A stretch of 64,000 bases of DNA from an uncultured Candidatus Saccharibacteria bacterium (GTDB lineage: Bacteria > Patescibacteriota > CAZHWT01). The translations under genes and the position numbers were made by a program. The notes beneath the pieces are model-generated. The model searched no databases and was not told the DNA's origin. It saw only the letters and a list, made by a program, of their open reading frames with translations. Positions 1 through 64,000 of the stretch are shown here, piece by piece. How positions within the stretch are numbered: the first letter of the stretch is position 1; every line of letters starts with the position of its first letter. Location of the stretch: the NCBI GenBank assembly GCA_964554805.1, contig CAZKPX010000001.1, forward strand, positions 48,245 to 112,244, written 5' to 3'.

Positions 1-25
1 TCAAGGTTATGCGTATTTAGCTTTA

Positions 26-715
26 ATGTTAAATAAGAAGGCCGACTTTGTACTGGAATATAAAGAGAAGGTTGACAATTCACTCAAGCTAAATGAGGTC
101 GACTGGAGTGCAATTCGAATAATGTTTATTGCTTCACGCTTCACTACGCATCAACTAGGCGCGATTAATTTTAAAGATTTACCTATTGAATTGTGGGAAT
201 CACGATTATACGAGGGTAATATTCTTAGTCTTGAGCAGAAGTCTGCCGATTCAAACGCAGCATCAATTCGAACAATTGAACGTACCGGTGCAAATGCGCA
301 AACTAATGCAGTCCAGGCAGAGGTGAAAACCTATTCAATTAACGATGTGCTTCAGCCCGAAACGCCTTCAAAACTGATTTATGACGAGCTAATGGAAGCC
401 GTGCGATCGTTTGACTCTGACATTAGCGAGTATGCACGTAAAGGGTATATCGGCATAAAACTTCAATCTGATACACGCACCATATTTTTTATTAACCCAA
501 GAAGCAATGGAATTCGGATTGAATTAAATCACACTCAACCTTCAGATTTGGTCGATCCTGATAATAAAGTTACCTATGTCAACAGCAGCCTAGAGCACAA
601 AAATCGTCACATGAGCTACATGTTGCTAACTTCCCAAGAGGATATAGAATATGCTGTCTCGATCATGCGACAAGTCTATAAAAGACATACTACAAATTTA
701 AAGAATCAACATTAG
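26..715 (+). CDS. DUF5655-like domain protein, uncharacterized. The ORF is open to the window edge, so it may be 5'-truncated.
   Basis: 229-aa ORF. The C-terminal block (GYIGIKL..TIFFINPRSNGIRIELN..DLVDPDNKVTYVNSSLEHKNRHMSYMLLTSQEDIEYAVSIMRQVYK) resembles the DUF5655 fold as I recall it. The reading frame stays open upstream to position 2. Confidence 0.4.
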   Translation: MLNKKADFVLEYKEKVDNSLKLNEVDWSAIRIMFIASRFTTHQLGAINFKDLPIELWESRLYEGNILSLEQKSADSNAASIRTIERTGANAQTNAVQAEVKTYSINDVLQPETPSKLIYDELMEAVRSFDSDISEYARKGYIGIKLQSDTRTIFFINPRSNGIRIELNHTQPSDLVDPDNKVTYVNSSLEHKNRHMSYMLLTSQEDIEYAVSIMRQVYKRHTTNLKNQH

Positions 716-737
716 TTAGTTGTCTAAATGAGGTACC

Positions 738-1085
738 ATGTTTAGAAAAAAACCAAGAATATCATTTGAAGAGTACTCCAATTTACTCAACAAAGTAGAT
801 GCACTTTCACATGCAATTGAAGGAATGCGCAATGAATTAGATGGACTTCAGGCGGCGGAATATTACAAAAAACACCGAAATGTTATACCAATTGATAAAG
901 ATCCGCTTATAGATGCAGCCATTAAAATTGCCCTTGATTATGATAAAGTAAGCTCAGCTTTATTGCAGCGACGCTTAAAGATAGGATATGCGCGAGCTGC
1001 GCGTCTACTGGATTTACTAGAACAAAAGGGCATTATAGGTCCTGCTGATGGTTCAAAGCCGAGAGATGTATTAAGAAGAACCTAA
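738..1085 (+). CDS. Small protein with an FtsK gamma domain (KOPS-binding winged helix).
   Basis: The C-terminal motif SALLQRRLKIGYARAARLLDLLEQKGIIGPADGSKPRDVL matches the FtsK/SpoIIIE gamma domain consensus. It starts 23 nt after the previous gene. Confidence 0.65.
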   Translation: MFRKKPRISFEEYSNLLNKVDALSHAIEGMRNELDGLQAAEYYKKHRNVIPIDKDPLIDAAIKIALDYDKVSSALLQRRLKIGYARAARLLDLLEQKGIIGPADGSKPRDVLRRT

Positions 1086-1333
1086 CCGAAATACTCTTAA
1101 AAGTGTCTCATTTGTCGCATTTACTAGAGATTAAATGTTTGCGACTATAACGATTGAAAGATTCTGTACCGCTACGCTTTAAACTGTTTATAGGCTATCA
1201 GGGATCTATCGAACCGCAACTGCGGTTATAGCGACGTGAGTCATCAGTATCGGTACGCTCAGCCAAGCAAAGCCCAACCATTTATGGTCGGGTTTTTGCT
1301 ATTGTGCACTTTTACGTTTGTAAATCTCAGAGC

Positions 1334-2527
1334 TTATTTTCGGGGGTTGAGACGGCGGCGGGTGGTGGGATTGAGGATGAGGCCGATAAGTGCCATTGCC
1401 AGGCCGAGAATCCCGGTCGAGAGCAATATAGTGCCGGTGTCGGGTAGCGGTCCGTTGGGGTCTGGTGTTGGGGTTGGAGTTGGAGTGGTGGCGGCGGCCA
1501 GGACGGCTGGGCCAACTGGGTCAACAATGTCTCCGTCAGCGCTGCCATCTGCATCCAAAGGGCCGCCATCAACTAATTCATAGGTCAGGGTAGTGACCTG
1601 GTGGCCGCCGATGGTGGCGGTGGCTATATCGGCGTCTTCAATTGAGCTGTAGGTTGAGTTGATGAATTTGCGAATCTGCCAACTGCTGGTATCGTATGCT
1701 TGGTCATAATAAATAGTGATCTGAGCCGCATCGCCAGGGTTGTCGCAGATTAGTTTAAAATCAACTAGCCCGACTGGATAGATTAATGATCCGTCCTGGT
1801 GGCTTAGGTCATCAGCAGCCACCACCGACACATCAGATAATTGTCTACAATCTCCTTCAGCTTCCAAGGTGATATAGGCACCTCCGCCGACCACCGGGTT
1901 GGGTAGACTGGTTACTGAAGTCTGGTCAGCGTCGGCTATACCGTCACCATTGCCATCGCCGTTATTGGGGCCGGCATTTTCAACAGCACTATCAACCCCA
2001 TCGCCATCAGTATCGGCGGAAACGGTTCGGAAATTCCAGGAGCTAGGATTGCTCATACCGGGAAAGTAGGCAGTGTCTTGATCGGCAAAGGCGGTATCGG
2101 TAATCAAGATGTAGTAGTCGGTGCTTGGGTTAAGATTGGCAGTAGGGTTGATGGTTATAGTAGCTGTGCCCTGGCCGCTGACTCGAGGGCCATTGGCAGT
2201 CAAGGTCTCAACCGTGCTGTCATCGGCGGCTTTTTTAATAGTAATGGTGCCGCTGTGGCCGGTTACCGCGCGGCTAAAGTGGATGATTAAGTTGGAGTCA
2301 AGGGCCACATTGACGGAGTTGTCAGCCGGAGTCAGGCTGTTGGCGGCTGGCTGCTCCGTTGTGGCCAGAGTGAATAAGCCCCCGGCTCCAAAATCCACCG
2401 TATTTTTCCAGATATTGCCGCCCTGATCGGTTAAGGCTGTCGGAGACTCATCGCTCAAGCTGCCATCGTTATCGGTGTCATAAATGAAGTAATACTGTCC
2501 GTCACCCAAGGCTGCTGGAATGTTCAT
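1334..2527 (-). CDS. C-terminal fragment of the surface protein: Ig-like repeats, Thr/Pro linker and LPXTG sortase anchor.
   Basis: Ends ...TPTPTPTPDPNGPLPDTGTILLSTGILGLAMALIGLILNPTTRRRLNPRK. This is LPXTG, a hydrophobic segment and a basic tail. Upstream, the frame continues through the TAA into ORF 2678..3046. Confidence 0.55.
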   Translation of the reverse strand: MNIPAALGDGQYYFIYDTDNDGSLSDESPTALTDQGGNIWKNTVDFGAGGLFTLATTEQPAANSLTPADNSVNVALDSNLIIHFSRAVTGHSGTITIKKAADDSTVETLTANGPRVSGQGTATITINPTANLNPSTDYYILITDTAFADQDTAYFPGMSNPSSWNFRTVSADTDGDGVDSAVENAGPNNGDGNGDGIADADQTSVTSLPNPVVGGGAYITLEAEGDCRQLSDVSVVAADDLSHQDGSLIYPVGLVDFKLICDNPGDAAQITIYYDQAYDTSSWQIRKFINSTYSSIEDADIATATIGGHQVTTLTYELVDGGPLDADGSADGDIVDPVGPAVLAAATTPTPTPTPDPNGPLPDTGTILLSTGILGLAMALIGLILNPTTRRRLNPRK

Positions 2528-2677
2528 ATCTGAGTCATTAACATCGAAGCTGAGGTGAACTGGTCCTACGTCGCCCTGCTCTTGTTTGTTCCATTTGCGC
2601 TCGAGAATACTGTAACCAGCGGGTGCTCCGGTGCCGGTCCAAGCAGCGTTGCCATTGTTGTCACCAATGACCAGGAA

Positions 2678-3046
2678 TTACAGGTCCTGAATATCGTGCC
2701 AGTCCGGGTGACCATTGCTGCCTTCAGTATCAGCCTCGATTGTAATCATGTTGGTGGCTGTCTGGCCCAAGGATTTGACTTGAGCCAAATTGGAAGCGTC
2801 GTCCCGGCCAATGCCAAACAAACCATTATTATAAGTGCTGGCCCCTGCCGCATCCTTGTCCCACATCAGATGGCTGCCACTAGCCAGATAGCTTTGAGGA
2901 GTGGATTGATCCAGGCTAAAGCCGTACTTTAGGGCCAGATAAGAATTGACTCGTTGACGCTCAATGGGGTCTAAAAACCGGTTATAAATGATAATTTTCG
3001 GAAATTTTGCCATTCCAATGTTCATACTCGCCTGATTGTGAGCCAA
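2678..3046 (-). CDS. Middle fragment of the surface protein (LamG C-terminal motif).
   Basis: FPKIIIYNRFLDPIERQRVNSYLALKYGFSLD resembles the LamG/concanavalin-like domain C-terminus. It is in the same frame as ORF 1334..2527. Confidence 0.45.
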   Translation of the reverse strand: MAHNQASMNIGMAKFPKIIIYNRFLDPIERQRVNSYLALKYGFSLDQSTPQSYLASGSHLMWDKDAAGASTYNNGLFGIGRDDASNLAQVKSLGQTATNMITIEADTEGSNGHPDWHDIQDL

Positions 3047-3740
3047 TCCGAATGCTGCCGTCCAAAAGTGTATCTAATGATTGGCCGTAAGCGGTAAATG
3101 TGCCGCCGTTGAGGGCTAGCTTGAGGGTGCCGTCTTCAACTGCACCATTGGCTAGCCTGGCACTGCCGGCCGGCAGCCAACTGCCGCTGCTGACGTACTG
3201 GTCTCCACCGACAACTAAGACTCCTGTTCCGGTGCCGCCCTGTGTGCCAAAGTCAAAGCTGTGATTGGCATTCTGCCATGATCCGTAACCAAATACGTAA
3301 CTCCAGCCGGATGGATCGTCATTAGAGGCGACCACAAAAATAGAGCGGTCACTGGTGCTGGCTGGCAGATTTGTATCAACGGCCTCATAGCGATTATTGG
3401 GATTGAACTGTAGGGCAGGATTGAAGTTTAGGCCGTCATGACTGAAGATGGCTCCTTGGGCCGTTTCTTGGGCGGCATTCCGTTGAGCGTTGGACTGGTC
3501 TTCCCAGGAAGCCACTTGCTGACCGTTGGTTGCCGCTGCACCTCCGCTTGCTTTGGCCCCGTGATCTGCGCTCAGCCACAGCTGTAGCCCAGAGGTGACT
3601 CCAGCCGGCCCGATTGTATCCGCTTCGACCTTACTAAAGTCCAGGACTGATAATTTGCTCAAGCAGGCCACGATCAGCAAGCTGCTGGCAAGAGAGACAA
3701 TCAGCACTAACAGGCGCGATGATTTCAAAGACGATTGCAT
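2982..3740 (-). CDS. N-terminal fragment of the surface protein (signal peptide and start of a LamG-like domain).
   Basis: Hydrophobic N-terminal signal sequence and a Gly/Ser-rich beta-rich domain. It ends within the LamG C-terminal motif because of the frameshift. Confidence 0.5.
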   Translation of the reverse strand: MQSSLKSSRLLVLIVSLASSLLIVACLSKLSVLDFSKVEADTIGPAGVTSGLQLWLSADHGAKASGGAAATNGQQVASWEDQSNAQRNAAQETAQGAIFSHDGLNFNPALQFNPNNRYEAVDTNLPASTSDRSIFVVASNDDPSGWSYVFGYGSWQNANHSFDFGTQGGTGTGVLVVGGDQYVSSGSWLPAGSARLANGAVEDGTLKLALNGGTFTAYGQSLDTLLDGSIRIGSQSGEYEHWNGKISENYHL

Positions 3741-4002
3741 AGTCTTTATTATTACAGTAAATCAGAGAACAGGCAAGCAAGGGATGGTGGGATTTTCGTT
3801 GTTTGGATAGCTAGTCTGACTGGAACGACTGAGAGGACCATAAAACTTTGAGCAACGATTCAATTAGTCTGAACTCGGAGCCTGAGTAAAGTGAGGTGCT
3901 AGGCATTGCTAACCACAGCGTCGTGTGAAGGACTTTTTTAAATCCTGACACTTAGGTTTCGTAGCCATGATTGGCTGATTTCCCTTTTGATATAATTAGA
4001 CA

Positions 4003-4386
4003 ATGTCCTCAGAAATATTTGACTTTAAAAAAGACGAATATCTTACAGCAAGAGGCGGAAAGCCTCATTTTTTAAATATCTACTGCGACCATTGCGGCAG
4101 TCATATACTTTTATACCAGAAAGATAATCCCGGTAAGCTAAAGCGGCTCTATCTGGACAGAATACTTTCTCCTCAAACTCTTACTGAATTAAACCAGCTG
4201 CCTATACATCAAATTTCTCAACTAAGATGTCACAGCTGCAATAGACTACTTGCTGTAGTCGAGGAATACGATAATGAGCCTCGCAAGGTATATCTACTGC
4301 TCAGCTTTGCCACAATAAATAAAGTTGCAAAAGGCGTCTATCCGCCTATAATACCGAAGCTTGATCTGAGCTCTAAAAAGAAGTAG
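4003..4386 (+). CDS. Small zinc-ribbon protein (CxxC...CxxC), uncharacterized.
   Basis: 127 aa with CDHCGS ... CHSCN cysteine pairs. Confidence 0.4.
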   Translation: MSSEIFDFKKDEYLTARGGKPHFLNIYCDHCGSHILLYQKDNPGKLKRLYLDRILSPQTLTELNQLPIHQISQLRCHSCNRLLAVVEEYDNEPRKVYLLLSFATINKVAKGVYPPIIPKLDLSSKKK

Positions 4387-4473
4387 CCAACGAGTCTTGC
4401 CAGCTTATGGTAATTATTGGAAATGGGCTGCAATGATTTAAGCCGGTTACATAGTTTTACTCTAATACTATCT

Positions 4474-4980
4474 TTAACGGCCTAATTGGAGTCGAATATC
4501 GCTAGTGAATAAGAGTCCGAGCAATGCGATGAGGATTAGGAGGAGGATGGTGCCTGCTATGATGATGAACTTATCTAGTTTTTGTGGGTCTATGTTTCTA
4601 CTACTAAAATCGTAGAATAGTATGCCCATCAGTCCGCCGAAAGTATTGGTGATGACATCGGTGATGTCGGTTCTGCCGATGCCGAAGATCAGTTGGATGA
4701 CTTCTGCTGTTAGGCTGAAGGTAAAAATAATGGCCAACCTTTGCCAAAGACTCATTTGCTTGAGACTGATACTTAAGAATAGGCCAAAGGGAATGAAGAC
4801 AACAAAGTTGTAGAGAGTTTCTCTGAGATTGACAAAGGAAACATAGGCAAATGGGGTAAGGTTGAGAACCCGGACTGGATAATCAAAGGCTGCGAATAGA
4901 TCAAATGAGAATTTGAACAAAATTAACCAAAGTAGGATTAGTAAATATACGATTAATACCGCTATCGATAAACGCTTCAC
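4474..4980 (-). CDS. VanZ-like family membrane protein.
   Basis: Multi-TM protein with VanZ-type motifs (IPFG...E.IQ...GR..D..D...N..GG). Confidence 0.55.
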   Translation of the reverse strand: MKRLSIAVLIVYLLILLWLILFKFSFDLFAAFDYPVRVLNLTPFAYVSFVNLRETLYNFVVFIPFGLFLSISLKQMSLWQRLAIIFTFSLTAEVIQLIFGIGRTDITDVITNTFGGLMGILFYDFSSRNIDPQKLDKFIIIAGTILLLILIALLGLLFTSDIRLQLGR

Positions 4981-5160
4981 GAGTGATACCTCTGGCAGTA
5001 TTTTAACAACTTTAGAGGATGTTTGCTGGGGTAGTTCAGCATCGAGTTAGCTTGATAAACACGTCTTTACCCTTTTATAAAAAGCGGTTGGCCATGAAAA
5101 AGTACCTGTACTAGCATGGTCAGGCATTTGAGCGAGGTGCGTGTTGGAATCAAATTCTAA

Positions 5161-5517
5161 CTAAGCTTGACGGAGAATCTTATCCATGGCTCGACCTCTG
5201 GCTAGTTCGTCGACTAGTTTGTCGAGATAGCGGATTTGGCGCATGAGGTCGTCTTCGATGTCTTCGATTTGGACACCGCAAATTTTGCCGGTGATGAGAG
5301 TGCGGTTGGGATTGGGGTGTGGGGCTTGGGTAAAGAAGGTTTGGAAGTCGGTTCCGTTTTTTAGATGAGTTTCTAATTGTGGTTGGGTATAGCCGGTCAA
5401 CCAGCGGATGACCTGGTCAAGTTCTGCCTGACCATAGCCGCCTTTTTGGGCTTTGGGAATATAGAACTTATAGACGCTGGCAACGCTCATGGCATAGACT
5501 CGTTGAGTGTTGGTCAT
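5161..5517 (-). CDS. DUF2200-like small protein.
   Basis: 118 aa. The N-terminus (RVYAMSVASVYKFYIPKAQKGGYGQAELDQVIRWLTGY) resembles the DUF2200 family. Confidence 0.45.
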   Translation of the reverse strand: MTNTQRVYAMSVASVYKFYIPKAQKGGYGQAELDQVIRWLTGYTQPQLETHLKNGTDFQTFFTQAPHPNPNRTLITGKICGVQIEDIEDDLMRQIRYLDKLVDELARGRAMDKILRQA

Positions 5518-5599
5518 AGGAATTCCTCTATTTCAAATTTTGATTATTGTAGCACGTAGACTTTGTTTGTGGTGCATGCCATACTGCTAAAAACCGTCG

Positions 5600-5628
5600 T
5601 TGAATTAAACATTCATACTGCCTATTGT
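5600..5628 (+). promoter_or_regulatory. Candidate sigma70 promoter (TTGAAT-17-TATTGT) for a plus-strand transcript in the divergent region.
   Basis: TTGAAT at 5600-5605, TATTGT at 5623-5628, and a second extended -10 TGtTATAAA near 5645-5654. Confidence 0.3.
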
Positions 5629-5659
5629 CACCGGAATGGGTTTAATGTTATAAATTTAA

Positions 5660-5910
5660 TTACCCCCTAGGCACCACAATCTGCACGAGACATTGTTGGA
5701 TACTGTCTCAGAGAGATACAGATTAAGGGAGGTAACCAGCCAAGCGCTGGTCCGCACAAAGTACAGGAGCGACCACCCTGCTACCTTAGGCTCTGATCGT
5801 TCACAGTATTTAACTGTGACAGAGAGTATGTTGGCGCAGTGCCTGTGCATGCATACAAACCCATTTCAAGGGGAGATTCTGTGACCGGACTCTCCCCTGC
5901 CCCTCTTTTT
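5660..5910 (+). ncRNA. Candidate structured leader or small RNA ending in an intrinsic terminator. Family unknown.
   Basis: About 250 nt of GC-richer non-coding sequence between divergent genes. It carries repeated CAGAGAG-containing hairpins and ends in the 5870-5910 terminator, immediately upstream of the NUDIX SD. Confidence 0.2.
5870..5910 (+). terminator. Rho-independent terminator or attenuator hairpin upstream of the NUDIX gene.
   Basis: Stem GGGGAGA/TCTCCCC (5870-5876 / 5891-5897), then TGCCCCTCTTTTT. Confidence 0.4.
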
Positions 5911-5937
5911 CAGCAAACTACTTTTAGGAAAAAACTT

Positions 5938-6345
5938 ATGCCAACAATTCGAACTAGAGCTGCCGTGGGTTGCAAGGGTTTTATTTTTAATACATCAGGA
6001 CAGCTGCTTTTGGTTAAGAAGCAATCACGACCGAATCGAGTTGGTCATTGGGATATTCCAGGTGGCGGGCTGGAGGTTGGTGAGCAACCAGGTCAAGGGC
6101 TTGTTCGCGAAATCATGGAAGAGACAGGACTGAGCTTGAATAGTTTTGAATTGCTAGATGTTATTAGCGATACCACTAAGCGGGGCTTTAGTGTATATAT
6201 CTTGTTTCGCGGAGTTTGCCAGGATGCCGAAGTACAATTGAGTCATGAGCATGAAGATTATGCGTGGATTGATGTGGCAGATATCCGTCAGTATCGACTG
6301 AAGCGACGATATCATGCAGCTATAAAAAGTCTGGCTGCGAATTAA
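5938..6345 (+). CDS. NUDIX hydrolase.
   Basis: Nudix box GGGLEVGEQPGQGLVREIMEETGL. Start chosen at ATG 5938 with the AGGAAAAAA SD. The longer track ORF from 5839 would overlap the terminator hairpin. Confidence 0.7.
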   Translation: MPTIRTRAAVGCKGFIFNTSGQLLLVKKQSRPNRVGHWDIPGGGLEVGEQPGQGLVREIMEETGLSLNSFELLDVISDTTKRGFSVYILFRGVCQDAEVQLSHEHEDYAWIDVADIRQYRLKRRYHAAIKSLAAN

Positions 6346-6347
6346 TA

Positions 6348-6815
6348 ATGTTAATTTACCTAGCTGGTCCTCTTTTTTCTGAGGCTGAGAGAGCTTTCAA
6401 TTTCGGTTTATGCCATCGACTTGAAGCCGCCGGCTTGTCGGTGTTCTTGCCTCAAAGGGATGGAGTTGAGCGTGATAAGCCTGAATACAAGGATCTGCCG
6501 AAGGAAGAAAAGCGGCGGATGTTGTTTGATTTAGATACTGTCAAAGTTATTGAATCGGATATCTTTTTGTTTATCCTCGACGGGCGTGTGCCTGATGAAG
6601 GAGCTTGTGTTGAACTTGGCTTAGCGTACGGTGACAAGAGATTTAATAAGCCCGAAAAGATGCTCATTGGCTTGATGACTGATAGTCAAGCTGCTTTTGT
6701 GGGTGGAAAATTAAACCCAATGATTGGTCAGGCGTTACATCAAATTTTTGATACCTGTGACGACTTAGTTACTTTTTTAGTAGATTCTATTGGCAAGGAC
6801 AATCCTGTCGACTAA
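6348..6815 (+). CDS. Nucleoside 2-deoxyribosyltransferase-like protein.
   Basis: N-terminus MLIYLAGPLFSEAER, typical of the PF05014 family. It lies 2 nt after NUDIX. Confidence 0.6.
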   Translation: MLIYLAGPLFSEAERAFNFGLCHRLEAAGLSVFLPQRDGVERDKPEYKDLPKEEKRRMLFDLDTVKVIESDIFLFILDGRVPDEGACVELGLAYGDKRFNKPEKMLIGLMTDSQAAFVGGKLNPMIGQALHQIFDTCDDLVTFLVDSIGKDNPVD

Positions 6816-6844
6816 TCGCGTCATAGGTCTGATATGATTGAGGT

Positions 6845-7360
6845 ATGAGTACTTTGCGTCTATTTATAACGATGGGGTTTCCTGGGTCAGGCAAGACTTA
6901 TTTTTCTAGTCGATATGCAAAACAGGAAGGATTGTTTCATTTAAACTCTGATCGAATGCGGTTGGAGATGTTTGATCACCCAACTTATCAACCAGAGGAA
7001 CATCGACAGGTGTTTCGCGTAATGGATTATGTAGCCGAAGAGCTATTATCTCAGAAGATGAGTGTTATGTACGATGCAAACCTTAATAAGGTTATTCATC
7101 GTCAGAAAGCTAGAGATCTTGCTAATACATGTGGCGCCGAGGTGATTTTGTTGTGGTTTAAAACTCCAGTTGAAGTGGCGCTGGAGAGAATTGCTCGGCG
7201 AGGTGATGGTCAGGATAAATATTATCGCAAGGTATCACCAGAGGTGCTTTATCGCATGAAAGATCAACTAGAAGAGCCTCAGGATGAGCCGCATATCGTT
7301 ATTGATGGGACGGCTGATTACGATACTCAGTATAAACAACTACAAAGAGGCATTGCATGA
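6845..7360 (+). CDS. P-loop kinase, AAA_33 / zeta-toxin-like ATP-binding protein.
   Basis: Walker A GFPGSGKT close to the N-terminus. Length 171 aa. Confidence 0.55.
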   Translation: MSTLRLFITMGFPGSGKTYFSSRYAKQEGLFHLNSDRMRLEMFDHPTYQPEEHRQVFRVMDYVAEELLSQKMSVMYDANLNKVIHRQKARDLANTCGAEVILLWFKTPVEVALERIARRGDGQDKYYRKVSPEVLYRMKDQLEEPQDEPHIVIDGTADYDTQYKQLQRGIA

Positions 7361-7689
7361 TTTCGTATGACGACTTTACTAGATTGGATATACGATTAGG
7401 TCGGATCGTTGAGGTTGCTGATTTTGCTGAGGCTCGCAAACCGGCTTACAAGTTGGTGATTGATTTTGGCGCAGAAATTGGATTAAAAAAATCGTCGGCT
7501 CAGTTGCCCAGCAACTACACTAAAGACGAGCTGGTTGATAAATTGGTTCTGGCAGTGGTTAATTTTGAGCCACGGCAGATTGGCCCGTTTATGTCGGAGG
7601 TTTTGACCTTGGGTGTTCCGGCTGAGGAGGGTGAATGCGTCTTGATTACGGCTGATAAACAGGCGCCCGTGGGAGGAAAGCTGTACTGA
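7357..7689 (+). CDS. tRNA-binding domain protein (CsaA/Myf-like).
   Basis: 110 aa with an OB-fold tRNA-binding motif (LDIRLGRIVEVADF...KLVIDFG...VVNFEPRQIG). It overlaps neighbours by 4 nt and 1 nt, consistent with an operon. Confidence 0.6.
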   Translation: MISYDDFTRLDIRLGRIVEVADFAEARKPAYKLVIDFGAEIGLKKSSAQLPSNYTKDELVDKLVLAVVNFEPRQIGPFMSEVLTLGVPAEEGECVLITADKQAPVGGKLY

Positions 7690-8699
7690 TGTCTAAAGCG
7701 AAAGTCGGTGTTATTGTGGCCCAAGTTGGGACACCCGAAGATACCAGCATCCCTGGCCTGCGTCGATATTTGAAGGCGTTTTTGTCTGATGAGCGGATTA
7801 TGGATTTGCCTCGGTGGTATTGGTTGCCAATTTTGCATGGCTTGGTGTTGCCGCATCGACCACGGCAAATTGCTCATCATTACAAGGATATTTGGACCAA
7901 GAAGGGCTCTCCTCTGCTTGTCCACTCACTGGCTCAAGTGAAAGGGTTGCAGGAGAAATTGGGCTGTGATTTTCAGGTTGAGCTGGGACTAGCTTATTCA
8001 AAGCCTAGCATGAAGCAGGCTATGCAAAAGCTGGAAGCGGCTGGAATTACCAGAATTGTGGTTCTACCGATGTTTCCCCAATTCTCTACCACCACGACCG
8101 CCTCTATCTATGATGAAGTGATGTTTTATGCTTTGGGACGCGAAAGGCGTACAGGTAAACCGATTAAGAAGTACGTGCCGAGCCTGCGGTTTATTGCCCC
8201 TTATTTTGATGATCCTGACTATATCTCAATGTTGGGGCGAGATGTGGCTGGTAAATTGAAAGCGCTGCCCCATAAGCCAGATACAATCCTGATCAGTTTT
8301 CATGGTATTCCTAAGCGATATGTTGACGAAGGTGACCCGTATCCGGAGCATTGTCGCACAACTGCGGATTTGCTGGCTCACGAACTGGGCTGGGGTGATA
8401 GTGATTATCAGATGACCTATCAGTCTCGATTTGGTCGAGAGGAATGGCTGCAACCGTATACGCAAACAGTGCTGCCAGCGTTGGCTGAGAAGGGTGTTAA
8501 GCGGGTAGCTATTGTGTCGCCCGGTTTTACGACTGACTGTCTAGAAACTATTCATGAGTTAGGCATTGAAGGAGCTGAACTTTTTGCTGAAGGTGGCGGC
8601 AGGGCTGATCAGGTTTACCACATATCTTGTTTAAATAGCAGTCCCGCTTGGGTAGAATACATGAATAGACTCGTGAGGAATAATGCCCAAGGCTGGTAA
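7689..8699 (+). CDS. hemH: Ferrochelatase.
   Basis: Strong ferrochelatase motifs throughout (VGTPEDTSIPGLRRYLKAFLSDERI ... QSRFGREEWLQPYT ... SPGFTTDCLET). Confidence 0.8.
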   Translation: MSKAKVGVIVAQVGTPEDTSIPGLRRYLKAFLSDERIMDLPRWYWLPILHGLVLPHRPRQIAHHYKDIWTKKGSPLLVHSLAQVKGLQEKLGCDFQVELGLAYSKPSMKQAMQKLEAAGITRIVVLPMFPQFSTTTTASIYDEVMFYALGRERRTGKPIKKYVPSLRFIAPYFDDPDYISMLGRDVAGKLKALPHKPDTILISFHGIPKRYVDEGDPYPEHCRTTADLLAHELGWGDSDYQMTYQSRFGREEWLQPYTQTVLPALAEKGVKRVAIVSPGFTTDCLETIHELGIEGAELFAEGGGRADQVYHISCLNSSPAWVEYMNRLVRNNAQGW

Positions 8700-9126
8700 G
8701 AAACTAACAAGGTATGGCCTCGTTTTGCTAGGAGTCACCACTACGATACTGGGAGTGATCGGTATTTGGGTGCCCGGACTGCCAACGACAGTCTTCCTGC
8801 TGATTGCAGCATGGGCTTTTGGCAAATCAAATGATCGGCTCTATCTATGGCTGAGGTCGATAAAATGGCTAAAACCAGCTCTGGACGAGGTTGAACTCTA
8901 CCAGCAGAATCGGAGTGTTAGTCGAAGAGCCAAGCTGGTCTCGCAGAGTTGTGCCTGGTCTTCGGCGCTGTTGAGTCTGATTATGATTCAAAATCCTGTT
9001 GTGTGGGGCATCACCTTTGCGGCGGCTATTAGTTGTAGTCTGTTTATGTGGTGGTCGCCGACGCGAAGCGACCCTGATCTTTATCAGGGCAGACTTGAGC
9101 GACGAGCGACAGACGACGAGTTTTAA
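8683..9126 (+). CDS. DUF454 (YbaN-like) small membrane protein.
   Basis: Two TM hairpins and the motif WVPGLPTTVFLLIAAWAFGKSN. It overlaps the hemH 3' end. Confidence 0.55.
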   Translation: MPKAGKKLTRYGLVLLGVTTTILGVIGIWVPGLPTTVFLLIAAWAFGKSNDRLYLWLRSIKWLKPALDEVELYQQNRSVSRRAKLVSQSCAWSSALLSLIMIQNPVVWGITFAAAISCSLFMWWSPTRSDPDLYQGRLERRATDDEF

Positions 9127-9129
9127 AAA

Positions 9130-9424
9130 CTATTCGGGTTGGCGATTGGATTGGCCATCCAGATGAAGAGTCGTTGAGGGATCGCTGTGGGTAGTGCCTG
9201 CGTTGAGGTGTTTGTCGCTGATCTGCTGACTATTTTTGATGTCAGGCACCAGAGCCACGGCATGGCCACGGCTTAAATCATAGTCTTCTTTGAGCCAGTT
9301 AATAATCTGGCCGGCTTTGGTTTGGGGATCATCAAAACCTTTAGTCTTAGCTATGTTGATAAACTGGTTAGGGGTTAGGCTGGTTTTTTATTCAATATTG
9401 TCTAGGTAGGATTGGAATGACATG
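9130..9424 (-). pseudogene. DUF4287-like gene interrupted by an in-frame TAA at codon 12 (9388-9390).
   Basis: The minus-strand frame reads MSFQSYLDNIE*KTSLTPNQFINIAKTKGFDDPQTKAGQIINWLKEDYDLSRGHAVALVPDIK.... No Met follows the stop. The family motif as I recall it is MSFQAYLDNIEAKTGKTP...KGFDD...AWLK.DY.LGRGHA. Confidence 0.5.
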
Positions 9425-9562
9425 ACTCTATGATAAGAGCATCGTGTGACGGGCGATCCTGATCAACATCGGGACAGGCTCGGGTGGCGGGAACGGGCAT
9501 TTGGTAAACTAGCAAAAAGGGCTTGAAGTTGATTCTTGTCGCTTGTCGCTTGTCGAGCGTCG

Positions 9563-10342
9563 CTATTTCAGACGCTGACTGAGTCCGATGCCGCCGAATT
9601 GTTGGCAGATGTAGGTTGGTTGGTGATAAGAACTCAGACTAGCTGCATAGGTGTAGCCCAGATCGGCAAATTGATGGAACTGGTGCGGGTCTTTGGTTTG
9701 AGAGGTAATTAACCAGCGGGCAAAAGCACCTCGCGCTATCTTGGAATGAACGACTACTTGAGTCGGTTGTTTCGTAACAGAGTTGATGGTTAAGAAGGCA
9801 GGGGCAATGATAGTCTTGTCTGCATGGTATTTGGTAATTACTTGGCTATACTCTACCGAAGAAGTGTTGATGATCAAATCTGATTGGGGGATGTTGCTGT
9901 AGATTTGATCTCCCCAGAAGGAATATAGATTGTCGAAAGGTGCTGTGGGGAAACGGTAGGCCATCTCTAAACGGTATGGCATAATGCCGTCGAGAGGTCG
10001 AACGAAACCATACAGACCGGATAAGATAATTAAATGTTGTTGGGCGTATTGTCGTTGCTTTTGCGACAGAGAATCTGCCTGTAGGCCGCTGTAAATATCT
10101 CCAACAAAACTGTCGATGGCTAGTGACTGCTGATCGAGCTGCGCGCTCCAACGCTGGTATGTTTGACGAACCTTGTCCGCTAATGGCTCAGATATATGCA
10201 TTATCTGAGATAGCTGAGTGGCGGATAGACTTTGCACATACTCAGCCAATTGCTGGGCTTTGTCGATCAGAATTGGTTGAGTGGGTGAGCTACTTGGCCG
10301 CGGCGAGCGCATTGTCTTGGAGGAGTGTAGGAGGATAACCAT
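9563..10342 (-). CDS. yaaA: YaaA/UPF0246 (DUF328) peroxide-stress family protein.
   Basis: Motifs ILSGLYGFVRPLDGIMPYRLEM and the overall length match YaaA. Confidence 0.65.
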   Translation of the reverse strand: MVILLHSSKTMRSPRPSSSPTQPILIDKAQQLAEYVQSLSATQLSQIMHISEPLADKVRQTYQRWSAQLDQQSLAIDSFVGDIYSGLQADSLSQKQRQYAQQHLIILSGLYGFVRPLDGIMPYRLEMAYRFPTAPFDNLYSFWGDQIYSNIPQSDLIINTSSVEYSQVITKYHADKTIIAPAFLTINSVTKQPTQVVVHSKIARGAFARWLITSQTKDPHQFHQFADLGYTYAASLSSYHQPTYICQQFGGIGLSQRLK

Positions 10343-10368
10343 TGGTTCGAACGACTAATCTTTATTAA

Positions 10369-10800
10369 TTAGGCTCTGCCCATTGCGGGGTGTTGACTCA
10401 TCACATACTTGTACGAATCGGCTATTAATTGTCGAAGGATCTGCACATCGATGTCTGATAGTTTTTTAATATACAAGCAAACCTTGCCGGTTTGATGAGG
10501 ACCCAATTTACCTAGCAATTCTGGGGTGCTGGTTACGTCATTGGTGAGATAGATGGCTAATTTACCTTTGCGCGGAGAAAAAGCTGCTGCTGCCATCTCA
10601 CCCTGTCGCCCACTTTGATAGTGATAGTGGTAACTGCCGAAGCCGATAATGGCTGTGCCCCACATTACTGGCGGATATCCGGTAATATCAGTCATTATTT
10701 GGCACAACAGTCGAGTGTCGGATTGTTGCGGCTGATCTAGCTTGTCAATAAATTGTTCAACAGGGATATCTGTGGCGACGGTTTTGATGGAGTCAGGCAT
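10369..10800 (-). CDS. DUF1801 (YdhG-like) domain protein.
   Basis: 143 aa with a typical DUF1801 sequence pattern. Confidence 0.45.
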   Translation of the reverse strand: MPDSIKTVATDIPVEQFIDKLDQPQQSDTRLLCQIMTDITGYPPVMWGTAIIGFGSYHYHYQSGRQGEMAAAAFSPRKGKLAIYLTNDVTSTPELLGKLGPHQTGKVCLYIKKLSDIDVQILRQLIADSYKYVMSQHPAMGRA

Positions 10801-10821
10801 GATAATAAATATTCCGGCCGT

Positions 10822-11019
10822 CTATTCTTGCTCCGAAGGGATAATGACCCAGAAGATGAGGTATAACAGCAGACCTGGTCCACCCATAATAGCAATGATA
10901 ACCAACAGGGCTCTGGCTACGGTGACATCAATATTAAAAAAGTTGGCGAAGGCTAATCCAACTCCGGCAATCATGCGTCCTTGTCGAGGTCGAACTAATC
11001 GTTTTGGTTGTTTTTCCAT
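10822..11019 (-). CDS. PspC-domain small membrane protein.
   Basis: RMIAGVGLAFANFFNIDVTVARALLVIIAIMGGPGLLLYLIFWVIIP matches the PspC domain. Confidence 0.6.
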   Translation of the reverse strand: MEKQPKRLVRPRQGRMIAGVGLAFANFFNIDVTVARALLVIIAIMGGPGLLLYLIFWVIIPSEQE

Positions 11020-11126
11020 GAATACATTATACCCTATCTGTCTACTTATTTCAGAGATACACTTGACAATTATGTGAATAGGTATATAACTAAAGTAATA
11101 CTACTATTTACTATAGGGGGTTCTTT

Positions 11127-11690
11127 ATGGACGCACTTCAGGGTGAAAATCTCACCGTTCGCTGGTGGTTGTATACCTTACAAGGTATTGCAGCTATTTT
11201 ATTCGGTTTGGCGGCTGTGTTCTGGCCCGGGCTTACCTTAGTTAGTTTGGTGTATATTTTCAGCGCCTATATTCTGGTGGCTGGTATGATTGCTCTGATT
11301 GATGCATTTACGCACATCGGTCGAGGCCAATCATGGATTTTGACAATGTTGCTAGGCGTCCTCCAGCTGGGTGTAGGTGTATACCTTCTCCGCAATCCGA
11401 CGACTTCTTTTGCTGTCATTATTCTACTGATCGGTTTTTCTTTTATCGTCAGCGCTATTATCGAGGCAGTTATCGCTCTATCAGAAAAGGGTTCTGCCAC
11501 TGGCAAGGCTCTGCGAATTGTCAGCGCAATTTTGTTCCTGGTTGTCGGCGTATTCATCTTGATGCAGCCTGCAAGTAGCGGTGTGGCATTTGTCTGGATC
11601 TTGGGTCTGATGTCTTTGATCAATGGTCCAATTGCTATCGCCATGTCGATGGATGTCAAGAAGGCTCAAGATCTTCAAGAGCAAGCGTAA
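11127..11690 (+). CDS. HdeD/DUF308 family membrane protein.
   Basis: Six TM segments with GIAAILFGLAAVFWPG repeats, typical of DUF308. Confidence 0.55.
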   Translation: MDALQGENLTVRWWLYTLQGIAAILFGLAAVFWPGLTLVSLVYIFSAYILVAGMIALIDAFTHIGRGQSWILTMLLGVLQLGVGVYLLRNPTTSFAVIILLIGFSFIVSAIIEAVIALSEKGSATGKALRIVSAILFLVVGVFILMQPASSGVAFVWILGLMSLINGPIAIAMSMDVKKAQDLQEQA

Positions 11691-11745
11691 CATTGGGATA
11701 TAGGATCCGCCGGCTGGCGGAAGGATATAGATTAAATTTTAGTTG

Positions 11746-11776
11746 AAAAATCCCGGCTGTGATGGCCGGGATTTTG
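11746..11776. terminator. Bidirectional intrinsic terminator between convergent genes.
   Basis: AAAA-ATCCCGGC-tgtgatg-GCCGGGAT-TTTT. Confidence 0.5.
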
Positions 11777-11814
11777 TGGAATATTGCCACCTATTAAATC
11801 GCTACGAATAGGGG

Positions 11815-12975
11815 TTATTTCTTACGACTGATTAGTTGCTGGGTGAGTTGTGGATCGATGGCTGGGACCATGGCTTTCCATTGGGCTTCACCGACATCGG
11901 TGGTGCCTCGGCCTTCAAACAGCCAAACCGGTTGAGCATATTGCGCATTTTGTGGATCGGGCTCTAAATAGGCCAGGCTGACAAACAGCACGCGGGCTGC
12001 GGTGAGAGTCTTGGGTAGAGTGGTGGCATTGACCGGTTCAACGGCGGTCAAGGCTGCAGTGACATTACTTTTTAAAAGCTCGTACGCCGTACTGGCCGAG
12101 ATAATTGGATAGGTGGCGAATTGAGATTTATCGATCGGTAGATAATTGCTGCCCAAACTAACCAGTTGATCAACCGCAATAGTTGTCGGTGTCGTGGTTC
12201 GGGAGGTAGTTGGCAATGCTGGAATTACTACAGCCACAATTGGACCCAGTTTGCCAAATCTACTATAAAAAGGAAGTTCATTTAAGCTGGTACGCAAGAA
12301 GCTGACTTGGGCATAGCTGGTCGGAATTGCCGCATCTTCGGGTTGAGGCAAGAAGGTGTTGGCTTGACCCGGAATTGGATTAACGAACCTGACAGTGGGT
12401 TGAGTGTAATCAATATCGGTGTATAGCAGCTGTCCTTGTAACCATTGTGATGTTTGGCGACCAATAGGGCTGGTGCGGGTAAATGCTTGTCGGTTTGCCA
12501 TATTTATCTTGGCAATATCATCTGTCGACAATGACACTGCTTGGTCACGTAAAAGTACGGTAAGTGAGCGATTTTCTTGTTGCCAGGTCAGCTTGGTGCT
12601 ATCTGACTGATTTGGCTCGGCGGTAAAACCTAGATTGGTGGCTTTGGCTCGGGCTTTGTCTTGAGCGGTTAATGAGAGAGAGGGGTTGGCCACTTTGTAG
12701 ACACGAGCAGTGGCGCTGGCTTGAGGAAAGGAGCCGTTGACCAAATCTAGGCTGAGAGAAACCGTGCTGGCTGCTATTTTTTCTGAATTGATAAGTGGCT
12801 TGTCAATTGATCCAAATTTGACGTCAGCGGTGGCGCTGATCTGCTGGGCACGATCGACACCAATTTGAGAAATGGCATTAATGATGACTCTGAATATGAT
12901 GACAGCAACTAAGGCAGCTCCTACGCCTAGGGCGATCATCCGCGTCATTTTTTTGGCACGAGTTAAAGTAGTCAT
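11815..12975 (-). CDS. Membrane-anchored hypothetical protein.
   Basis: 386-aa ORF with an N-terminal TM segment (MIALGVGAALVAVIIF) and no recognisable domain. Confidence 0.4.
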   Translation of the reverse strand: MTTLTRAKKMTRMIALGVGAALVAVIIFRVIINAISQIGVDRAQQISATADVKFGSIDKPLINSEKIAASTVSLSLDLVNGSFPQASATARVYKVANPSLSLTAQDKARAKATNLGFTAEPNQSDSTKLTWQQENRSLTVLLRDQAVSLSTDDIAKINMANRQAFTRTSPIGRQTSQWLQGQLLYTDIDYTQPTVRFVNPIPGQANTFLPQPEDAAIPTSYAQVSFLRTSLNELPFYSRFGKLGPIVAVVIPALPTTSRTTTPTTIAVDQLVSLGSNYLPIDKSQFATYPIISASTAYELLKSNVTAALTAVEPVNATTLPKTLTAARVLFVSLAYLEPDPQNAQYAQPVWLFEGRGTTDVGEAQWKAMVPAIDPQLTQQLISRKK

Positions 12976-13289
12976 GTGGGGATAAGCATGGAGATGCTTG
13001 TATGATTATAGCAACTTCGGCAGGTTAAAGGCTAGTGGAGCTAAAACTTGCCGGAAAATGCTGTAATCATTAGTTTTGTATTCATTTTTTAAAATTCACT
13101 ACACTTCACAAAAGCCTAATCCAATTTCTGCCTGTCATTTTTTCATACCACACCAATGCAGCCAGCTCAGCTGGCGGATATTGAGACGCGAGACGCGGAT
13201 ATGGAAAGGGCTGATTCTGGATTTTGGTGGTTTTTACGATATCCAATATCCGTGTCTCGATATTCGCTTTGCTTGGCAAAGCTGTATTT

Positions 13290-13331
13290 CTTTCTTCTGA
13301 CTGCCCTTCTCTGAAGTGGTATAATGGGCAT
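13290..13331 (+). promoter_or_regulatory. gltX promoter with an extended -10 (TGgTATAAT at 13317-13325). The ATG lies 6 nt downstream, so the mRNA is predicted to be leaderless.
   Basis: tggTATAATgggcatATG. A hairpin GCTTTGC-ttg-GCAAAGC plus a T-rich run lies just upstream at 13269-13300. Confidence 0.4.
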
Positions 13332-14756
13332 ATGTCTGTACGAACTCGAATCGCACCATCTCCGACCGGTTTGCCCCATGTTGGCACTGCCTATCAATCA
13401 TTATTTGATTATGTGTGGGCTAAGAAGCATGGTGGTCAGTTTGTATTGCGATTAGAAGATACTGATCGGGCTCGAATGGTGGAAGGTGCTGATAAGAATA
13501 TTTATGAAATGTTGCGTTGGTTAGGACTGCCGTTTGATGAGGGGCCTGACATTGGTGGAGAATACGGGCCATATGTTCAGTCTGAGCGACTGAGCTTGTA
13601 TCGAGAGTATGCAGAAAAATTGCTGGCTGATCATAATGCTTACTATTGTTTTTGCAGTGCTGAGCGATTGGCTGAAATGCGGGCTGAGCAACAAAAGAAT
13701 CACCAGCCGCCCAAGTATGACCGTCATTGTCTGGGTTTGAGCCAACAAGACGTGTCAGCTAAGTTGGCTGAGGATCAACCTTATGTAGTCCGAATGAAGA
13801 TTCCTGAGGGCGAGACCAGTTTTGAAGACAGAATTAGAGGCCAAATCACCTTTCAGAATACCGAGATTGATGATCAGGTTATTTTGAAGTCCGATGGCTT
13901 TCCTACTTATCATTTGGCGGTGGTCGTTGATGATCAGTTGATGCATATTACTGATATTATTCGTGGCGAGGAATGGATTTCTTCAACTCCGAAACATATA
14001 TTGCTCTATCAATTCTTAGGCTGGGAAGTTCCTACTTTTACTCACTTATCACTGTTACTCAATAATGACAAATCTAAACTATCGAAGCGCAAGAATGATG
14101 TGTCACTACTTTCCTATAAAGATCAGGGCTACTTGCCTGAAGCGATGATTAACTTTTTGGGTCAGTGTGCTTGGTCTCACCCGGAGAGCAAGGATATCTA
14201 TTCTATGGACGAGATGATCGGTCTATTTAGTTGGGATCGGGTCCAAAAGACCGGCTCTATCTTTGGTGTTGATAAATTGAAGTGGTTTAATGGTCAATAT
14301 ATTAGGGCTATGAGTGTTGCTGAATTGGCTGAGAGGTTGACTGATTATTCTCGTCACTCTTTGACAGACATTAAGCATATTCTGCCGCTGGTTCATGATC
14401 GATTGACGGTTTTGTCGGAGTTTGATGAACTGACTGATTTTTTGTTTGAAGAGCTGGACTATGACAAGGATGAATTGATTGCCAAAGGCCAGACTGCTGA
14501 AAGTTGTCGTATGATGTTGGCAGATATTTTGGCTGCGATGGCTGAGCTACCTCAGCCATGGACTCATGAAGCCTGGGAGACATCTATCAGGGATATTGCA
14601 ACCAAACATGACTGGAAAGCTGGCCAAGCCTTTATGGTACTGCGAGTAGCTATCACCGGCTCGACTATGTCCCCTCCGTTGTATGAGAGCATGGAGTTGT
14701 TGGGTGTTGAAAAATGCTTGAGCAGGATTCAGGCTGGTTTGAGTAAGTTGGATTGA
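13332..14756 (+). CDS. gltX: Glutamate--tRNA ligase.
   Basis: Class I motifs: RIAPSPTGLPHVGTAY (HIGH-like) and KLSKRK (KMSKS). Confidence 0.85.
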   Translation: MSVRTRIAPSPTGLPHVGTAYQSLFDYVWAKKHGGQFVLRLEDTDRARMVEGADKNIYEMLRWLGLPFDEGPDIGGEYGPYVQSERLSLYREYAEKLLADHNAYYCFCSAERLAEMRAEQQKNHQPPKYDRHCLGLSQQDVSAKLAEDQPYVVRMKIPEGETSFEDRIRGQITFQNTEIDDQVILKSDGFPTYHLAVVVDDQLMHITDIIRGEEWISSTPKHILLYQFLGWEVPTFTHLSLLLNNDKSKLSKRKNDVSLLSYKDQGYLPEAMINFLGQCAWSHPESKDIYSMDEMIGLFSWDRVQKTGSIFGVDKLKWFNGQYIRAMSVAELAERLTDYSRHSLTDIKHILPLVHDRLTVLSEFDELTDFLFEELDYDKDELIAKGQTAESCRMMLADILAAMAELPQPWTHEAWETSIRDIATKHDWKAGQAFMVLRVAITGSTMSPPLYESMELLGVEKCLSRIQAGLSKLD

Positions 14757-14760
14757 GGCT

Positions 14761-15684
14761 ATGGCAAAGCATGCACTGTCCTACAAGCTAGCGCCTAAGC
14801 CGCCTACAGATTATTACGTAACTTCTACTAACATAAAGGGCGTAGAGACGTACGCTCCTCCTCGTGAAGCTTTTCAATTTTTATCAGATCTAAAAAAGCT
14901 CGAGTTTCTTCACCAACACCAAGACCGCGCTACTTATCGAGCACAACTTGGTGCTGTCACTATAGAGAATCTAGTCACAAGCATGATGGGGTTTGACGGT
15001 GACAATGATACGTTGCAAACTCAATATAAGGATGCAGCTGAGCGAAAATATCACAGAAAACCCTTTTTTATTGAGTCTGAGATAGTCTATTGGGGCGGTA
15101 TAGGCGAGTATGCAGCCTACAGAATGTTTGAAAAGCTCCAGGGTCAATCGGACTATACTTTTCAGTATGAGAGGGCTAGCCTAGAAGAGGACTTATCGGG
15201 GATTGACGCTTGGGTGACCCCTGACAATCAACTGGCTGAGTTTCAGACAACATCCGGAGAACAAGCTCGCTTAGCTGTTGCAATTAAGCATGTTATGAAT
15301 GTTCCAGCAGAGATTAATGACATCATTTTTCCTCTAAGAGACGTTCATGATTTAGACGCTATTGTTGACGGGCTAGGTGCAGACTTGCAATGTTATTCAT
15401 CACCAGACTACTCTTGGGAGCAATTATTAAAATGCAGATCAGATGTGAAAAAAGTAGCCGATGCAGCATTTTGGAGGTTTCAAGGCTATGCCCCCGACAC
15501 TTCAGCTGAGAGTGGTTGGCAAAAGAAGTATCCAAGTATCAGTGAAATATATGGCGATGGAATTGTTCCAACTTTTTTATTAGTCTCCAAAAATAATAAG
15601 CGAAATGGCGAGACCCTTGTTGACCTGGAGGATCTCTATACACTTGAGTCGCAGCTAACTGATAATCCTGATAAATGGTCTTGA
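14761..15684 (+). CDS. Hypothetical protein (ORFan), 4 nt after gltX.
   Basis: 307-aa ORF with no recognisable domain. Confidence 0.4.
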   Translation: MAKHALSYKLAPKPPTDYYVTSTNIKGVETYAPPREAFQFLSDLKKLEFLHQHQDRATYRAQLGAVTIENLVTSMMGFDGDNDTLQTQYKDAAERKYHRKPFFIESEIVYWGGIGEYAAYRMFEKLQGQSDYTFQYERASLEEDLSGIDAWVTPDNQLAEFQTTSGEQARLAVAIKHVMNVPAEINDIIFPLRDVHDLDAIVDGLGADLQCYSSPDYSWEQLLKCRSDVKKVADAAFWRFQGYAPDTSAESGWQKKYPSISEIYGDGIVPTFLLVSKNNKRNGETLVDLEDLYTLESQLTDNPDKWS

Positions 15685-15741
15685 CTTAAATCCTATAGTA
15701 TGTTATTGTATGTCCGTTTGGTTTCGCGAAGGAGATAGGAA

Positions 15742-16086
15742 GTGGCAAGGCCACCCAACCAGATTAATCAATTGGTCATCTTGTTGTTTGTAAATTCAAT
15801 TCTAGAACAGAAAGGCTTTACAACTCTTCCACACCTCGATTTGCTGGCACTCGATCGGCTTCATGAGCCCCATGAACTGTGGGCATTGCTCCTACTGAAA
15901 GATGATCAGGCACTGTTTGTTCGATATCAGTATTGTAACGAACAAAATCAGCTGCGTTTCGAGTGGCTTGGTGCTGATTTGCTAACCAAGAGCACAATCG
16001 AGGATGAATTGTTTTACAGTGGACCTGTTTGGGGTGCTGAATTGTTTCATCCGCACCAGGTCGAGCGACTGTCTCGACCACAATAA
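15742..16086 (+). CDS. Hypothetical protein.
   Basis: 114-aa ORF followed by a strong terminator. Confidence 0.35.
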   Translation: MARPPNQINQLVILLFVNSILEQKGFTTLPHLDLLALDRLHEPHELWALLLLKDDQALFVRYQYCNEQNQLRFEWLGADLLTKSTIEDELFYSGPVWGAELFHPHQVERLSRPQ

Positions 16087-16125
16087 CGCCTCGTCTATCA
16101 ATGACGAGGCGTTCACATTTCTATA
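16085..16125 (+). terminator. Rho-independent terminator.
   Basis: AACGCCTCGTC-tatcaat-GACGAGGCGTT, then a T-rich tail. Confidence 0.55.
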
Positions 16126-16196
16126 TTCTTTATTTAAAAATGCGAAAGGGCCCGGGATATAAATATCCCGAGCCCTTAATGTCGCCAGTCGATGAC

Positions 16197-16436
16197 TCAG
16201 AGGTAATCGAGTCCCTGAAATTGAGGGGCGGATCGGTTTATCTCGACCGGATCATCGTTGATCCAGCCGGAGGACCGCTCGTTGAGTCCTCCGAAGCCGT
16301 AGAGGGCGAGATTGCTCTCACCCGCGTTGCTGGCTAATGCTGCCAGCGACGCGAATGGGTCAGGCTGCTCTGATGAAGCAGCGACCGTGCGCAACAAGTT
16401 GGAGGAATTGTTGACCGCATTTTTCTTGCCAGCCAT
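16197..16436 (-). CDS. Small hypothetical protein (79 aa from ATG 16436).
   Basis: AAAGGAAG SD 6 nt before the ATG. The track ORF (16197..16454) starts a few codons earlier. Confidence 0.35.
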   Translation of the reverse strand: MAGKKNAVNNSSNLLRTVAASSEQPDPFASLAALASNAGESNLALYGFGGLNERSSGWINDDPVEINRSAPQFQGLDYL

Positions 16437-16449
16437 AAAGAACTTCCTT

Positions 16450-16497
16450 TTCACCTGATGTGGTGAATACGCGACATTTTAGAAGTGAACGGTTCAC
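16450..16497. promoter_or_regulatory. Candidate operator of two palindromes built from GTGAA half-sites.
   Basis: TTCACC-n6-GGTGAA at 16450-16467 and the perfect palindrome GTGAAC-g-GTTCAC at 16485-16497, in the promoter region of the minus-strand small gene. Confidence 0.35.
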
Positions 16498-16712
16498 CTC
16501 ATCTGAGTCACGCTAGTACATTCAGTAAATGCATCAGTGTAACTCCGATGTGAATGTGTTCTTTATCTAAATATACTTATATTATATCGCTATAAGCCTC
16601 TTTTGTCAAGTTATAGGCTGTCTGGGCTGGCTAGATACACCAACGCTATGCATATTATAGGTCGTATGTTATTATATACCTACTTAGCCGAGAGACAAGG
16701 AAAGGAAATCGG

Positions 16713-17003
16713 ATGGATGGTGGTACGTCTCCATCTCTAGTTACATTCACTACGGAGGAGCGGGCTGATCGAGCTATAATCCGTGCACGGTTCAGCCAAA
16801 ACCCGGCGGCGGATCGGTTCAGCCAAATACTGCACGCTGAACATCCCGAGCTTCATCCTCAACCATGGATATGCATCGGGGTTGTTCTCTTTGACGACCC
16901 TGGCCCAGAGATGAAGGAGCAGATCCAGAACCTCGGTTGGGCTACGGCGGAGCAATTTCCGCCTCTAAAACAACGCTACCCGCCCTCAGTATTTACTATC
17001 TGA
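16713..17003 (+). CDS. Hypothetical protein.
   Basis: 96 aa with an AAGGAAAGGAAA SD. No recognisable domain. Confidence 0.4.
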   Translation: MDGGTSPSLVTFTTEERADRAIIRARFSQNPAADRFSQILHAEHPELHPQPWICIGVVLFDDPGPEMKEQIQNLGWATAEQFPPLKQRYPPSVFTI

Positions 17004-17149
17004 TTTTGGACACATCAACAAAACGCCTGGTCGTCATTGACCAGGCGTTTCTTCGTATTGAATAATAGCGTGGCGGAGGGTTGACTATCTGGTAGTAGTG
17101 GATTATAAGTAAACCAGTTCGGAGAGCTGTCTCTGATTTAGATAGAAGG

Positions 17150-17773
17150 ATGCCAGGGATGACTATTGCCCGAAGTGACGCATTGGCGAACTTTATCAAC
17201 GGTGCACGTCCGCCCGATCCCAGACTATGGGAGCATGGCGAGGTCGCCATCATTTTGGCTGGCAGTCCTGATTTGGTAATACTTGAGGCCTCGGAGGCGA
17301 GGATTCTCTTTGAGATACCGGAATTCCCGGGATACTGCCCAAAAAGTGCCATGGCCTTACAGCTGCCGTCGGGCAGACTGTCCTTGCGCTATGATGATGG
17401 CGCAATCATCAATGTCGGGTCTGATATGATGCTGGAGCAGCAGCTTTGTTTCAGACTAGAGGGATTGGATTTCCAAGGTATTGCCGGCCACTATCGACCA
17501 ATCTTGGCTGAGACCGTGTGCGAAATGCTAGGACGAAGCCAAGGTATCGACTCGCTCAAGCCGCAGGTTCTGATAGATCTGCCCGATAATCAGGCGGTAG
17601 AGCTCCTGAGCGTAACTACCTCAGCCAGCGGTTCAGCCAACAACAGATACGGGGCGCACGACCGTGTGGTGAACTATGAATGCTTCGCCAGTGAGGCCGG
17701 CGCTTGGCTGGCTAGATGGCAGACTGCGCTCGGGAAAGAATCGAAGCAGATGGCTGCTAGCCATTTGATCTGA
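17150..17773 (+). CDS. Hypothetical protein.
   Basis: 207 aa, with a terminator immediately after it. Confidence 0.4.
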   Translation: MPGMTIARSDALANFINGARPPDPRLWEHGEVAIILAGSPDLVILEASEARILFEIPEFPGYCPKSAMALQLPSGRLSLRYDDGAIINVGSDMMLEQQLCFRLEGLDFQGIAGHYRPILAETVCEMLGRSQGIDSLKPQVLIDLPDNQAVELLSVTTSASGSANNRYGAHDRVVNYECFASEAGAWLARWQTALGKESKQMAASHLI

Positions 17774-17791
17774 GGCGCGAAGATGAGACAT

Positions 17792-17835
17792 GGCCCCCTA
17801 AGTATTAATACTCAGGGGGCCACAATTGTTTTACG
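17792..17835 (+). terminator. Rho-independent terminator.
   Basis: GGCCCCCT-aagtattaatactc-AGGGGGCC, then a T-rich tail (acaattgtttt). Confidence 0.55.
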
Positions 17836-17856
17836 CCTTATATTTTAGATGGTTGA

Positions 17857-26545: not shown

Positions 26546-27955
26546 CTAAGCGCCTCCCTGTTGGACTTGAGGGGTTGATTTGACCGGACGATTTGTGCCG
26601 TAGCCAGGGATTTTGACTCCGGATTTGGTTGGCGAGGATGGGCCGCCGTACATGGTACGAAGCAAGGTTCGACTGACGACAACAGCGGTGAACATTGATA
26701 CCAGCACGCCTAAGCCGAGAGTTAGGGCGAATCCACGAACCATGCCGGTACCGAATAAGTATAATATAACACAGGTTATGAGTGAGGATACATTGGAATC
26801 ACGAATTGACGGCCAGGCTCGATTAAAACCTATCTCGATGGCGGCGCGGAACTTATTGCCTCGTCGAATTTCTTCTCTCATTCGTTCAAAGATTAAGATG
26901 TTGGCATCCACAGCCATACCGATAGCCAGAATAAAACCAGCTACACCGGCCATAGTTAAGGTAATTGGAATGAGTTTGACTAAGGCTAGGTTAAATAAGG
27001 TATACAAGATGAGCGCGATATTGGCAACGAGGCCTAGCTTGCCATAGTTGAGCACCATGAAGATCATAACTAAAAGCAAACCAACAGCTCCAGCAACAAT
27101 GCTTTGATTAATTGATGCCTGGCCCAATGTAGCCCCAATGGTGCGCTGCTCTACTACAGAGATTGGTACTGGCAATGCTCCGGCTGATAGCTGAGATGCC
27201 AACTGTTTGGCCGTTTGGATTGTAAATCCGCCATTGACCACAGCTCGGCCATCCAGAATGGCTGTTTGAACATTTGGGGCAGCCACAGCCATGCCATCAA
27301 GGAAGATGACTAAAGGCTGACCAACCAATCTGCTGGTTAAATCAGCAAATTTTGTCTTGCCTTCATCAGTAAAGACTATGGCTACCATTGGCTCTGTGCC
27401 TTGAGTGGTATCTACTGTTGCACTATCTAGATCACTGCCGCTCAGCCCCGTGGCTATGGTATTTTCTAGGGTGGGATAGGTGTTGGCTGCATTGGCAGGA
27501 TCTGCAGACTCGCGGAACTCGAGCTTGGCGGTTTGACCAACTAAGGCTACTGCTTGAGCGGTATCTGTTACTCCTGGTAGTTCAACAATTACCCGATAAT
27601 CATCGCCTGCTCTGGCTGGTTGGACTACAGCTTCGGTGGCGCCGGTGAAATTGACGCGATTTTCTAAGACAGTAACCGCAGCGTCAGAGGCAGCCTGTCG
27701 ATCGGAAGCGTCGATATCTGTCATATCAAGGCTTAGCACTACCTGGGTGCCACCTTGCAAATCTAGGCCCTGACGGACATTTATTTCTTTAAAAATCGGC
27801 CAGCCTATCCCTGATAAGTCCAAGTTGGGACTTTGGATGGTTTGGTTGACTTTCCATGACCCTATCTGAAAATTGAGAGGGATATTGGGAATATCAATAA
27901 CGAGGGCTACTAATGTTAGAGCCACGATGGCCCACAAGGTTTTGCGTGTATTCAT
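26546..27955 (-). CDS. secD: Protein-export membrane protein SecD.
   Basis: N-terminal TM, periplasmic domain and a C-terminal six-TM core with SecD motifs. Confidence 0.85.
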   Translation of the reverse strand: MNTRKTLWAIVALTLVALVIDIPNIPLNFQIGSWKVNQTIQSPNLDLSGIGWPIFKEINVRQGLDLQGGTQVVLSLDMTDIDASDRQAASDAAVTVLENRVNFTGATEAVVQPARAGDDYRVIVELPGVTDTAQAVALVGQTAKLEFRESADPANAANTYPTLENTIATGLSGSDLDSATVDTTQGTEPMVAIVFTDEGKTKFADLTSRLVGQPLVIFLDGMAVAAPNVQTAILDGRAVVNGGFTIQTAKQLASQLSAGALPVPISVVEQRTIGATLGQASINQSIVAGAVGLLLVMIFMVLNYGKLGLVANIALILYTLFNLALVKLIPITLTMAGVAGFILAIGMAVDANILIFERMREEIRRGNKFRAAIEIGFNRAWPSIRDSNVSSLITCVILYLFGTGMVRGFALTLGLGVLVSMFTAVVVSRTLLRTMYGGPSSPTKSGVKIPGYGTNRPVKSTPQVQQGGA

Positions 27956-28018
27956 AGTCTTTTAAATCTGTCAGGTAGTATAAGCAATTGATTACGGATG
28001 CGCAACAGGCGAGTACCT

Positions 28019-28396
28019 TTATTTGATGGGGCTACTGCCAGACGACTGGTAGAGAACCTTGCCCTCTTCAAGTATGTCTTGGATAAAACCGTCTCCTTGT
28101 CGTTGCAGCAGCTCTACTTCTTCTGGAGTGTAAACTAAGGGGGCAATATTAGGCAAGACATCGGAAGTAACTGCAATGGCTTTTTTGATTCGCTGTAGAA
28201 ATCGCGTTCCACCAACAGACTCAGTGACGATTAAGACATCGACACTAGATTCCGGGCGCGCATGGCCTCGAGTCAGACTTCCAAATAGATAAATACTATC
28301 CGGCTTGAATTCGGCAATTAACTTATTGACGGCGTCGTCGAGCTGTTGACGAAACGCTGCACCTGTTGATAAATATCGACTGCTTCGGCTAGACAT
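28019..28396 (-). CDS. Minimal nucleotidyltransferase (MNT) of a HEPN/MNT toxin-antitoxin pair.
   Basis: IYLFGSLTRGHARPESSVDVLIV is the GS...D.D polymerase-beta nucleotidyltransferase motif. It overlaps the HEPN gene 3' end, so the start is uncertain. Confidence 0.65.
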   Translation of the reverse strand: MSSRSSRYLSTGAAFRQQLDDAVNKLIAEFKPDSIYLFGSLTRGHARPESSVDVLIVTESVGGTRFLQRIKKAIAVTSDVLPNIAPLVYTPEEVELLQRQGDGFIQDILEEGKVLYQSSGSSPIK

Positions 28397-28752
28397 TCTT
28401 CAGCATCCTCCTTTTCTATAAATTCATGTGGACTTACTTTTTCGGCTGGAATAGCAAATGGATACCGGGAAACAAAGGTGGCTGCCTCTAGTGAGGAGAC
28501 CGAGACCCTGACTTGATCGCGAACCCTGTCATCCAGATGATTGGCCAACCCTAATAATCCACCCAAACGGTGACCTCGAGGAGCGATGCCATCCAGATGG
28601 ATGAGCAGCCCCTTCAGTGCTTTCTCGGCTGACTGTTGAGCTTGAAAACTAGCCCATTCAAAATAGCCATGATCCATGCTGAGTCGGGCTGCTTCCAGAT
28701 CAAATCCCGATTGCTTCATCCACGCTTCGAATTTGGCTCGTTTGTTTACCAT
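28318..28752 (-). CDS. HEPN-domain protein, partner of the MNT.
   Basis: The HEPN helix AEKALKGLLIHLDGIAPRGHRLGGLLGL contains the R-x4-6-H-like motif. Its start abuts the stop of the upstream wHTH gene. Confidence 0.65.
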   Translation of the reverse strand: MVNKRAKFEAWMKQSGFDLEAARLSMDHGYFEWASFQAQQSAEKALKGLLIHLDGIAPRGHRLGGLLGLANHLDDRVRDQVRVSVSSLEAATFVSRYPFAIPAEKVSPHEFIEKEDAEECLAEAVDIYQQVQRFVNSSTTPSIS

Positions 28753-29360
28753 TAGCGCTCCATTTTAACGAATTCTTCTTCATCGCCAATGAGGTTAATC
28801 CAGGTTTGCTGCATAAATCCAGTCAAAAATGGATCGCGGCGGCTTTTGCGGAACTGGAACTCCTCTTCGGTCATGATGGTGTAATTTATCTCATGGCCAT
28901 GACGCTGCTGCGACTCTTTGACTAAATCAGAAAGAGCGGTGCTATTTAAACGTCCTACAAGGAGTAGGTCTACTTCGTGTTGGCGAGCAACGCGACCTTT
29001 GACAAATGCTGCGGATAAGACGGCGTGTTTGACTTTGCCTAGTTCATTGGCATGCTGAACAATATCCCCGCCTAAATCAGTGGTCTTGGCGAACATACGC
29101 AGCAATTCGGGATAGAATGAAAAGTCGGTCCGCAGTTGGTAATAGAGCCTGTTGGCTCGTTCCTCTGACCGCAACAAGCCGATCTTGTGAAGTCGTGTTA
29201 ATTCTCGACGGACAGCGTTTACTTCTTCGTCAACCAAGCGAACGAGTTCTCGGACATACAAGAGAGAGCCAGGATTGATCAGGAAGACTTGAAGCAGCTT
29301 GAGCCTGACCTTGGAGATGAAGAGTGCTTCAAGTGATTTATTGAGAGGAGATGTGGACAT
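28752..29360 (-). CDS. wHTH transcriptional-regulator-like protein with a degenerate nucleotidyltransferase-like C-terminal region.
   Basis: N-terminal ArsR-like wHTH (LYVRELVRLVDEEVNAVRRELTRLHKIGLL). The C-terminus (AAFVKGRVARQHEVDLLLVG) lacks the GS motif. Confidence 0.45.
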   Translation of the reverse strand: MSTSPLNKSLEALFISKVRLKLLQVFLINPGSLLYVRELVRLVDEEVNAVRRELTRLHKIGLLRSEERANRLYYQLRTDFSFYPELLRMFAKTTDLGGDIVQHANELGKVKHAVLSAAFVKGRVARQHEVDLLLVGRLNSTALSDLVKESQQRHGHEINYTIMTEEEFQFRKSRRDPFLTGFMQQTWINLIGDEEEFVKMER

Positions 29361-29529
29361 AGATTGCGTAAATACCTTTTTATTGCCTAGCGATGAGTAA
29401 TTATTATACTCTTATTTTTACTTGATTTATGGCTTGCCTGTCAATGATAACCTAAACTAGAAGGCGGAAACAAGAAGTTGCCTGCATGCAGTTGCTTACT
29501 TACTATGCTCATGTCCTATCTTTGACCGG

Positions 29530-29564
29530 TTGACGAGCACCGCAATGGACTATAGAATACTGAC
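29530..29564 (+). promoter_or_regulatory. Promoter TTGACG-17-TAGAAT with the ATG 6 nt downstream (leaderless).
   Basis: ggTTGACG-agcaccgcaatggacta-TAGAAT-actgac-ATG. Confidence 0.4.
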
Positions 29565-29894
29565 ATGCCTCAGGTACGAAAAACACGACAACAAAAAGTA
29601 CAGCACCGTCAACGTCAGGCCGCTACCCCTTCTCGAGATGCAGGGGCAGTCGATGCAGTGCCGGTGTCGAATAACGCTATTATCGCTAATGAATTAGCCA
29701 AGCCTAACCTGGCTATTGATGCTCATATTCAAGCTACATATACATACGCTTGGGAAGAACTACGCCGGATCGGCTGGATTAGTTTGGTGTGTCTAGGACT
29801 GCTGCTTGTAGCTAGCCTACTGTTGTCTGAGATCCCGGCTATAGTTGAGCTGCGGAACACTCTCAGTTTGCCAAATCTGTCACCGTTTAATTAA
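29565..29894 (+). CDS. Hypothetical protein with a C-terminal TM segment.
   Basis: 109 aa with a basic N-terminus and a hydrophobic C-terminus. Confidence 0.4.
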   Translation: MPQVRKTRQQKVQHRQRQAATPSRDAGAVDAVPVSNNAIIANELAKPNLAIDAHIQATYTYAWEELRRIGWISLVCLGLLLVASLLLSEIPAIVELRNTLSLPNLSPFN

Positions 29895-30530
29895 ATTTTT
29901 TAAAAGCTGTTGTATTTGCATTGAGTTTGTAAAGCCAGCCTGACGGGCTTCGCTTTCAGTGCAATACCACGATATAAGCTTGGTGTTGTTCTTGAATTTT
30001 TCCAGATACGATTGATATAAATCCTTATGCAAGGGGGTAAAGTAGACCTTGGCGCTACTTAAGCTAATGCCGAAGATTTTCTTGATCTGGCTTCCACTAA
30101 ATTGACATTTAACTGCTGGTTGTGACGGAGCTTGAGGACTAACAGCAGGAGGCTGATTCACGTCCTTTGGGTTTGTGTTGAGGATGGCTGACGCTGACCC
30201 ACCTGACAATGGCTGCTCGGCGTCCTGAACTGATTGAACGCTTGGTGGCTGATTATCATCCAGCTGAGCGGACTCGGATGCAGATTGGGAGGAATTCGGT
30301 ATAGCGATTGACGCGGAATCAGTAGCTTGGGCACCAAGCAAGGGCGTTGATTCTTGGCTATAGTCTTGGTTATAGCTATCAAGTTGAATCTTAGGTGAAA
30401 AAATATAAGAAATGACCATGACTATAAAAAGTCCGGCAAAGGCGCTAATGGTTAGCCATTTCAATTTATTAGGTAAGAGCTCACTTGATGGAGACATATT
30501 TCCTATTTTGACTTGGAACTTGATACTCAT
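29880..30530 (-). CDS. Membrane-anchored Ser/Pro/Gln-rich hypothetical protein.
   Basis: N-terminal TM segment, low-complexity middle and a conserved-looking C-terminus (WYCTESEARQAGF). Confidence 0.4.
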   Translation of the reverse strand: MSIKFQVKIGNMSPSSELLPNKLKWLTISAFAGLFIVMVISYIFSPKIQLDSYNQDYSQESTPLLGAQATDSASIAIPNSSQSASESAQLDDNQPPSVQSVQDAEQPLSGGSASAILNTNPKDVNQPPAVSPQAPSQPAVKCQFSGSQIKKIFGISLSSAKVYFTPLHKDLYQSYLEKFKNNTKLISWYCTESEARQAGFTNSMQIQQLLKNLIKR

Positions 30531-30701
30531 AGTACCATATTATTTTATACTCTATCAAGCAATCGCTTATGCTTCTCAATGTTAGTAAGCTTGCCGATGC
30601 TGACCTGGCTTGTCAGTCTCTCATCTATGCTTGTCTGTTGACGTATGATTTAGTTTTACGTATGTTCTGACCAGACGACTACCTGCCCAGATAGGATTTG
30701 T

Positions 30702-32225
30702 ATGCTGGCGAATGTTATGACAGGGGCCATTTGCGGCCTGGAATCTGTGCCGGTGACTGTGGAAGTGGATGTGGCTAAGCAATCATTCCCCGGATTTACG
30801 ATGGTAGGCTTGCCCGATAAATCCACCGATGAGGCAAAAGAACGCGTTAGGTCGGCACTTTACAATAGCGGAGCAACTTTTCCCCAACATCGCATTACTG
30901 TAAATTTGGCGCCGGCTGACCTACCCAAAAATGGTCCATCATTTGATTTGCCAATTGCAGTCGGCCTTCTGATAGCTTCTGGGCAAGTTAGCTGCACTAT
31001 TGAGTCATGCTGGTTCTTCGGTGAACTTTCTTTAAATGGTGGGCTACGCCCTGTAACTGGCATGCTAGCGCTGGCGGCTCTGGCTAAACAGGAAGGAGCT
31101 CGCTCATTATTTGTGCCCAAGGATAATGCTGCAGAAGCGGCTGCCATTGAAGATATGGCTGTCTATGGCATTGAAACACTAGGCCAACTTGTTCTTCATT
31201 TAACCAATACTGCACCAGCCACAGCGTATGTGTGTCAGCCATGGATGGAGGCGGTTGAAGGTTTGACTGATCAGGTTGATATGGCAGATATCCTTGGTCA
31301 AGAGCAATCAAAAAGGGCTTTGGAGATTGCTGCGGCAGGTGGGCACAATATCCTGCTGGAAGGCTTGCCGGGTAGCGGAAAAACATTGTTAGCCAAAGCG
31401 TTTGCCAGTATTTTGCCGCCGCTGACAACGGCTGAATCTCTTGAAATCAGCACTATACATAGCGTGTGCGGGCTACTTGGTACAAATCCATTGATACGCC
31501 AACGGCCATTTCGTAGCCCTCACCATACTACGAGCAGTATTGGAATGATCGGCGGAGGGAGCAATCCGAAGCCTGGTGAAGTTAGTCTGGCCCACAAAGG
31601 CGTACTTTTTCTGGATGAGTTTGCAGAGTTTCCTCGGTCGGTACTAGAGGTGCTTAGACAACCAATGGAGGATGGCTTGGTTACTGTTAGCCGCGCCAAA
31701 GCTAGCTACACTTTCCCGGCACGGTTTCAGCTGCTCGCTGCCCAAAACCCCTGTCCTTGCGGGCATTTAGGCGATCCCCATCGCGATTGTCTGTGTAATC
31801 CACGGCAGATCGCTCTGTATCGCAAGCGTGTTTCCGGACCGCTGCTGGACCGCATTGATTTGTTTGTCAAAGTTCCCCGAGTTGATGATAAGCATTTTGC
31901 TCATTTGGGACAAAGTACGGCTGAAAGCTCGGCTAGTATCAGGCAAAGAGTTGCGGCTGCTCGGGCTATCCAGCTTGAGAGATTGCAATCGACCAGACTA
32001 ACTAGCAATGCCGAAATGTCGACTAATCAGCTTAAGGTTTGGTGCAAGATGGGACCGATGCAGACTGAACTACTTCAAAAAGCCAGCCAGAAGTTGCAGC
32101 TGTCCGCTCGATCATATTTCCGAGTCATGAGGTTGTCGCGGACTATTGCTGACTTGGCTGGTAGTGCTGAGATTGAAACGGCTCATATTGCTGAGGCTTT
32201 GCAGTATAGGAGAACTGAGAACTAG
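30702..32225 (+). CDS. comM: YifB/ComM family Mg-chelatase-like AAA+ ATPase.
   Basis: N-terminal ChlI-like domain (VEVDV...GFTMVGLPD), Walker A GLPGSGKT and a C-terminal Mg-chelatase domain. Confidence 0.8.
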   Translation: MLANVMTGAICGLESVPVTVEVDVAKQSFPGFTMVGLPDKSTDEAKERVRSALYNSGATFPQHRITVNLAPADLPKNGPSFDLPIAVGLLIASGQVSCTIESCWFFGELSLNGGLRPVTGMLALAALAKQEGARSLFVPKDNAAEAAAIEDMAVYGIETLGQLVLHLTNTAPATAYVCQPWMEAVEGLTDQVDMADILGQEQSKRALEIAAAGGHNILLEGLPGSGKTLLAKAFASILPPLTTAESLEISTIHSVCGLLGTNPLIRQRPFRSPHHTTSSIGMIGGGSNPKPGEVSLAHKGVLFLDEFAEFPRSVLEVLRQPMEDGLVTVSRAKASYTFPARFQLLAAQNPCPCGHLGDPHRDCLCNPRQIALYRKRVSGPLLDRIDLFVKVPRVDDKHFAHLGQSTAESSASIRQRVAAARAIQLERLQSTRLTSNAEMSTNQLKVWCKMGPMQTELLQKASQKLQLSARSYFRVMRLSRTIADLAGSAEIETAHIAEALQYRRTEN

Positions 32226-32332
32226 GACTAGGACTAGGACTAGAACTGAGAACTAGAACTAGAACTGGAACTGGAACTAGAACTGAGAACTAGGACTAGG
32301 ACTAGGACTAGGACTAGGACTAGGACTAGGAA
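32211..32332. repeat. Imperfect 6-7-nt tandem repeat (GRACTR / GAACTGA units), about 120 bp.
   Basis: actaggactaggactagaactgagaactagaactagaactggaactggaactag... It starts within the last codons of comM and is followed at 32358-32371 by an inverted copy, cctagttctagttc. Confidence 0.8.
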
Positions 32333-32410
32333 GGGATTGTAGCGGCTAGTGGCACCTCCTAGTTCTAGTTCTTGCCCTGCCATCAAAGGTGGCTATGTTA
32401 TACTACTGTT

Positions 32411-32784
32411 GTCTTAAGCAGGCTGGTTGGTCGCGCTGAGTAATCAGCGAGGAAAGTCCAGACTGCATAGAGCAAGTGACGGAGCGTAAGCTCCGACGGG
32501 TAACCGCTGGTGTTTTAGACTTTTTCCCCGATTTATTCGGGGTTAACTCACATGTGGGTCTAAAAACGGAGGGTGAATTGACACCTTTCGAGAGCAACAG
32601 AGACGAGTGAGTATGAAACGGGCAATCCCAGCTGCAGCAACCTCCGACTGCTCCGCTATCAGCCTGCTCGGCGAGGAGCGAAGACGAGGGCACCTTGGAA
32701 CGCGAGGACCAGGTTGCGCTTTTTAGCGCAAAGATAGATGACACAACTAAAACAAAATCTGGCTTACAGGTCTGCTTAAGACAT
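32411..32784 (+). ncRNA. rnpB: RNase P RNA (bacterial).
   Basis: P1 pairs gtcttaagcag with ctgcttaagac. It has a P3 hairpin (cgctga-gtaa-tcagcg) and the P4 GAGGAAAGTCCAGAC. The 3' ACAAAATCTGGCTTACAG matches the conserved ACAGAAcccGGCTTA. Candidate promoter at about 32366-32395. Confidence 0.8.
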
Positions 32785-32785
32785 A

Positions 32786-32815
32786 AAAATACCCCAACTT
32801 ATGGGGTATTTTTAT
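32786..32815. terminator. Bidirectional terminator for rnpB and the convergent P-type ATPase.
   Basis: AAAA-AATACCCCA-actta-TGGGGTATT-TTTT. Confidence 0.55.
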
Positions 32816-32847
32816 GTATCAAACCTTATTACTTACCTTACACGCTC

Positions 32848-35529
32848 TTAACGTGTGCGGCGGCGGACAATATACTTACGTATTTCTTCGACTACAATTA
32901 AGCTGAGCGATAGGCAAGCAATTACTATCCAATCGGTTAGAGACAGTGGCATGACTCTCAAGATATCCCGACCGAAGGGAGTATAAGGAATGCCAACTTG
33001 TAAGACTATGCCGAAGATAACTGACCAGAAAAGGAATTTATTTTTTAGCCAGGTTGTAAACATTGAGGCTGTGGCTGATTGAGAATTGAAAGCATTGGCT
33101 AGCTGGAACATAACAAGCTGAGCCAAAGCCATGGTTTGAGCGTACAGGATATTGCCGGTTGTCTGCCAGGCAATAAAGAAGACTAGGAAACTGCCTCCGC
33201 CGATCCATAAGCCCAGCCAAATAATGCGGGCCGCCATAGCTTTGTTGATGAGATAGAGCTTATTACCATCCGGTTTCTGGCTGACCAATGATTCTTCGCG
33301 AGGCTCAAAAATAAGCGAGGTGTCAGGCAAGCCACTAGTCACAAGATTCATCCATAGTAGCTGCGAGGCATTGACAGGTACCGGTAGCCCAAACGCAAAG
33401 GATGTCGTAACCACCAACATTCCACTGGCATTGGTAGATAGGAGGAACGTAATCATTTTGCGAATATTGGCCACCAAGCTTCGGCCTTCATAGACTGAAG
33501 CCACGATGGCGCTGAACTGATTGGAGGTTAATACCAAATCAGAGGCTTCTCTGGCTACATCAGTGCCGCCTTTGCCCATGGCTACGCCAATATCCGCGCC
33601 AACCAGAGCTGGGGCATCATTAACGCCGTCACCTGTCATGGCCACTATTTCTCCACCTTGCATCTTGAGGACTTCGACGATTTTCTGCTTATGTTGTGGG
33701 GCAACTCTGGCACAAACGGCCGTCTCTTTTAAACGGGCGTACAGCTCGTCTGGCTGCAACGATTCTATATCTGCGCCAGTTACCACTTTATCTGACTTAA
33801 GACCAAGAGATTTGGCAATTGATTGGGCGGTCAGCGCATGGTCGCCGGTAATCATCATGACCTTGACTCCAGATTTTTGAATTTGCTTAATAGCTTTGTC
33901 TACCCCCGGCTGTAATGGGTCAACAAAACCAGCAAGCCCAACAAAACCCAGCTGATTAACCGGTTGGTCTACTGGCTTGTGAGGGTCATAGTCCCCTTCT
34001 TTGTAGGCAAAGGCCATCATACGCAAGCCGGTAGCGGCCTCCTGACTGGCAGTGTCAAGCCATTGTTGCTTAGTGGCGGCGGTAAACTTGACCTTACGGT
34101 CTCCAACCCATTCAAAGCTGCATAATTCAATTACTTCGGTAGGAGCTCCTTTGACTGCGACTAATTCTTGCTTATCTGATTGATGAATAGTAACCATATA
34201 GCGAAGCTCAGAGGAGAATGGTACTTCGGCTATTTTGGGGTACTGGTTTTCTAGTTGCACCAGATCAAGATTTTGTTCGGTGGCTAGTACCTTTAAAGCT
34301 CCCTCGAGTGGGTCGCCAATGGTGACAGTGCGCCCATCTTTTTCAATAATGTGCGAGGTGTTGCAGAGGGCCCCGATCAGCGCTAGCTTCTTGGCTTGTT
34401 CGGTGGCCATTTGCCGGTCCTGCTTGTTGTATGAGCCACTTTCAACCTGCCAACCGGGCACCTCATCAACCGATCGCATCAATTGCAAACCCAGACAATA
34501 GAGGTGGGTTGCGGTGAGCTCATTTTTGGTTAAGGTACCTGTTTTATCAACAGCTAAGATGGTGGTAGAACCCAGCGTTTCGGCTGAAGCGAGATTGCGG
34601 AGTATTGAGCCTTGTTTTGCCATTCTCCAGGCGGCGACTGCCAAGGCAATGGTTACTCCCAGGGTTAGTCCTTCAGGCACCACTGACACCATCAGGCTGA
34701 CCGTTACCAAGAATAGTTCGTATGGTTGATAGCCGCGAAGCAATCCGATGGCAAAAACTCCAATTGATAAGACTGGCACGATTGAAACGAGCCATTTAGC
34801 CAAACTGCCGAGCCTCTTCTCGAGGAGTGTTTTGCTAATTTCCTTGTCGCTGACTTCTTTGGCAATGTTACCAAGCTCAGTATCGGCCCCTACTGCTACA
34901 ATCAGTGCCATGCCGTGACCGGCACCGACAAAACTACCTGAAAAGACCATATTCGTCTGCTCAGCAATCAAGGTGGCCCCTTTGGTGACTCCTAGCTCTT
35001 TACTGGCCAGCGTGGCCTCGCCAGTTAAAAGTGACTCATTGAGTCGCAGATCGGCCGCTTCAATCAATCGCCCATCGGCCGCTATCTTGTCGCCTGCTTC
35101 AAAAACTAGAATGTCTCCAACCAGAACCTCGTCCGAATCAACTAGCTGCTCTTGGCCATCTCTAACCAGTCGAGCCTTGGAGCCTTGCATGTTTTTTAGT
35201 TGATCGATAGCCTTGCTGGCGCGGACTTCTTGAACAACGCTCATCAAGGTGTTGAGAACGATGGTCAGGGCTATCATGAATGACTCGATGTACTCGTGGA
35301 GCAATAGCGTGATGACCGTGGCTACTATTAAAAGGACAATAATTGGCGATGTCAGCGCTGCCTTGAGAGACTCCAGCCAAACAATCTTGTTTGACTTGGG
35401 GAGAACATTAGAGCCAAACTTTAGCTGTTGCGACTCGATCTGGTCGGATGACAGGCCATTTTTAAGTGAAGTTTGGTAATTTTTTTCTAATTGAGAAAGT
35501 GAGGCTGTGTGCGGGAGGAATTCAGGCAT
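32848..35529 (-). CDS. Cation-transporting P-type ATPase, type II and probably Ca2+-transporting.
   Basis: DKTGTLT phosphorylation site, TGDGVNDAPAL hinge, TGES actuator and ten TM segments. Length 893 aa. Confidence 0.85.
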   Translation of the reverse strand: MPEFLPHTASLSQLEKNYQTSLKNGLSSDQIESQQLKFGSNVLPKSNKIVWLESLKAALTSPIIVLLIVATVITLLLHEYIESFMIALTIVLNTLMSVVQEVRASKAIDQLKNMQGSKARLVRDGQEQLVDSDEVLVGDILVFEAGDKIAADGRLIEAADLRLNESLLTGEATLASKELGVTKGATLIAEQTNMVFSGSFVGAGHGMALIVAVGADTELGNIAKEVSDKEISKTLLEKRLGSLAKWLVSIVPVLSIGVFAIGLLRGYQPYELFLVTVSLMVSVVPEGLTLGVTIALAVAAWRMAKQGSILRNLASAETLGSTTILAVDKTGTLTKNELTATHLYCLGLQLMRSVDEVPGWQVESGSYNKQDRQMATEQAKKLALIGALCNTSHIIEKDGRTVTIGDPLEGALKVLATEQNLDLVQLENQYPKIAEVPFSSELRYMVTIHQSDKQELVAVKGAPTEVIELCSFEWVGDRKVKFTAATKQQWLDTASQEAATGLRMMAFAYKEGDYDPHKPVDQPVNQLGFVGLAGFVDPLQPGVDKAIKQIQKSGVKVMMITGDHALTAQSIAKSLGLKSDKVVTGADIESLQPDELYARLKETAVCARVAPQHKQKIVEVLKMQGGEIVAMTGDGVNDAPALVGADIGVAMGKGGTDVAREASDLVLTSNQFSAIVASVYEGRSLVANIRKMITFLLSTNASGMLVVTTSFAFGLPVPVNASQLLWMNLVTSGLPDTSLIFEPREESLVSQKPDGNKLYLINKAMAARIIWLGLWIGGGSFLVFFIAWQTTGNILYAQTMALAQLVMFQLANAFNSQSATASMFTTWLKNKFLFWSVIFGIVLQVGIPYTPFGRDILRVMPLSLTDWIVIACLSLSLIVVEEIRKYIVRRRTR

Positions 35530-35571
35530 GGGCAGTGTCTGGCGGTTATGGATCGATTTTGATTTATGTTT

Positions 35572-36654
35572 CTACTTCGATTTAGTAGGTGTTTTCTTAA
35601 CTGGTGATTCTACGTGTGTTTCTATAGCTGCTATTGCAGAAGACTGATTATTAAAATGCTCAAGGATGGTAACAATCACTACAGCTACTGGTATGGCTAA
35701 CAATGCTCCCATTATTCCCATTAAGGCTGCACCGGCCAGGATGGCAACTAAGACGAAGAAGGGGTTTAAGCCAACAGCTTTTTGCATGACTTTGGGCACA
35801 ATCAGATTTGATTCGAGTTGCTGAACTACTACATAGAAGATGCTGGTGGCTATGGCCACTGCAGGACTAATAGTGAGGGCTACAACAATGGCAGGAATAG
35901 CCGCGATAATCGGACCGATAAGTGGTACTAGTTCAAGAATGCCAGCGATGATGGCTAACGGCAAGGCATAAGGTATCTGAAGCAAACTTAAACCAATCCA
36001 GGTAATTAAGCCAATAATTAATCCTAACAATAACTGTCCTCGGACCCAAGATCCAAGTCGATTTTCAATTTTTTCAATAATTGGCTTGATTGTTTGATAC
36101 CTTGTTTGACCAATAGTTAAGGACAATCCTTCATAGAGACGAGCTTTTTCGATCAAGATATAGAAACTGACGACAATGACCGTAATCAAAGCAAACAAAC
36201 CGCTAACTAAGCCTAGGCCGATTTGAAGGACGCTGCCTGAAAGAATTTCGGCTCGATCAGTCAAGAAATCGGTGGCGGCCTGCATAGATTGATTAATCTG
36301 ATCTTCATCGATTCCCTGGCCTACTAAAGCATCTATGGCTTGAGCGGTATAGGTGGGTAGATTGCGGACTAAGGCATCGACCTGGGTAATGAGCGGCGGC
36401 GCCAACATGAAGAATAGGGCAACAAAAAGTCCGGCTATGGCAACATAGGCAAAGAATAAGGAAATGACCTGGGGGACACGGAATCTCTTGAGATGAATAG
36501 CGAGTGGTTCTATGGCAGCCGTTAGAATAAAGGCGATGAATATGGTGATGATAATGTCTTTGAGTAACAGCGCTACCCACAGTGACACCAGCGTGGCTAT
36601 AACAAGCAGCAAGGATTTAATGCTAATTTCTACTTTGACGATTTGTTGTGACAT
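35572..36654 (-). CDS. AI-2E family transporter (UPF0118/PerM-like).
   Basis: 360 aa with about 8 TM segments and the typical AI-2E topology and motifs. Confidence 0.65.
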   Translation of the reverse strand: MSQQIVKVEISIKSLLLVIATLVSLWVALLLKDIIITIFIAFILTAAIEPLAIHLKRFRVPQVISLFFAYVAIAGLFVALFFMLAPPLITQVDALVRNLPTYTAQAIDALVGQGIDEDQINQSMQAATDFLTDRAEILSGSVLQIGLGLVSGLFALITVIVVSFYILIEKARLYEGLSLTIGQTRYQTIKPIIEKIENRLGSWVRGQLLLGLIIGLITWIGLSLLQIPYALPLAIIAGILELVPLIGPIIAAIPAIVVALTISPAVAIATSIFYVVVQQLESNLIVPKVMQKAVGLNPFFVLVAILAGAALMGIMGALLAIPVAVVIVTILEHFNNQSSAIAAIETHVESPVKKTPTKSK

Positions 36655-36686
36655 GACGGCATTATAACAGTGATAGTGGTTGGATG

Positions 36687-37670
36687 CTAGCTAGAGGCTG
36701 TTGGTTGATTGGGGTCAGTGGCCGTCGCGCAGGCTGATTGCAGCCGATCTAGCCAGTCAGATTGATCGACATCTATCCATTGGACGGGCTGCTTTTTAAA
36801 CCAGGTTTGCTGGCGACGGATGTAGTGGTGGGTGTGATGTTTGATTTGCTGCAGCGCCTGCTCTAGAGATATGTGCCCCTGAAGATGCTGAATAATTTCT
36901 TGGTAGCCGATGGTTTTGAAAGCCTGCAATTGAGGATCGTAGCGGTCAATGAGATTTTGGACTTCTTTTATTAAACCTTGGTCGACCATTTGATCGATAC
37001 GTCGGTCAACTTTGGCATGGAGATGCTGACGGGGCATCGTTAGGCCTATTAAGTGAAGACTGAGCGACGGGCGACGGGCGACGGGCGACGAGGGGGGTTG
37101 GGGGTTGGGTTGATGGTTGAGGATCTCAATAAGGCGGATCAGGCGGGCCGGGTTATGGCGATCGGAGTTGTTGAGTGTATTGGCTTTGGTGGGGTCTCGT
37201 TGTTGTAATTTTTCAAATAGTTGCAAGGTTGTTAGGCTGGATAGTTGTTGGCGCAATTGTTGGTCGGGGGGAATAGACATGGTCGCTACTTTACCTTGAA
37301 GTGCTTGAAGGTAAAATCCTGTACCGCCGACTATGAGCGGGCGCTGGCCACGCTGGTGAATTTCATCAAGAATGGTGGCGATTTGATGATGCCACTGAGC
37401 GATAGAAAATGGTTGATCGGGGGTTGTGAGATTTAAGCCATGAATACGAATGCCATCAATGACTAAGGTGGGGCGTTTGTTGATGTCATACCATTGACCT
37501 TTATCAACTTCTTTGCCAGTGCCGATATCCATGCCCCGATATAGCTGTCGACTGTCGGCAGACACTAATTCTAGACTATTTTGCTTGGCCAAATTGATAG
37601 CAGCAGAGGTTTTGCCAACACCGGTTGGTCCTACAATAGCTATGACGGCTTGTTGTTCGAGCTGGGTCAT
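36687..37670 (-). CDS. miaA: tRNA dimethylallyltransferase.
   Basis: IAIVGPTGVGKTSAAINLA...ELVSADSRQLYRGMDIGTGK. It contains a low-complexity insert encoded by (GCGACGG)x4 at 37057-37090. Confidence 0.85.
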   Translation of the reverse strand: MTQLEQQAVIAIVGPTGVGKTSAAINLAKQNSLELVSADSRQLYRGMDIGTGKEVDKGQWYDINKRPTLVIDGIRIHGLNLTTPDQPFSIAQWHHQIATILDEIHQRGQRPLIVGGTGFYLQALQGKVATMSIPPDQQLRQQLSSLTTLQLFEKLQQRDPTKANTLNNSDRHNPARLIRLIEILNHQPNPQPPSSPVARRPSLSLHLIGLTMPRQHLHAKVDRRIDQMVDQGLIKEVQNLIDRYDPQLQAFKTIGYQEIIQHLQGHISLEQALQQIKHHTHHYIRRQQTWFKKQPVQWIDVDQSDWLDRLQSACATATDPNQPTASS

Positions 37671-37790
37671 GGGCGGATTATACTTCTTCCAATCAAGATT
37701 GTCTGTATCTATACAATCTTATAGCCATATAATCTACGTGAATTATTTATCATTGACTGAACCGGGTAGATTGCGTTACAAGGAAGTAGG

Positions 37791-38561
37791 TTGGATGAGA
37801 CAACAGGAGGAGTTGAGATGGCAACTGCAGTTTACTTGTCAAAGGCTGTCTGTGTTTGGCATGTCCGCACTTGGCGGTACGTTGTTGAGCGATGTCCTTT
37901 GTTGATGATTTGGCTCGTCAAGCTTTCGATCGGCCTGCTAATCTTGCCGGTGGCCAATTTATGCCTCCACCAGCTACTGGTGCATTATTGGGTATGGGAA
38001 GTGGGGTTTTTGGATAGTTGGAGCTTGAGCTTCACTATTCTGGTTGGCGATAGTCTGCTAGTGATCGGCTCCACGCAAGCTGCAACAGCTTCGCTTCGTG
38101 CCTATAGAAAGGGATGCAAGCTATGGCCGGATTGGTTAAAACAGCCGATAAGCGTGCTGGTTGCGATTGTCGCAAGCGGCTGCTTGGTGGCGAAATGGAT
38201 CTTTGATATTAACGGAAGGCCGATCAACGAACAAACCACTCATCACTACGCTTGGATCTATGACGCCTTTCACCTGACAGCAGCTACCTTAACTGCCGTC
38301 ATCTTGCTGTATGGCGGGTTGGCGCTGATGTGGCTGGCGGCGAAAAGGCAGGCTGACAGATTTGTGTGGGTGTCTTTGTTGATCATGGTGCTAACAATCG
38401 GCAGCTATTTTGCCATTGTTGCTCAAGACCATCCAGCAGTCCGCTTCAAGACAGGCGTGGTTGTAGAGACGTCACCCAATTGGCCTGCCAAGCTGTTCAG
38501 CCAGTCCGATGACCTGATGGTTGAAGTCCAAGAAGATGCCGGAAGTGCGGATGGAGGTTAA
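37791..38561 (+). CDS. Polytopic membrane protein, uncharacterized.
   Basis: 256 aa with several TM helices. Confidence 0.45.
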   Translation: MDETTGGVEMATAVYLSKAVCVWHVRTWRYVVERCPLLMIWLVKLSIGLLILPVANLCLHQLLVHYWVWEVGFLDSWSLSFTILVGDSLLVIGSTQAATASLRAYRKGCKLWPDWLKQPISVLVAIVASGCLVAKWIFDINGRPINEQTTHHYAWIYDAFHLTAATLTAVILLYGGLALMWLAAKRQADRFVWVSLLIMVLTIGSYFAIVAQDHPAVRFKTGVVVETSPNWPAKLFSQSDDLMVEVQEDAGSADGG

Positions 38562-38574
38562 TCAAGGAGGAGTC

Positions 38575-39786
38575 ATGGGGATTGTGAGTATCATTCACAA
38601 TCCCCTTTCACAATTCCCTTTTCATAATTACTCGTTTAGCCTGGATGATTTGGGCAACTTCTGCCATACTGGTATCATGCCTGAACATTCTTTGCCATCT
38701 CATAAGACCACAGAGCCTAGCCCTCAACCCTCCTCGGAAAGCTTTGCTGCTCGTAGTAACAATCTATCTCAACCAGCATGGATTGGCTATGTCGGAAACG
38801 TATTTACCAAAATCTTCGGCTGGTTGTCGAAGGCTTGGTCTGTCGCTGCTTATGCTATCGGATCGTTTGTCCTAGTTGTTATCGGACTGATTGTATTGAC
38901 CGTCTGGCTGAGCGGTAATGCAAGCGGCCAAGTTAGCAATGAAGTCTATGTTTCGGGAAGTGGGATGGATAAGATTGCGATTATTGATTTGCAGGGTATC
39001 GTGGGCGGGAGTACTGGTGGTGTTTTGGAAGCGCCGAGTGGTATATCTACCGAAACTGTTCGAACAAGTCTTGATCAAGCTGACAATGACTCATTGGTCA
39101 AAGCAGTGATCTTGAGAATCAACACTCCAGGCGGATCGGCGGTGGTGTCTGATGAGATTTTTGAGCTGATTAAGGCTTTTAAAGCTGGCGCTAACAAACC
39201 CGTGGTAGCCAGTTTTGGCGACATAGCTGCTTCTGGAGGATATTACATTGGTGCAGCGGCCGATAAGATAGTGGCCAATCCGGCGACTATTACCGGATCT
39301 ATCGGGGTGATTATGGAGTATTACAATGCATCTGGGTTGATGGAGAAAATTGGTGTAAGCAGTGAGGTCGTCAAGAGTGGCTCGCTGAAAGATATGGGCT
39401 CATTGAGCCGAGAGGCAACCGTTGAGGAGCGAGCCATTTTGCAGTCGGTTGTAGATGGCGCCTATACGCAATTTGTAGATCGAGTAGCTAGCGGTCGCGG
39501 CATGGAGCGGCAGGCAGTGTTGAATTTGGCTGATGGACGAATTTATACAGGTAGTCAGGCTAAGGACAATGGACTGGTGGATGAGGTGGGGAATTTGGAT
39601 AAAGCTGTATCGATGAGCATGGATTTGGCTGACATTGGTGAAGCGACGGTGGTTCGCTATAACAGTGGAAGCTGGTGGGAGAGTCTGTTGAGCACGGCAA
39701 GTAAACTGTCGCCGTGGTATGGGGTGTCTGAGTTGACTCAGGATTATGGGTTGAAAGGTCAGTTGCAGTATTTGTGGAAGCTTTAA
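38575..39786 (+). CDS. sppA: Signal peptide peptidase SppA (36K type).
   Basis: N-terminal TM anchor and ClpP/crotonase-fold motifs (IAIIDLQGIVGG; SFGDIAASGGYYIGAAADKIVANPATITGSIGV). Start set at ATG 38575 with an AAGGAGG SD. The track ORF starts at 38521, overlapping the upstream gene. Confidence 0.8.
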   Translation: MGIVSIIHNPLSQFPFHNYSFSLDDLGNFCHTGIMPEHSLPSHKTTEPSPQPSSESFAARSNNLSQPAWIGYVGNVFTKIFGWLSKAWSVAAYAIGSFVLVVIGLIVLTVWLSGNASGQVSNEVYVSGSGMDKIAIIDLQGIVGGSTGGVLEAPSGISTETVRTSLDQADNDSLVKAVILRINTPGGSAVVSDEIFELIKAFKAGANKPVVASFGDIAASGGYYIGAAADKIVANPATITGSIGVIMEYYNASGLMEKIGVSSEVVKSGSLKDMGSLSREATVEERAILQSVVDGAYTQFVDRVASGRGMERQAVLNLADGRIYTGSQAKDNGLVDEVGNLDKAVSMSMDLADIGEATVVRYNSGSWWESLLSTASKLSPWYGVSELTQDYGLKGQLQYLWKL

Positions 39787-39850
39787 AGCGAAGCTCTTTG
39801 GATGCGGCAAGGTAGGTTGCCTCAAATACAGATGGCTTAAAAACGTTGAC

Positions 39851-39878
39851 GGCGAGGGTCACATGGGTGACCCTCGCC
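39851..39878 (+). terminator. Terminator hairpin after sppA.
   Basis: GGCGAGGGTCAC-atg-GGTGACCCTCGCC, with a weak U-tract. Confidence 0.45.
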
Positions 39879-39913
39879 TATGAGTGTTCTCTCGCTCTTG
39901 TTGCCCAAGCGAT

Positions 39914-40213
39914 CTAGGCGTCCGGGAAGAAACTCCGGACATCAGCCTGGGTGTATCGGACACCGGCGGGCGAGGTGCAGACGATCTGCTGCTGGCGGAG
40001 ATGTGCCGCAAACAGCATAGGGCAATCGTTTCTGCGCGCTCGGACTGCGAGCCGATTGGCTCGATCCCAGCGTCGGCGCTGAGCACGCTCGTTCCGCAGA
40101 ACTTCCTGCTGCTTTGTTGAAACGGTTTGAACCTTGGTCATAGTGACCTGGTCTCCGTTCCTGACGACAGGGAAGTTGTGCTTCGAGACATTCCGACGGG
40201 TCTTCTCACTCAT
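39914..40213 (-). CDS. Questionable ORF in a GC-rich, compositionally atypical segment.
   Basis: 99 aa, Arg-rich, with no recognisable domain. The segment 39880-40430 has higher GC than its flanks. Confidence 0.2.
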   Translation of the reverse strand: MSEKTRRNVSKHNFPVVRNGDQVTMTKVQTVSTKQQEVLRNERAQRRRWDRANRLAVRARRNDCPMLFAAHLRQQQIVCTSPAGVRYTQADVRSFFPDA

Positions 40214-40432
40214 GGAATTTGCTCCAATGAACGAACTACCGACGTCACCGCAAGGCGCGATGCGTTTATTTATTATATCAAAAACATCTATTCCGTGTCA
40301 AACTATGGGCTTCTCTTGTCATGAGTGCCCTGGTAGCAGTGTTATTGTGACGCCTATCCGAAGGAATCCATTGAGGTTTCGGACAGATCACTGCCTTGCT
40401 GGGTAGCGGATCGTAGGGAGGTTCGGAGAGGA

Positions 40433-41254
40433 TTAGTCTATCTTGCCTGTTTTAGGATTGGGCATGAGGCGTTGGTCTAGGCGTTTGATGTCGGTGGAGT
40501 TGCCTTGGGCGTCGGTGGTGATGAGGACTGAGCGGAAATCGACCGGGCCTTCTTCTTCGGTTTCGAATTTGTGGGGAGTGGACTTCATTTGGAGAGAAAT
40601 GATGGTAGCTGATTTGACGCCGAGAACGCTATGGAATGGGCCGGTCATGCCGATGTCTGCGACGAAGGCCGTTCCTTGTTCCAATAAGCCTTGATCGGCA
40701 GTTGGCACATGGGTATGAGTACCGACAACAGCGGAGACGCGGCCATCAAGATACCAGCCGAGGGCTACTTTTTCTGAGGTAGCTTCGGCGTGGACATCTA
40801 CCAGGATGGTTGGATACTCATCTCTGGGATACTTTTCTAAAATTGAGTCGATAACACGGAACGGATCATCGACGAGATCACGCATGAAGACTCGGCCTTG
40901 AAGGTTGATAATCAAGACCTTGCCTTTGGCGCCGAGGTCGATGGTGTCGAAGCCTTTGGCTGGAGCGCCTGGTGGATAGTTGGCGGGGCGGATGACGGCG
41001 TATTGACCTTGGTCGATCAGCTCGACGGTGTCTCGGAATTTCCAGAAGTGGTCGCCGGAGGTGAAGAAATCTACGCCTGAGCCAAACATCAGGTCAAGAC
41101 CGTGATCGGAAGCGCCGCGTCCGGTGGATGATAAGTTGTCGGCGTTGGCTACAACTAGGTCGATATTGTGTTCTTTGCGTAGACCGGGCAAGAGCTTCAT
41201 AACTGCTTTGCGGCCTGGATTTCCAACGATGTCACCGATGTAGAGGATGTTCAT
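40433..41254 (-). CDS. ymdB: YmdB-like metallophosphoesterase (TIGR00282 family, 2',3'-cNMP phosphodiesterase).
   Basis: MNILYIGDIVGNPGR...GDHFW...VGTHTHVPTAD. Start set at Met-11 of the track ORF. Confidence 0.75.
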   Translation of the reverse strand: MNILYIGDIVGNPGRKAVMKLLPGLRKEHNIDLVVANADNLSSTGRGASDHGLDLMFGSGVDFFTSGDHFWKFRDTVELIDQGQYAVIRPANYPPGAPAKGFDTIDLGAKGKVLIINLQGRVFMRDLVDDPFRVIDSILEKYPRDEYPTILVDVHAEATSEKVALGWYLDGRVSAVVGTHTHVPTADQGLLEQGTAFVADIGMTGPFHSVLGVKSATIISLQMKSTPHKFETEEEGPVDFRSVLITTDAQGNSTDIKRLDQRLMPNPKTGKID

Positions 41255-41325
41255 AAAAATCTTTCTAGGTAATTGTGGCTGCATTATATCAGACAGATGG
41301 CGCAGTGCTGCTAATTTACTTTTTG

Positions 41326-41401
41326 TGTCATTCTGAGCCTAGCGAAGAATCTTGTGTTGGTCTCATAAACTATCTAGATCCTTCGTCTTCGCTCAGGATG
41401 A
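41326..41401. repeat. Imperfect inverted-repeat element (about 25-bp arms, 25-bp spacer), possibly a MITE or insertion scar.
   Basis: Left arm gtcattctgagcctagcgaagaatc. The right arm's reverse complement is gtcatcctgagcgaagacgaaggatc. It lies between ymdB and the GIY-YIG gene. Confidence 0.5.
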
Positions 41402-41442
41402 CTAAAAGATTATGTCAGGTTTATGCCTAGAAGTATGTCTTT

Positions 41443-41763
41443 TTAACCAACATTTAAATCTTGCCACTCGGGGTTGACTGATGCTATAAGATTCTCCTTT
41501 TTCTGCCTTGTCCAGCCTTTTAATTTTTTCTCTGCAACAATAGCTTCTAAAGGTGAGTTGAATGCTTGCGCATAGACTAGAGTTTTAGTTTTATATTTTT
41601 TAGTGAACCCTTCAACTAATCCTAACCGATGTTCCTCGACTCTTCGAAAAAGATTATTTGTTACACCAATATACAGAACTGTCTTAGTTTTATTGGTGAG
41701 TATATAAACATAATAATTGCTCATATAGTTAAGATTCTTCACTTTGCTTAGAGTGATATCCAA
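41443..41763 (-). CDS. GIY-YIG nuclease superfamily protein (UPF0213/YhbQ-like).
   Basis: YYVYILTNKTKTVLYIGVTNNLFRRVEEH. The probable start is ATG 41724; the track ORF starts at TTG 41763. Confidence 0.7.
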   Translation of the reverse strand: MDITLSKVKNLNYMSNYYVYILTNKTKTVLYIGVTNNLFRRVEEHRLGLVEGFTKKYKTKTLVYAQAFNSPLEAIVAEKKLKGWTRQKKENLIASVNPEWQDLNVG

Positions 41764-41832
41764 TATCTACGGGCAAATACATCCTCTAGCTGCTCTCAGA
41801 GTGACATAGTGTAATTTTTATACGTGACTGCA

Positions 41833-43350
41833 CTATTTAGCAATATCGTGGGCGCGGGTTTCTCTGATGACTGTGACTTTGACTTGGCCTGGGTAGGTGA
41901 CACTGTCGTGGATTTTTTCGGCTACATCATGAGCGAGAACTACCATGGCGGAGTCGTCGATATCTTCTGGCTTAACGATAACACGGACTTCGCGGCCGGC
42001 TTGGATAGCATAGGCTTTGTCGACACCGTAGAAGTTGATGGCTACATTTTCGATATCTTTGAGACGCTTTATATAATCTTCGACACTTTCATGACGCGCA
42101 CCTGGTCTCGAGCCTGAAATGGCATCAGCAATATAGGCCAGTACTGATTCCATGGAAGAGAAGGGCTTATCTTCATGATGTTCGGCGATAATATTAACAA
42201 CGGCTTCGGGGAAACCCATCTTTTGAGCAAATTTGACGCCCAGCTCAATATGAGTTCCTTCTTCGTCGGTGAAGACTTTGCCAATATCGTGCAATAGTCC
42301 ACCTAGGCGAACAGTGTTTACATCAGCGCCGAGTTCTCGGGCTAAGGCCATACCAATCTTGGTTTCTTCAAGAGTATGAATTAACATGTTCTGGCCGTAG
42401 GAGAAGCGGTATTTAAACTTACCGAGCGCCTCAACTACTTCGCGAGGCAGGTTGTACGCACCAACATCATGGGCTAGTTTTTCGCCTGACTCACGGATGA
42501 TTTTGTCTACTTCTTTGGACTTCTTAGACACCACCTCTTCGATACGAGTCGGCTGGATGCGACCATCTTTCATTAGTTCTTCTAAAGAAAGTCGGGCAAT
42601 TTCTCGACGGACACCATCAAAACTTGACAGGCGAATCATGCCTGGCGATTCATCAATATCAACATCTACACCAGTCGCCATCTCAAAGGCTTTAATGTTT
42701 CGACCTTCTTTGCCGATGATACGACCTTTGGCTTCGTCATCGGGCAGCTTAACCATTGAGGTAGTATATTCGGCGACATAATCAGTTGCACCATGCTTCA
42801 TGGCATCGACCAAGATATCTTTGGCCTTGGTATCAATATTGTCGCGAATCGATGATTCTACATCTCTAATTCGGCGAGCTTTTTCGTCTTTCAGTCTCTC
42901 CTCAAGCGTATCCAGGATGAGTTTTTTGGCTTCTTCTTGGCTCATTTTAGCGACTTTTTCTAGTCGATCTAATTGCTGAGTTTTAACTTCTTCAATTTGC
43001 TTCAGCTTGGCCGTCAGCTCATTTTGCTGACCAAGAAGGTCTTGAGACTGTTTTTCTAAATTGCCAGCTTGAACGTCTAAAGCTTCCTGCTTTTTCTGAA
43101 CTTGGCGCTCTAGATTCAACACTTCCTGGTGTTGTTTCCGAGTTTCATCCTCGGCTTGATGCTTAATTTTAAGCGCTTCGTCTTTGGCTTCTAAGAGAAT
43201 CTCTCGAGCTTGCGCTTCGGCTTCAGATATGCCCATCGGGCTATCTGCGCCTTTACTGCCACCTAATTTATGGCGGTTGAAGTATACATAGGTAACAACA
43301 CCTGCTCCAATCGCTCCGAGCAGGAGATATAACAACGTTTCTGTTTGCAT
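41833..43350 (-). CDS. rny: Ribonuclease Y.
   Basis: N-terminal TM segment, coiled coil, KH domain and HD domain (HSLEVA-like ...LLHDIGK). Confidence 0.85.
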   Translation of the reverse strand: MQTETLLYLLLGAIGAGVVTYVYFNRHKLGGSKGADSPMGISEAEAQAREILLEAKDEALKIKHQAEDETRKQHQEVLNLERQVQKKQEALDVQAGNLEKQSQDLLGQQNELTAKLKQIEEVKTQQLDRLEKVAKMSQEEAKKLILDTLEERLKDEKARRIRDVESSIRDNIDTKAKDILVDAMKHGATDYVAEYTTSMVKLPDDEAKGRIIGKEGRNIKAFEMATGVDVDIDESPGMIRLSSFDGVRREIARLSLEELMKDGRIQPTRIEEVVSKKSKEVDKIIRESGEKLAHDVGAYNLPREVVEALGKFKYRFSYGQNMLIHTLEETKIGMALARELGADVNTVRLGGLLHDIGKVFTDEEGTHIELGVKFAQKMGFPEAVVNIIAEHHEDKPFSSMESVLAYIADAISGSRPGARHESVEDYIKRLKDIENVAINFYGVDKAYAIQAGREVRVIVKPEDIDDSAMVVLAHDVAEKIHDSVTYPGQVKVTVIRETRAHDIAK

Positions 43351-43379
43351 GGTGACATTCCTTGTCTAGTCATGGGGCT

Positions 43380-43412
43380 ATTATACCAGAAAACCTCTGA
43401 TAATTCAGGGTT
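43380..43412 (-). promoter_or_regulatory. Candidate rny promoter with an extended -10.
   Basis: The minus strand reads ...ctgaattatcagaggttttc-TGgTATAAT about 29 nt before the ATG, with an AAGGA SD. Confidence 0.4.
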
Positions 43413-43517
43413 TTGGTAAGAAAATATCAGAGATGGCGAGTGATGGCTTTAAGCGAATAGTTTATGGGGCTCGAATGCTGTGCAGAACTGAGCGATAGGG
43501 AAACACATCAACACTGT

Positions 43518-44264
43518 TTATATATCGTTGTCATCAGTATGATTGCCTATTTCGGTCCACACTTTGGCGATTGTATCCCAATCATAGCCCTTAGAAGCCA
43601 AGAATCGGTAAATGCTTTGTTTTTGCTGATCTGGCGTTTTATTGGCGTATTTTTTGATTTGCTTGCGGGCTAAAGCCAAGGCGTCTGACTGCTCGTCATA
43701 GACTTCGTTGCTACTAGCCTGGTGGGTGTCGCTAAAATGGCCCTGCATATTAGGCGTAGTTACTGCACGTTGAATATCTCCGTCCGAGACTCCTTTGCCT
43801 TTTAGCTCTGCCAGTAGCAAGCGTGCTCCCCTGGGCTTGAAAGTGCGTCGATTATCAATCCACCACTTAGCAAAGGCGACATCGTCAAGATAGCCGTCCT
43901 TGGTTAGTTTGGTAACTATTTGGTCAATATCTGACTGCTGCTGCTCAATGAAGGCCGGCTGATCAGCAGATGCCATGGTTGGCCAGTCCGGATGCTTATA
44001 TATCAACTTTTGACGCAGGTATTGGCTGACTTCTTTGGTTGAATGCGGTCGCCCAGAAAGATAGGTTAGCGCTTTGGAATAGGCTCGTTGAAAGTTATCG
44101 GCATGTCGCAACTTATTGAGCAGTGCTTGATCCACGGCTTGACCGACTTTGAGGTGGAATTCCCAGACCAAATCGATATACAGCCCCATAGCAAAGGCAT
44201 TGTCTACCATCAGGTTGACGCGATTTGGATCCTTTTGCTGTTGCTCGATGGCGGTGAGTGTCAT
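43518..44264 (-). CDS. recX: RecX-like regulatory protein.
   Basis: Three-helix repeats typical of RecX (LSGRPHSTKEVSQYLRQK...; YLDDVAFAKWWIDNR...). Confidence 0.55.
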   Translation of the reverse strand: MTLTAIEQQQKDPNRVNLMVDNAFAMGLYIDLVWEFHLKVGQAVDQALLNKLRHADNFQRAYSKALTYLSGRPHSTKEVSQYLRQKLIYKHPDWPTMASADQPAFIEQQQSDIDQIVTKLTKDGYLDDVAFAKWWIDNRRTFKPRGARLLLAELKGKGVSDGDIQRAVTTPNMQGHFSDTHQASSNEVYDEQSDALALARKQIKKYANKTPDQQKQSIYRFLASKGYDWDTIAKVWTEIGNHTDDNDI

Positions 44265-44552
44265 GCATGTATAGTAAACGCCCTGGAGCTGGAGGTAAAC
44301 AAGCAGGAATAGCCTGGGTTTTATGGCCTAGCAGGCAATGAACGGTAATGAATACTAGTCGACTGTACCAATTATCAACCAGGCGTTCAGAGATAGACTT
44401 ATCCACACTACTCATGAACACAGAGTTCTATCTGAGTTAAGTGGTATATGTGACTATCATTTTTAATCACCAGTGTGTTTGGAATTGAATCTGCTAATAA
44501 GATAGTCCATGATGAATACATCCTAAGTTTTACATAAGAACTTTTTTGAAGA

Positions 44553-45062
44553 TTGCCTATGTATATCGCCACTGCCCTGGCTCAAACCGCCCCATATCGT
44601 CCCACAGTTATAGAGAGTTGCCCTTTGTTGGCTCCTAATCAGCGATTTGAGCTGCTTCATTTACATTTACAACAAGACTCTACCGAAGCAGTATTTTTGG
44701 CTCGCCATGATAGCCTAATGACTAGTCAGTTCCCTGGTTTTGAAAAGCGCCTTCTTAATCTTCTTCCTGAACTCCTCGATAATGTTCAATGTTTTAATGG
44801 TTGTGGACACAACTTTGCCACTGAAATGCTAGCCACTGAGATTGGTCATTTATACGAGCATATTTGGCTAGAAGTTCTCTGTTGCGAAAAGCTGAAGTCG
44901 GCCACTGTGGCTAGCTATAGCGGCGAGACTTGCTGGAATTGGCATCAAGACCCGCTTGGCATGTTTAGAATCAGCATTACGGCTGGCATAGAGGATAAAG
45001 AATTGATAGAGCGCTCGGCATGGATTAGCTCAGTTATACTCCAGAAGTGCTTGGATGATTAG
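44553..45062 (+). CDS. Hypothetical protein.
   Basis: 169 aa with several Cys/His residues. No confident family. Confidence 0.35.
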   Translation: MPMYIATALAQTAPYRPTVIESCPLLAPNQRFELLHLHLQQDSTEAVFLARHDSLMTSQFPGFEKRLLNLLPELLDNVQCFNGCGHNFATEMLATEIGHLYEHIWLEVLCCEKLKSATVASYSGETCWNWHQDPLGMFRISITAGIEDKELIERSAWISSVILQKCLDD

Positions 45063-45141
45063 AAGATTTTTAATATGCCCAGCGAGCCGGTGCGGATGCA
45101 TGACCGGTGACGATATTTCATCAAAGCCTGTCTTTTTTGGC

Positions 45142-45170
45142 TTGACAGTGGTAAATATTGCTGATAGTCT
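45142..45170 (+). promoter_or_regulatory. hup promoter TTGACA-17-TAGTCT.
   Basis: TTGACA at 45142-45147 and TAGTCT at 45165-45170. An AAGGAGGTG SD precedes the GTG start. Confidence 0.5.
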
Positions 45171-45232
45171 GATATAAATAAAGACTATTTTTTGTAGACT
45201 GCCCCTCTATATATACAAGGAGGTGAACCCCT

Positions 45233-45505
45233 GTGACTAAGTCAGAATTAATTGAGGTTGTTGCTAAAGAAGCTAAGCTAACTAAGAAGGCTGCCAAAGA
45301 AGCTATTGAAGCTACCACCACGGCTATTGAAAAATCTTTAGCTAAGGGAGAAAAAGTAACCGTAACCGGATTTGGCACTTTTGTGGTACGCAAACGAGCT
45401 ACCCGCAAAGGCCGCAATCCACAGACCGGTGAAGCTATGCAGATCCCTGCTACAAAAACTCCCGCCTTTATTGCTGGTACCAGCATGAAGATCCGCGTTA
45501 AGTAA
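45233..45505 (+). CDS. hup: DNA-binding protein HU.
   Basis: MTKSELIEVVAKEAKLTKK...GFGTFVVRKRATRKGRNPQTGEAMQIPA. The start is GTG. Confidence 0.85.
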   Translation: MTKSELIEVVAKEAKLTKKAAKEAIEATTTAIEKSLAKGEKVTVTGFGTFVVRKRATRKGRNPQTGEAMQIPATKTPAFIAGTSMKIRVK

Positions 45506-45525
45506 CGTATTCTTGTTATCATACT

Positions 45526-45560
45526 AAAAACCCCGACTAGCTCCCTAGTCGGGGTTTTTG
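45526..45560. terminator. Bidirectional terminator for hup and the convergent recA.
   Basis: AAAAA-CCCCGACTAG-ctcc-CTAGTCGGGG-TTTTT. Confidence 0.6.
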
Positions 45561-45590
45561 CTTTATTAGACCAAACAAAGTTTTATTACT

Positions 45591-46685
45591 TTAATCTTGC
45601 TCCGTCATATCGGCAGATGCCTCAGTTCCAATTTCGCCATCTGCATTGTTGCCGATTTCGAATGGAACGACATTCTTGGAATTACGGATTTTGGAGTTAA
45701 TTTCTTCCATGACTTTAGGGTTCTCTTGGAAGTAGCGTTTGGCGCCTTCTCGGCCCTGGCCAATCTTGTTGTCGCCATAGCTAAACCACGATCCAGCCTT
45801 ATTGATAATTCCAAGTTCAACACCTACGTCCAAAGTGCTGCCTGATTGGGAGATGCCCTCATTAAACATAATATCAAATTCGGCAGTGCGGAATGGCGGA
45901 GCGACCTTGTTCTTCACCACCTTCACCTTGGTCTGGTTGCCGGTGACATTATCCATGTCTTTGATCTGTCCTGTGCGACGGACTTCTAATCGAACTGAGG
46001 CGTAGAACTTGAGGGCTTTACCTCCGGTGGTTGTTTCCGGATTGCCGAACATAACGCCGATTTTGTCACGAAGTTGGTTGGTGAAGATAACCGTGGTGTT
46101 GGCACGTGAAATAGCACCTGTTAGTTTCCGTAGAGCCTGGCTCATCAATCTGGCCTGAAGACCCATGTGCGAATCGCCCATATCGCCTTCCAGCTCAGCT
46201 CGTGGAGTTAAGGCCGCAACTGAGTCGACGACAATAATATCGACAGCACCAGAACGAATGAGCGTCTCAGTAATTTCTAGAGCCTGTTCACCATTATCTG
46301 GCTGGGAGACCAGCAAGTTGTCAATGTCGACGCCTATTTTTTGGGCATACATTGGATCTAGAGCGTGCTCGGCATCAACAAAGGCAGCGGTGCCGCCATT
46401 GCGCTGGATCTCTGCTACAGCATGTAAGGCCAGGGTGGTTTTACCTGAAGACTCAGGACCATATATCTCAATAATACGACCTTTAGGATAGCCGCCGCCG
46501 AGGGCCATATCTAGGGCAATAGATCCTGATGAAATGCATTCAACATTCATCTTTCCTTCAGAATCGCCAAGCTTCATGATGGAGCCTTTGCCGAATTGCT
46601 TTTCAATCTGCTCCATAGCCAGCTTCATGGCCTGAAGCTTGTCATCGTTGCTATTGGTTTTTTTATTGTCTGCTGCAGTTGCCAT
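45591..46685 (-). CDS. recA: Recombinase RecA.
   Basis: [32 protein letters not shown] and full-length RecA similarity. Confidence 0.9.
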
Positions 46686-46807
46686 TTGGACACCTTTCTT
46701 ATATGTTTTAAAATCTGAAGATTGGTCGACTATTACTATAGCAGAATTACGAGGCTTGATAAACTTGGTTGATCTGCTGATTTATTGAATAATTGGGACC
46801 AGTCAGA

Positions 46808-46836
46808 CTATACCGAAATAAACCCGAATATGTCAA
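46808..46836 (-). promoter_or_regulatory. recA promoter TTGACA-17-TATAGT.
   Basis: The minus strand reads ccgTTGACA-tattcgggtttatttcgg-TATAGT. Upstream is a T-rich TTTTGCC-repeat region at 46845-46910. Confidence 0.5.
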
Positions 46837-46922
46837 CGGACAAGCGAGGGAAAGGCAAAAATCAAAAGGCAAAAGACAAAAATTAAAGGGCAAGAGGCAA
46901 AAGTGACAGCAGAAAACCTGAG

Positions 46923-48446
46923 CTAGTCCCAGTTGGAGTTGGTGGGCGGGTGGAAGTTTGGGTCTACTTGGAGCTGTTGTTGATTTAATAGTAGCTGCTC
47001 TTGGGTTCTGCTCCAGTTCCATGACTGCCAGGATGACTGATTTTTGCCTTTGACAGAACTGTACTGGTTTAAATCCATTTGGAGATAAAATGCTGTGCTT
47101 TGGGCTAAAAGCTGATCTTCATCATCAAGAAGTGGAATGAGAGCTGGGGTAGCGTCGGCTGAGAGGCTGGCAAGATGAACAAGATCGATTTTGCCAGTTT
47201 GGTGATAGCGTTGGATATTCTGCTGGGCAATGAAAGCTTCTGGGTTGAGTAGGTTGAGAGCGATGACTATCACAACCGTCGAGCTGATGAGTGAAGGACC
47301 GACAATTATTGCTGGTAGTTGCTTGACTATCTGCATGAAGATGATTATGAGGACAGAGCATAACCAGGCGGCAAAGGCATAAGCCAAAAGTCTGGTGACA
47401 GTGAAACCATAGGCTTGCTCATAGAGCCACAGTCTATTGATAGCTGAGGCAAGAACGACTAAAACAAGAATAATCAGACTGGATCCTAGGCGAGCTTGCC
47501 ATGATTTGAGACCTTGTGAAGCCAGATGAGGCTTGGTTAGCCAAAGTACGCCTACGGCGATGAGGGCTGTCCAGATTAATTCGTTGAAACCGCTGCGAGC
47601 GTAATCAGCATAGGTGATGGCACTAGATTCAAGATAGGCTTGTCCGCCAAAGAGGTAGACTGACTGGAATAGCAGATAGAGCAAGAAAACTCCATTGATA
47701 ACGGTCAATACTATCTGTGATTCAGTTTGACCAATAATGGTTTTGTCCTGATGGCTATAGGCAAAGGACTGACCTTTGCGGACTATGAAGGAGAAGGCTG
47801 CGGCGAAAAATCCTGCTACGAATAGGATCATCAATATGATAGTAAACCAACCACCTTGCATTAGGCTGAGTGGATTGAATATGTTGTTTAGAAAAGAGCC
47901 GAGAGCTGGGTCAGCCCGAGAAAATAGAGCTAGCAGTACGCCAGCGATAGGCAGGGCAATCATCAGGCCGCGAATGATGGAACTAGCGCTGGAGATCTTG
48001 GCTTGGGGTTTGGTAATAGCTTGGGACAGGGTTTGAAAGAAAGGAACTATCCACCATAAAGGCAAAAATGCTACTAAGAAGTACCCTTGTGGTGGCATAA
48101 AAATTGAGCGTTTGGATAATCGCCAGACTGTTAAGAGCCCTAAACCGAAGAGCACCATCAGATTTAGCACGGCCATAAAATTGCTGGCTCGCCAAACAAG
48201 CATAAAAACCAAGTAAGCTGCTATGCCGATGATCATCCAGACTGATTTGGGCCAGCTATTGTTGAAGTCCCGGCTGGTAATCAACCAGGTTGCTGCAATC
48301 ACAATTGCCAAATAAACCAGGCTAGATAGACCAATGCCTTGATTCCAGAAACAAATATAGAACGCAAACCCAAGCAATGCGCCTACGGCTAGAATTGTTT
48401 GGGATTTGGCTTGAATATTGATGGGTGTATTTGGCTGATGATTCAT
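46923..48446 (-). CDS. Large polytopic membrane protein, uncharacterized (DUF4153/4173-like).
   Basis: 507 aa with more than 10 TM helices and a C-terminal soluble tail. Confidence 0.45.
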   Translation of the reverse strand: MNHQPNTPINIQAKSQTILAVGALLGFAFYICFWNQGIGLSSLVYLAIVIAATWLITSRDFNNSWPKSVWMIIGIAAYLVFMLVWRASNFMAVLNLMVLFGLGLLTVWRLSKRSIFMPPQGYFLVAFLPLWWIVPFFQTLSQAITKPQAKISSASSIIRGLMIALPIAGVLLALFSRADPALGSFLNNIFNPLSLMQGGWFTIILMILFVAGFFAAAFSFIVRKGQSFAYSHQDKTIIGQTESQIVLTVINGVFLLYLLFQSVYLFGGQAYLESSAITYADYARSGFNELIWTALIAVGVLWLTKPHLASQGLKSWQARLGSSLIILVLVVLASAINRLWLYEQAYGFTVTRLLAYAFAAWLCSVLIIIFMQIVKQLPAIIVGPSLISSTVVIVIALNLLNPEAFIAQQNIQRYHQTGKIDLVHLASLSADATPALIPLLDDEDQLLAQSTAFYLQMDLNQYSSVKGKNQSSWQSWNWSRTQEQLLLNQQQLQVDPNFHPPTNSNWD

Positions 48447-48542
48447 AGCTCGTGATGCCTTTATATGTTGAGCATCATATCAAACTATTTATCGTTTTAC
48501 AATATATTAATATTGAATATCAGTTGTTAGTCCTAGAGATAC

Positions 48543-49157
48543 TCATTTATAGGCGATGACTTGAATCTGATAAGCATTTTCGATCATTGCCTGGTCGACA
48601 AGGTCAATGCTCTTAAATCCAACCTTAGTCAGCAAAGCATTTAAGTCATCTGCTTGCCAATAGCAGAAATATCGAGGCGCATTTATTTTGGCTTCTGACC
48701 AAGATTCTCCATGGCCTTGCTTAACAGTAAAAGCAAAGCGACCATTTTCCTTAAGTGCGTTGTAAATTTTAACTAGCACTTGCTCTGTTTCGGATCGAGT
48801 GAAATGCAACAAGACAGCATTGGCAAATAGTAGGTCATAAGGACCTACTAGCTTGTCCGTGATTGCATTAAAATGTCTGGCTGAGAAACCACTCTTATTT
48901 AAGTGATCGACAAAACCTGTGACTGCATCGGTGCATTGAACCGTATGGCCTTTTGATTGCATATAGGCCGCATCACGACCAAAAGCGCTACCTAATTCTA
49001 AAATGGCAGCGTCTTGCGGCAAGCCATTAATGGATCGATCAATCCAGGCCTTAACCACGTCGCTAGCCTGAGCAGGAGTCCCATTAATATAGTCTTGTAA
49101 GTGCTGCTCGTACGATTGAATGGTGGTGGAATTTTCTTGACTCATATCTTGACTCAT
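48543..49157 (-). CDS. Class I SAM-dependent methyltransferase.
   Basis: SAM-binding motif ILELGSAFGRDAAY. Start set at ATG 49157 because the track ORF (to 49232) runs through the tRNA. Confidence 0.6.
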   Translation of the reverse strand: MSQDMSQENSTTIQSYEQHLQDYINGTPAQASDVVKAWIDRSINGLPQDAAILELGSAFGRDAAYMQSKGHTVQCTDAVTGFVDHLNKSGFSARHFNAITDKLVGPYDLLFANAVLLHFTRSETEQVLVKIYNALKENGRFAFTVKQGHGESWSEAKINAPRYFCYWQADDLNALLTKVGFKSIDLVDQAMIENAYQIQVIAYK

Positions 49158-49161
49158 ATAT

Positions 49162-49238
49162 TGGTCGGGGTGAGAGGACTTGAACCTCCGGCCTCTAGTA
49201 CCCCATACTAGCGCGCTAGCCAACTGCGCCACACCCCG
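49162..49238 (-). tRNA. tRNA-Pro (anticodon GGG).
   Basis: CGGGGTGTGGCGCAGTTGGCTAGCGCGCTAGTATGGGGTACTAGAGGCCGGAGGTTCAAGTCCTCTCACCCCGACCA. It has a 7-bp acceptor stem, D and T arms, anticodon loop aT-GGG-gT and an encoded CCA. Confidence 0.8.
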
Positions 49239-50037
49239 AAAATTAAATCAAACCTTAAAAGGCAAAGGTCAAAAGTTACATTCAAAAGGCACAGGTAATG
49301 CATGGGGACATTGGGCCGATTGACTTGTGGATTATAGCAGATGTCGGTTAATTGTTCATCTGAACCTTTGCTGGTGCGTTGAACTAAAGTGGAACAGACC
49401 TTGTAGAATAAGAAGGGTCAAAACCACAAATTCATACAGAAAGGACCTGTTCCCTGAAGAGTATACCAAATAAAAGAATGCCCTCCTCAGAGGCTGAGTG
49501 CAAGCGTCTAGTGTGGGAGTTGGTCTCTGGTAGTACCTCCTGCGCTCACTGCCAGAGGTCTTTCGTATTCAGGCAAACAGCTTGTCTATGGGTGGGGCAA
49601 GTACTGCCGCATCAAGGGGCTATCCTACTCTCAGCGCCAGATACTGGTCTTATCCAAAGCTTTCTTGAGTGCCATGTGATTCCTGCTAGCTTGGTGGCGA
49701 GCGATGCAGCAGGCTACTACTCTGGTATTGCATAGATAGGCTACATGGTAGAGAAATCTGGAATCACTCTCAGGGACACTGTACCGGCACTAACCGTCTT
49801 GAGAATCTGTGGAGTCAGATGAAGCGACGATTGAGGGGGCCTCATATAACCCATGTAGAAATGACCAAACAGAAGCTGCAACTATTCCTCAATGAGTGGA
49901 TGGCCAGACATAGCTAGCCCCACACTTATTTGCCAGTCCGAAAGTCTATCTACAAGCAATGCTTGTTCCGCTTTGGTTGACTGCACCCAAGTTAAGCATT
50001 TCGGCTATTTTGGATAATATATGAGACAATAGCAATC

Positions 50038-51297
50038 ATGAAGAAGACATCTACTCGCAAGCCGGAAACTATCTATGAGGTGCTGGTTATCGGTGGTGGG
50101 GCGGCTGGAATGATGACAGCTATTGTGGCTGCAGAGGCGGGTAAAAAGGTTATATTGCTGGAGAAAAATAGCCAACTCGGCTCCAAATTGGCTATTACTG
50201 GGGGTGGTCGGTGCAATATAACCAATGCTGAATTTGATAATCGCACCTTATTGGCTCATTATGGCCCGGCAGCTGACTACCTTTACTCCCCTTTTGCACA
50301 ATTTACGGTTAAGGAGACAATGGCATGGTTTGAAGATGGTGGTTTGAAGCTGTCGACTCAAGCCAAGAATCGAGTCTTTCCGGACAGCGAAAAGGCTGAG
50401 GATGTGGTGCGTTTTTTGCAATTACGACTACGACAGGCACGGGTCACGGTAAAACTTGGCTGTCAGGTCAATTCGATACAACAGGCCGATGGTCGGATAA
50501 TTGGGGTTCATACTTCCCTTGGCAACATTAAAGCTGCCTCGTATGTGTTGGCTTGCGGAGGATTATCTCGCCCTGAGACCGGCTCGACCGGGGATGGTTT
50601 TAAATGGTTGGAAAAGCTGGGTCATAGTGTGCGACAACCTACGCCAAGCATCGTGCCGATTGCCGTATCCGAGAGATGGGTGAGACATCTAGCAGGCAAA
50701 ACTGTATCTAGTCGTGTCTATGTGTGGCTGGATGGTAAACAGCAATTTCGCATCGATGGTCGAATTTTGTTTACTCACTTTGGCTTGTCTGGTCCAACTA
50801 TTCTTAATAGCGCGGCCAAGATAGGTGAGTTGATGGAGGCGGGCAAGGTACAGCTGACACTCGATTTGTTTCCCGATTTGGACCATGGCGCTTGCGATCG
50901 GAAGCTGGTTGAACTATTTGATACTCATAAGAATAAGGAGCTGAAGACTGTTCTGAAAGAATGGCTGCCTGACGGGCTATCAACTTTGCCCAAATTGGCT
51001 ATGCCAAATTTACTATTAGAAACTAAGATTCATAGCGTTAGCAAAGAGCAGCGTAAAGAGTTGGTTCATTTTGTTAAAGCCGTGCCGCTAACTGTTAGCC
51101 ACTTGCTGGGTTTTGATAAAGCAGTGGTGGCTGATGGAGGTGTGTCGCTAAAAGAGATTGATATGAGGACAATGCGCTCTACTTCCATGCAGAATTTGTT
51201 GGTCGTGGGTGACCTGCTTGATATAAAACGGCCGTCTGGCGGCTATTCGCTTCAACTGTGCTGGACTACTGGTTTTGTGGCGGGCAAACATGCATAG
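50038..51297 (+). CDS. HI0933-like (BaiN-type) flavoprotein, NAD(P)/FAD-binding.
   Basis: Rossmann motif VIGGGAAGMMTAIVAAEAGKKVILLEK and typical length and family motifs. Confidence 0.7.
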   Translation: MKKTSTRKPETIYEVLVIGGGAAGMMTAIVAAEAGKKVILLEKNSQLGSKLAITGGGRCNITNAEFDNRTLLAHYGPAADYLYSPFAQFTVKETMAWFEDGGLKLSTQAKNRVFPDSEKAEDVVRFLQLRLRQARVTVKLGCQVNSIQQADGRIIGVHTSLGNIKAASYVLACGGLSRPETGSTGDGFKWLEKLGHSVRQPTPSIVPIAVSERWVRHLAGKTVSSRVYVWLDGKQQFRIDGRILFTHFGLSGPTILNSAAKIGELMEAGKVQLTLDLFPDLDHGACDRKLVELFDTHKNKELKTVLKEWLPDGLSTLPKLAMPNLLLETKIHSVSKEQRKELVHFVKAVPLTVSHLLGFDKAVVADGGVSLKEIDMRTMRSTSMQNLLVVGDLLDIKRPSGGYSLQLCWTTGFVAGKHA

Positions 51298-51368
51298 ACG
51301 GTATATCTATCATGACTAAAAATGTGAAAATGGCGCCGCTGCAATTTGTATGCAGGGCGCCATTGTTG

Positions 51369-51959
51369 CTAGGTGGCTGAAGGGTGAATGGTGATGCGGA
51401 CTGCTTCAGTCCAATGATCACTATCATCCACTCGGTCTTTGTCGAACGCCACCAGATCGAGATAGTCCCAATACTCGCGACTATCGGTGGACGAAAGTTG
51501 TCCAGCGTGCAATTGAATGCCGGGGTGAACTTCTACCTGCCAAGCCTCTTTGTTGGGATTGACGATAAATAGCTGCGACGGCTGCTGAGTCAGATTGGCG
51601 AAATACTGCGCCAAACCGATGAGCTCCTTGAGAGCCCTGCTGGCATTGTGCTTCTTGCGCGAGCGCAGGATGACTCTGGCTGTGACTGACGAGGATTCTA
51701 GATGACTCAACGTCACTAAGACCGCCAACCCGTCCAGACTTCCCCGCCATGCATAGAGTGAAGGGTAATAACTCGGCTCCATGGCTAGCAGTTGACCGAC
51801 AAATCGGCCGTGTTTTTTGGTAACTTTTTCTGGAGGCTGCGAAGCATGCCTGGATCGCAGTGCTTCTAGCTGCTCATCCTCCCCAATGTTCGAGGCGGTG
51901 GAGATAGCCTTCGAAGTAACGAGCCCACACAGGCTCAAGGCCGTTATGATGAGACTCAT
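51369..51959 (-). CDS. Hypothetical secreted protein or lipoprotein.
   Basis: N-terminal signal-like segment MSLIITALSLCGLVTS. No recognisable domain. Confidence 0.4.
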   Translation of the reverse strand: MSLIITALSLCGLVTSKAISTASNIGEDEQLEALRSRHASQPPEKVTKKHGRFVGQLLAMEPSYYPSLYAWRGSLDGLAVLVTLSHLESSSVTARVILRSRKKHNASRALKELIGLAQYFANLTQQPSQLFIVNPNKEAWQVEVHPGIQLHAGQLSSTDSREYWDYLDLVAFDKDRVDDSDHWTEAVRITIHPSAT

Positions 51960-52055
51960 GTCACTACTCCTCTTTACTTGAAATTGTGCAAGTTAAACCA
52001 AAGTATTGTAACTTATTTTTCATACAATATCAATACTATGGGTTTCTAGTATAAT

Positions 52056-52811
52056 TTAAAGCTCGTCGAAAAGTTGGAGTGGAGACTGTTGGATAATACT
52101 AAAACCTTCGGCCAGGTGGGTGTGGCCATTGCGCATTTGATACCCTCTGACTTTGAGTAGACTGGCTATATATTCTGTCTCTTCTGGTGTTGCTTGAGAG
52201 GCATAGTGTGCCCACAGCTCTAGTTTGAGCTGAGCAAAATCTGTTACATCGACAAGGATATCCGGCTGAATAGAATATGCACCTTCGGCAGCTAACAGTT
52301 GTGGCACTCGCCATGGTTGGCCAAGTTCGGGCTGAATGCCAGAGGCTGCCAATTTGACAGCTTCGACACCGAGCTGATGGGCGGCAATATGATCCCGATG
52401 CCAGTCGTGCCAATGATGAAGAATGACAGTTTGTGGTTTTACTTGTCGAATGATGTTGACTAAACCAAGAATTAAGTCGCGACTTACCTCTAAGCATAAG
52501 TCTGGTTGATGGAATTCAAAAACTTTCTTCGTCCCAAGTAATTTGGTGGCCGCTAAAAATTCGCTCTGACGCAGCTCTGCTAAGCCATTGACCAAGAATT
52601 GATCTCTAAAATCACGTCCGTCGCCAGAATCGGTCAATAAGGCTTCGTAGAGATGATAGCCCTGAGATTTGAGCTTGAACAATGTTCCGGCAGGCATGAC
52701 ATGGTCATCGGCGTGAGCAGAAATAGTAAGTACTGAAGGATGAACCAGAGAGTCATTCATACGGGTATGACTTACGCTTTCAATAAAACTGCGACAGATG
52801 CCGGAAGTCAT
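52056..52811 (-). CDS. PIG-L/LmbE family deacetylase.
   Basis: VLTISAHADDHVM (HxDD motif) and a downstream HHWHDWHRDH His cluster. Confidence 0.5.
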   Translation of the reverse strand: MTSGICRSFIESVSHTRMNDSLVHPSVLTISAHADDHVMPAGTLFKLKSQGYHLYEALLTDSGDGRDFRDQFLVNGLAELRQSEFLAATKLLGTKKVFEFHQPDLCLEVSRDLILGLVNIIRQVKPQTVILHHWHDWHRDHIAAHQLGVEAVKLAASGIQPELGQPWRVPQLLAAEGAYSIQPDILVDVTDFAQLKLELWAHYASQATPEETEYIASLLKVRGYQMRNGHTHLAEGFSIIQQSPLQLFDEL

Positions 52812-52895
52812 AGCAGGTAAGTATGTACCCTATATTACTATGGTTTCGCTGGTGATGACAATCTAATTATCTACCAACCGTGATACAATTGGAGT

Positions 52896-53369
52896 ATGAA
52901 TCAGGTGATCTTTGTGCCATGCTCTTATAACGAGTTTCCTATGTTGCGTCCGATGTTGGATTCTTATTCTGATGTCTTTGATTTTTATCAGAAACGACAG
53001 ATTACTGCCTTGGCTGGCAAGGCGCTCGATGAAGCATTTGCCGGACCGACTATGTTTATGGCAAGTCATGAAGGCACGGTGATTGGTTTTGTAGGTGGGG
53101 TGCGAGATAGCAATAATCCTTTTCAACTCAACATGTTTTGCTTGGTGGTTAAACGAGGCTATAACGGACAAGGTGTGGGGACAAATTTGTTTGCTTATGC
53201 TTGCGAAGAGCTGATGGAGTCGGGCTTTAAGCAAATCAAGGCTCAATTGCGCGGCACATACCCACCACGGGCTAAGCGTTTTTATACTAAGTTGGGTTTT
53301 AAGCAGTGGTTTGATGAGGAGTATACTGGTGCTTCTGACCAGGATATGTCGATGATGAAGATGCTCTAG
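52896..53369 (+). CDS. GNAT family N-acetyltransferase.
   Basis: Acetyl-CoA-binding motif (KRGYNGQGVGTNLF). Confidence 0.7.
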   Translation: MNQVIFVPCSYNEFPMLRPMLDSYSDVFDFYQKRQITALAGKALDEAFAGPTMFMASHEGTVIGFVGGVRDSNNPFQLNMFCLVVKRGYNGQGVGTNLFAYACEELMESGFKQIKAQLRGTYPPRAKRFYTKLGFKQWFDEEYTGASDQDMSMMKML

Positions 53370-53477
53370 CTGCAAGGCGGCCTCCTTGCAGCTAGAGCGA
53401 CGGGCGACGAGATTGTCATGCCATACACGTGTAGCTGAGGAATGTTGGCCTGTGTTTCTGGTGCGGTATAGTATACT

Positions 53478-53822
53478 GTGGGCATGAACTTTTTTGAGAA
53501 GGTGTATGTGGCAACTAAGGCTATCCCTTACGGACAGGTGGCGACATATGGGCAGATTGCGGCGGCTTTGGGTCAGCCTCGATCGGCGCGAATGGTTGGC
53601 ATAGCTCTATCAAAATGTGTCAGCAGTGATGTGCCCTGGCAACGGGTTATTAATCGTCATGGTATGATCTCGATTGAAAATATGGCTGTGGGCAAGGAAG
53701 ACCAGGCGAGATTGTTGAGAGATGAGGGGGTAGAAGTACGATTAGAGGAAAATAATTACTTTATCAACCTGTCCGACTACTTAGTTGAGGATGCTATTTT
53801 ACGACATGCAATTGCTGAATAA
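53478..53822 (+). CDS. Alkyltransferase-like protein (ATL; MGMT DNA-binding fold without the active-site Cys).
   Basis: YGQVATYGQIAAALGQPRSARMVGIALSKC...PWQRVIN. A PWxRV motif replaces the PCHRV of active MGMT. Confidence 0.6.
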   Translation: MGMNFFEKVYVATKAIPYGQVATYGQIAAALGQPRSARMVGIALSKCVSSDVPWQRVINRHGMISIENMAVGKEDQARLLRDEGVEVRLEENNYFINLSDYLVEDAILRHAIAE

Positions 53823-55593
53823 CCTGCTGGCTACGTTTCGAAGATTTACCCACATAACTCCGCTTCTGGTGACAATCCTGCTGGCTGCAATGGCTTGGCA
53901 ATTGGTGACAGGCGCCCAAGCTGATGGAGTGACTGTGGATGAGCCGATCCATTTGCTATCAGGGTATGCTACCTTGACCGAGCATCATATTTTGTTTGAT
54001 CCAGAGCACCCTTTTTTGATTAAAGCTATAGCGGCTGTGCCACTTGTGTGGCTCAATCCTACTATGCCTGAGCAGGCTCTTAACCTATCTGATGAGCAGC
54101 GGGATGTTAATTATATTACCTATGGCGAAGCTAATCGATGGGGCTGGGAGCTGCTATTTAATGAGGGTAATGACACGTACAAGATTCTGCTGGCTGCCAG
54201 AACCATGATGATTGGCTTGACCTTGATACTTGGGCTGGTGTTGTTTTTGTGGGCTCGTCAGATGTTCGGCGTGGTGGCTGGTTTGGCGACCTTGGCACTG
54301 TTTGCCTTTGATCCAACTATTCTTAGTCACGGTCATTATATAAATACTGATGTTGGCGCGGCCCTATTTTTTGTGGCTACACTAGCCAGCTTGTGGAATT
54401 TTTTGCATAAGAGGAGCTGGCAGTGGTTGATTGTAACTGGGGTGGTGTTGGGATTTGGCTTGCTGAGCAAATTCTCATTGGCTATGCTGGGTATCTTGCT
54501 GCCTCTTTTGGTTGCCGTTTGGCTAATCTATCATGGCCGACAATTAAATACTGTTAGCTTGAATGGTATTCGCCCTATACGATGGCTGTTATCTTGGTTG
54601 CCGCGCTTATCGATTGGTCAGCAAGTTTGGTTAAGTTATGTGCTGTCGGTGGTAGTCATTGGGCTGCTTAGCTTGGCAGTGGTATGGCTTGGTTATGGAT
54701 TGCTATGGCTGATAAACCCTTCAGACAATCCTATGCATCAGGCTATTTTCAAGCATCCGGCTGCGGCAGTGTTGGTGATATTCCCAGCCATGTTTGCTAA
54801 AGGCTTTGCCAATGTCATGACGCCGCGGGATAGTTATTTGCTTGGTCAGTGCTATAACGGCAGCCGCTGGGACTACTTTCCTAGTCTGTTCTTGTTTAAG
54901 ATGCCGCTAGGCAGTCTAACATTGCTGCTCATGGGGACAGTTAGCACGGTGGCTCTCATTGGCAAGCGGCTCCGATTTGACCGATTGAGTTTTGCATTTT
55001 GGTATCTGGCAATTGCTATTGGATCTTATTTGGCGTTCGCATCTTTGTCGGGCATAAATATTGGCATCCGCCATGCTTTGCCGGCCTACATTTTGCTGCT
55101 GGTGCCGGCTGGCTATGTGGCGGCCATGTTGTGGCATAAAGCTCGTCGGGCCCCGATCAACCTCCGTCGTTGGCAATGGTTGCCCGTAATCTTGATCGCC
55201 TGGACAGCCTTTAGCAGTCTGTTGGTTTGGCCATACTATTTGCCTTACTATAATGAATTATCGGGTGAGCCTAAGAATATTCCGTTTATATCGGATGACT
55301 CGAATACTGATTGGGGTCAAGGGACTCGGGCACTGTCTACCTATGTTAAAGATAAGGGTATTGAGTTTGTTGCTTATGATAATTTTGCAGGATTGGCGGA
55401 AGCTCGTTATCTCGAATTACCTCATCGACAAGCCGAACCGGCGGATCATGATTATAAGGGATATATGGCTATCTCGCGTTCAACAATGATTAATCATATG
55501 TGTCGACAAGCTAACGATTGGGGTTGGGTGATTGATAACTATACGCCGATTGATGTGGTGGGCGGAGCGGTTAATGTGTATCTGATTGATTAA
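53785..55593 (+). CDS. Family 39/83-like membrane glycosyltransferase (PMT/ArnT-type).
   Basis: About 12 TM helices, a first extracytoplasmic loop with the DEP motif (VDEPIHLL) and a C-terminal soluble domain. The likely start is internal (Met at 53806) because the track ORF overlaps the ATL gene. Confidence 0.6.
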   Translation: MRMLFYDMQLLNNLLATFRRFTHITPLLVTILLAAMAWQLVTGAQADGVTVDEPIHLLSGYATLTEHHILFDPEHPFLIKAIAAVPLVWLNPTMPEQALNLSDEQRDVNYITYGEANRWGWELLFNEGNDTYKILLAARTMMIGLTLILGLVLFLWARQMFGVVAGLATLALFAFDPTILSHGHYINTDVGAALFFVATLASLWNFLHKRSWQWLIVTGVVLGFGLLSKFSLAMLGILLPLLVAVWLIYHGRQLNTVSLNGIRPIRWLLSWLPRLSIGQQVWLSYVLSVVVIGLLSLAVVWLGYGLLWLINPSDNPMHQAIFKHPAAAVLVIFPAMFAKGFANVMTPRDSYLLGQCYNGSRWDYFPSLFLFKMPLGSLTLLLMGTVSTVALIGKRLRFDRLSFAFWYLAIAIGSYLAFASLSGINIGIRHALPAYILLLVPAGYVAAMLWHKARRAPINLRRWQWLPVILIAWTAFSSLLVWPYYLPYYNELSGEPKNIPFISDDSNTDWGQGTRALSTYVKDKGIEFVAYDNFAGLAEARYLELPHRQAEPADHDYKGYMAISRSTMINHMCRQANDWGWVIDNYTPIDVVGGAVNVYLID

Positions 55594-55598
55594 CGACT

Positions 55599-55793
55599 AT
55601 GGAATATTGGTTGCTTTCTATTTTGGTGGCGGCTGGGGTGGCGTTGATTGTGTTTGTGAATCACCGCGATACTGGATTTAAAGGTAAACGTCGATGCCCG
55701 AAGTGCAGTGCGCCGATGGTGTTGCGACATGGACCGCATGGTTCTTTTTATGGGTGTTCTAATTATGGTATTACTGGGTGCAAGGGGCGATAG
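55599..55793 (+). CDS. Small TM protein with a C4 zinc-ribbon.
   Basis: N-terminal TM helix, then CPKCSAPMV...GCSNYGITGC. Confidence 0.4.
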   Translation: MEYWLLSILVAAGVALIVFVNHRDTGFKGKRRCPKCSAPMVLRHGPHGSFYGCSNYGITGCKGR

Positions 55794-56024
55794 TCCTACT
55801 GATTATTTCAAGGCTCTGGTATTGGAATGTGCTATTTGCTATACTTTGGGTGTGCAGATATTGTTTTCGTCTCACTTCTGTTGTTGTTGCCAGTCACGGT
55901 AGTGGCTTGTAGCACTCTGTCTTTTTCTGACATTTTATTCTTTGAAATTCATAGCCTGCAAAAAAATAGGATCCTGTAAGCCACTTTCATAGTTTGATTA
56001 TTAAACTATACTAAAGGAGTGTTT

Positions 56025-64000: not shown

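Follow-up and report, generated by a model that had tools for sequence, protein, structure and literature searches.

Three open reading frames of one interrupted gene

Between positions 3740 and 1334 of the window (the whole 64-kb stretch of DNA that was analysed), three open reading frames (ORFs) follow one another on the minus strand, at 3740–2982, 3046–2678 and 2527–1334, with products of 252, 122 and 397 aa. The sequence-only reading had proposed that they together encode one sortase-anchored protein of about 800 aa, and this proposal is borne out: the ORFs have exactly these coordinates, are co-linear with intact homologues, and form successive pieces of a single 801-codon gene. Fragment 1 is read in the frame of position 3740 and fragments 2 and 3 in that of 3046/2527, the offset being one base. 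The repaired 801-aa product matches intact proteins of 782–790 aa over 93–97% of the length with E values of 1e-208 to 1e-240, which is far beyond chance. The parts of the locus, all on the minus strand, are as follows.

3748–3776, minus: candidate promoter-like site TTGCCT-17-AATAAT with TG, 8 nt upstream of ATG 3740
2982–3740, minus: fragment 1; codons 1–248 in the authentic frame, then four out-of-frame codons (NYHL) and TAA 2984–2982
Codons 1–248, minus: N-terminal hydrophobic signal/anchor (about residues 9–28) and most of the LamG/ConA-like lectin domain
2995–2998, minus: frameshift site; A4 run in GAA-A-ATT, net +1 base, where homologues have GAA/GAG GTN ATN (E-V-I)
2681–2994, minus: fragment 2, authentic coding part; codons 249–353, codon 249 itself being 2995–2993; end of the last lectin strand, a helix (ERQRVNSYLALKYG) and the first half of DUF8202
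2678–2680, minus: in-frame TAA in place of a conserved Glu codon; single G to T change on the coding strand (GAA to TAA)
1334–2677, minus: fragment 3; codons 355–801 and stop 1336–1334
Fragment 3, first parts, minus: rest of DUF8202; Big_5 Ig-like domain 2359–2024; Asp-rich linker DTDGDGVD...GDGNGDG
Fragment 3, last parts, minus: choice-of-anchor U domain 1789–1502; LPDTG 1447–1433; hydrophobic segment 1432–1373; basic tail NPTTRRRLNPRK
1273–1292, minus: terminator-like hairpin, 42 nt past the stop codon; a consensus match only, with a weak T tail

As judged from the sequence, the starts assigned to fragment 2 (TTG 3046 by the ORF finder, ATG 3025 by the gene caller) are accidental. ATG 2527 is not a real start either, because it is aligned to an internal M/F/I position of the homologues; homology is regained directly after the TAA, with FLVIGDNNG..., 150 nt ahead of this ATG. 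The promoter-like site is a candidate only, since such sites are no more numerous in the region than in shuffled sequence. An antisense ORF of 125 aa on the plus strand (2555–2932) was taken as a shadow of the coding strand. In the deposited annotation the three ORFs are entered as three separate proteins.

A net one-base insertion in the lectin domain

The stretch GGCAAAATTTCCGAAAATT (minus strand, 3011–2993) contains the frameshift site. When one A is dropped from GAAAATT (A run 2998–2995), ...WNGKISE becomes joined to IIIYNRFL..., and the repaired junction aligns without a gap to the W.G.ISE(V/I)I.Y.R pattern of 11 intact homologues. The lesion is located between the invariant E248 and (V/I)249, in a lectin-domain strand, ISE(V/I)I, that is itself invariant. 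From the ISE motif to DL-E-FLV, the window has 322 nt where six homologous loci have 321, so that the defect amounts to a net gain of one base and nothing else. In the AlphaFold model of the homologue P0002 (pLDDT >85 over residues 40–570), the frameshift falls within the predicted jelly-roll strand 235–246. It was thus correctly noted earlier that fragments 1 and 2 are out of frame, the one-base offset arising from the net +1 in the A4 run at 2998–2995; the accompanying description of an A/T homopolymer region was overstated, as no local run exceeds four bases (A4, T3 and A4). Across the gene there are 20 runs of four or more bases, six of them longer (5–6).

A nonsense codon at a conserved glutamate

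The second lesion sits 105 codons beyond the frameshift. The TAA at 2680–2678 is the sole stop between fragments 2 and 3, which are otherwise in the same frame, and it falls on a Glu codon of the homologues; both the in-frame TAA and its role as the only separator had been recognised from the window sequence. The glutamate is present in all 11 of the closest homologues and is nearly invariant in 30, and its codon in six homologous loci is GAA (four) or GAG (two). In the P0002 model it is the first residue of the predicted strand 348–354. The 447 codons that are open after the TAA would also fit continued use of the gene by some other route.

Domain architecture of the repaired protein

The repaired protein contains, in order, a signal peptide, a LamG/ConA-like lectin domain, DUF8202, Big_5, the Asp-rich linker, choice-of-anchor U, LPDTG, a hydrophobic segment and a basic tail. 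Big_5 (PF13205; residues 461–572) scored 48.9 bits against a cut-off of 23.6, and choice_anch_U (NF041766; residues 651–746) 56.9 bits against 32. For DUF8202 (PF26628), precomputed matches are carried by the 115-aa fragment of the gene caller and by nearly all homologues. Laminin_G_3 (PF13385) stayed below its gathering score of 27.6 bits, with 22.1 bits for the repaired protein and 11.7 for fragment 1 alone; many homologues carry a precomputed match to it. The AlphaFold model of P0002 has a confident lectin region (pLDDT about 90 over residues 40–250), which Foldseek matched to the lectin-like jelly rolls of trans-sialidase and clostridial neurotoxin HC (probability 1.00, E about 3e-8). A jelly-roll lectin fold is thus predicted, the search having been run on the homologue P0002 rather than on the window sequence. 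A search by sequence for a solved structure found none.

The C-terminal sorting signal consists of LPDTG (765–769) and a hydrophobic segment (770–789) followed by the tail. Only two hydrophobic segments are present in the whole protein, at residues 9–28 and directly after LPDTG. The LPXTG models scored under their curated cut-offs (TIGR01167, 13.9 versus 15.9 bits; PF00746, 13.7 versus 20 bits), their best matches falling exactly on the hydrophobic stretch after LPDTG. The LPXTG and LamG labels of the sequence-only reading draw in part on sub-threshold HMM scores of the sequence itself, and the motif, the hydropathy and the predicted fold of the homologue favour them. The scan of about 55 window ORFs turned up no sortase gene, and neither did that of the 4.2 kb upstream in locus L010.

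Homologues and run-level assemblies

A scan of GTDB representatives gave CPR homologues of only 54–58% identity. We found no relative above 60% identity, and therefore infer the ancestral state from distant homologues. A comparison with orthologues in related genomes had been suggested from the start; when made with homologues, it showed all 30 of them to be contiguous at both lesion sites. One apparent second split homologue, locus L006, was rejected, its interruption being a gap in the scaffold, filled with N and flanked by duplicated sequence, and not a frameshift. At otherwise invariant columns, the window protein has three substitutions, all conservative singletons, compared with 1–13 in the intact homologues. 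There is no paralogue of the gene in the window. The only recurring neighbour near the homologues is a DUF2200 gene, in a different orientation; the genomic neighbourhood is not conserved, and synteny established no positional orthology. The gene itself lies between an FtsK-gamma gene and a gene of 127 aa. For RecA, relatives have 81–91% identity, among them P0068, P0061 and P0076 (217-kb contig) with 86–91%, and named Patescibacteria and Saccharimonadales 71–74%.

Searches for either allele elsewhere were negative: the JGI metagenomes gave no match in a pattern scan able to match the A3 and A4 alleles or in a protein-based scan, and none of four hypothetical repaired products has an exact counterpart among 15 billion proteins. 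Searches of the literature for the run accessions, and for Saccharibacteria together with sortase and LPXTG, returned no paper on the former and nothing relevant on the latter.

In addition to the deposited contig, we have checked the Logan assemblies of runs SRR16798008 and SRR16798009, which were made with a different assembler from that of the NCBI contig. Both are 100% identical to the window and uninterrupted across both lesions (8399 nt of contig in SRR16798008, a 3391-nt overlap in SRR16798009). Such agreement implies accurate reads, the evidence for both lesions being at the level of run assemblies; since the NCBI and Logan contigs may share sequencing runs, these are independent assemblies and not necessarily independent samples. 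In three runs, SRR16797978 included, Logan contigs terminate within the gene, at 1825/1988, 3357 and 3391. Of the about 55 further window ORFs scanned, none showed a split, and Pfam matches, where present, cover essentially the full length. The 74 ORFs of the window end in TAA (34), TAG (26) or TGA (14), which fits the standard bacterial code.

A probable recent pseudogene and its alternatives

We consider the locus to be a genuine pseudogene, recent in evolutionary terms, for a surface protein of known type, with a probability of roughly 80%. The disabling lesions lie at coding positions that are conserved in the homologues, and they are reproduced in independent data, namely the Logan assemblies of two runs. 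The inactivation is probably recent, because the remaining frame is open and the conserved residues are intact. The sequence-only reading had offered recent pseudogenisation, slipped-strand phase variation and sequencing error; only the first of these fits, and the other two are disfavoured by the results. An error, by which the real gene would be intact and one or both lesions would be consensus artefacts, might be suspected from the insertion within a short A run and from the source, a metagenome-assembled contig of 446,789 nt. The same damage in independent assemblies, identical over 8.4 kb and 3.4 kb through both sites, speaks against it; moreover, a G to T substitution is unlike a homopolymer-type error, an A4 run is too short to disturb short-read chemistry, longer runs in the gene are intact, and no other gene among those scanned is split, so that we regard an artefact as improbable. 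Phase variation, in which mispairing at the A/T tract would toggle the adhesin, draws on the position of the shift in an A run and on the fact that surface adhesins are typical phase-variable genes. Against it, the hypermutable simple repeat expected at a switch site is lacking: the tract has only four bases, six longer runs in the gene stay in frame (A4 is thus not a hypermutable tract), Tandem Repeats Finder returned nothing at the site, the tract length is the same in two run assemblies, and homologues, with GAA GTN here, have no tract. The downstream TAA would in any case keep the gene off at any tract length, and slippage is unable to revert a nonsense codon, which makes such a switch very improbable.

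Programmed recoding, by which a +1 ribosomal frameshift and read-through or reassignment of the TAA would yield the full-length protein, is harder still to credit. The downstream frame is perfectly kept and altered codes are used in some Patescibacteria lineages (in Gracilibacteria and Absconditabacteria UGA encodes Gly); however, window ORFs end most often in TAA and some in TGA, two different events would be needed in one gene, GAA-AAT-TAT lacks any known +1 shift context, and none of the 30 homologues is interrupted at either site, so that neither shift nor read-through is conserved. Neither a conserved shift or stop nor a recognisable context was thus found. It is also conceivable, if unlikely, that the loss is polymorphic or adaptive, the broken allele occurring beside an intact one or being selected, for instance in escape from a phage or host for which the protein serves as receptor, and that the 252-aa secreted piece keeps some role. 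Two hits in one gene with intact neighbours would agree with this, and the contig ends within the gene in three runs could reflect micro-diversity; but none of these ends coincides with a lesion and they can be put down just as well to low coverage, the searches recovered neither allele among the JGI metagenomes and no exact repaired one among the proteins, and the truncated piece lacks part of a jelly-roll core strand. A bolder proposal, to which we give low odds, would see in the double knock-out the selected loss or switch-off of a partner- or host-binding lectin adhesin in episymbiotic Patescibacteria (phage escape or partner change), with an intact allele that may persist at low frequency; in its exotic version, a +1 shift and read-through of the TAA would again deliver the full-length protein.

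For the preferred reading, a recent pseudogene, the following course may be proposed. The ancestral gene would have encoded an 801-aa secreted surface protein of a Patescibacteria (CPR, Saccharimonadia-like) bacterium, presumably exported by Sec, tethered to wall or membrane via its C-terminal signal, and binding some ligand of a partner or surface, probably a glycan. Its inactivation would then have come about by two spontaneous mutations, independent of each other. The net one-base insertion at GAA-A-ATT would stop translation four codons later, leaving a 252-aa product without half of the last lectin β-strand and all downstream parts; the GAA to TAA change, 105 codons further on, would be the other inactivating mutation. 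The downstream pieces lack a signal peptide and so, translated or not, would be unable to reach the surface. The broken allele appears dominant in the sampled population, and an intact minority allele may be present alongside it. In this scheme, the export and anchoring of the protein, its binding of a ligand and the loss of function are all deduced.

Outside annotation the finding carries little weight: a single entry, marked as a pseudogene, should replace the three ORFs, and the fragments of 252, 115/122 and 397 aa should not be counted as distinct protein families. It adds one more case of recent loss of a surface lectin/Ig-like gene in a small-genome Patescibacteria lineage; surface proteins of such lineages probably mediate partner attachment. 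If the lesions prove polymorphic in reads, the locus could mark adhesin turnover in the population. No new mechanism is suggested by the locus.

Comparison with known systems

The contingency loci of Neisseria, Haemophilus and Campylobacter resemble the window gene in that a surface protein gene is out of frame in an A run. They differ from it in that the tract here is only 4 nt and is absent from homologues, an extra irreversible nonsense mutation is present, and no length heterogeneity exists between two run assemblies.

The nearest counterparts are the DUF8202/Laminin_G_3/Big_5 proteins of Patescibacteria (P0002, 790 aa; P0004, 782 aa; P0005, 788 aa), whose loci are known from MAGs of Woesebacteria UBA5941, Saccharibacteria and Paceibacterota. 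They agree with the repaired protein in domain order and are co-linear with it over 93–97% of the length at 49–53% identity, sharing the motifs GPAGV, NFNP, ISEVI, KYGFSLDQ, LFGIGRDD and EFLVIGDN as well as the C-terminal hydrophobic anchor. Their genes are intact, whereas that of the window has a +1 frameshift and a nonsense codon.

With the LPXTG sortase substrates of monoderm bacteria the repaired protein shares a signal-like N-terminus, LPDTG, a 20-residue hydrophobic stretch and an RRR-containing tail; unlike them, it has sub-cut-off HMM scores and no sortase gene among the scanned ORFs of the 64-kb window. Anchoring would be moot now, because translation is predicted to end at codon 252. 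The C-terminal signals differ among DUF8202-type proteins, being APNTG, LPATG, LPDTG or a plain hydrophobic tail. As in choice-of-anchor proteins (NF041766), the window domain scores above the cut-off and stands immediately before the sorting signal, the sole difference being the upstream inactivation of the window gene. Distant Bacteroidota homologues have a T9SS tail (PF18962) in place of the sorting signal, a swap that fits the idea behind the choice-of-anchor name in NCBIfam.

Structure of the gene and its two lesions

Two lesions, both reproducible and both lying in conserved structural elements, interrupt a minus-strand LPXTG/LamG-like surface protein gene. The sequence-only reading had joined three ORFs into this gene, and we have recovered them at the same coordinates:

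3740-2982, minus strand: fragment 1, ORF of 252 aa
3046-2678, minus strand: fragment 2, ORF of 122 aa
2527-1334, minus strand: fragment 3, ORF of 397 aa

Three-frame translation shows that fragment 1 is offset by one base from fragments 2 and 3, whose common frame contains a sole stop over 3046-1334, the TAA at 2680-2678. Directly 3′ of this TAA, sense codons (FLVIGDNNG...) appear far upstream of the ATG at 2527, and 447 codons are open. The sequence GGCAAAATTTCCGAAAATT is located at 3011-2993. Once the A4 run there (2998-2995) is shortened by one base, a continuous frame of 801 codons results, with the TAA as its sole interruption; it is collinear with intact homologues, as expected for one gene with one frameshift and one in-frame stop. 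On the opposite strand, a 125-aa GTG ORF (2555-2932, plus) lies antisense to the conserved central part of this gene; it has no independent support and is most likely a shadow ORF.

At the frameshift, the junction ...WNGKISE|IIIYNR... aligns without gaps with 11 intact homologues, in which G244, I246, S247, E248, I250, Y252 and R254 are invariant. The window DNA reads TCC GAA A ATT ATC, versus TC(N) GA(A/G) GT(N) AT(N) in six homologous loci, and the DL-E-FLV motif lies 322 nt further on, versus 321 nt in all six, meaning that the frameshift is a net gain of one base. Most simply, it would have arisen by a V→I change (GTT→ATT) and then one additional A. All 11 close homologues have Glu where the window has the TAA, and across 30 homologues this residue is nearly invariant; since the Glu codon is GAA in four and GAG in two of the six loci, one G→T change suffices.

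In the AlphaFold2 model of an intact 790-aa Patescibacteria homologue (P0002; mean pLDDT 76, >85 across residues 40-570), the frameshift maps within β-strand 235-246, the last long strand of a jelly roll, and the stop to the first residue of strand 348-354 in the following domain. Foldseek matches of this model are lectin-like jelly rolls (E about 3e-8 to 1e-6), from a trans-sialidase, clostridial neurotoxin HC and an arabinanase carbohydrate-binding domain.

Reproducibility of the lesions

Exact-protein look-ups of neighbouring genes led us to Logan contigs from three sequencing runs:

L001, SRR16798008: window 1988-10386
L010, SRR16798009: window 1-3391, plus 4254 nt upstream
L002, SRR16797978: window 3357-4922 only, and therefore silent on the lesions

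All three match the window with 100.000% identity and zero gaps. L001 and L010 cross both lesions uninterrupted, and gene calls on the Logan contigs give the identical split (252 + 115 + 397 aa); the NCBI contig (446,789 nt) likewise holds the fragments as separate proteins, each a singleton cluster. A Pfam scan of about 55 other window ORFs revealed no split genes, coverage being essentially full length for those with matches (for example GluRS, Asp/AsnRS, RelA/SpoT, RecJ, SecD, SecF, RecA, RNase Y and a P-type ATPase). The window assembly is thus not error-rich, and the sequencing or assembly error suggested earlier is made unlikely by the identity of L001 and L010 through both lesions and by the lack of splits among these ORFs. 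Same-strand ORF overlaps were rejected as splits, being separate genes or over-extended TTG starts.

Across the three runs, several Logan contigs break off within the gene, L011 ending at 1825 and L010 at 3391, and L001 and L002 beginning at 1988 and 3357. None of these ends coincides with a lesion; they could result from low coverage, from k-mers that recur where GDGNGDG is encoded, or from micro-diversity among strains. A homologue from a MAG that bears the label 'uncultured Gammaproteobacteria', although the DNA is probably CPR and mis-binned, seemed frameshifted (L006, 7080-7095); the break consists of a stretch of N whose flanks are duplicated and was rejected as a scaffolding artefact.

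Phase variation, recoding or decay

A slipped-strand contingency switch at the A run, by which an adhesin would vary in phase, fits poorly with a frameshift run of A4 alone: the gene has 20 runs of at least 4 bases, six of them (5-6 bases) in frame. Tandem Repeats Finder detected no tandem repeat at either lesion, the A tract is absent from homologues at this site, and slippage cannot undo a nonsense substitution. Programmed recoding across the frameshift and TAA is likewise argued against, since neither of the two is conserved in any homologue, and TAA is a normal terminator in the window (34 TAA, 26 TAG and 14 TGA among 74 ORFs).

Recent pseudogenisation, also raised from the sequence alone, is what the evidence upholds: both lesions recur in L001 and L010, and the conserved residues are otherwise nearly all kept. 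Excluding the stop, the window deviates at three columns uniform in the other eleven sequences (T109A, V249I and F347W, all conservative), while intact homologues show 1-13 deviations at otherwise uniform columns. Judged from this pattern, the gene appears to have been under purifying selection until recently. From what is established for Sec signal peptides, for LPXTG sorting and for adhesins of the lectin/Ig-like type, one would expect the intact protein to have been exported, tethered at its C-terminus and able to bind a ligand; the present allele would give at most a secreted product of 252 aa whose jelly roll is incomplete, and the downstream pieces would lack an export signal.

Genomic setting

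The window RecA is 81-91% identical to metagenome-contig relatives and 71-74% to proteins named Patescibacteria group and Candidatus Saccharimonadales. The broken gene is flanked on one side by an FtsZ/317-aa/FtsK-gamma group and on the other by a 127-aa gene, VanZ and DUF2200, a neighbourhood not conserved at homologous loci. Beside it lie two chance-level features:

3776-3748, minus strand: promoter-like site
1292-1273, minus strand: terminator-like hairpin

Elsewhere, a HEPN-domain protein (28318-28752, minus) and a Pol-beta-type nucleotidyltransferase (28019-28396, minus) overlap by 79 nt, an arrangement reminiscent of HEPN/MNT toxin-antitoxin pairs. A DpnI-like methyl-directed endonuclease (60662-61429, plus) diverges from an N6/N4 DNA methylase (59674-60528, minus), followed by a DUF6996/DUF6997/DUF7226 protein (58410-59777, minus); a methylation-dependent nuclease adjoining a methylase (58410-61429) is an odd pairing. 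The sole tRNA in the 64 kb, tRNA-Pro(GGG) (49162-49238, minus), overlaps the 5′ end of a GTG-initiated methyltransferase ORF (48543-49232), whose true start therefore lies further downstream. A series of small metabolic/salvage genes at 5839-8699 (plus), unusual in a reduced genome, encodes a NUDIX protein, a nucleoside 2-deoxyribosyltransferase, a Zeta-toxin/AAA_33-like kinase, a tRNA-binding domain protein and a ferrochelatase/CbiX-like protein. An additional surface component, at 63339-63983 (minus), resembles type IV pilins: its N-terminus carries N_methyl, the motif of prepilin-type methylation.

Relation to known surface proteins

The repaired product matches intact 782-790-aa proteins with 49-53% identity over 93-97% coverage (E 1e-208 to 1e-240), and about 25 additional proteins across its N-terminal two thirds. 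No strain more than 60% identical at this gene was found in homologue, GTDB-representative, JGI metagenome and exact-protein searches. Its domains are:

residues 128-258, across the frameshift: Laminin_G_3, 22.1 bits (below the 27.6 cut-off; just 11.7 bits on the broken fragment alone)
residues 461-572: Big_5, 48.9 bits
residues 651-746: choice-of-anchor U, 56.9 bits
called 115-aa fragment and homologues: DUF8202 (PF26628)

Kyte-Doolittle hydropathy of the repaired product gives two hydrophobic segments in total, residues 9-28 and 770-789. The first is closed by a lipobox-like I-V-A-C (residues 23-26; 3674-3663, minus), a resemblance that is probably coincidental because the Cys is not conserved across homologues. 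The second directly follows LPDTG (765-769) and precedes NPTTRRRLNPRK; LPXTG-anchor HMMs match it below their cut-offs (13.9 vs 15.9 bits; 13.7 vs 20 bits). No sortase gene turned up among the about 55 scanned ORFs of the 64-kb window or in the 4 kb upstream of it in L010.

Taken together, the broken gene is a real, recent pseudogene of an ordinary and known kind of Patescibacteria surface protein, and the finding is of use for annotation clean-up. MAGs with homologues belong to Woesebacteria, Saccharibacteria and Paceibacterota. The more distant homologues, in Bacteroidota, carry a T9SS tail in place of the LPXTG-type end.

Follow-up and report, generated by a model that had tools for sequence, protein, structure and literature searches.

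The window, i.e., the whole 64,000-nucleotide stretch of DNA that was analyzed, carries on its minus strand four genes in the order A, HEPN, MNT and secD. These genes and the features discussed below lie as follows.

29361..29564, minus strand: operon 5' region, upstream of gene A
28752..29360, minus strand: gene A, 202 amino acids, ArsR-like wHTH plus NTase-fold domain
29121..29339, minus strand: ArsR-like wHTH of A, residues ~8-80
28755..29114, minus strand: degenerate minimal NTase-fold domain of A, residues ~83-202
28750..28766, minus strand: A/HEPN junction, GGAG and then TAATG, as read from the sequence
28318..28752, minus strand: HEPN gene, 144 amino acids, PF05168, HEPN-T class
28570..28572, minus strand: putative active-site residue H61 of HEPN, invariant in clade and outgroups
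28459..28467, minus strand: putative active-site residues R96-Y97-P98 of HEPN, from the alignment of clade and outgroups
28406..28413, minus strand: Shine-Dalgarno (SD) of MNT, AAGGAGGA, inside the HEPN codons for E-K-E-D-A-E-E-C
28019..28396, minus strand: MNT gene, 125 amino acids, minimal NTase, PF01909/PF18765
27956..28018, minus strand: MNT-secD spacer, 63 nt
26546..27955, minus strand: secD, the conserved neighbor downstream of gene A

A first-pass annotation of this DNA had proposed a three-gene overlapping operon in which the stop codon of A abuts the start of HEPN, and this layout was borne out, the A stop and the HEPN start having one base in common (TAATG). It had also given the HEPN/MNT overlap as about 78 nt in different frames; the frames do differ, and the exact length is 79 nt (28318..28396). 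A, HEPN and MNT are genuine genes under purifying selection, since pN is far below pS among clade members, with pN/pS values between the window and locus L081 of 0.05/0.79 for A, 0.08/0.66 for HEPN and 0.11/0.69 for MNT. That the MNT reading frame might be a spurious overlap ORF was ruled out by its low pN relative to pS, its Pfam matches and its occurrence in 16 clade sequences. Pfam SecD domains were found on the equivalent of the secD gene in L081, L082, L146 and L147. The surroundings of the locus are of housekeeping type, and defense or mobile genes were not found nearby. An Rfam search gave no match in or near the locus, and no direct or inverted repeats that would mark the edges of an insertion were found to flank it. 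L146 is the same sequence as the window, with an identical HEPN (P0121).

The last codons of A (AAA ATG GAG CGC TAA) contain a GGAG, and each of the six clade sequences has a GGAG 5-10 nt upstream of the HEPN start. The junction reads TAATG in the window, L081, L083 and L146, TAGTG in L082, and is opened to a 5-nt gap in L147. The clade A proteins carry a tail of 3-5 residues (K-M/L-E-R/K) that is missing in solo A proteins. Further upstream, a perfect TTGACA (29445..29440, minus strand) is present in the aligned regions 5' of A of the window, L081, L082 and L147, followed after 17-18 nt by an A/T-rich hexamer, and we infer from this conservation that it is a putative -35 element. The consensus scan left this TTGACA unflagged, and promoter-like matches in the A 5' region did not rise above the shuffle background. 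No terminator-like site was found between MNT and secD, and the counts of the promoter and terminator scans were no higher than in shuffled sequence.

The start of MNT had been called non-canonical, which was refuted by an ATG located 10 nt after AAGGAGGA, with the SD and the ATG both placed within the HEPN codons for EKEDAEEC. This ATG is the sole in-frame ATG, GTG or TTG of the ORF at or before the HEPN stop, and none occurs in frame after the HEPN stop in the window. The motif GA[AG][AG]AGGAGGA was found 10 nt 5' of the MNT ATG in 7/7 loci compared, two of which, L148 and the archaeal L150, have HEPNs 33-38% identical to that of the window. At sites where synonymous positions are otherwise saturated, the SD-forming GAG codon for Glu is used in all seven loci and AAG for Lys in 6/6 of those with a Lys at this position. 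In Thermus a GGAGG stands 6 nt 5' of the MNT ATG, and the HEPN/MNT overlaps of outgroup pairs measure 49-62 nt.

The 202-residue A protein had been described as a wHTH joined to an NTase-like domain devoid of the GS motif, and this description held, with A117-A118 occupying the GS site in the window. In 147 loci of the family, G, T or A occupies the place of the G and K or R that of the S. The GS and DxD regions together read SAA...HEVDL in the window, and the DxD site is [E/D]x[D/Y] in the family. No Pfam NTase model matched A, and a PDB sequence search with A returned insignificant matches only. The N-terminal part has the fold of an ArsR-type wHTH; in contrast to ArsR/SmtB repressors, A scores below the cutoffs of the corresponding sequence models (NF033788, 22.4 bits vs. 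55; PF12840, 13.2 bits vs. 27) and is fused to an NTase-fold domain. A matched the PADLOC M05A profile PDLC04368 with E=3.6e-34, residues 8-199 aligning to positions 4-197 of 201, where genuine plasmid M05A proteins reach 1e-50 to 1e-81. In a representative library, which is without genomic context, the A family comprised 6527 clusters at E≤1e-3 and 356 at E≤1e-30. By its sequence, A is a member of a large Patescibacteria family related to PDC-M05A and has a degenerate active site.

PDC-M05 systems, PADLOC defense candidates that pair an M05A wHTH-NTase with M05B, are exemplified on Legionella, Burkholderia and Comamonas plasmids. A resembles them in its full-length M05A match, in its combination of wHTH and NTase and in being followed by a small overlapping gene for a helical protein. 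However, genuine M05A proteins keep FGS/YGS...SDIDL or SDIDV and match Pfam NTase models, neither of which is true of the window A; most A genes are partner-less; and the context of A is secD and not a defense island or plasmid. The A-HEPN pair was considered as a PDC-M05 pair and rejected, as none of the PADLOC models matched HEPN and hhalign showed no relation to M05B (4% probability for the HEPN family against M05B). No M05B-like ORF was found in the window or in any of the 151 loci examined. M05A matches in Patescibacteria should not be taken as defense genes, because A is widespread, partner-less, catalytically degenerate and tied to secD.

Among 148 A-family loci, A was located immediately upstream of secD, with neither HEPN nor MNT, in 101 (counting loci with secD within 200 nt downstream of A), and a MazE/AbrB-like gene (PF04014) occupied the A-secD gap in 21; the nearest outgroup A, in L151 (58% identity), likewise has a MazE/AbrB-like gene downstream. 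HEPN and MNT filled this slot in 5 loci, all in the window's own clade, leaving A without HEPN or MNT in about 143/148. The HMM used in the HEPN search was built from the window's subfamily only, so that highly diverged HEPNs close to other A genes may escape it, although most loci have A directly against secD, with no space in between for such a gene. A and the HEPN-MNT pair thus each occur elsewhere without the other, and on these gene contexts A is not the dedicated third component of HEPN/MNT that it had been suggested to be.

These distributions also bear on an integrated three-component system, in which the pseudo-NTase of A would dock on HEPN in the manner of an MNT or M05A and A would serve as a regulator, co-antitoxin or decoy dedicated to the system, the repression of the promoter being adjusted by HEPN/MNT occupancy. 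We consider such a system unlikely. A DNA-binding third component for MNT-HEPN systems was indeed speculated upon by Makarova et al. (PMC2701414), and the stop/start coupling of A to HEPN, with the clade-specific A tail providing the HEPN SD, fits such a component, as does the full-length homology to M05A, the genuine examples of which overlap the downstream gene of their partner, M05B, which has been described as carrying a HEPN domain; moreover, the catalytic residues of MNT are lost only in the clade where MNT accompanies A. Yet the solo A proteins have the same conserved C-domain motifs as those of the clade, the HEPN is unrelated to M05B, no A locus has an M05B-like ORF, and HEPN→MNT pairs function elsewhere as units without A. 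No result here lends support to a role of the A pseudo-NTase as a decoy towards HEPN, while, given the tight A-HEPN coupling and the M05A homology, the two proteins might interact directly.

The HEPN protein matched PF05168 with E=1.1e-23 (84 bits vs. a cutoff of 22), and its PDB sequence matches were 1wol (8.8e-15), 1ufb and 1o3u. HEPN identity is at least 63% inside the clade and at most 38% outside it, and tblastn of HEPN against phage genomes gave no match. The first-pass annotation had made its reading hang on an Rx4-6H motif in HEPN. In the alignment of clade and outgroups no His stands 4-6 residues after R96, which formally refutes that reading by its own criterion, though absence of the motif is the norm for this family. 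In the same alignment R96 and P98 are invariant, as is H61, and Y97 is nearly so. An alternative active site was described for AF0298-like HEPN-T proteins (PMC3710099), and the H61/R96 arrangement matches this alternative site typical of HEPN-T.

HEPN-T/MNT modules are exemplified by TT_RS10235/TT_RS10240 on pTT27 of Thermus thermophilus HB27, which consist of a HEPN-T (PF05168/COG2250) and an MNT (COG1708). The window pair shares with such modules the Pfam families, the HEPN→MNT order, the start of MNT 49-82 nt inside the 3' end of HEPN after an internal SD, the conserved H and R-Y-P residues and the insertion in housekeeping operons (PMC2701414). Unlike these modules, the window clade has an MNT that has lost two of its catalytic carboxylates and kept one; its HEPN-MNT pair occupies a single, fixed chromosomal site throughout the clade, whereas the modules are patchy; and translation of the pair is coupled to that of a wHTH-pseudoNTase gene lying upstream. 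The window cassette is a variant of known HEPN-T/MNT systems, with both NTase-like proteins apparently without enzyme activity.

The loss of carboxylates in MNT was evident from several comparisons. MNT matched PF18765 (37.2 bits vs. a cutoff of 26.9) and PF01909 (35.4 bits vs. 21) and keeps G39-S40, but S51 (28244..28246, minus strand) replaces the first Asp of DxD, giving GSx10-S-x-D (G39-S40-x10-S51-V52-D53), and A86 replaces the third carboxylate. In PDB alignments S51 lies opposite the first Asp of 1wot, HalB and HI0073. All 16 clade MNTs read ESS[VIY]D and I[A/T]PL at the two sites, while the outgroup MNTs have SDxD in 17/17 and D or E at the third site in 13/17. Adenylylation by MntA is abolished by a DxD→ExE change (PMC7641770). 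Since two of three catalytic carboxylates are lost in 16/16 clade MNTs, AMPylation by MNT is unlikely, and the earlier claim that MNT AMPylates HEPN must be regarded as doubtful, the first Asp being Ser and the third carboxylate Ala or Thr throughout the clade.

HEPN and MNT had further been called a classic type VII-like pair; at the level of protein family they are a pair of toxin-antitoxin (TA) type, and it is the assignment to the HepT/MntA class of type VII that fell. Type VII examples are Shewanella SO_3166/SO_3165 and the Aphanizomenon HEPN/MNT. Compared with HepT, the window HEPN belongs to another family (not DUF86) and is without RX4HXY, by which the type VII toxin motif is defined (PMC7641770; PMC3710099); compared with MntA, the window MNT is without an intact GSX10DXD and scores below the cutoff of the NCBIfam model MntA_antitoxin (29.7 bits vs. 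60); and the order mntA-hepT is reversed, with HEPN 5' and MNT 3'. All of these differences, together with the sufficiency of DxD→ExE by itself to abolish AMPylation, make it very improbable that an active MNT (oligo)AMPylates Y97 of HEPN and so switches off an RNase, even with the GS of MNT kept, Y97 nearly invariant beside R96 and weak NCBIfam matches of MNT to MntA and HalB. A conserved Tyr was noted by Yao et al. in ‘Class II’ HEPN toxins without RX4H (PMC7641770), which also counts for such a mechanism.

Beyond the clade, the closest relatives of HEPN belong to HEPN→MNT pairs that lack A. These pairs were found in metagenomes (L148/L149), in an IS/TA island of Methanoplanus (L150) and inside a cobalamin operon on Thermus pTT27, and the HEPN→MNT unit thus behaves as a mobile one, recurring in unrelated genomes. 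Earlier cases of MNT-HEPN modules inserted in housekeeping operons have been described (PMC2701414). Within the clade, the loci compared are related to one another in the same way by A, HEPN and MNT, a sign that the three are co-inherited, and the cassette is retained at one locus across the clade with saturated synonymous sites. HEPN and MNT evolve 1.5-2 times faster than A. The choice between insertion and ancestral presence with loss was made by parsimony, without a rooted tree, and gives the direction of change in that sense.

Taken together, these observations make it probable, in our judgment, that a captured HEPN-T/MNT module is co-expressed from the A promoter and neutralized by binding. 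A mobile HEPN-T→MNT cassette of the COG2250/COG1708 type would have been inserted in the ancestor of a Patescibacteria clade, into a variable slot between secD and the lineage-wide regulator gene A, itself a presumed offshoot of the PDC-M05A family without an M05B partner. A, HEPN, MNT and secD would then be co-transcribed as one unit from the A promoter, with A as the likely DNA-binding regulator of this unit. HEPN translation would be coupled to termination of A through the GGAG in the extended A tail and the TAATG that follows, and MNT would be translated from the ATG 79 nt inside the HEPN gene, using the SD in the EKEDAEEC codons. HEPN most likely acts on RNA via its alternative H61/R96 site, and MNT most likely neutralizes HEPN by stoichiometric binding and not by AMPylation, given that two of three metal-binding carboxylates are lost.

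Stable retention at one locus and catalytic loss in MNT could also mean that the cassette is no longer a toxin-antitoxin. HEPN and the pseudo-MNT might have become a domesticated, non-toxic pair, serving the A-secD-secF operon as an accessory that binds RNA or regulates, as vertical inheritance at a single locus with saturated dS and the same locus relationships as A, the housekeeping context, the missing canonical RNase motif and the lost catalytic residues of MNT would suggest; non-catalytic RNA binding by motif-less HEPNs was allowed for by Anantharaman et al. (PMC3710099). We nevertheless find domestication quite unlikely: H61 and R96 do not vary, whether in the clade or among the mobile outgroups, so that the ancestral HEPN activity has probably been kept, and no evidence ties the pair to Sec function. 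The rates of HEPN and MNT relative to A also argue against it, faster evolution being usual for TA genes. A further, improbable form of domestication would place HEPN with an NTase-fold pseudoenzyme on either side, one the wHTH-fused domain of A and the other the decayed MNT, in a three-protein complex that couples promoter binding by A and secD-secF expression to the state of HEPN. If it existed, such a complex would put the parts of a toxin-antitoxin to a regulatory use that has not been described for HEPN/MNT systems.

These findings leave the overall picture of HEPN/MNT biology unchanged. The clade MNT, which has lost carboxylates yet is under purifying selection, offers a natural test case of whether HEPN-T/MNT pairs require nucleotidyl transfer for neutralization or binding suffices. 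The public gene calls for the window and related sequences omit or shorten MNT, because its start lies 49-82 nt inside the HEPN gene, and an SD plus ATG in the conserved HEPN motif provides a simple rule by which missed MNT genes can be recovered.

The region 28019-29360 holds three co-directional minus-strand ORFs, in agreement with the operon proposed in the first-pass annotation:

28752-29360, minus strand: A, ORF of 202 aa (wHTH and NTase-like)
28318-28752, minus strand: HEPN, ORF of 144 aa (PF05168)
28019-28396, minus strand: MNT (minimal NTase), ORF of 125 aa (PF18765 and PF01909)

The TAA stop of A and the ATG of HEPN have one base in common in a TAATG junction, while HEPN and MNT share 79 nt, read in different frames. 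With Pfam profiles, HEPN matched PF05168 at 84 bits (cutoff 22) and MNT exceeded both of its cutoffs. Since non-synonymous changes relative to related loci were far rarer than synonymous ones in each gene (pN/pS against clade member L081: A 0.05/0.79, HEPN 0.08/0.66, MNT 0.11/0.69), all three are real genes, the overlapping MNT included. Because it overlaps the HEPN gene by 49-82 nt, MNT is missing from public gene calls of L146 (3001-3798; identical to the window) and L081 (3018-3819) and is cut to 69 aa in L082 (7115-7324), and several of the database entries P0180-P0184 begin at internal Met codons.

The MNT start had been taken for non-canonical, which did not hold: the ORF has one possible start only, an ATG at 28396, with the SD sequence AAGGAGGA 10 nt ahead of it. 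Both elements sit within the HEPN codons GAA AAG GAG GAT GCT GAA GAA TGT, which encode a conserved E-K-E-D-A-E-E-C motif. In 7/7 loci compared, GA[AG][AG]AGGAGGA was found 10 nt before the MNT ATG, itself 58-82 nt inside the HEPN gene; among these loci are outgroup L148 and archaeal L150, in which HEPN shares no more than 33-38% identity with that of the window. RefSeq annotates a HEPN->NTase pair on Thermus thermophilus pTT27 whose two genes share 62 nt, and there a GGAGG stands 6 nt ahead of the ATG. Given this conservation in seven loci and in Thermus, the long overlap is a conserved mode of MNT expression in this HEPN/MNT subfamily and not an anomaly.

The description of A as a wHTH fused to an NTase-like domain without a GS motif was correct and is true of the whole A family. 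In a sequence-model search, wHTH models matched A below threshold only; the PADLOC profile PDC-M05A covers its full length (E=3.6e-34), AF2 modelled A confidently with 78 homologues (pLDDT 90), and its NTase-like domain aligned to the MNT family with an hhalign probability of 94.3%. At the positions of the NTase GS/DxD motifs, A of the window has S-A-A...H-E-V-D. Among 147 loci of the family, G/T/A occupies the G position of GS and K/R the S position, Tyr replaces the second Asp in 55, and a near-invariant Asn aligns with the third carboxylate of MNT. Genuine M05A proteins of proteobacterial plasmids, in contrast, keep FGS/YGS...SDIDL or SDIDV and match Pfam NTase models; PDC-M05A, to which A is related in degenerate form, is a defence candidate without experimental validation (PMC12988326). 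On plasmids of Burkholderia, Comamonas and Legionella, the genuine PDC-M05B partners (L152 3069-3518, L153 3129-3512, L155 2940-3377) have no Pfam match and carry a common invariant G-H-H plus R-x-x-R-N-x-x-D-Y-x-G-D motif, HEPN-like but with Tyr at the expected His position; a gene of the aminoglycoside adenylyltransferase family comes next after the Legionella pair.

Relatives of A were found in at least 547 stretches of GTDB species genomes, and in the representative library the family comprises 356 clusters at E≤1e-30 and 6527 at E≤1e-3. Most of the 80 A loci retained bear labels of Patescibacteria or of Microgenomates-type candidate phyla, and generic 'uncultured' binning labels are attached to many others. 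When 148 loci were sorted by gene content 3' of A, secD lay ≤200 nt downstream in 101; the A-secD gap was filled by a ~60-75-aa PF04014 MazE/AbrB-like gene in 21 and by HEPN+MNT in only five, all from the clade of the window itself (78-92% identity in A), and the others had different contents or were truncated. DUF4446 and DUF3048 genes lie upstream of A in most loci, no A locus held an M05B-like ORF, and L151, the nearest outgroup A (58% identity), has the MazE-like gene downstream. This distribution shows that A is a conserved Patescibacteria gene tied to secD, with a variable-content slot at its 3' flank, and it contradicts the earlier suggestion of a dedicated HEPN-MNT partner. An integrated three-component system, in which the pseudo-NTase domain of A contacts HEPN too, would fit the A-HEPN coupling and the M05A ancestry of A, but is rather unlikely given that A is overwhelmingly solo elsewhere.

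The MazE/AbrB-like gene (conserved, 60-75 aa) abuts or overlaps the 3' end of A in 24/149 family loci, mostly with secD next and no toxin gene seen in between; by appearance this is an antitoxin-like DNA binder standing alone in the slot that HEPN+MNT occupy in the window. MazE/AbrB-like genes 3' of A (with 18 more loci):

L014, 2828-3019
L022, 5576-5815
L025, 5555-5776
L027, 5577-5765
L029, 5584-5808
L059, 5605-5853
L151, 4004-4255

Alignment of clade and outgroup HEPNs showed no His 4-6 residues after the conserved Arg, while H61, R96 and P98 show no variation and Y97 almost none. The Rx4-6H motif expected by the first-pass annotation is therefore literally absent after R96, but this is the family norm and does not imply inactivity: in AF0298-like HEPN-T proteins, as described by Anantharaman et al., the motif His is absent and a second conserved His, closer to the N-terminus than the motif position, may build an alternative site together with the Arg (PMC3710099), exactly the state of the window's HEPN. 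MNT retains G39-S40; in alignments to 1wot, HalB and HI0073 its Ser stands opposite the first Asp of DxD, and Ala or Thr occupies the site at which most outgroups have the third Asp/Glu. Both carboxylate losses occur in 16/16 clade MNTs; outgroup MNTs keep SDxD (17/17) and mostly an acidic third residue (13/17). Since even the milder DxD->ExE change in MntA abolishes adenylylation and weakens neutralisation (PMC7641770), nucleotidyl transfer by the clade MNT is unlikely, and the strong conservation of this protein suggests that it serves to bind. For true type VII AMPylation of HEPN by MNT, as first supposed, the sequence motifs, the order of the genes and the score of the MntA model are all unfavourable, and we regard it as highly improbable.

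HEPN homologues fall from 63-100% identity in 28 clade sequences directly to ≤38%, and all outgroups with readable context are HEPN->MNT pairs without A. Those of L148 and L149 adjoin sugar-nucleotide genes, that of L150 belongs to a Methanoplanus island in which VapBC/HicB genes and IS elements abound, and a cobalamin operon encloses the Thermus pTT27 pair. On pTT27 another HEPN-domain gene (L156 3211-3342) directly follows the histidinol-phosphate transaminase gene 3' of the pair, so HEPN genes recur within this cobalamin/histidine cluster. Profile comparison showed the window's HEPN to be unrelated to M05B (hhalign 4%), and no PADLOC model matched it; the pair belongs to the known HEPN-T/MNT kind (COG2250/COG1708). 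Clade relationships are the same for A, HEPN and MNT (window with L081, L082 with L147) and rates within the clade run A < HEPN < MNT, which indicates that the three were inherited together after one acquisition. Read parsimoniously, these sequence comparisons mean that a self-contained HEPN-T/MNT cassette was captured into the A-secD slot; MNT-HEPN modules were previously noted as insertions into housekeeping operons (PMC2701414). Clade A proteins have an additional K-M/L-E-R/K tail, the codons of which give the GGAG and TAATG overlap for HEPN, and the 3' end of A was probably remodelled during capture. Full domestication of the pair into a non-toxic accessory would be compatible with stable vertical inheritance, yet the HEPN site residues are retained, and we consider it improbable. 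What appears to be new is the fixed A-HEPN-MNT-secD arrangement, the MNT active-site decay across the whole clade, and the recognition of the M05A-like genes of Patescibacteria as partner-less and secD-linked.

For the functional steps under the capture reading, we infer that transcription begins upstream of A, where an alignment showed a TTGACA conserved in four clade loci, and probably continues through HEPN and MNT into secD, because no terminator was found in the 63-nt MNT-secD spacer. HEPN translation would be coupled to A and that of MNT would use the SD that lies within the HEPN codons. With H61/R96 as its site, HEPN probably acts on RNA by binding or cleavage, restrained by stoichiometric binding of the pseudo-MNT, and A may act as the wHTH regulator of the A-HEPN-MNT-secD unit. 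Gene structures, locus distributions and evolutionary relations were established by the comparisons described earlier.

Directly 3' of secD lies a conserved gene without Pfam match (window 25453-26682, minus strand; L005 6947-7894; L019 6913-7860), present in the window and Microgenomates loci and preceding secF in related loci. Its product, with a C-terminal '...GKxFGGSPEVM...' motif, is ~316 aa in related loci, and the identical gene is called as 360 aa in L146; the TTG start listed for the window gives a 137-nt overlap with secD, and the true start is probably further downstream. Two ORFs without Pfam match, 29565-29894 (plus strand, 109 aa) and 29880-30530 (minus strand, 216 aa), both called in L146 too, stand between A and a ComM/YifB-like Mg-chelatase gene (30702-32225), taking the place that DUF4446 and DUF3048 genes have ahead of A in most Microgenomates loci. 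A tRNA at 49165-49238 (minus strand) was the sole Rfam match above gathering score across the 64-kb window.
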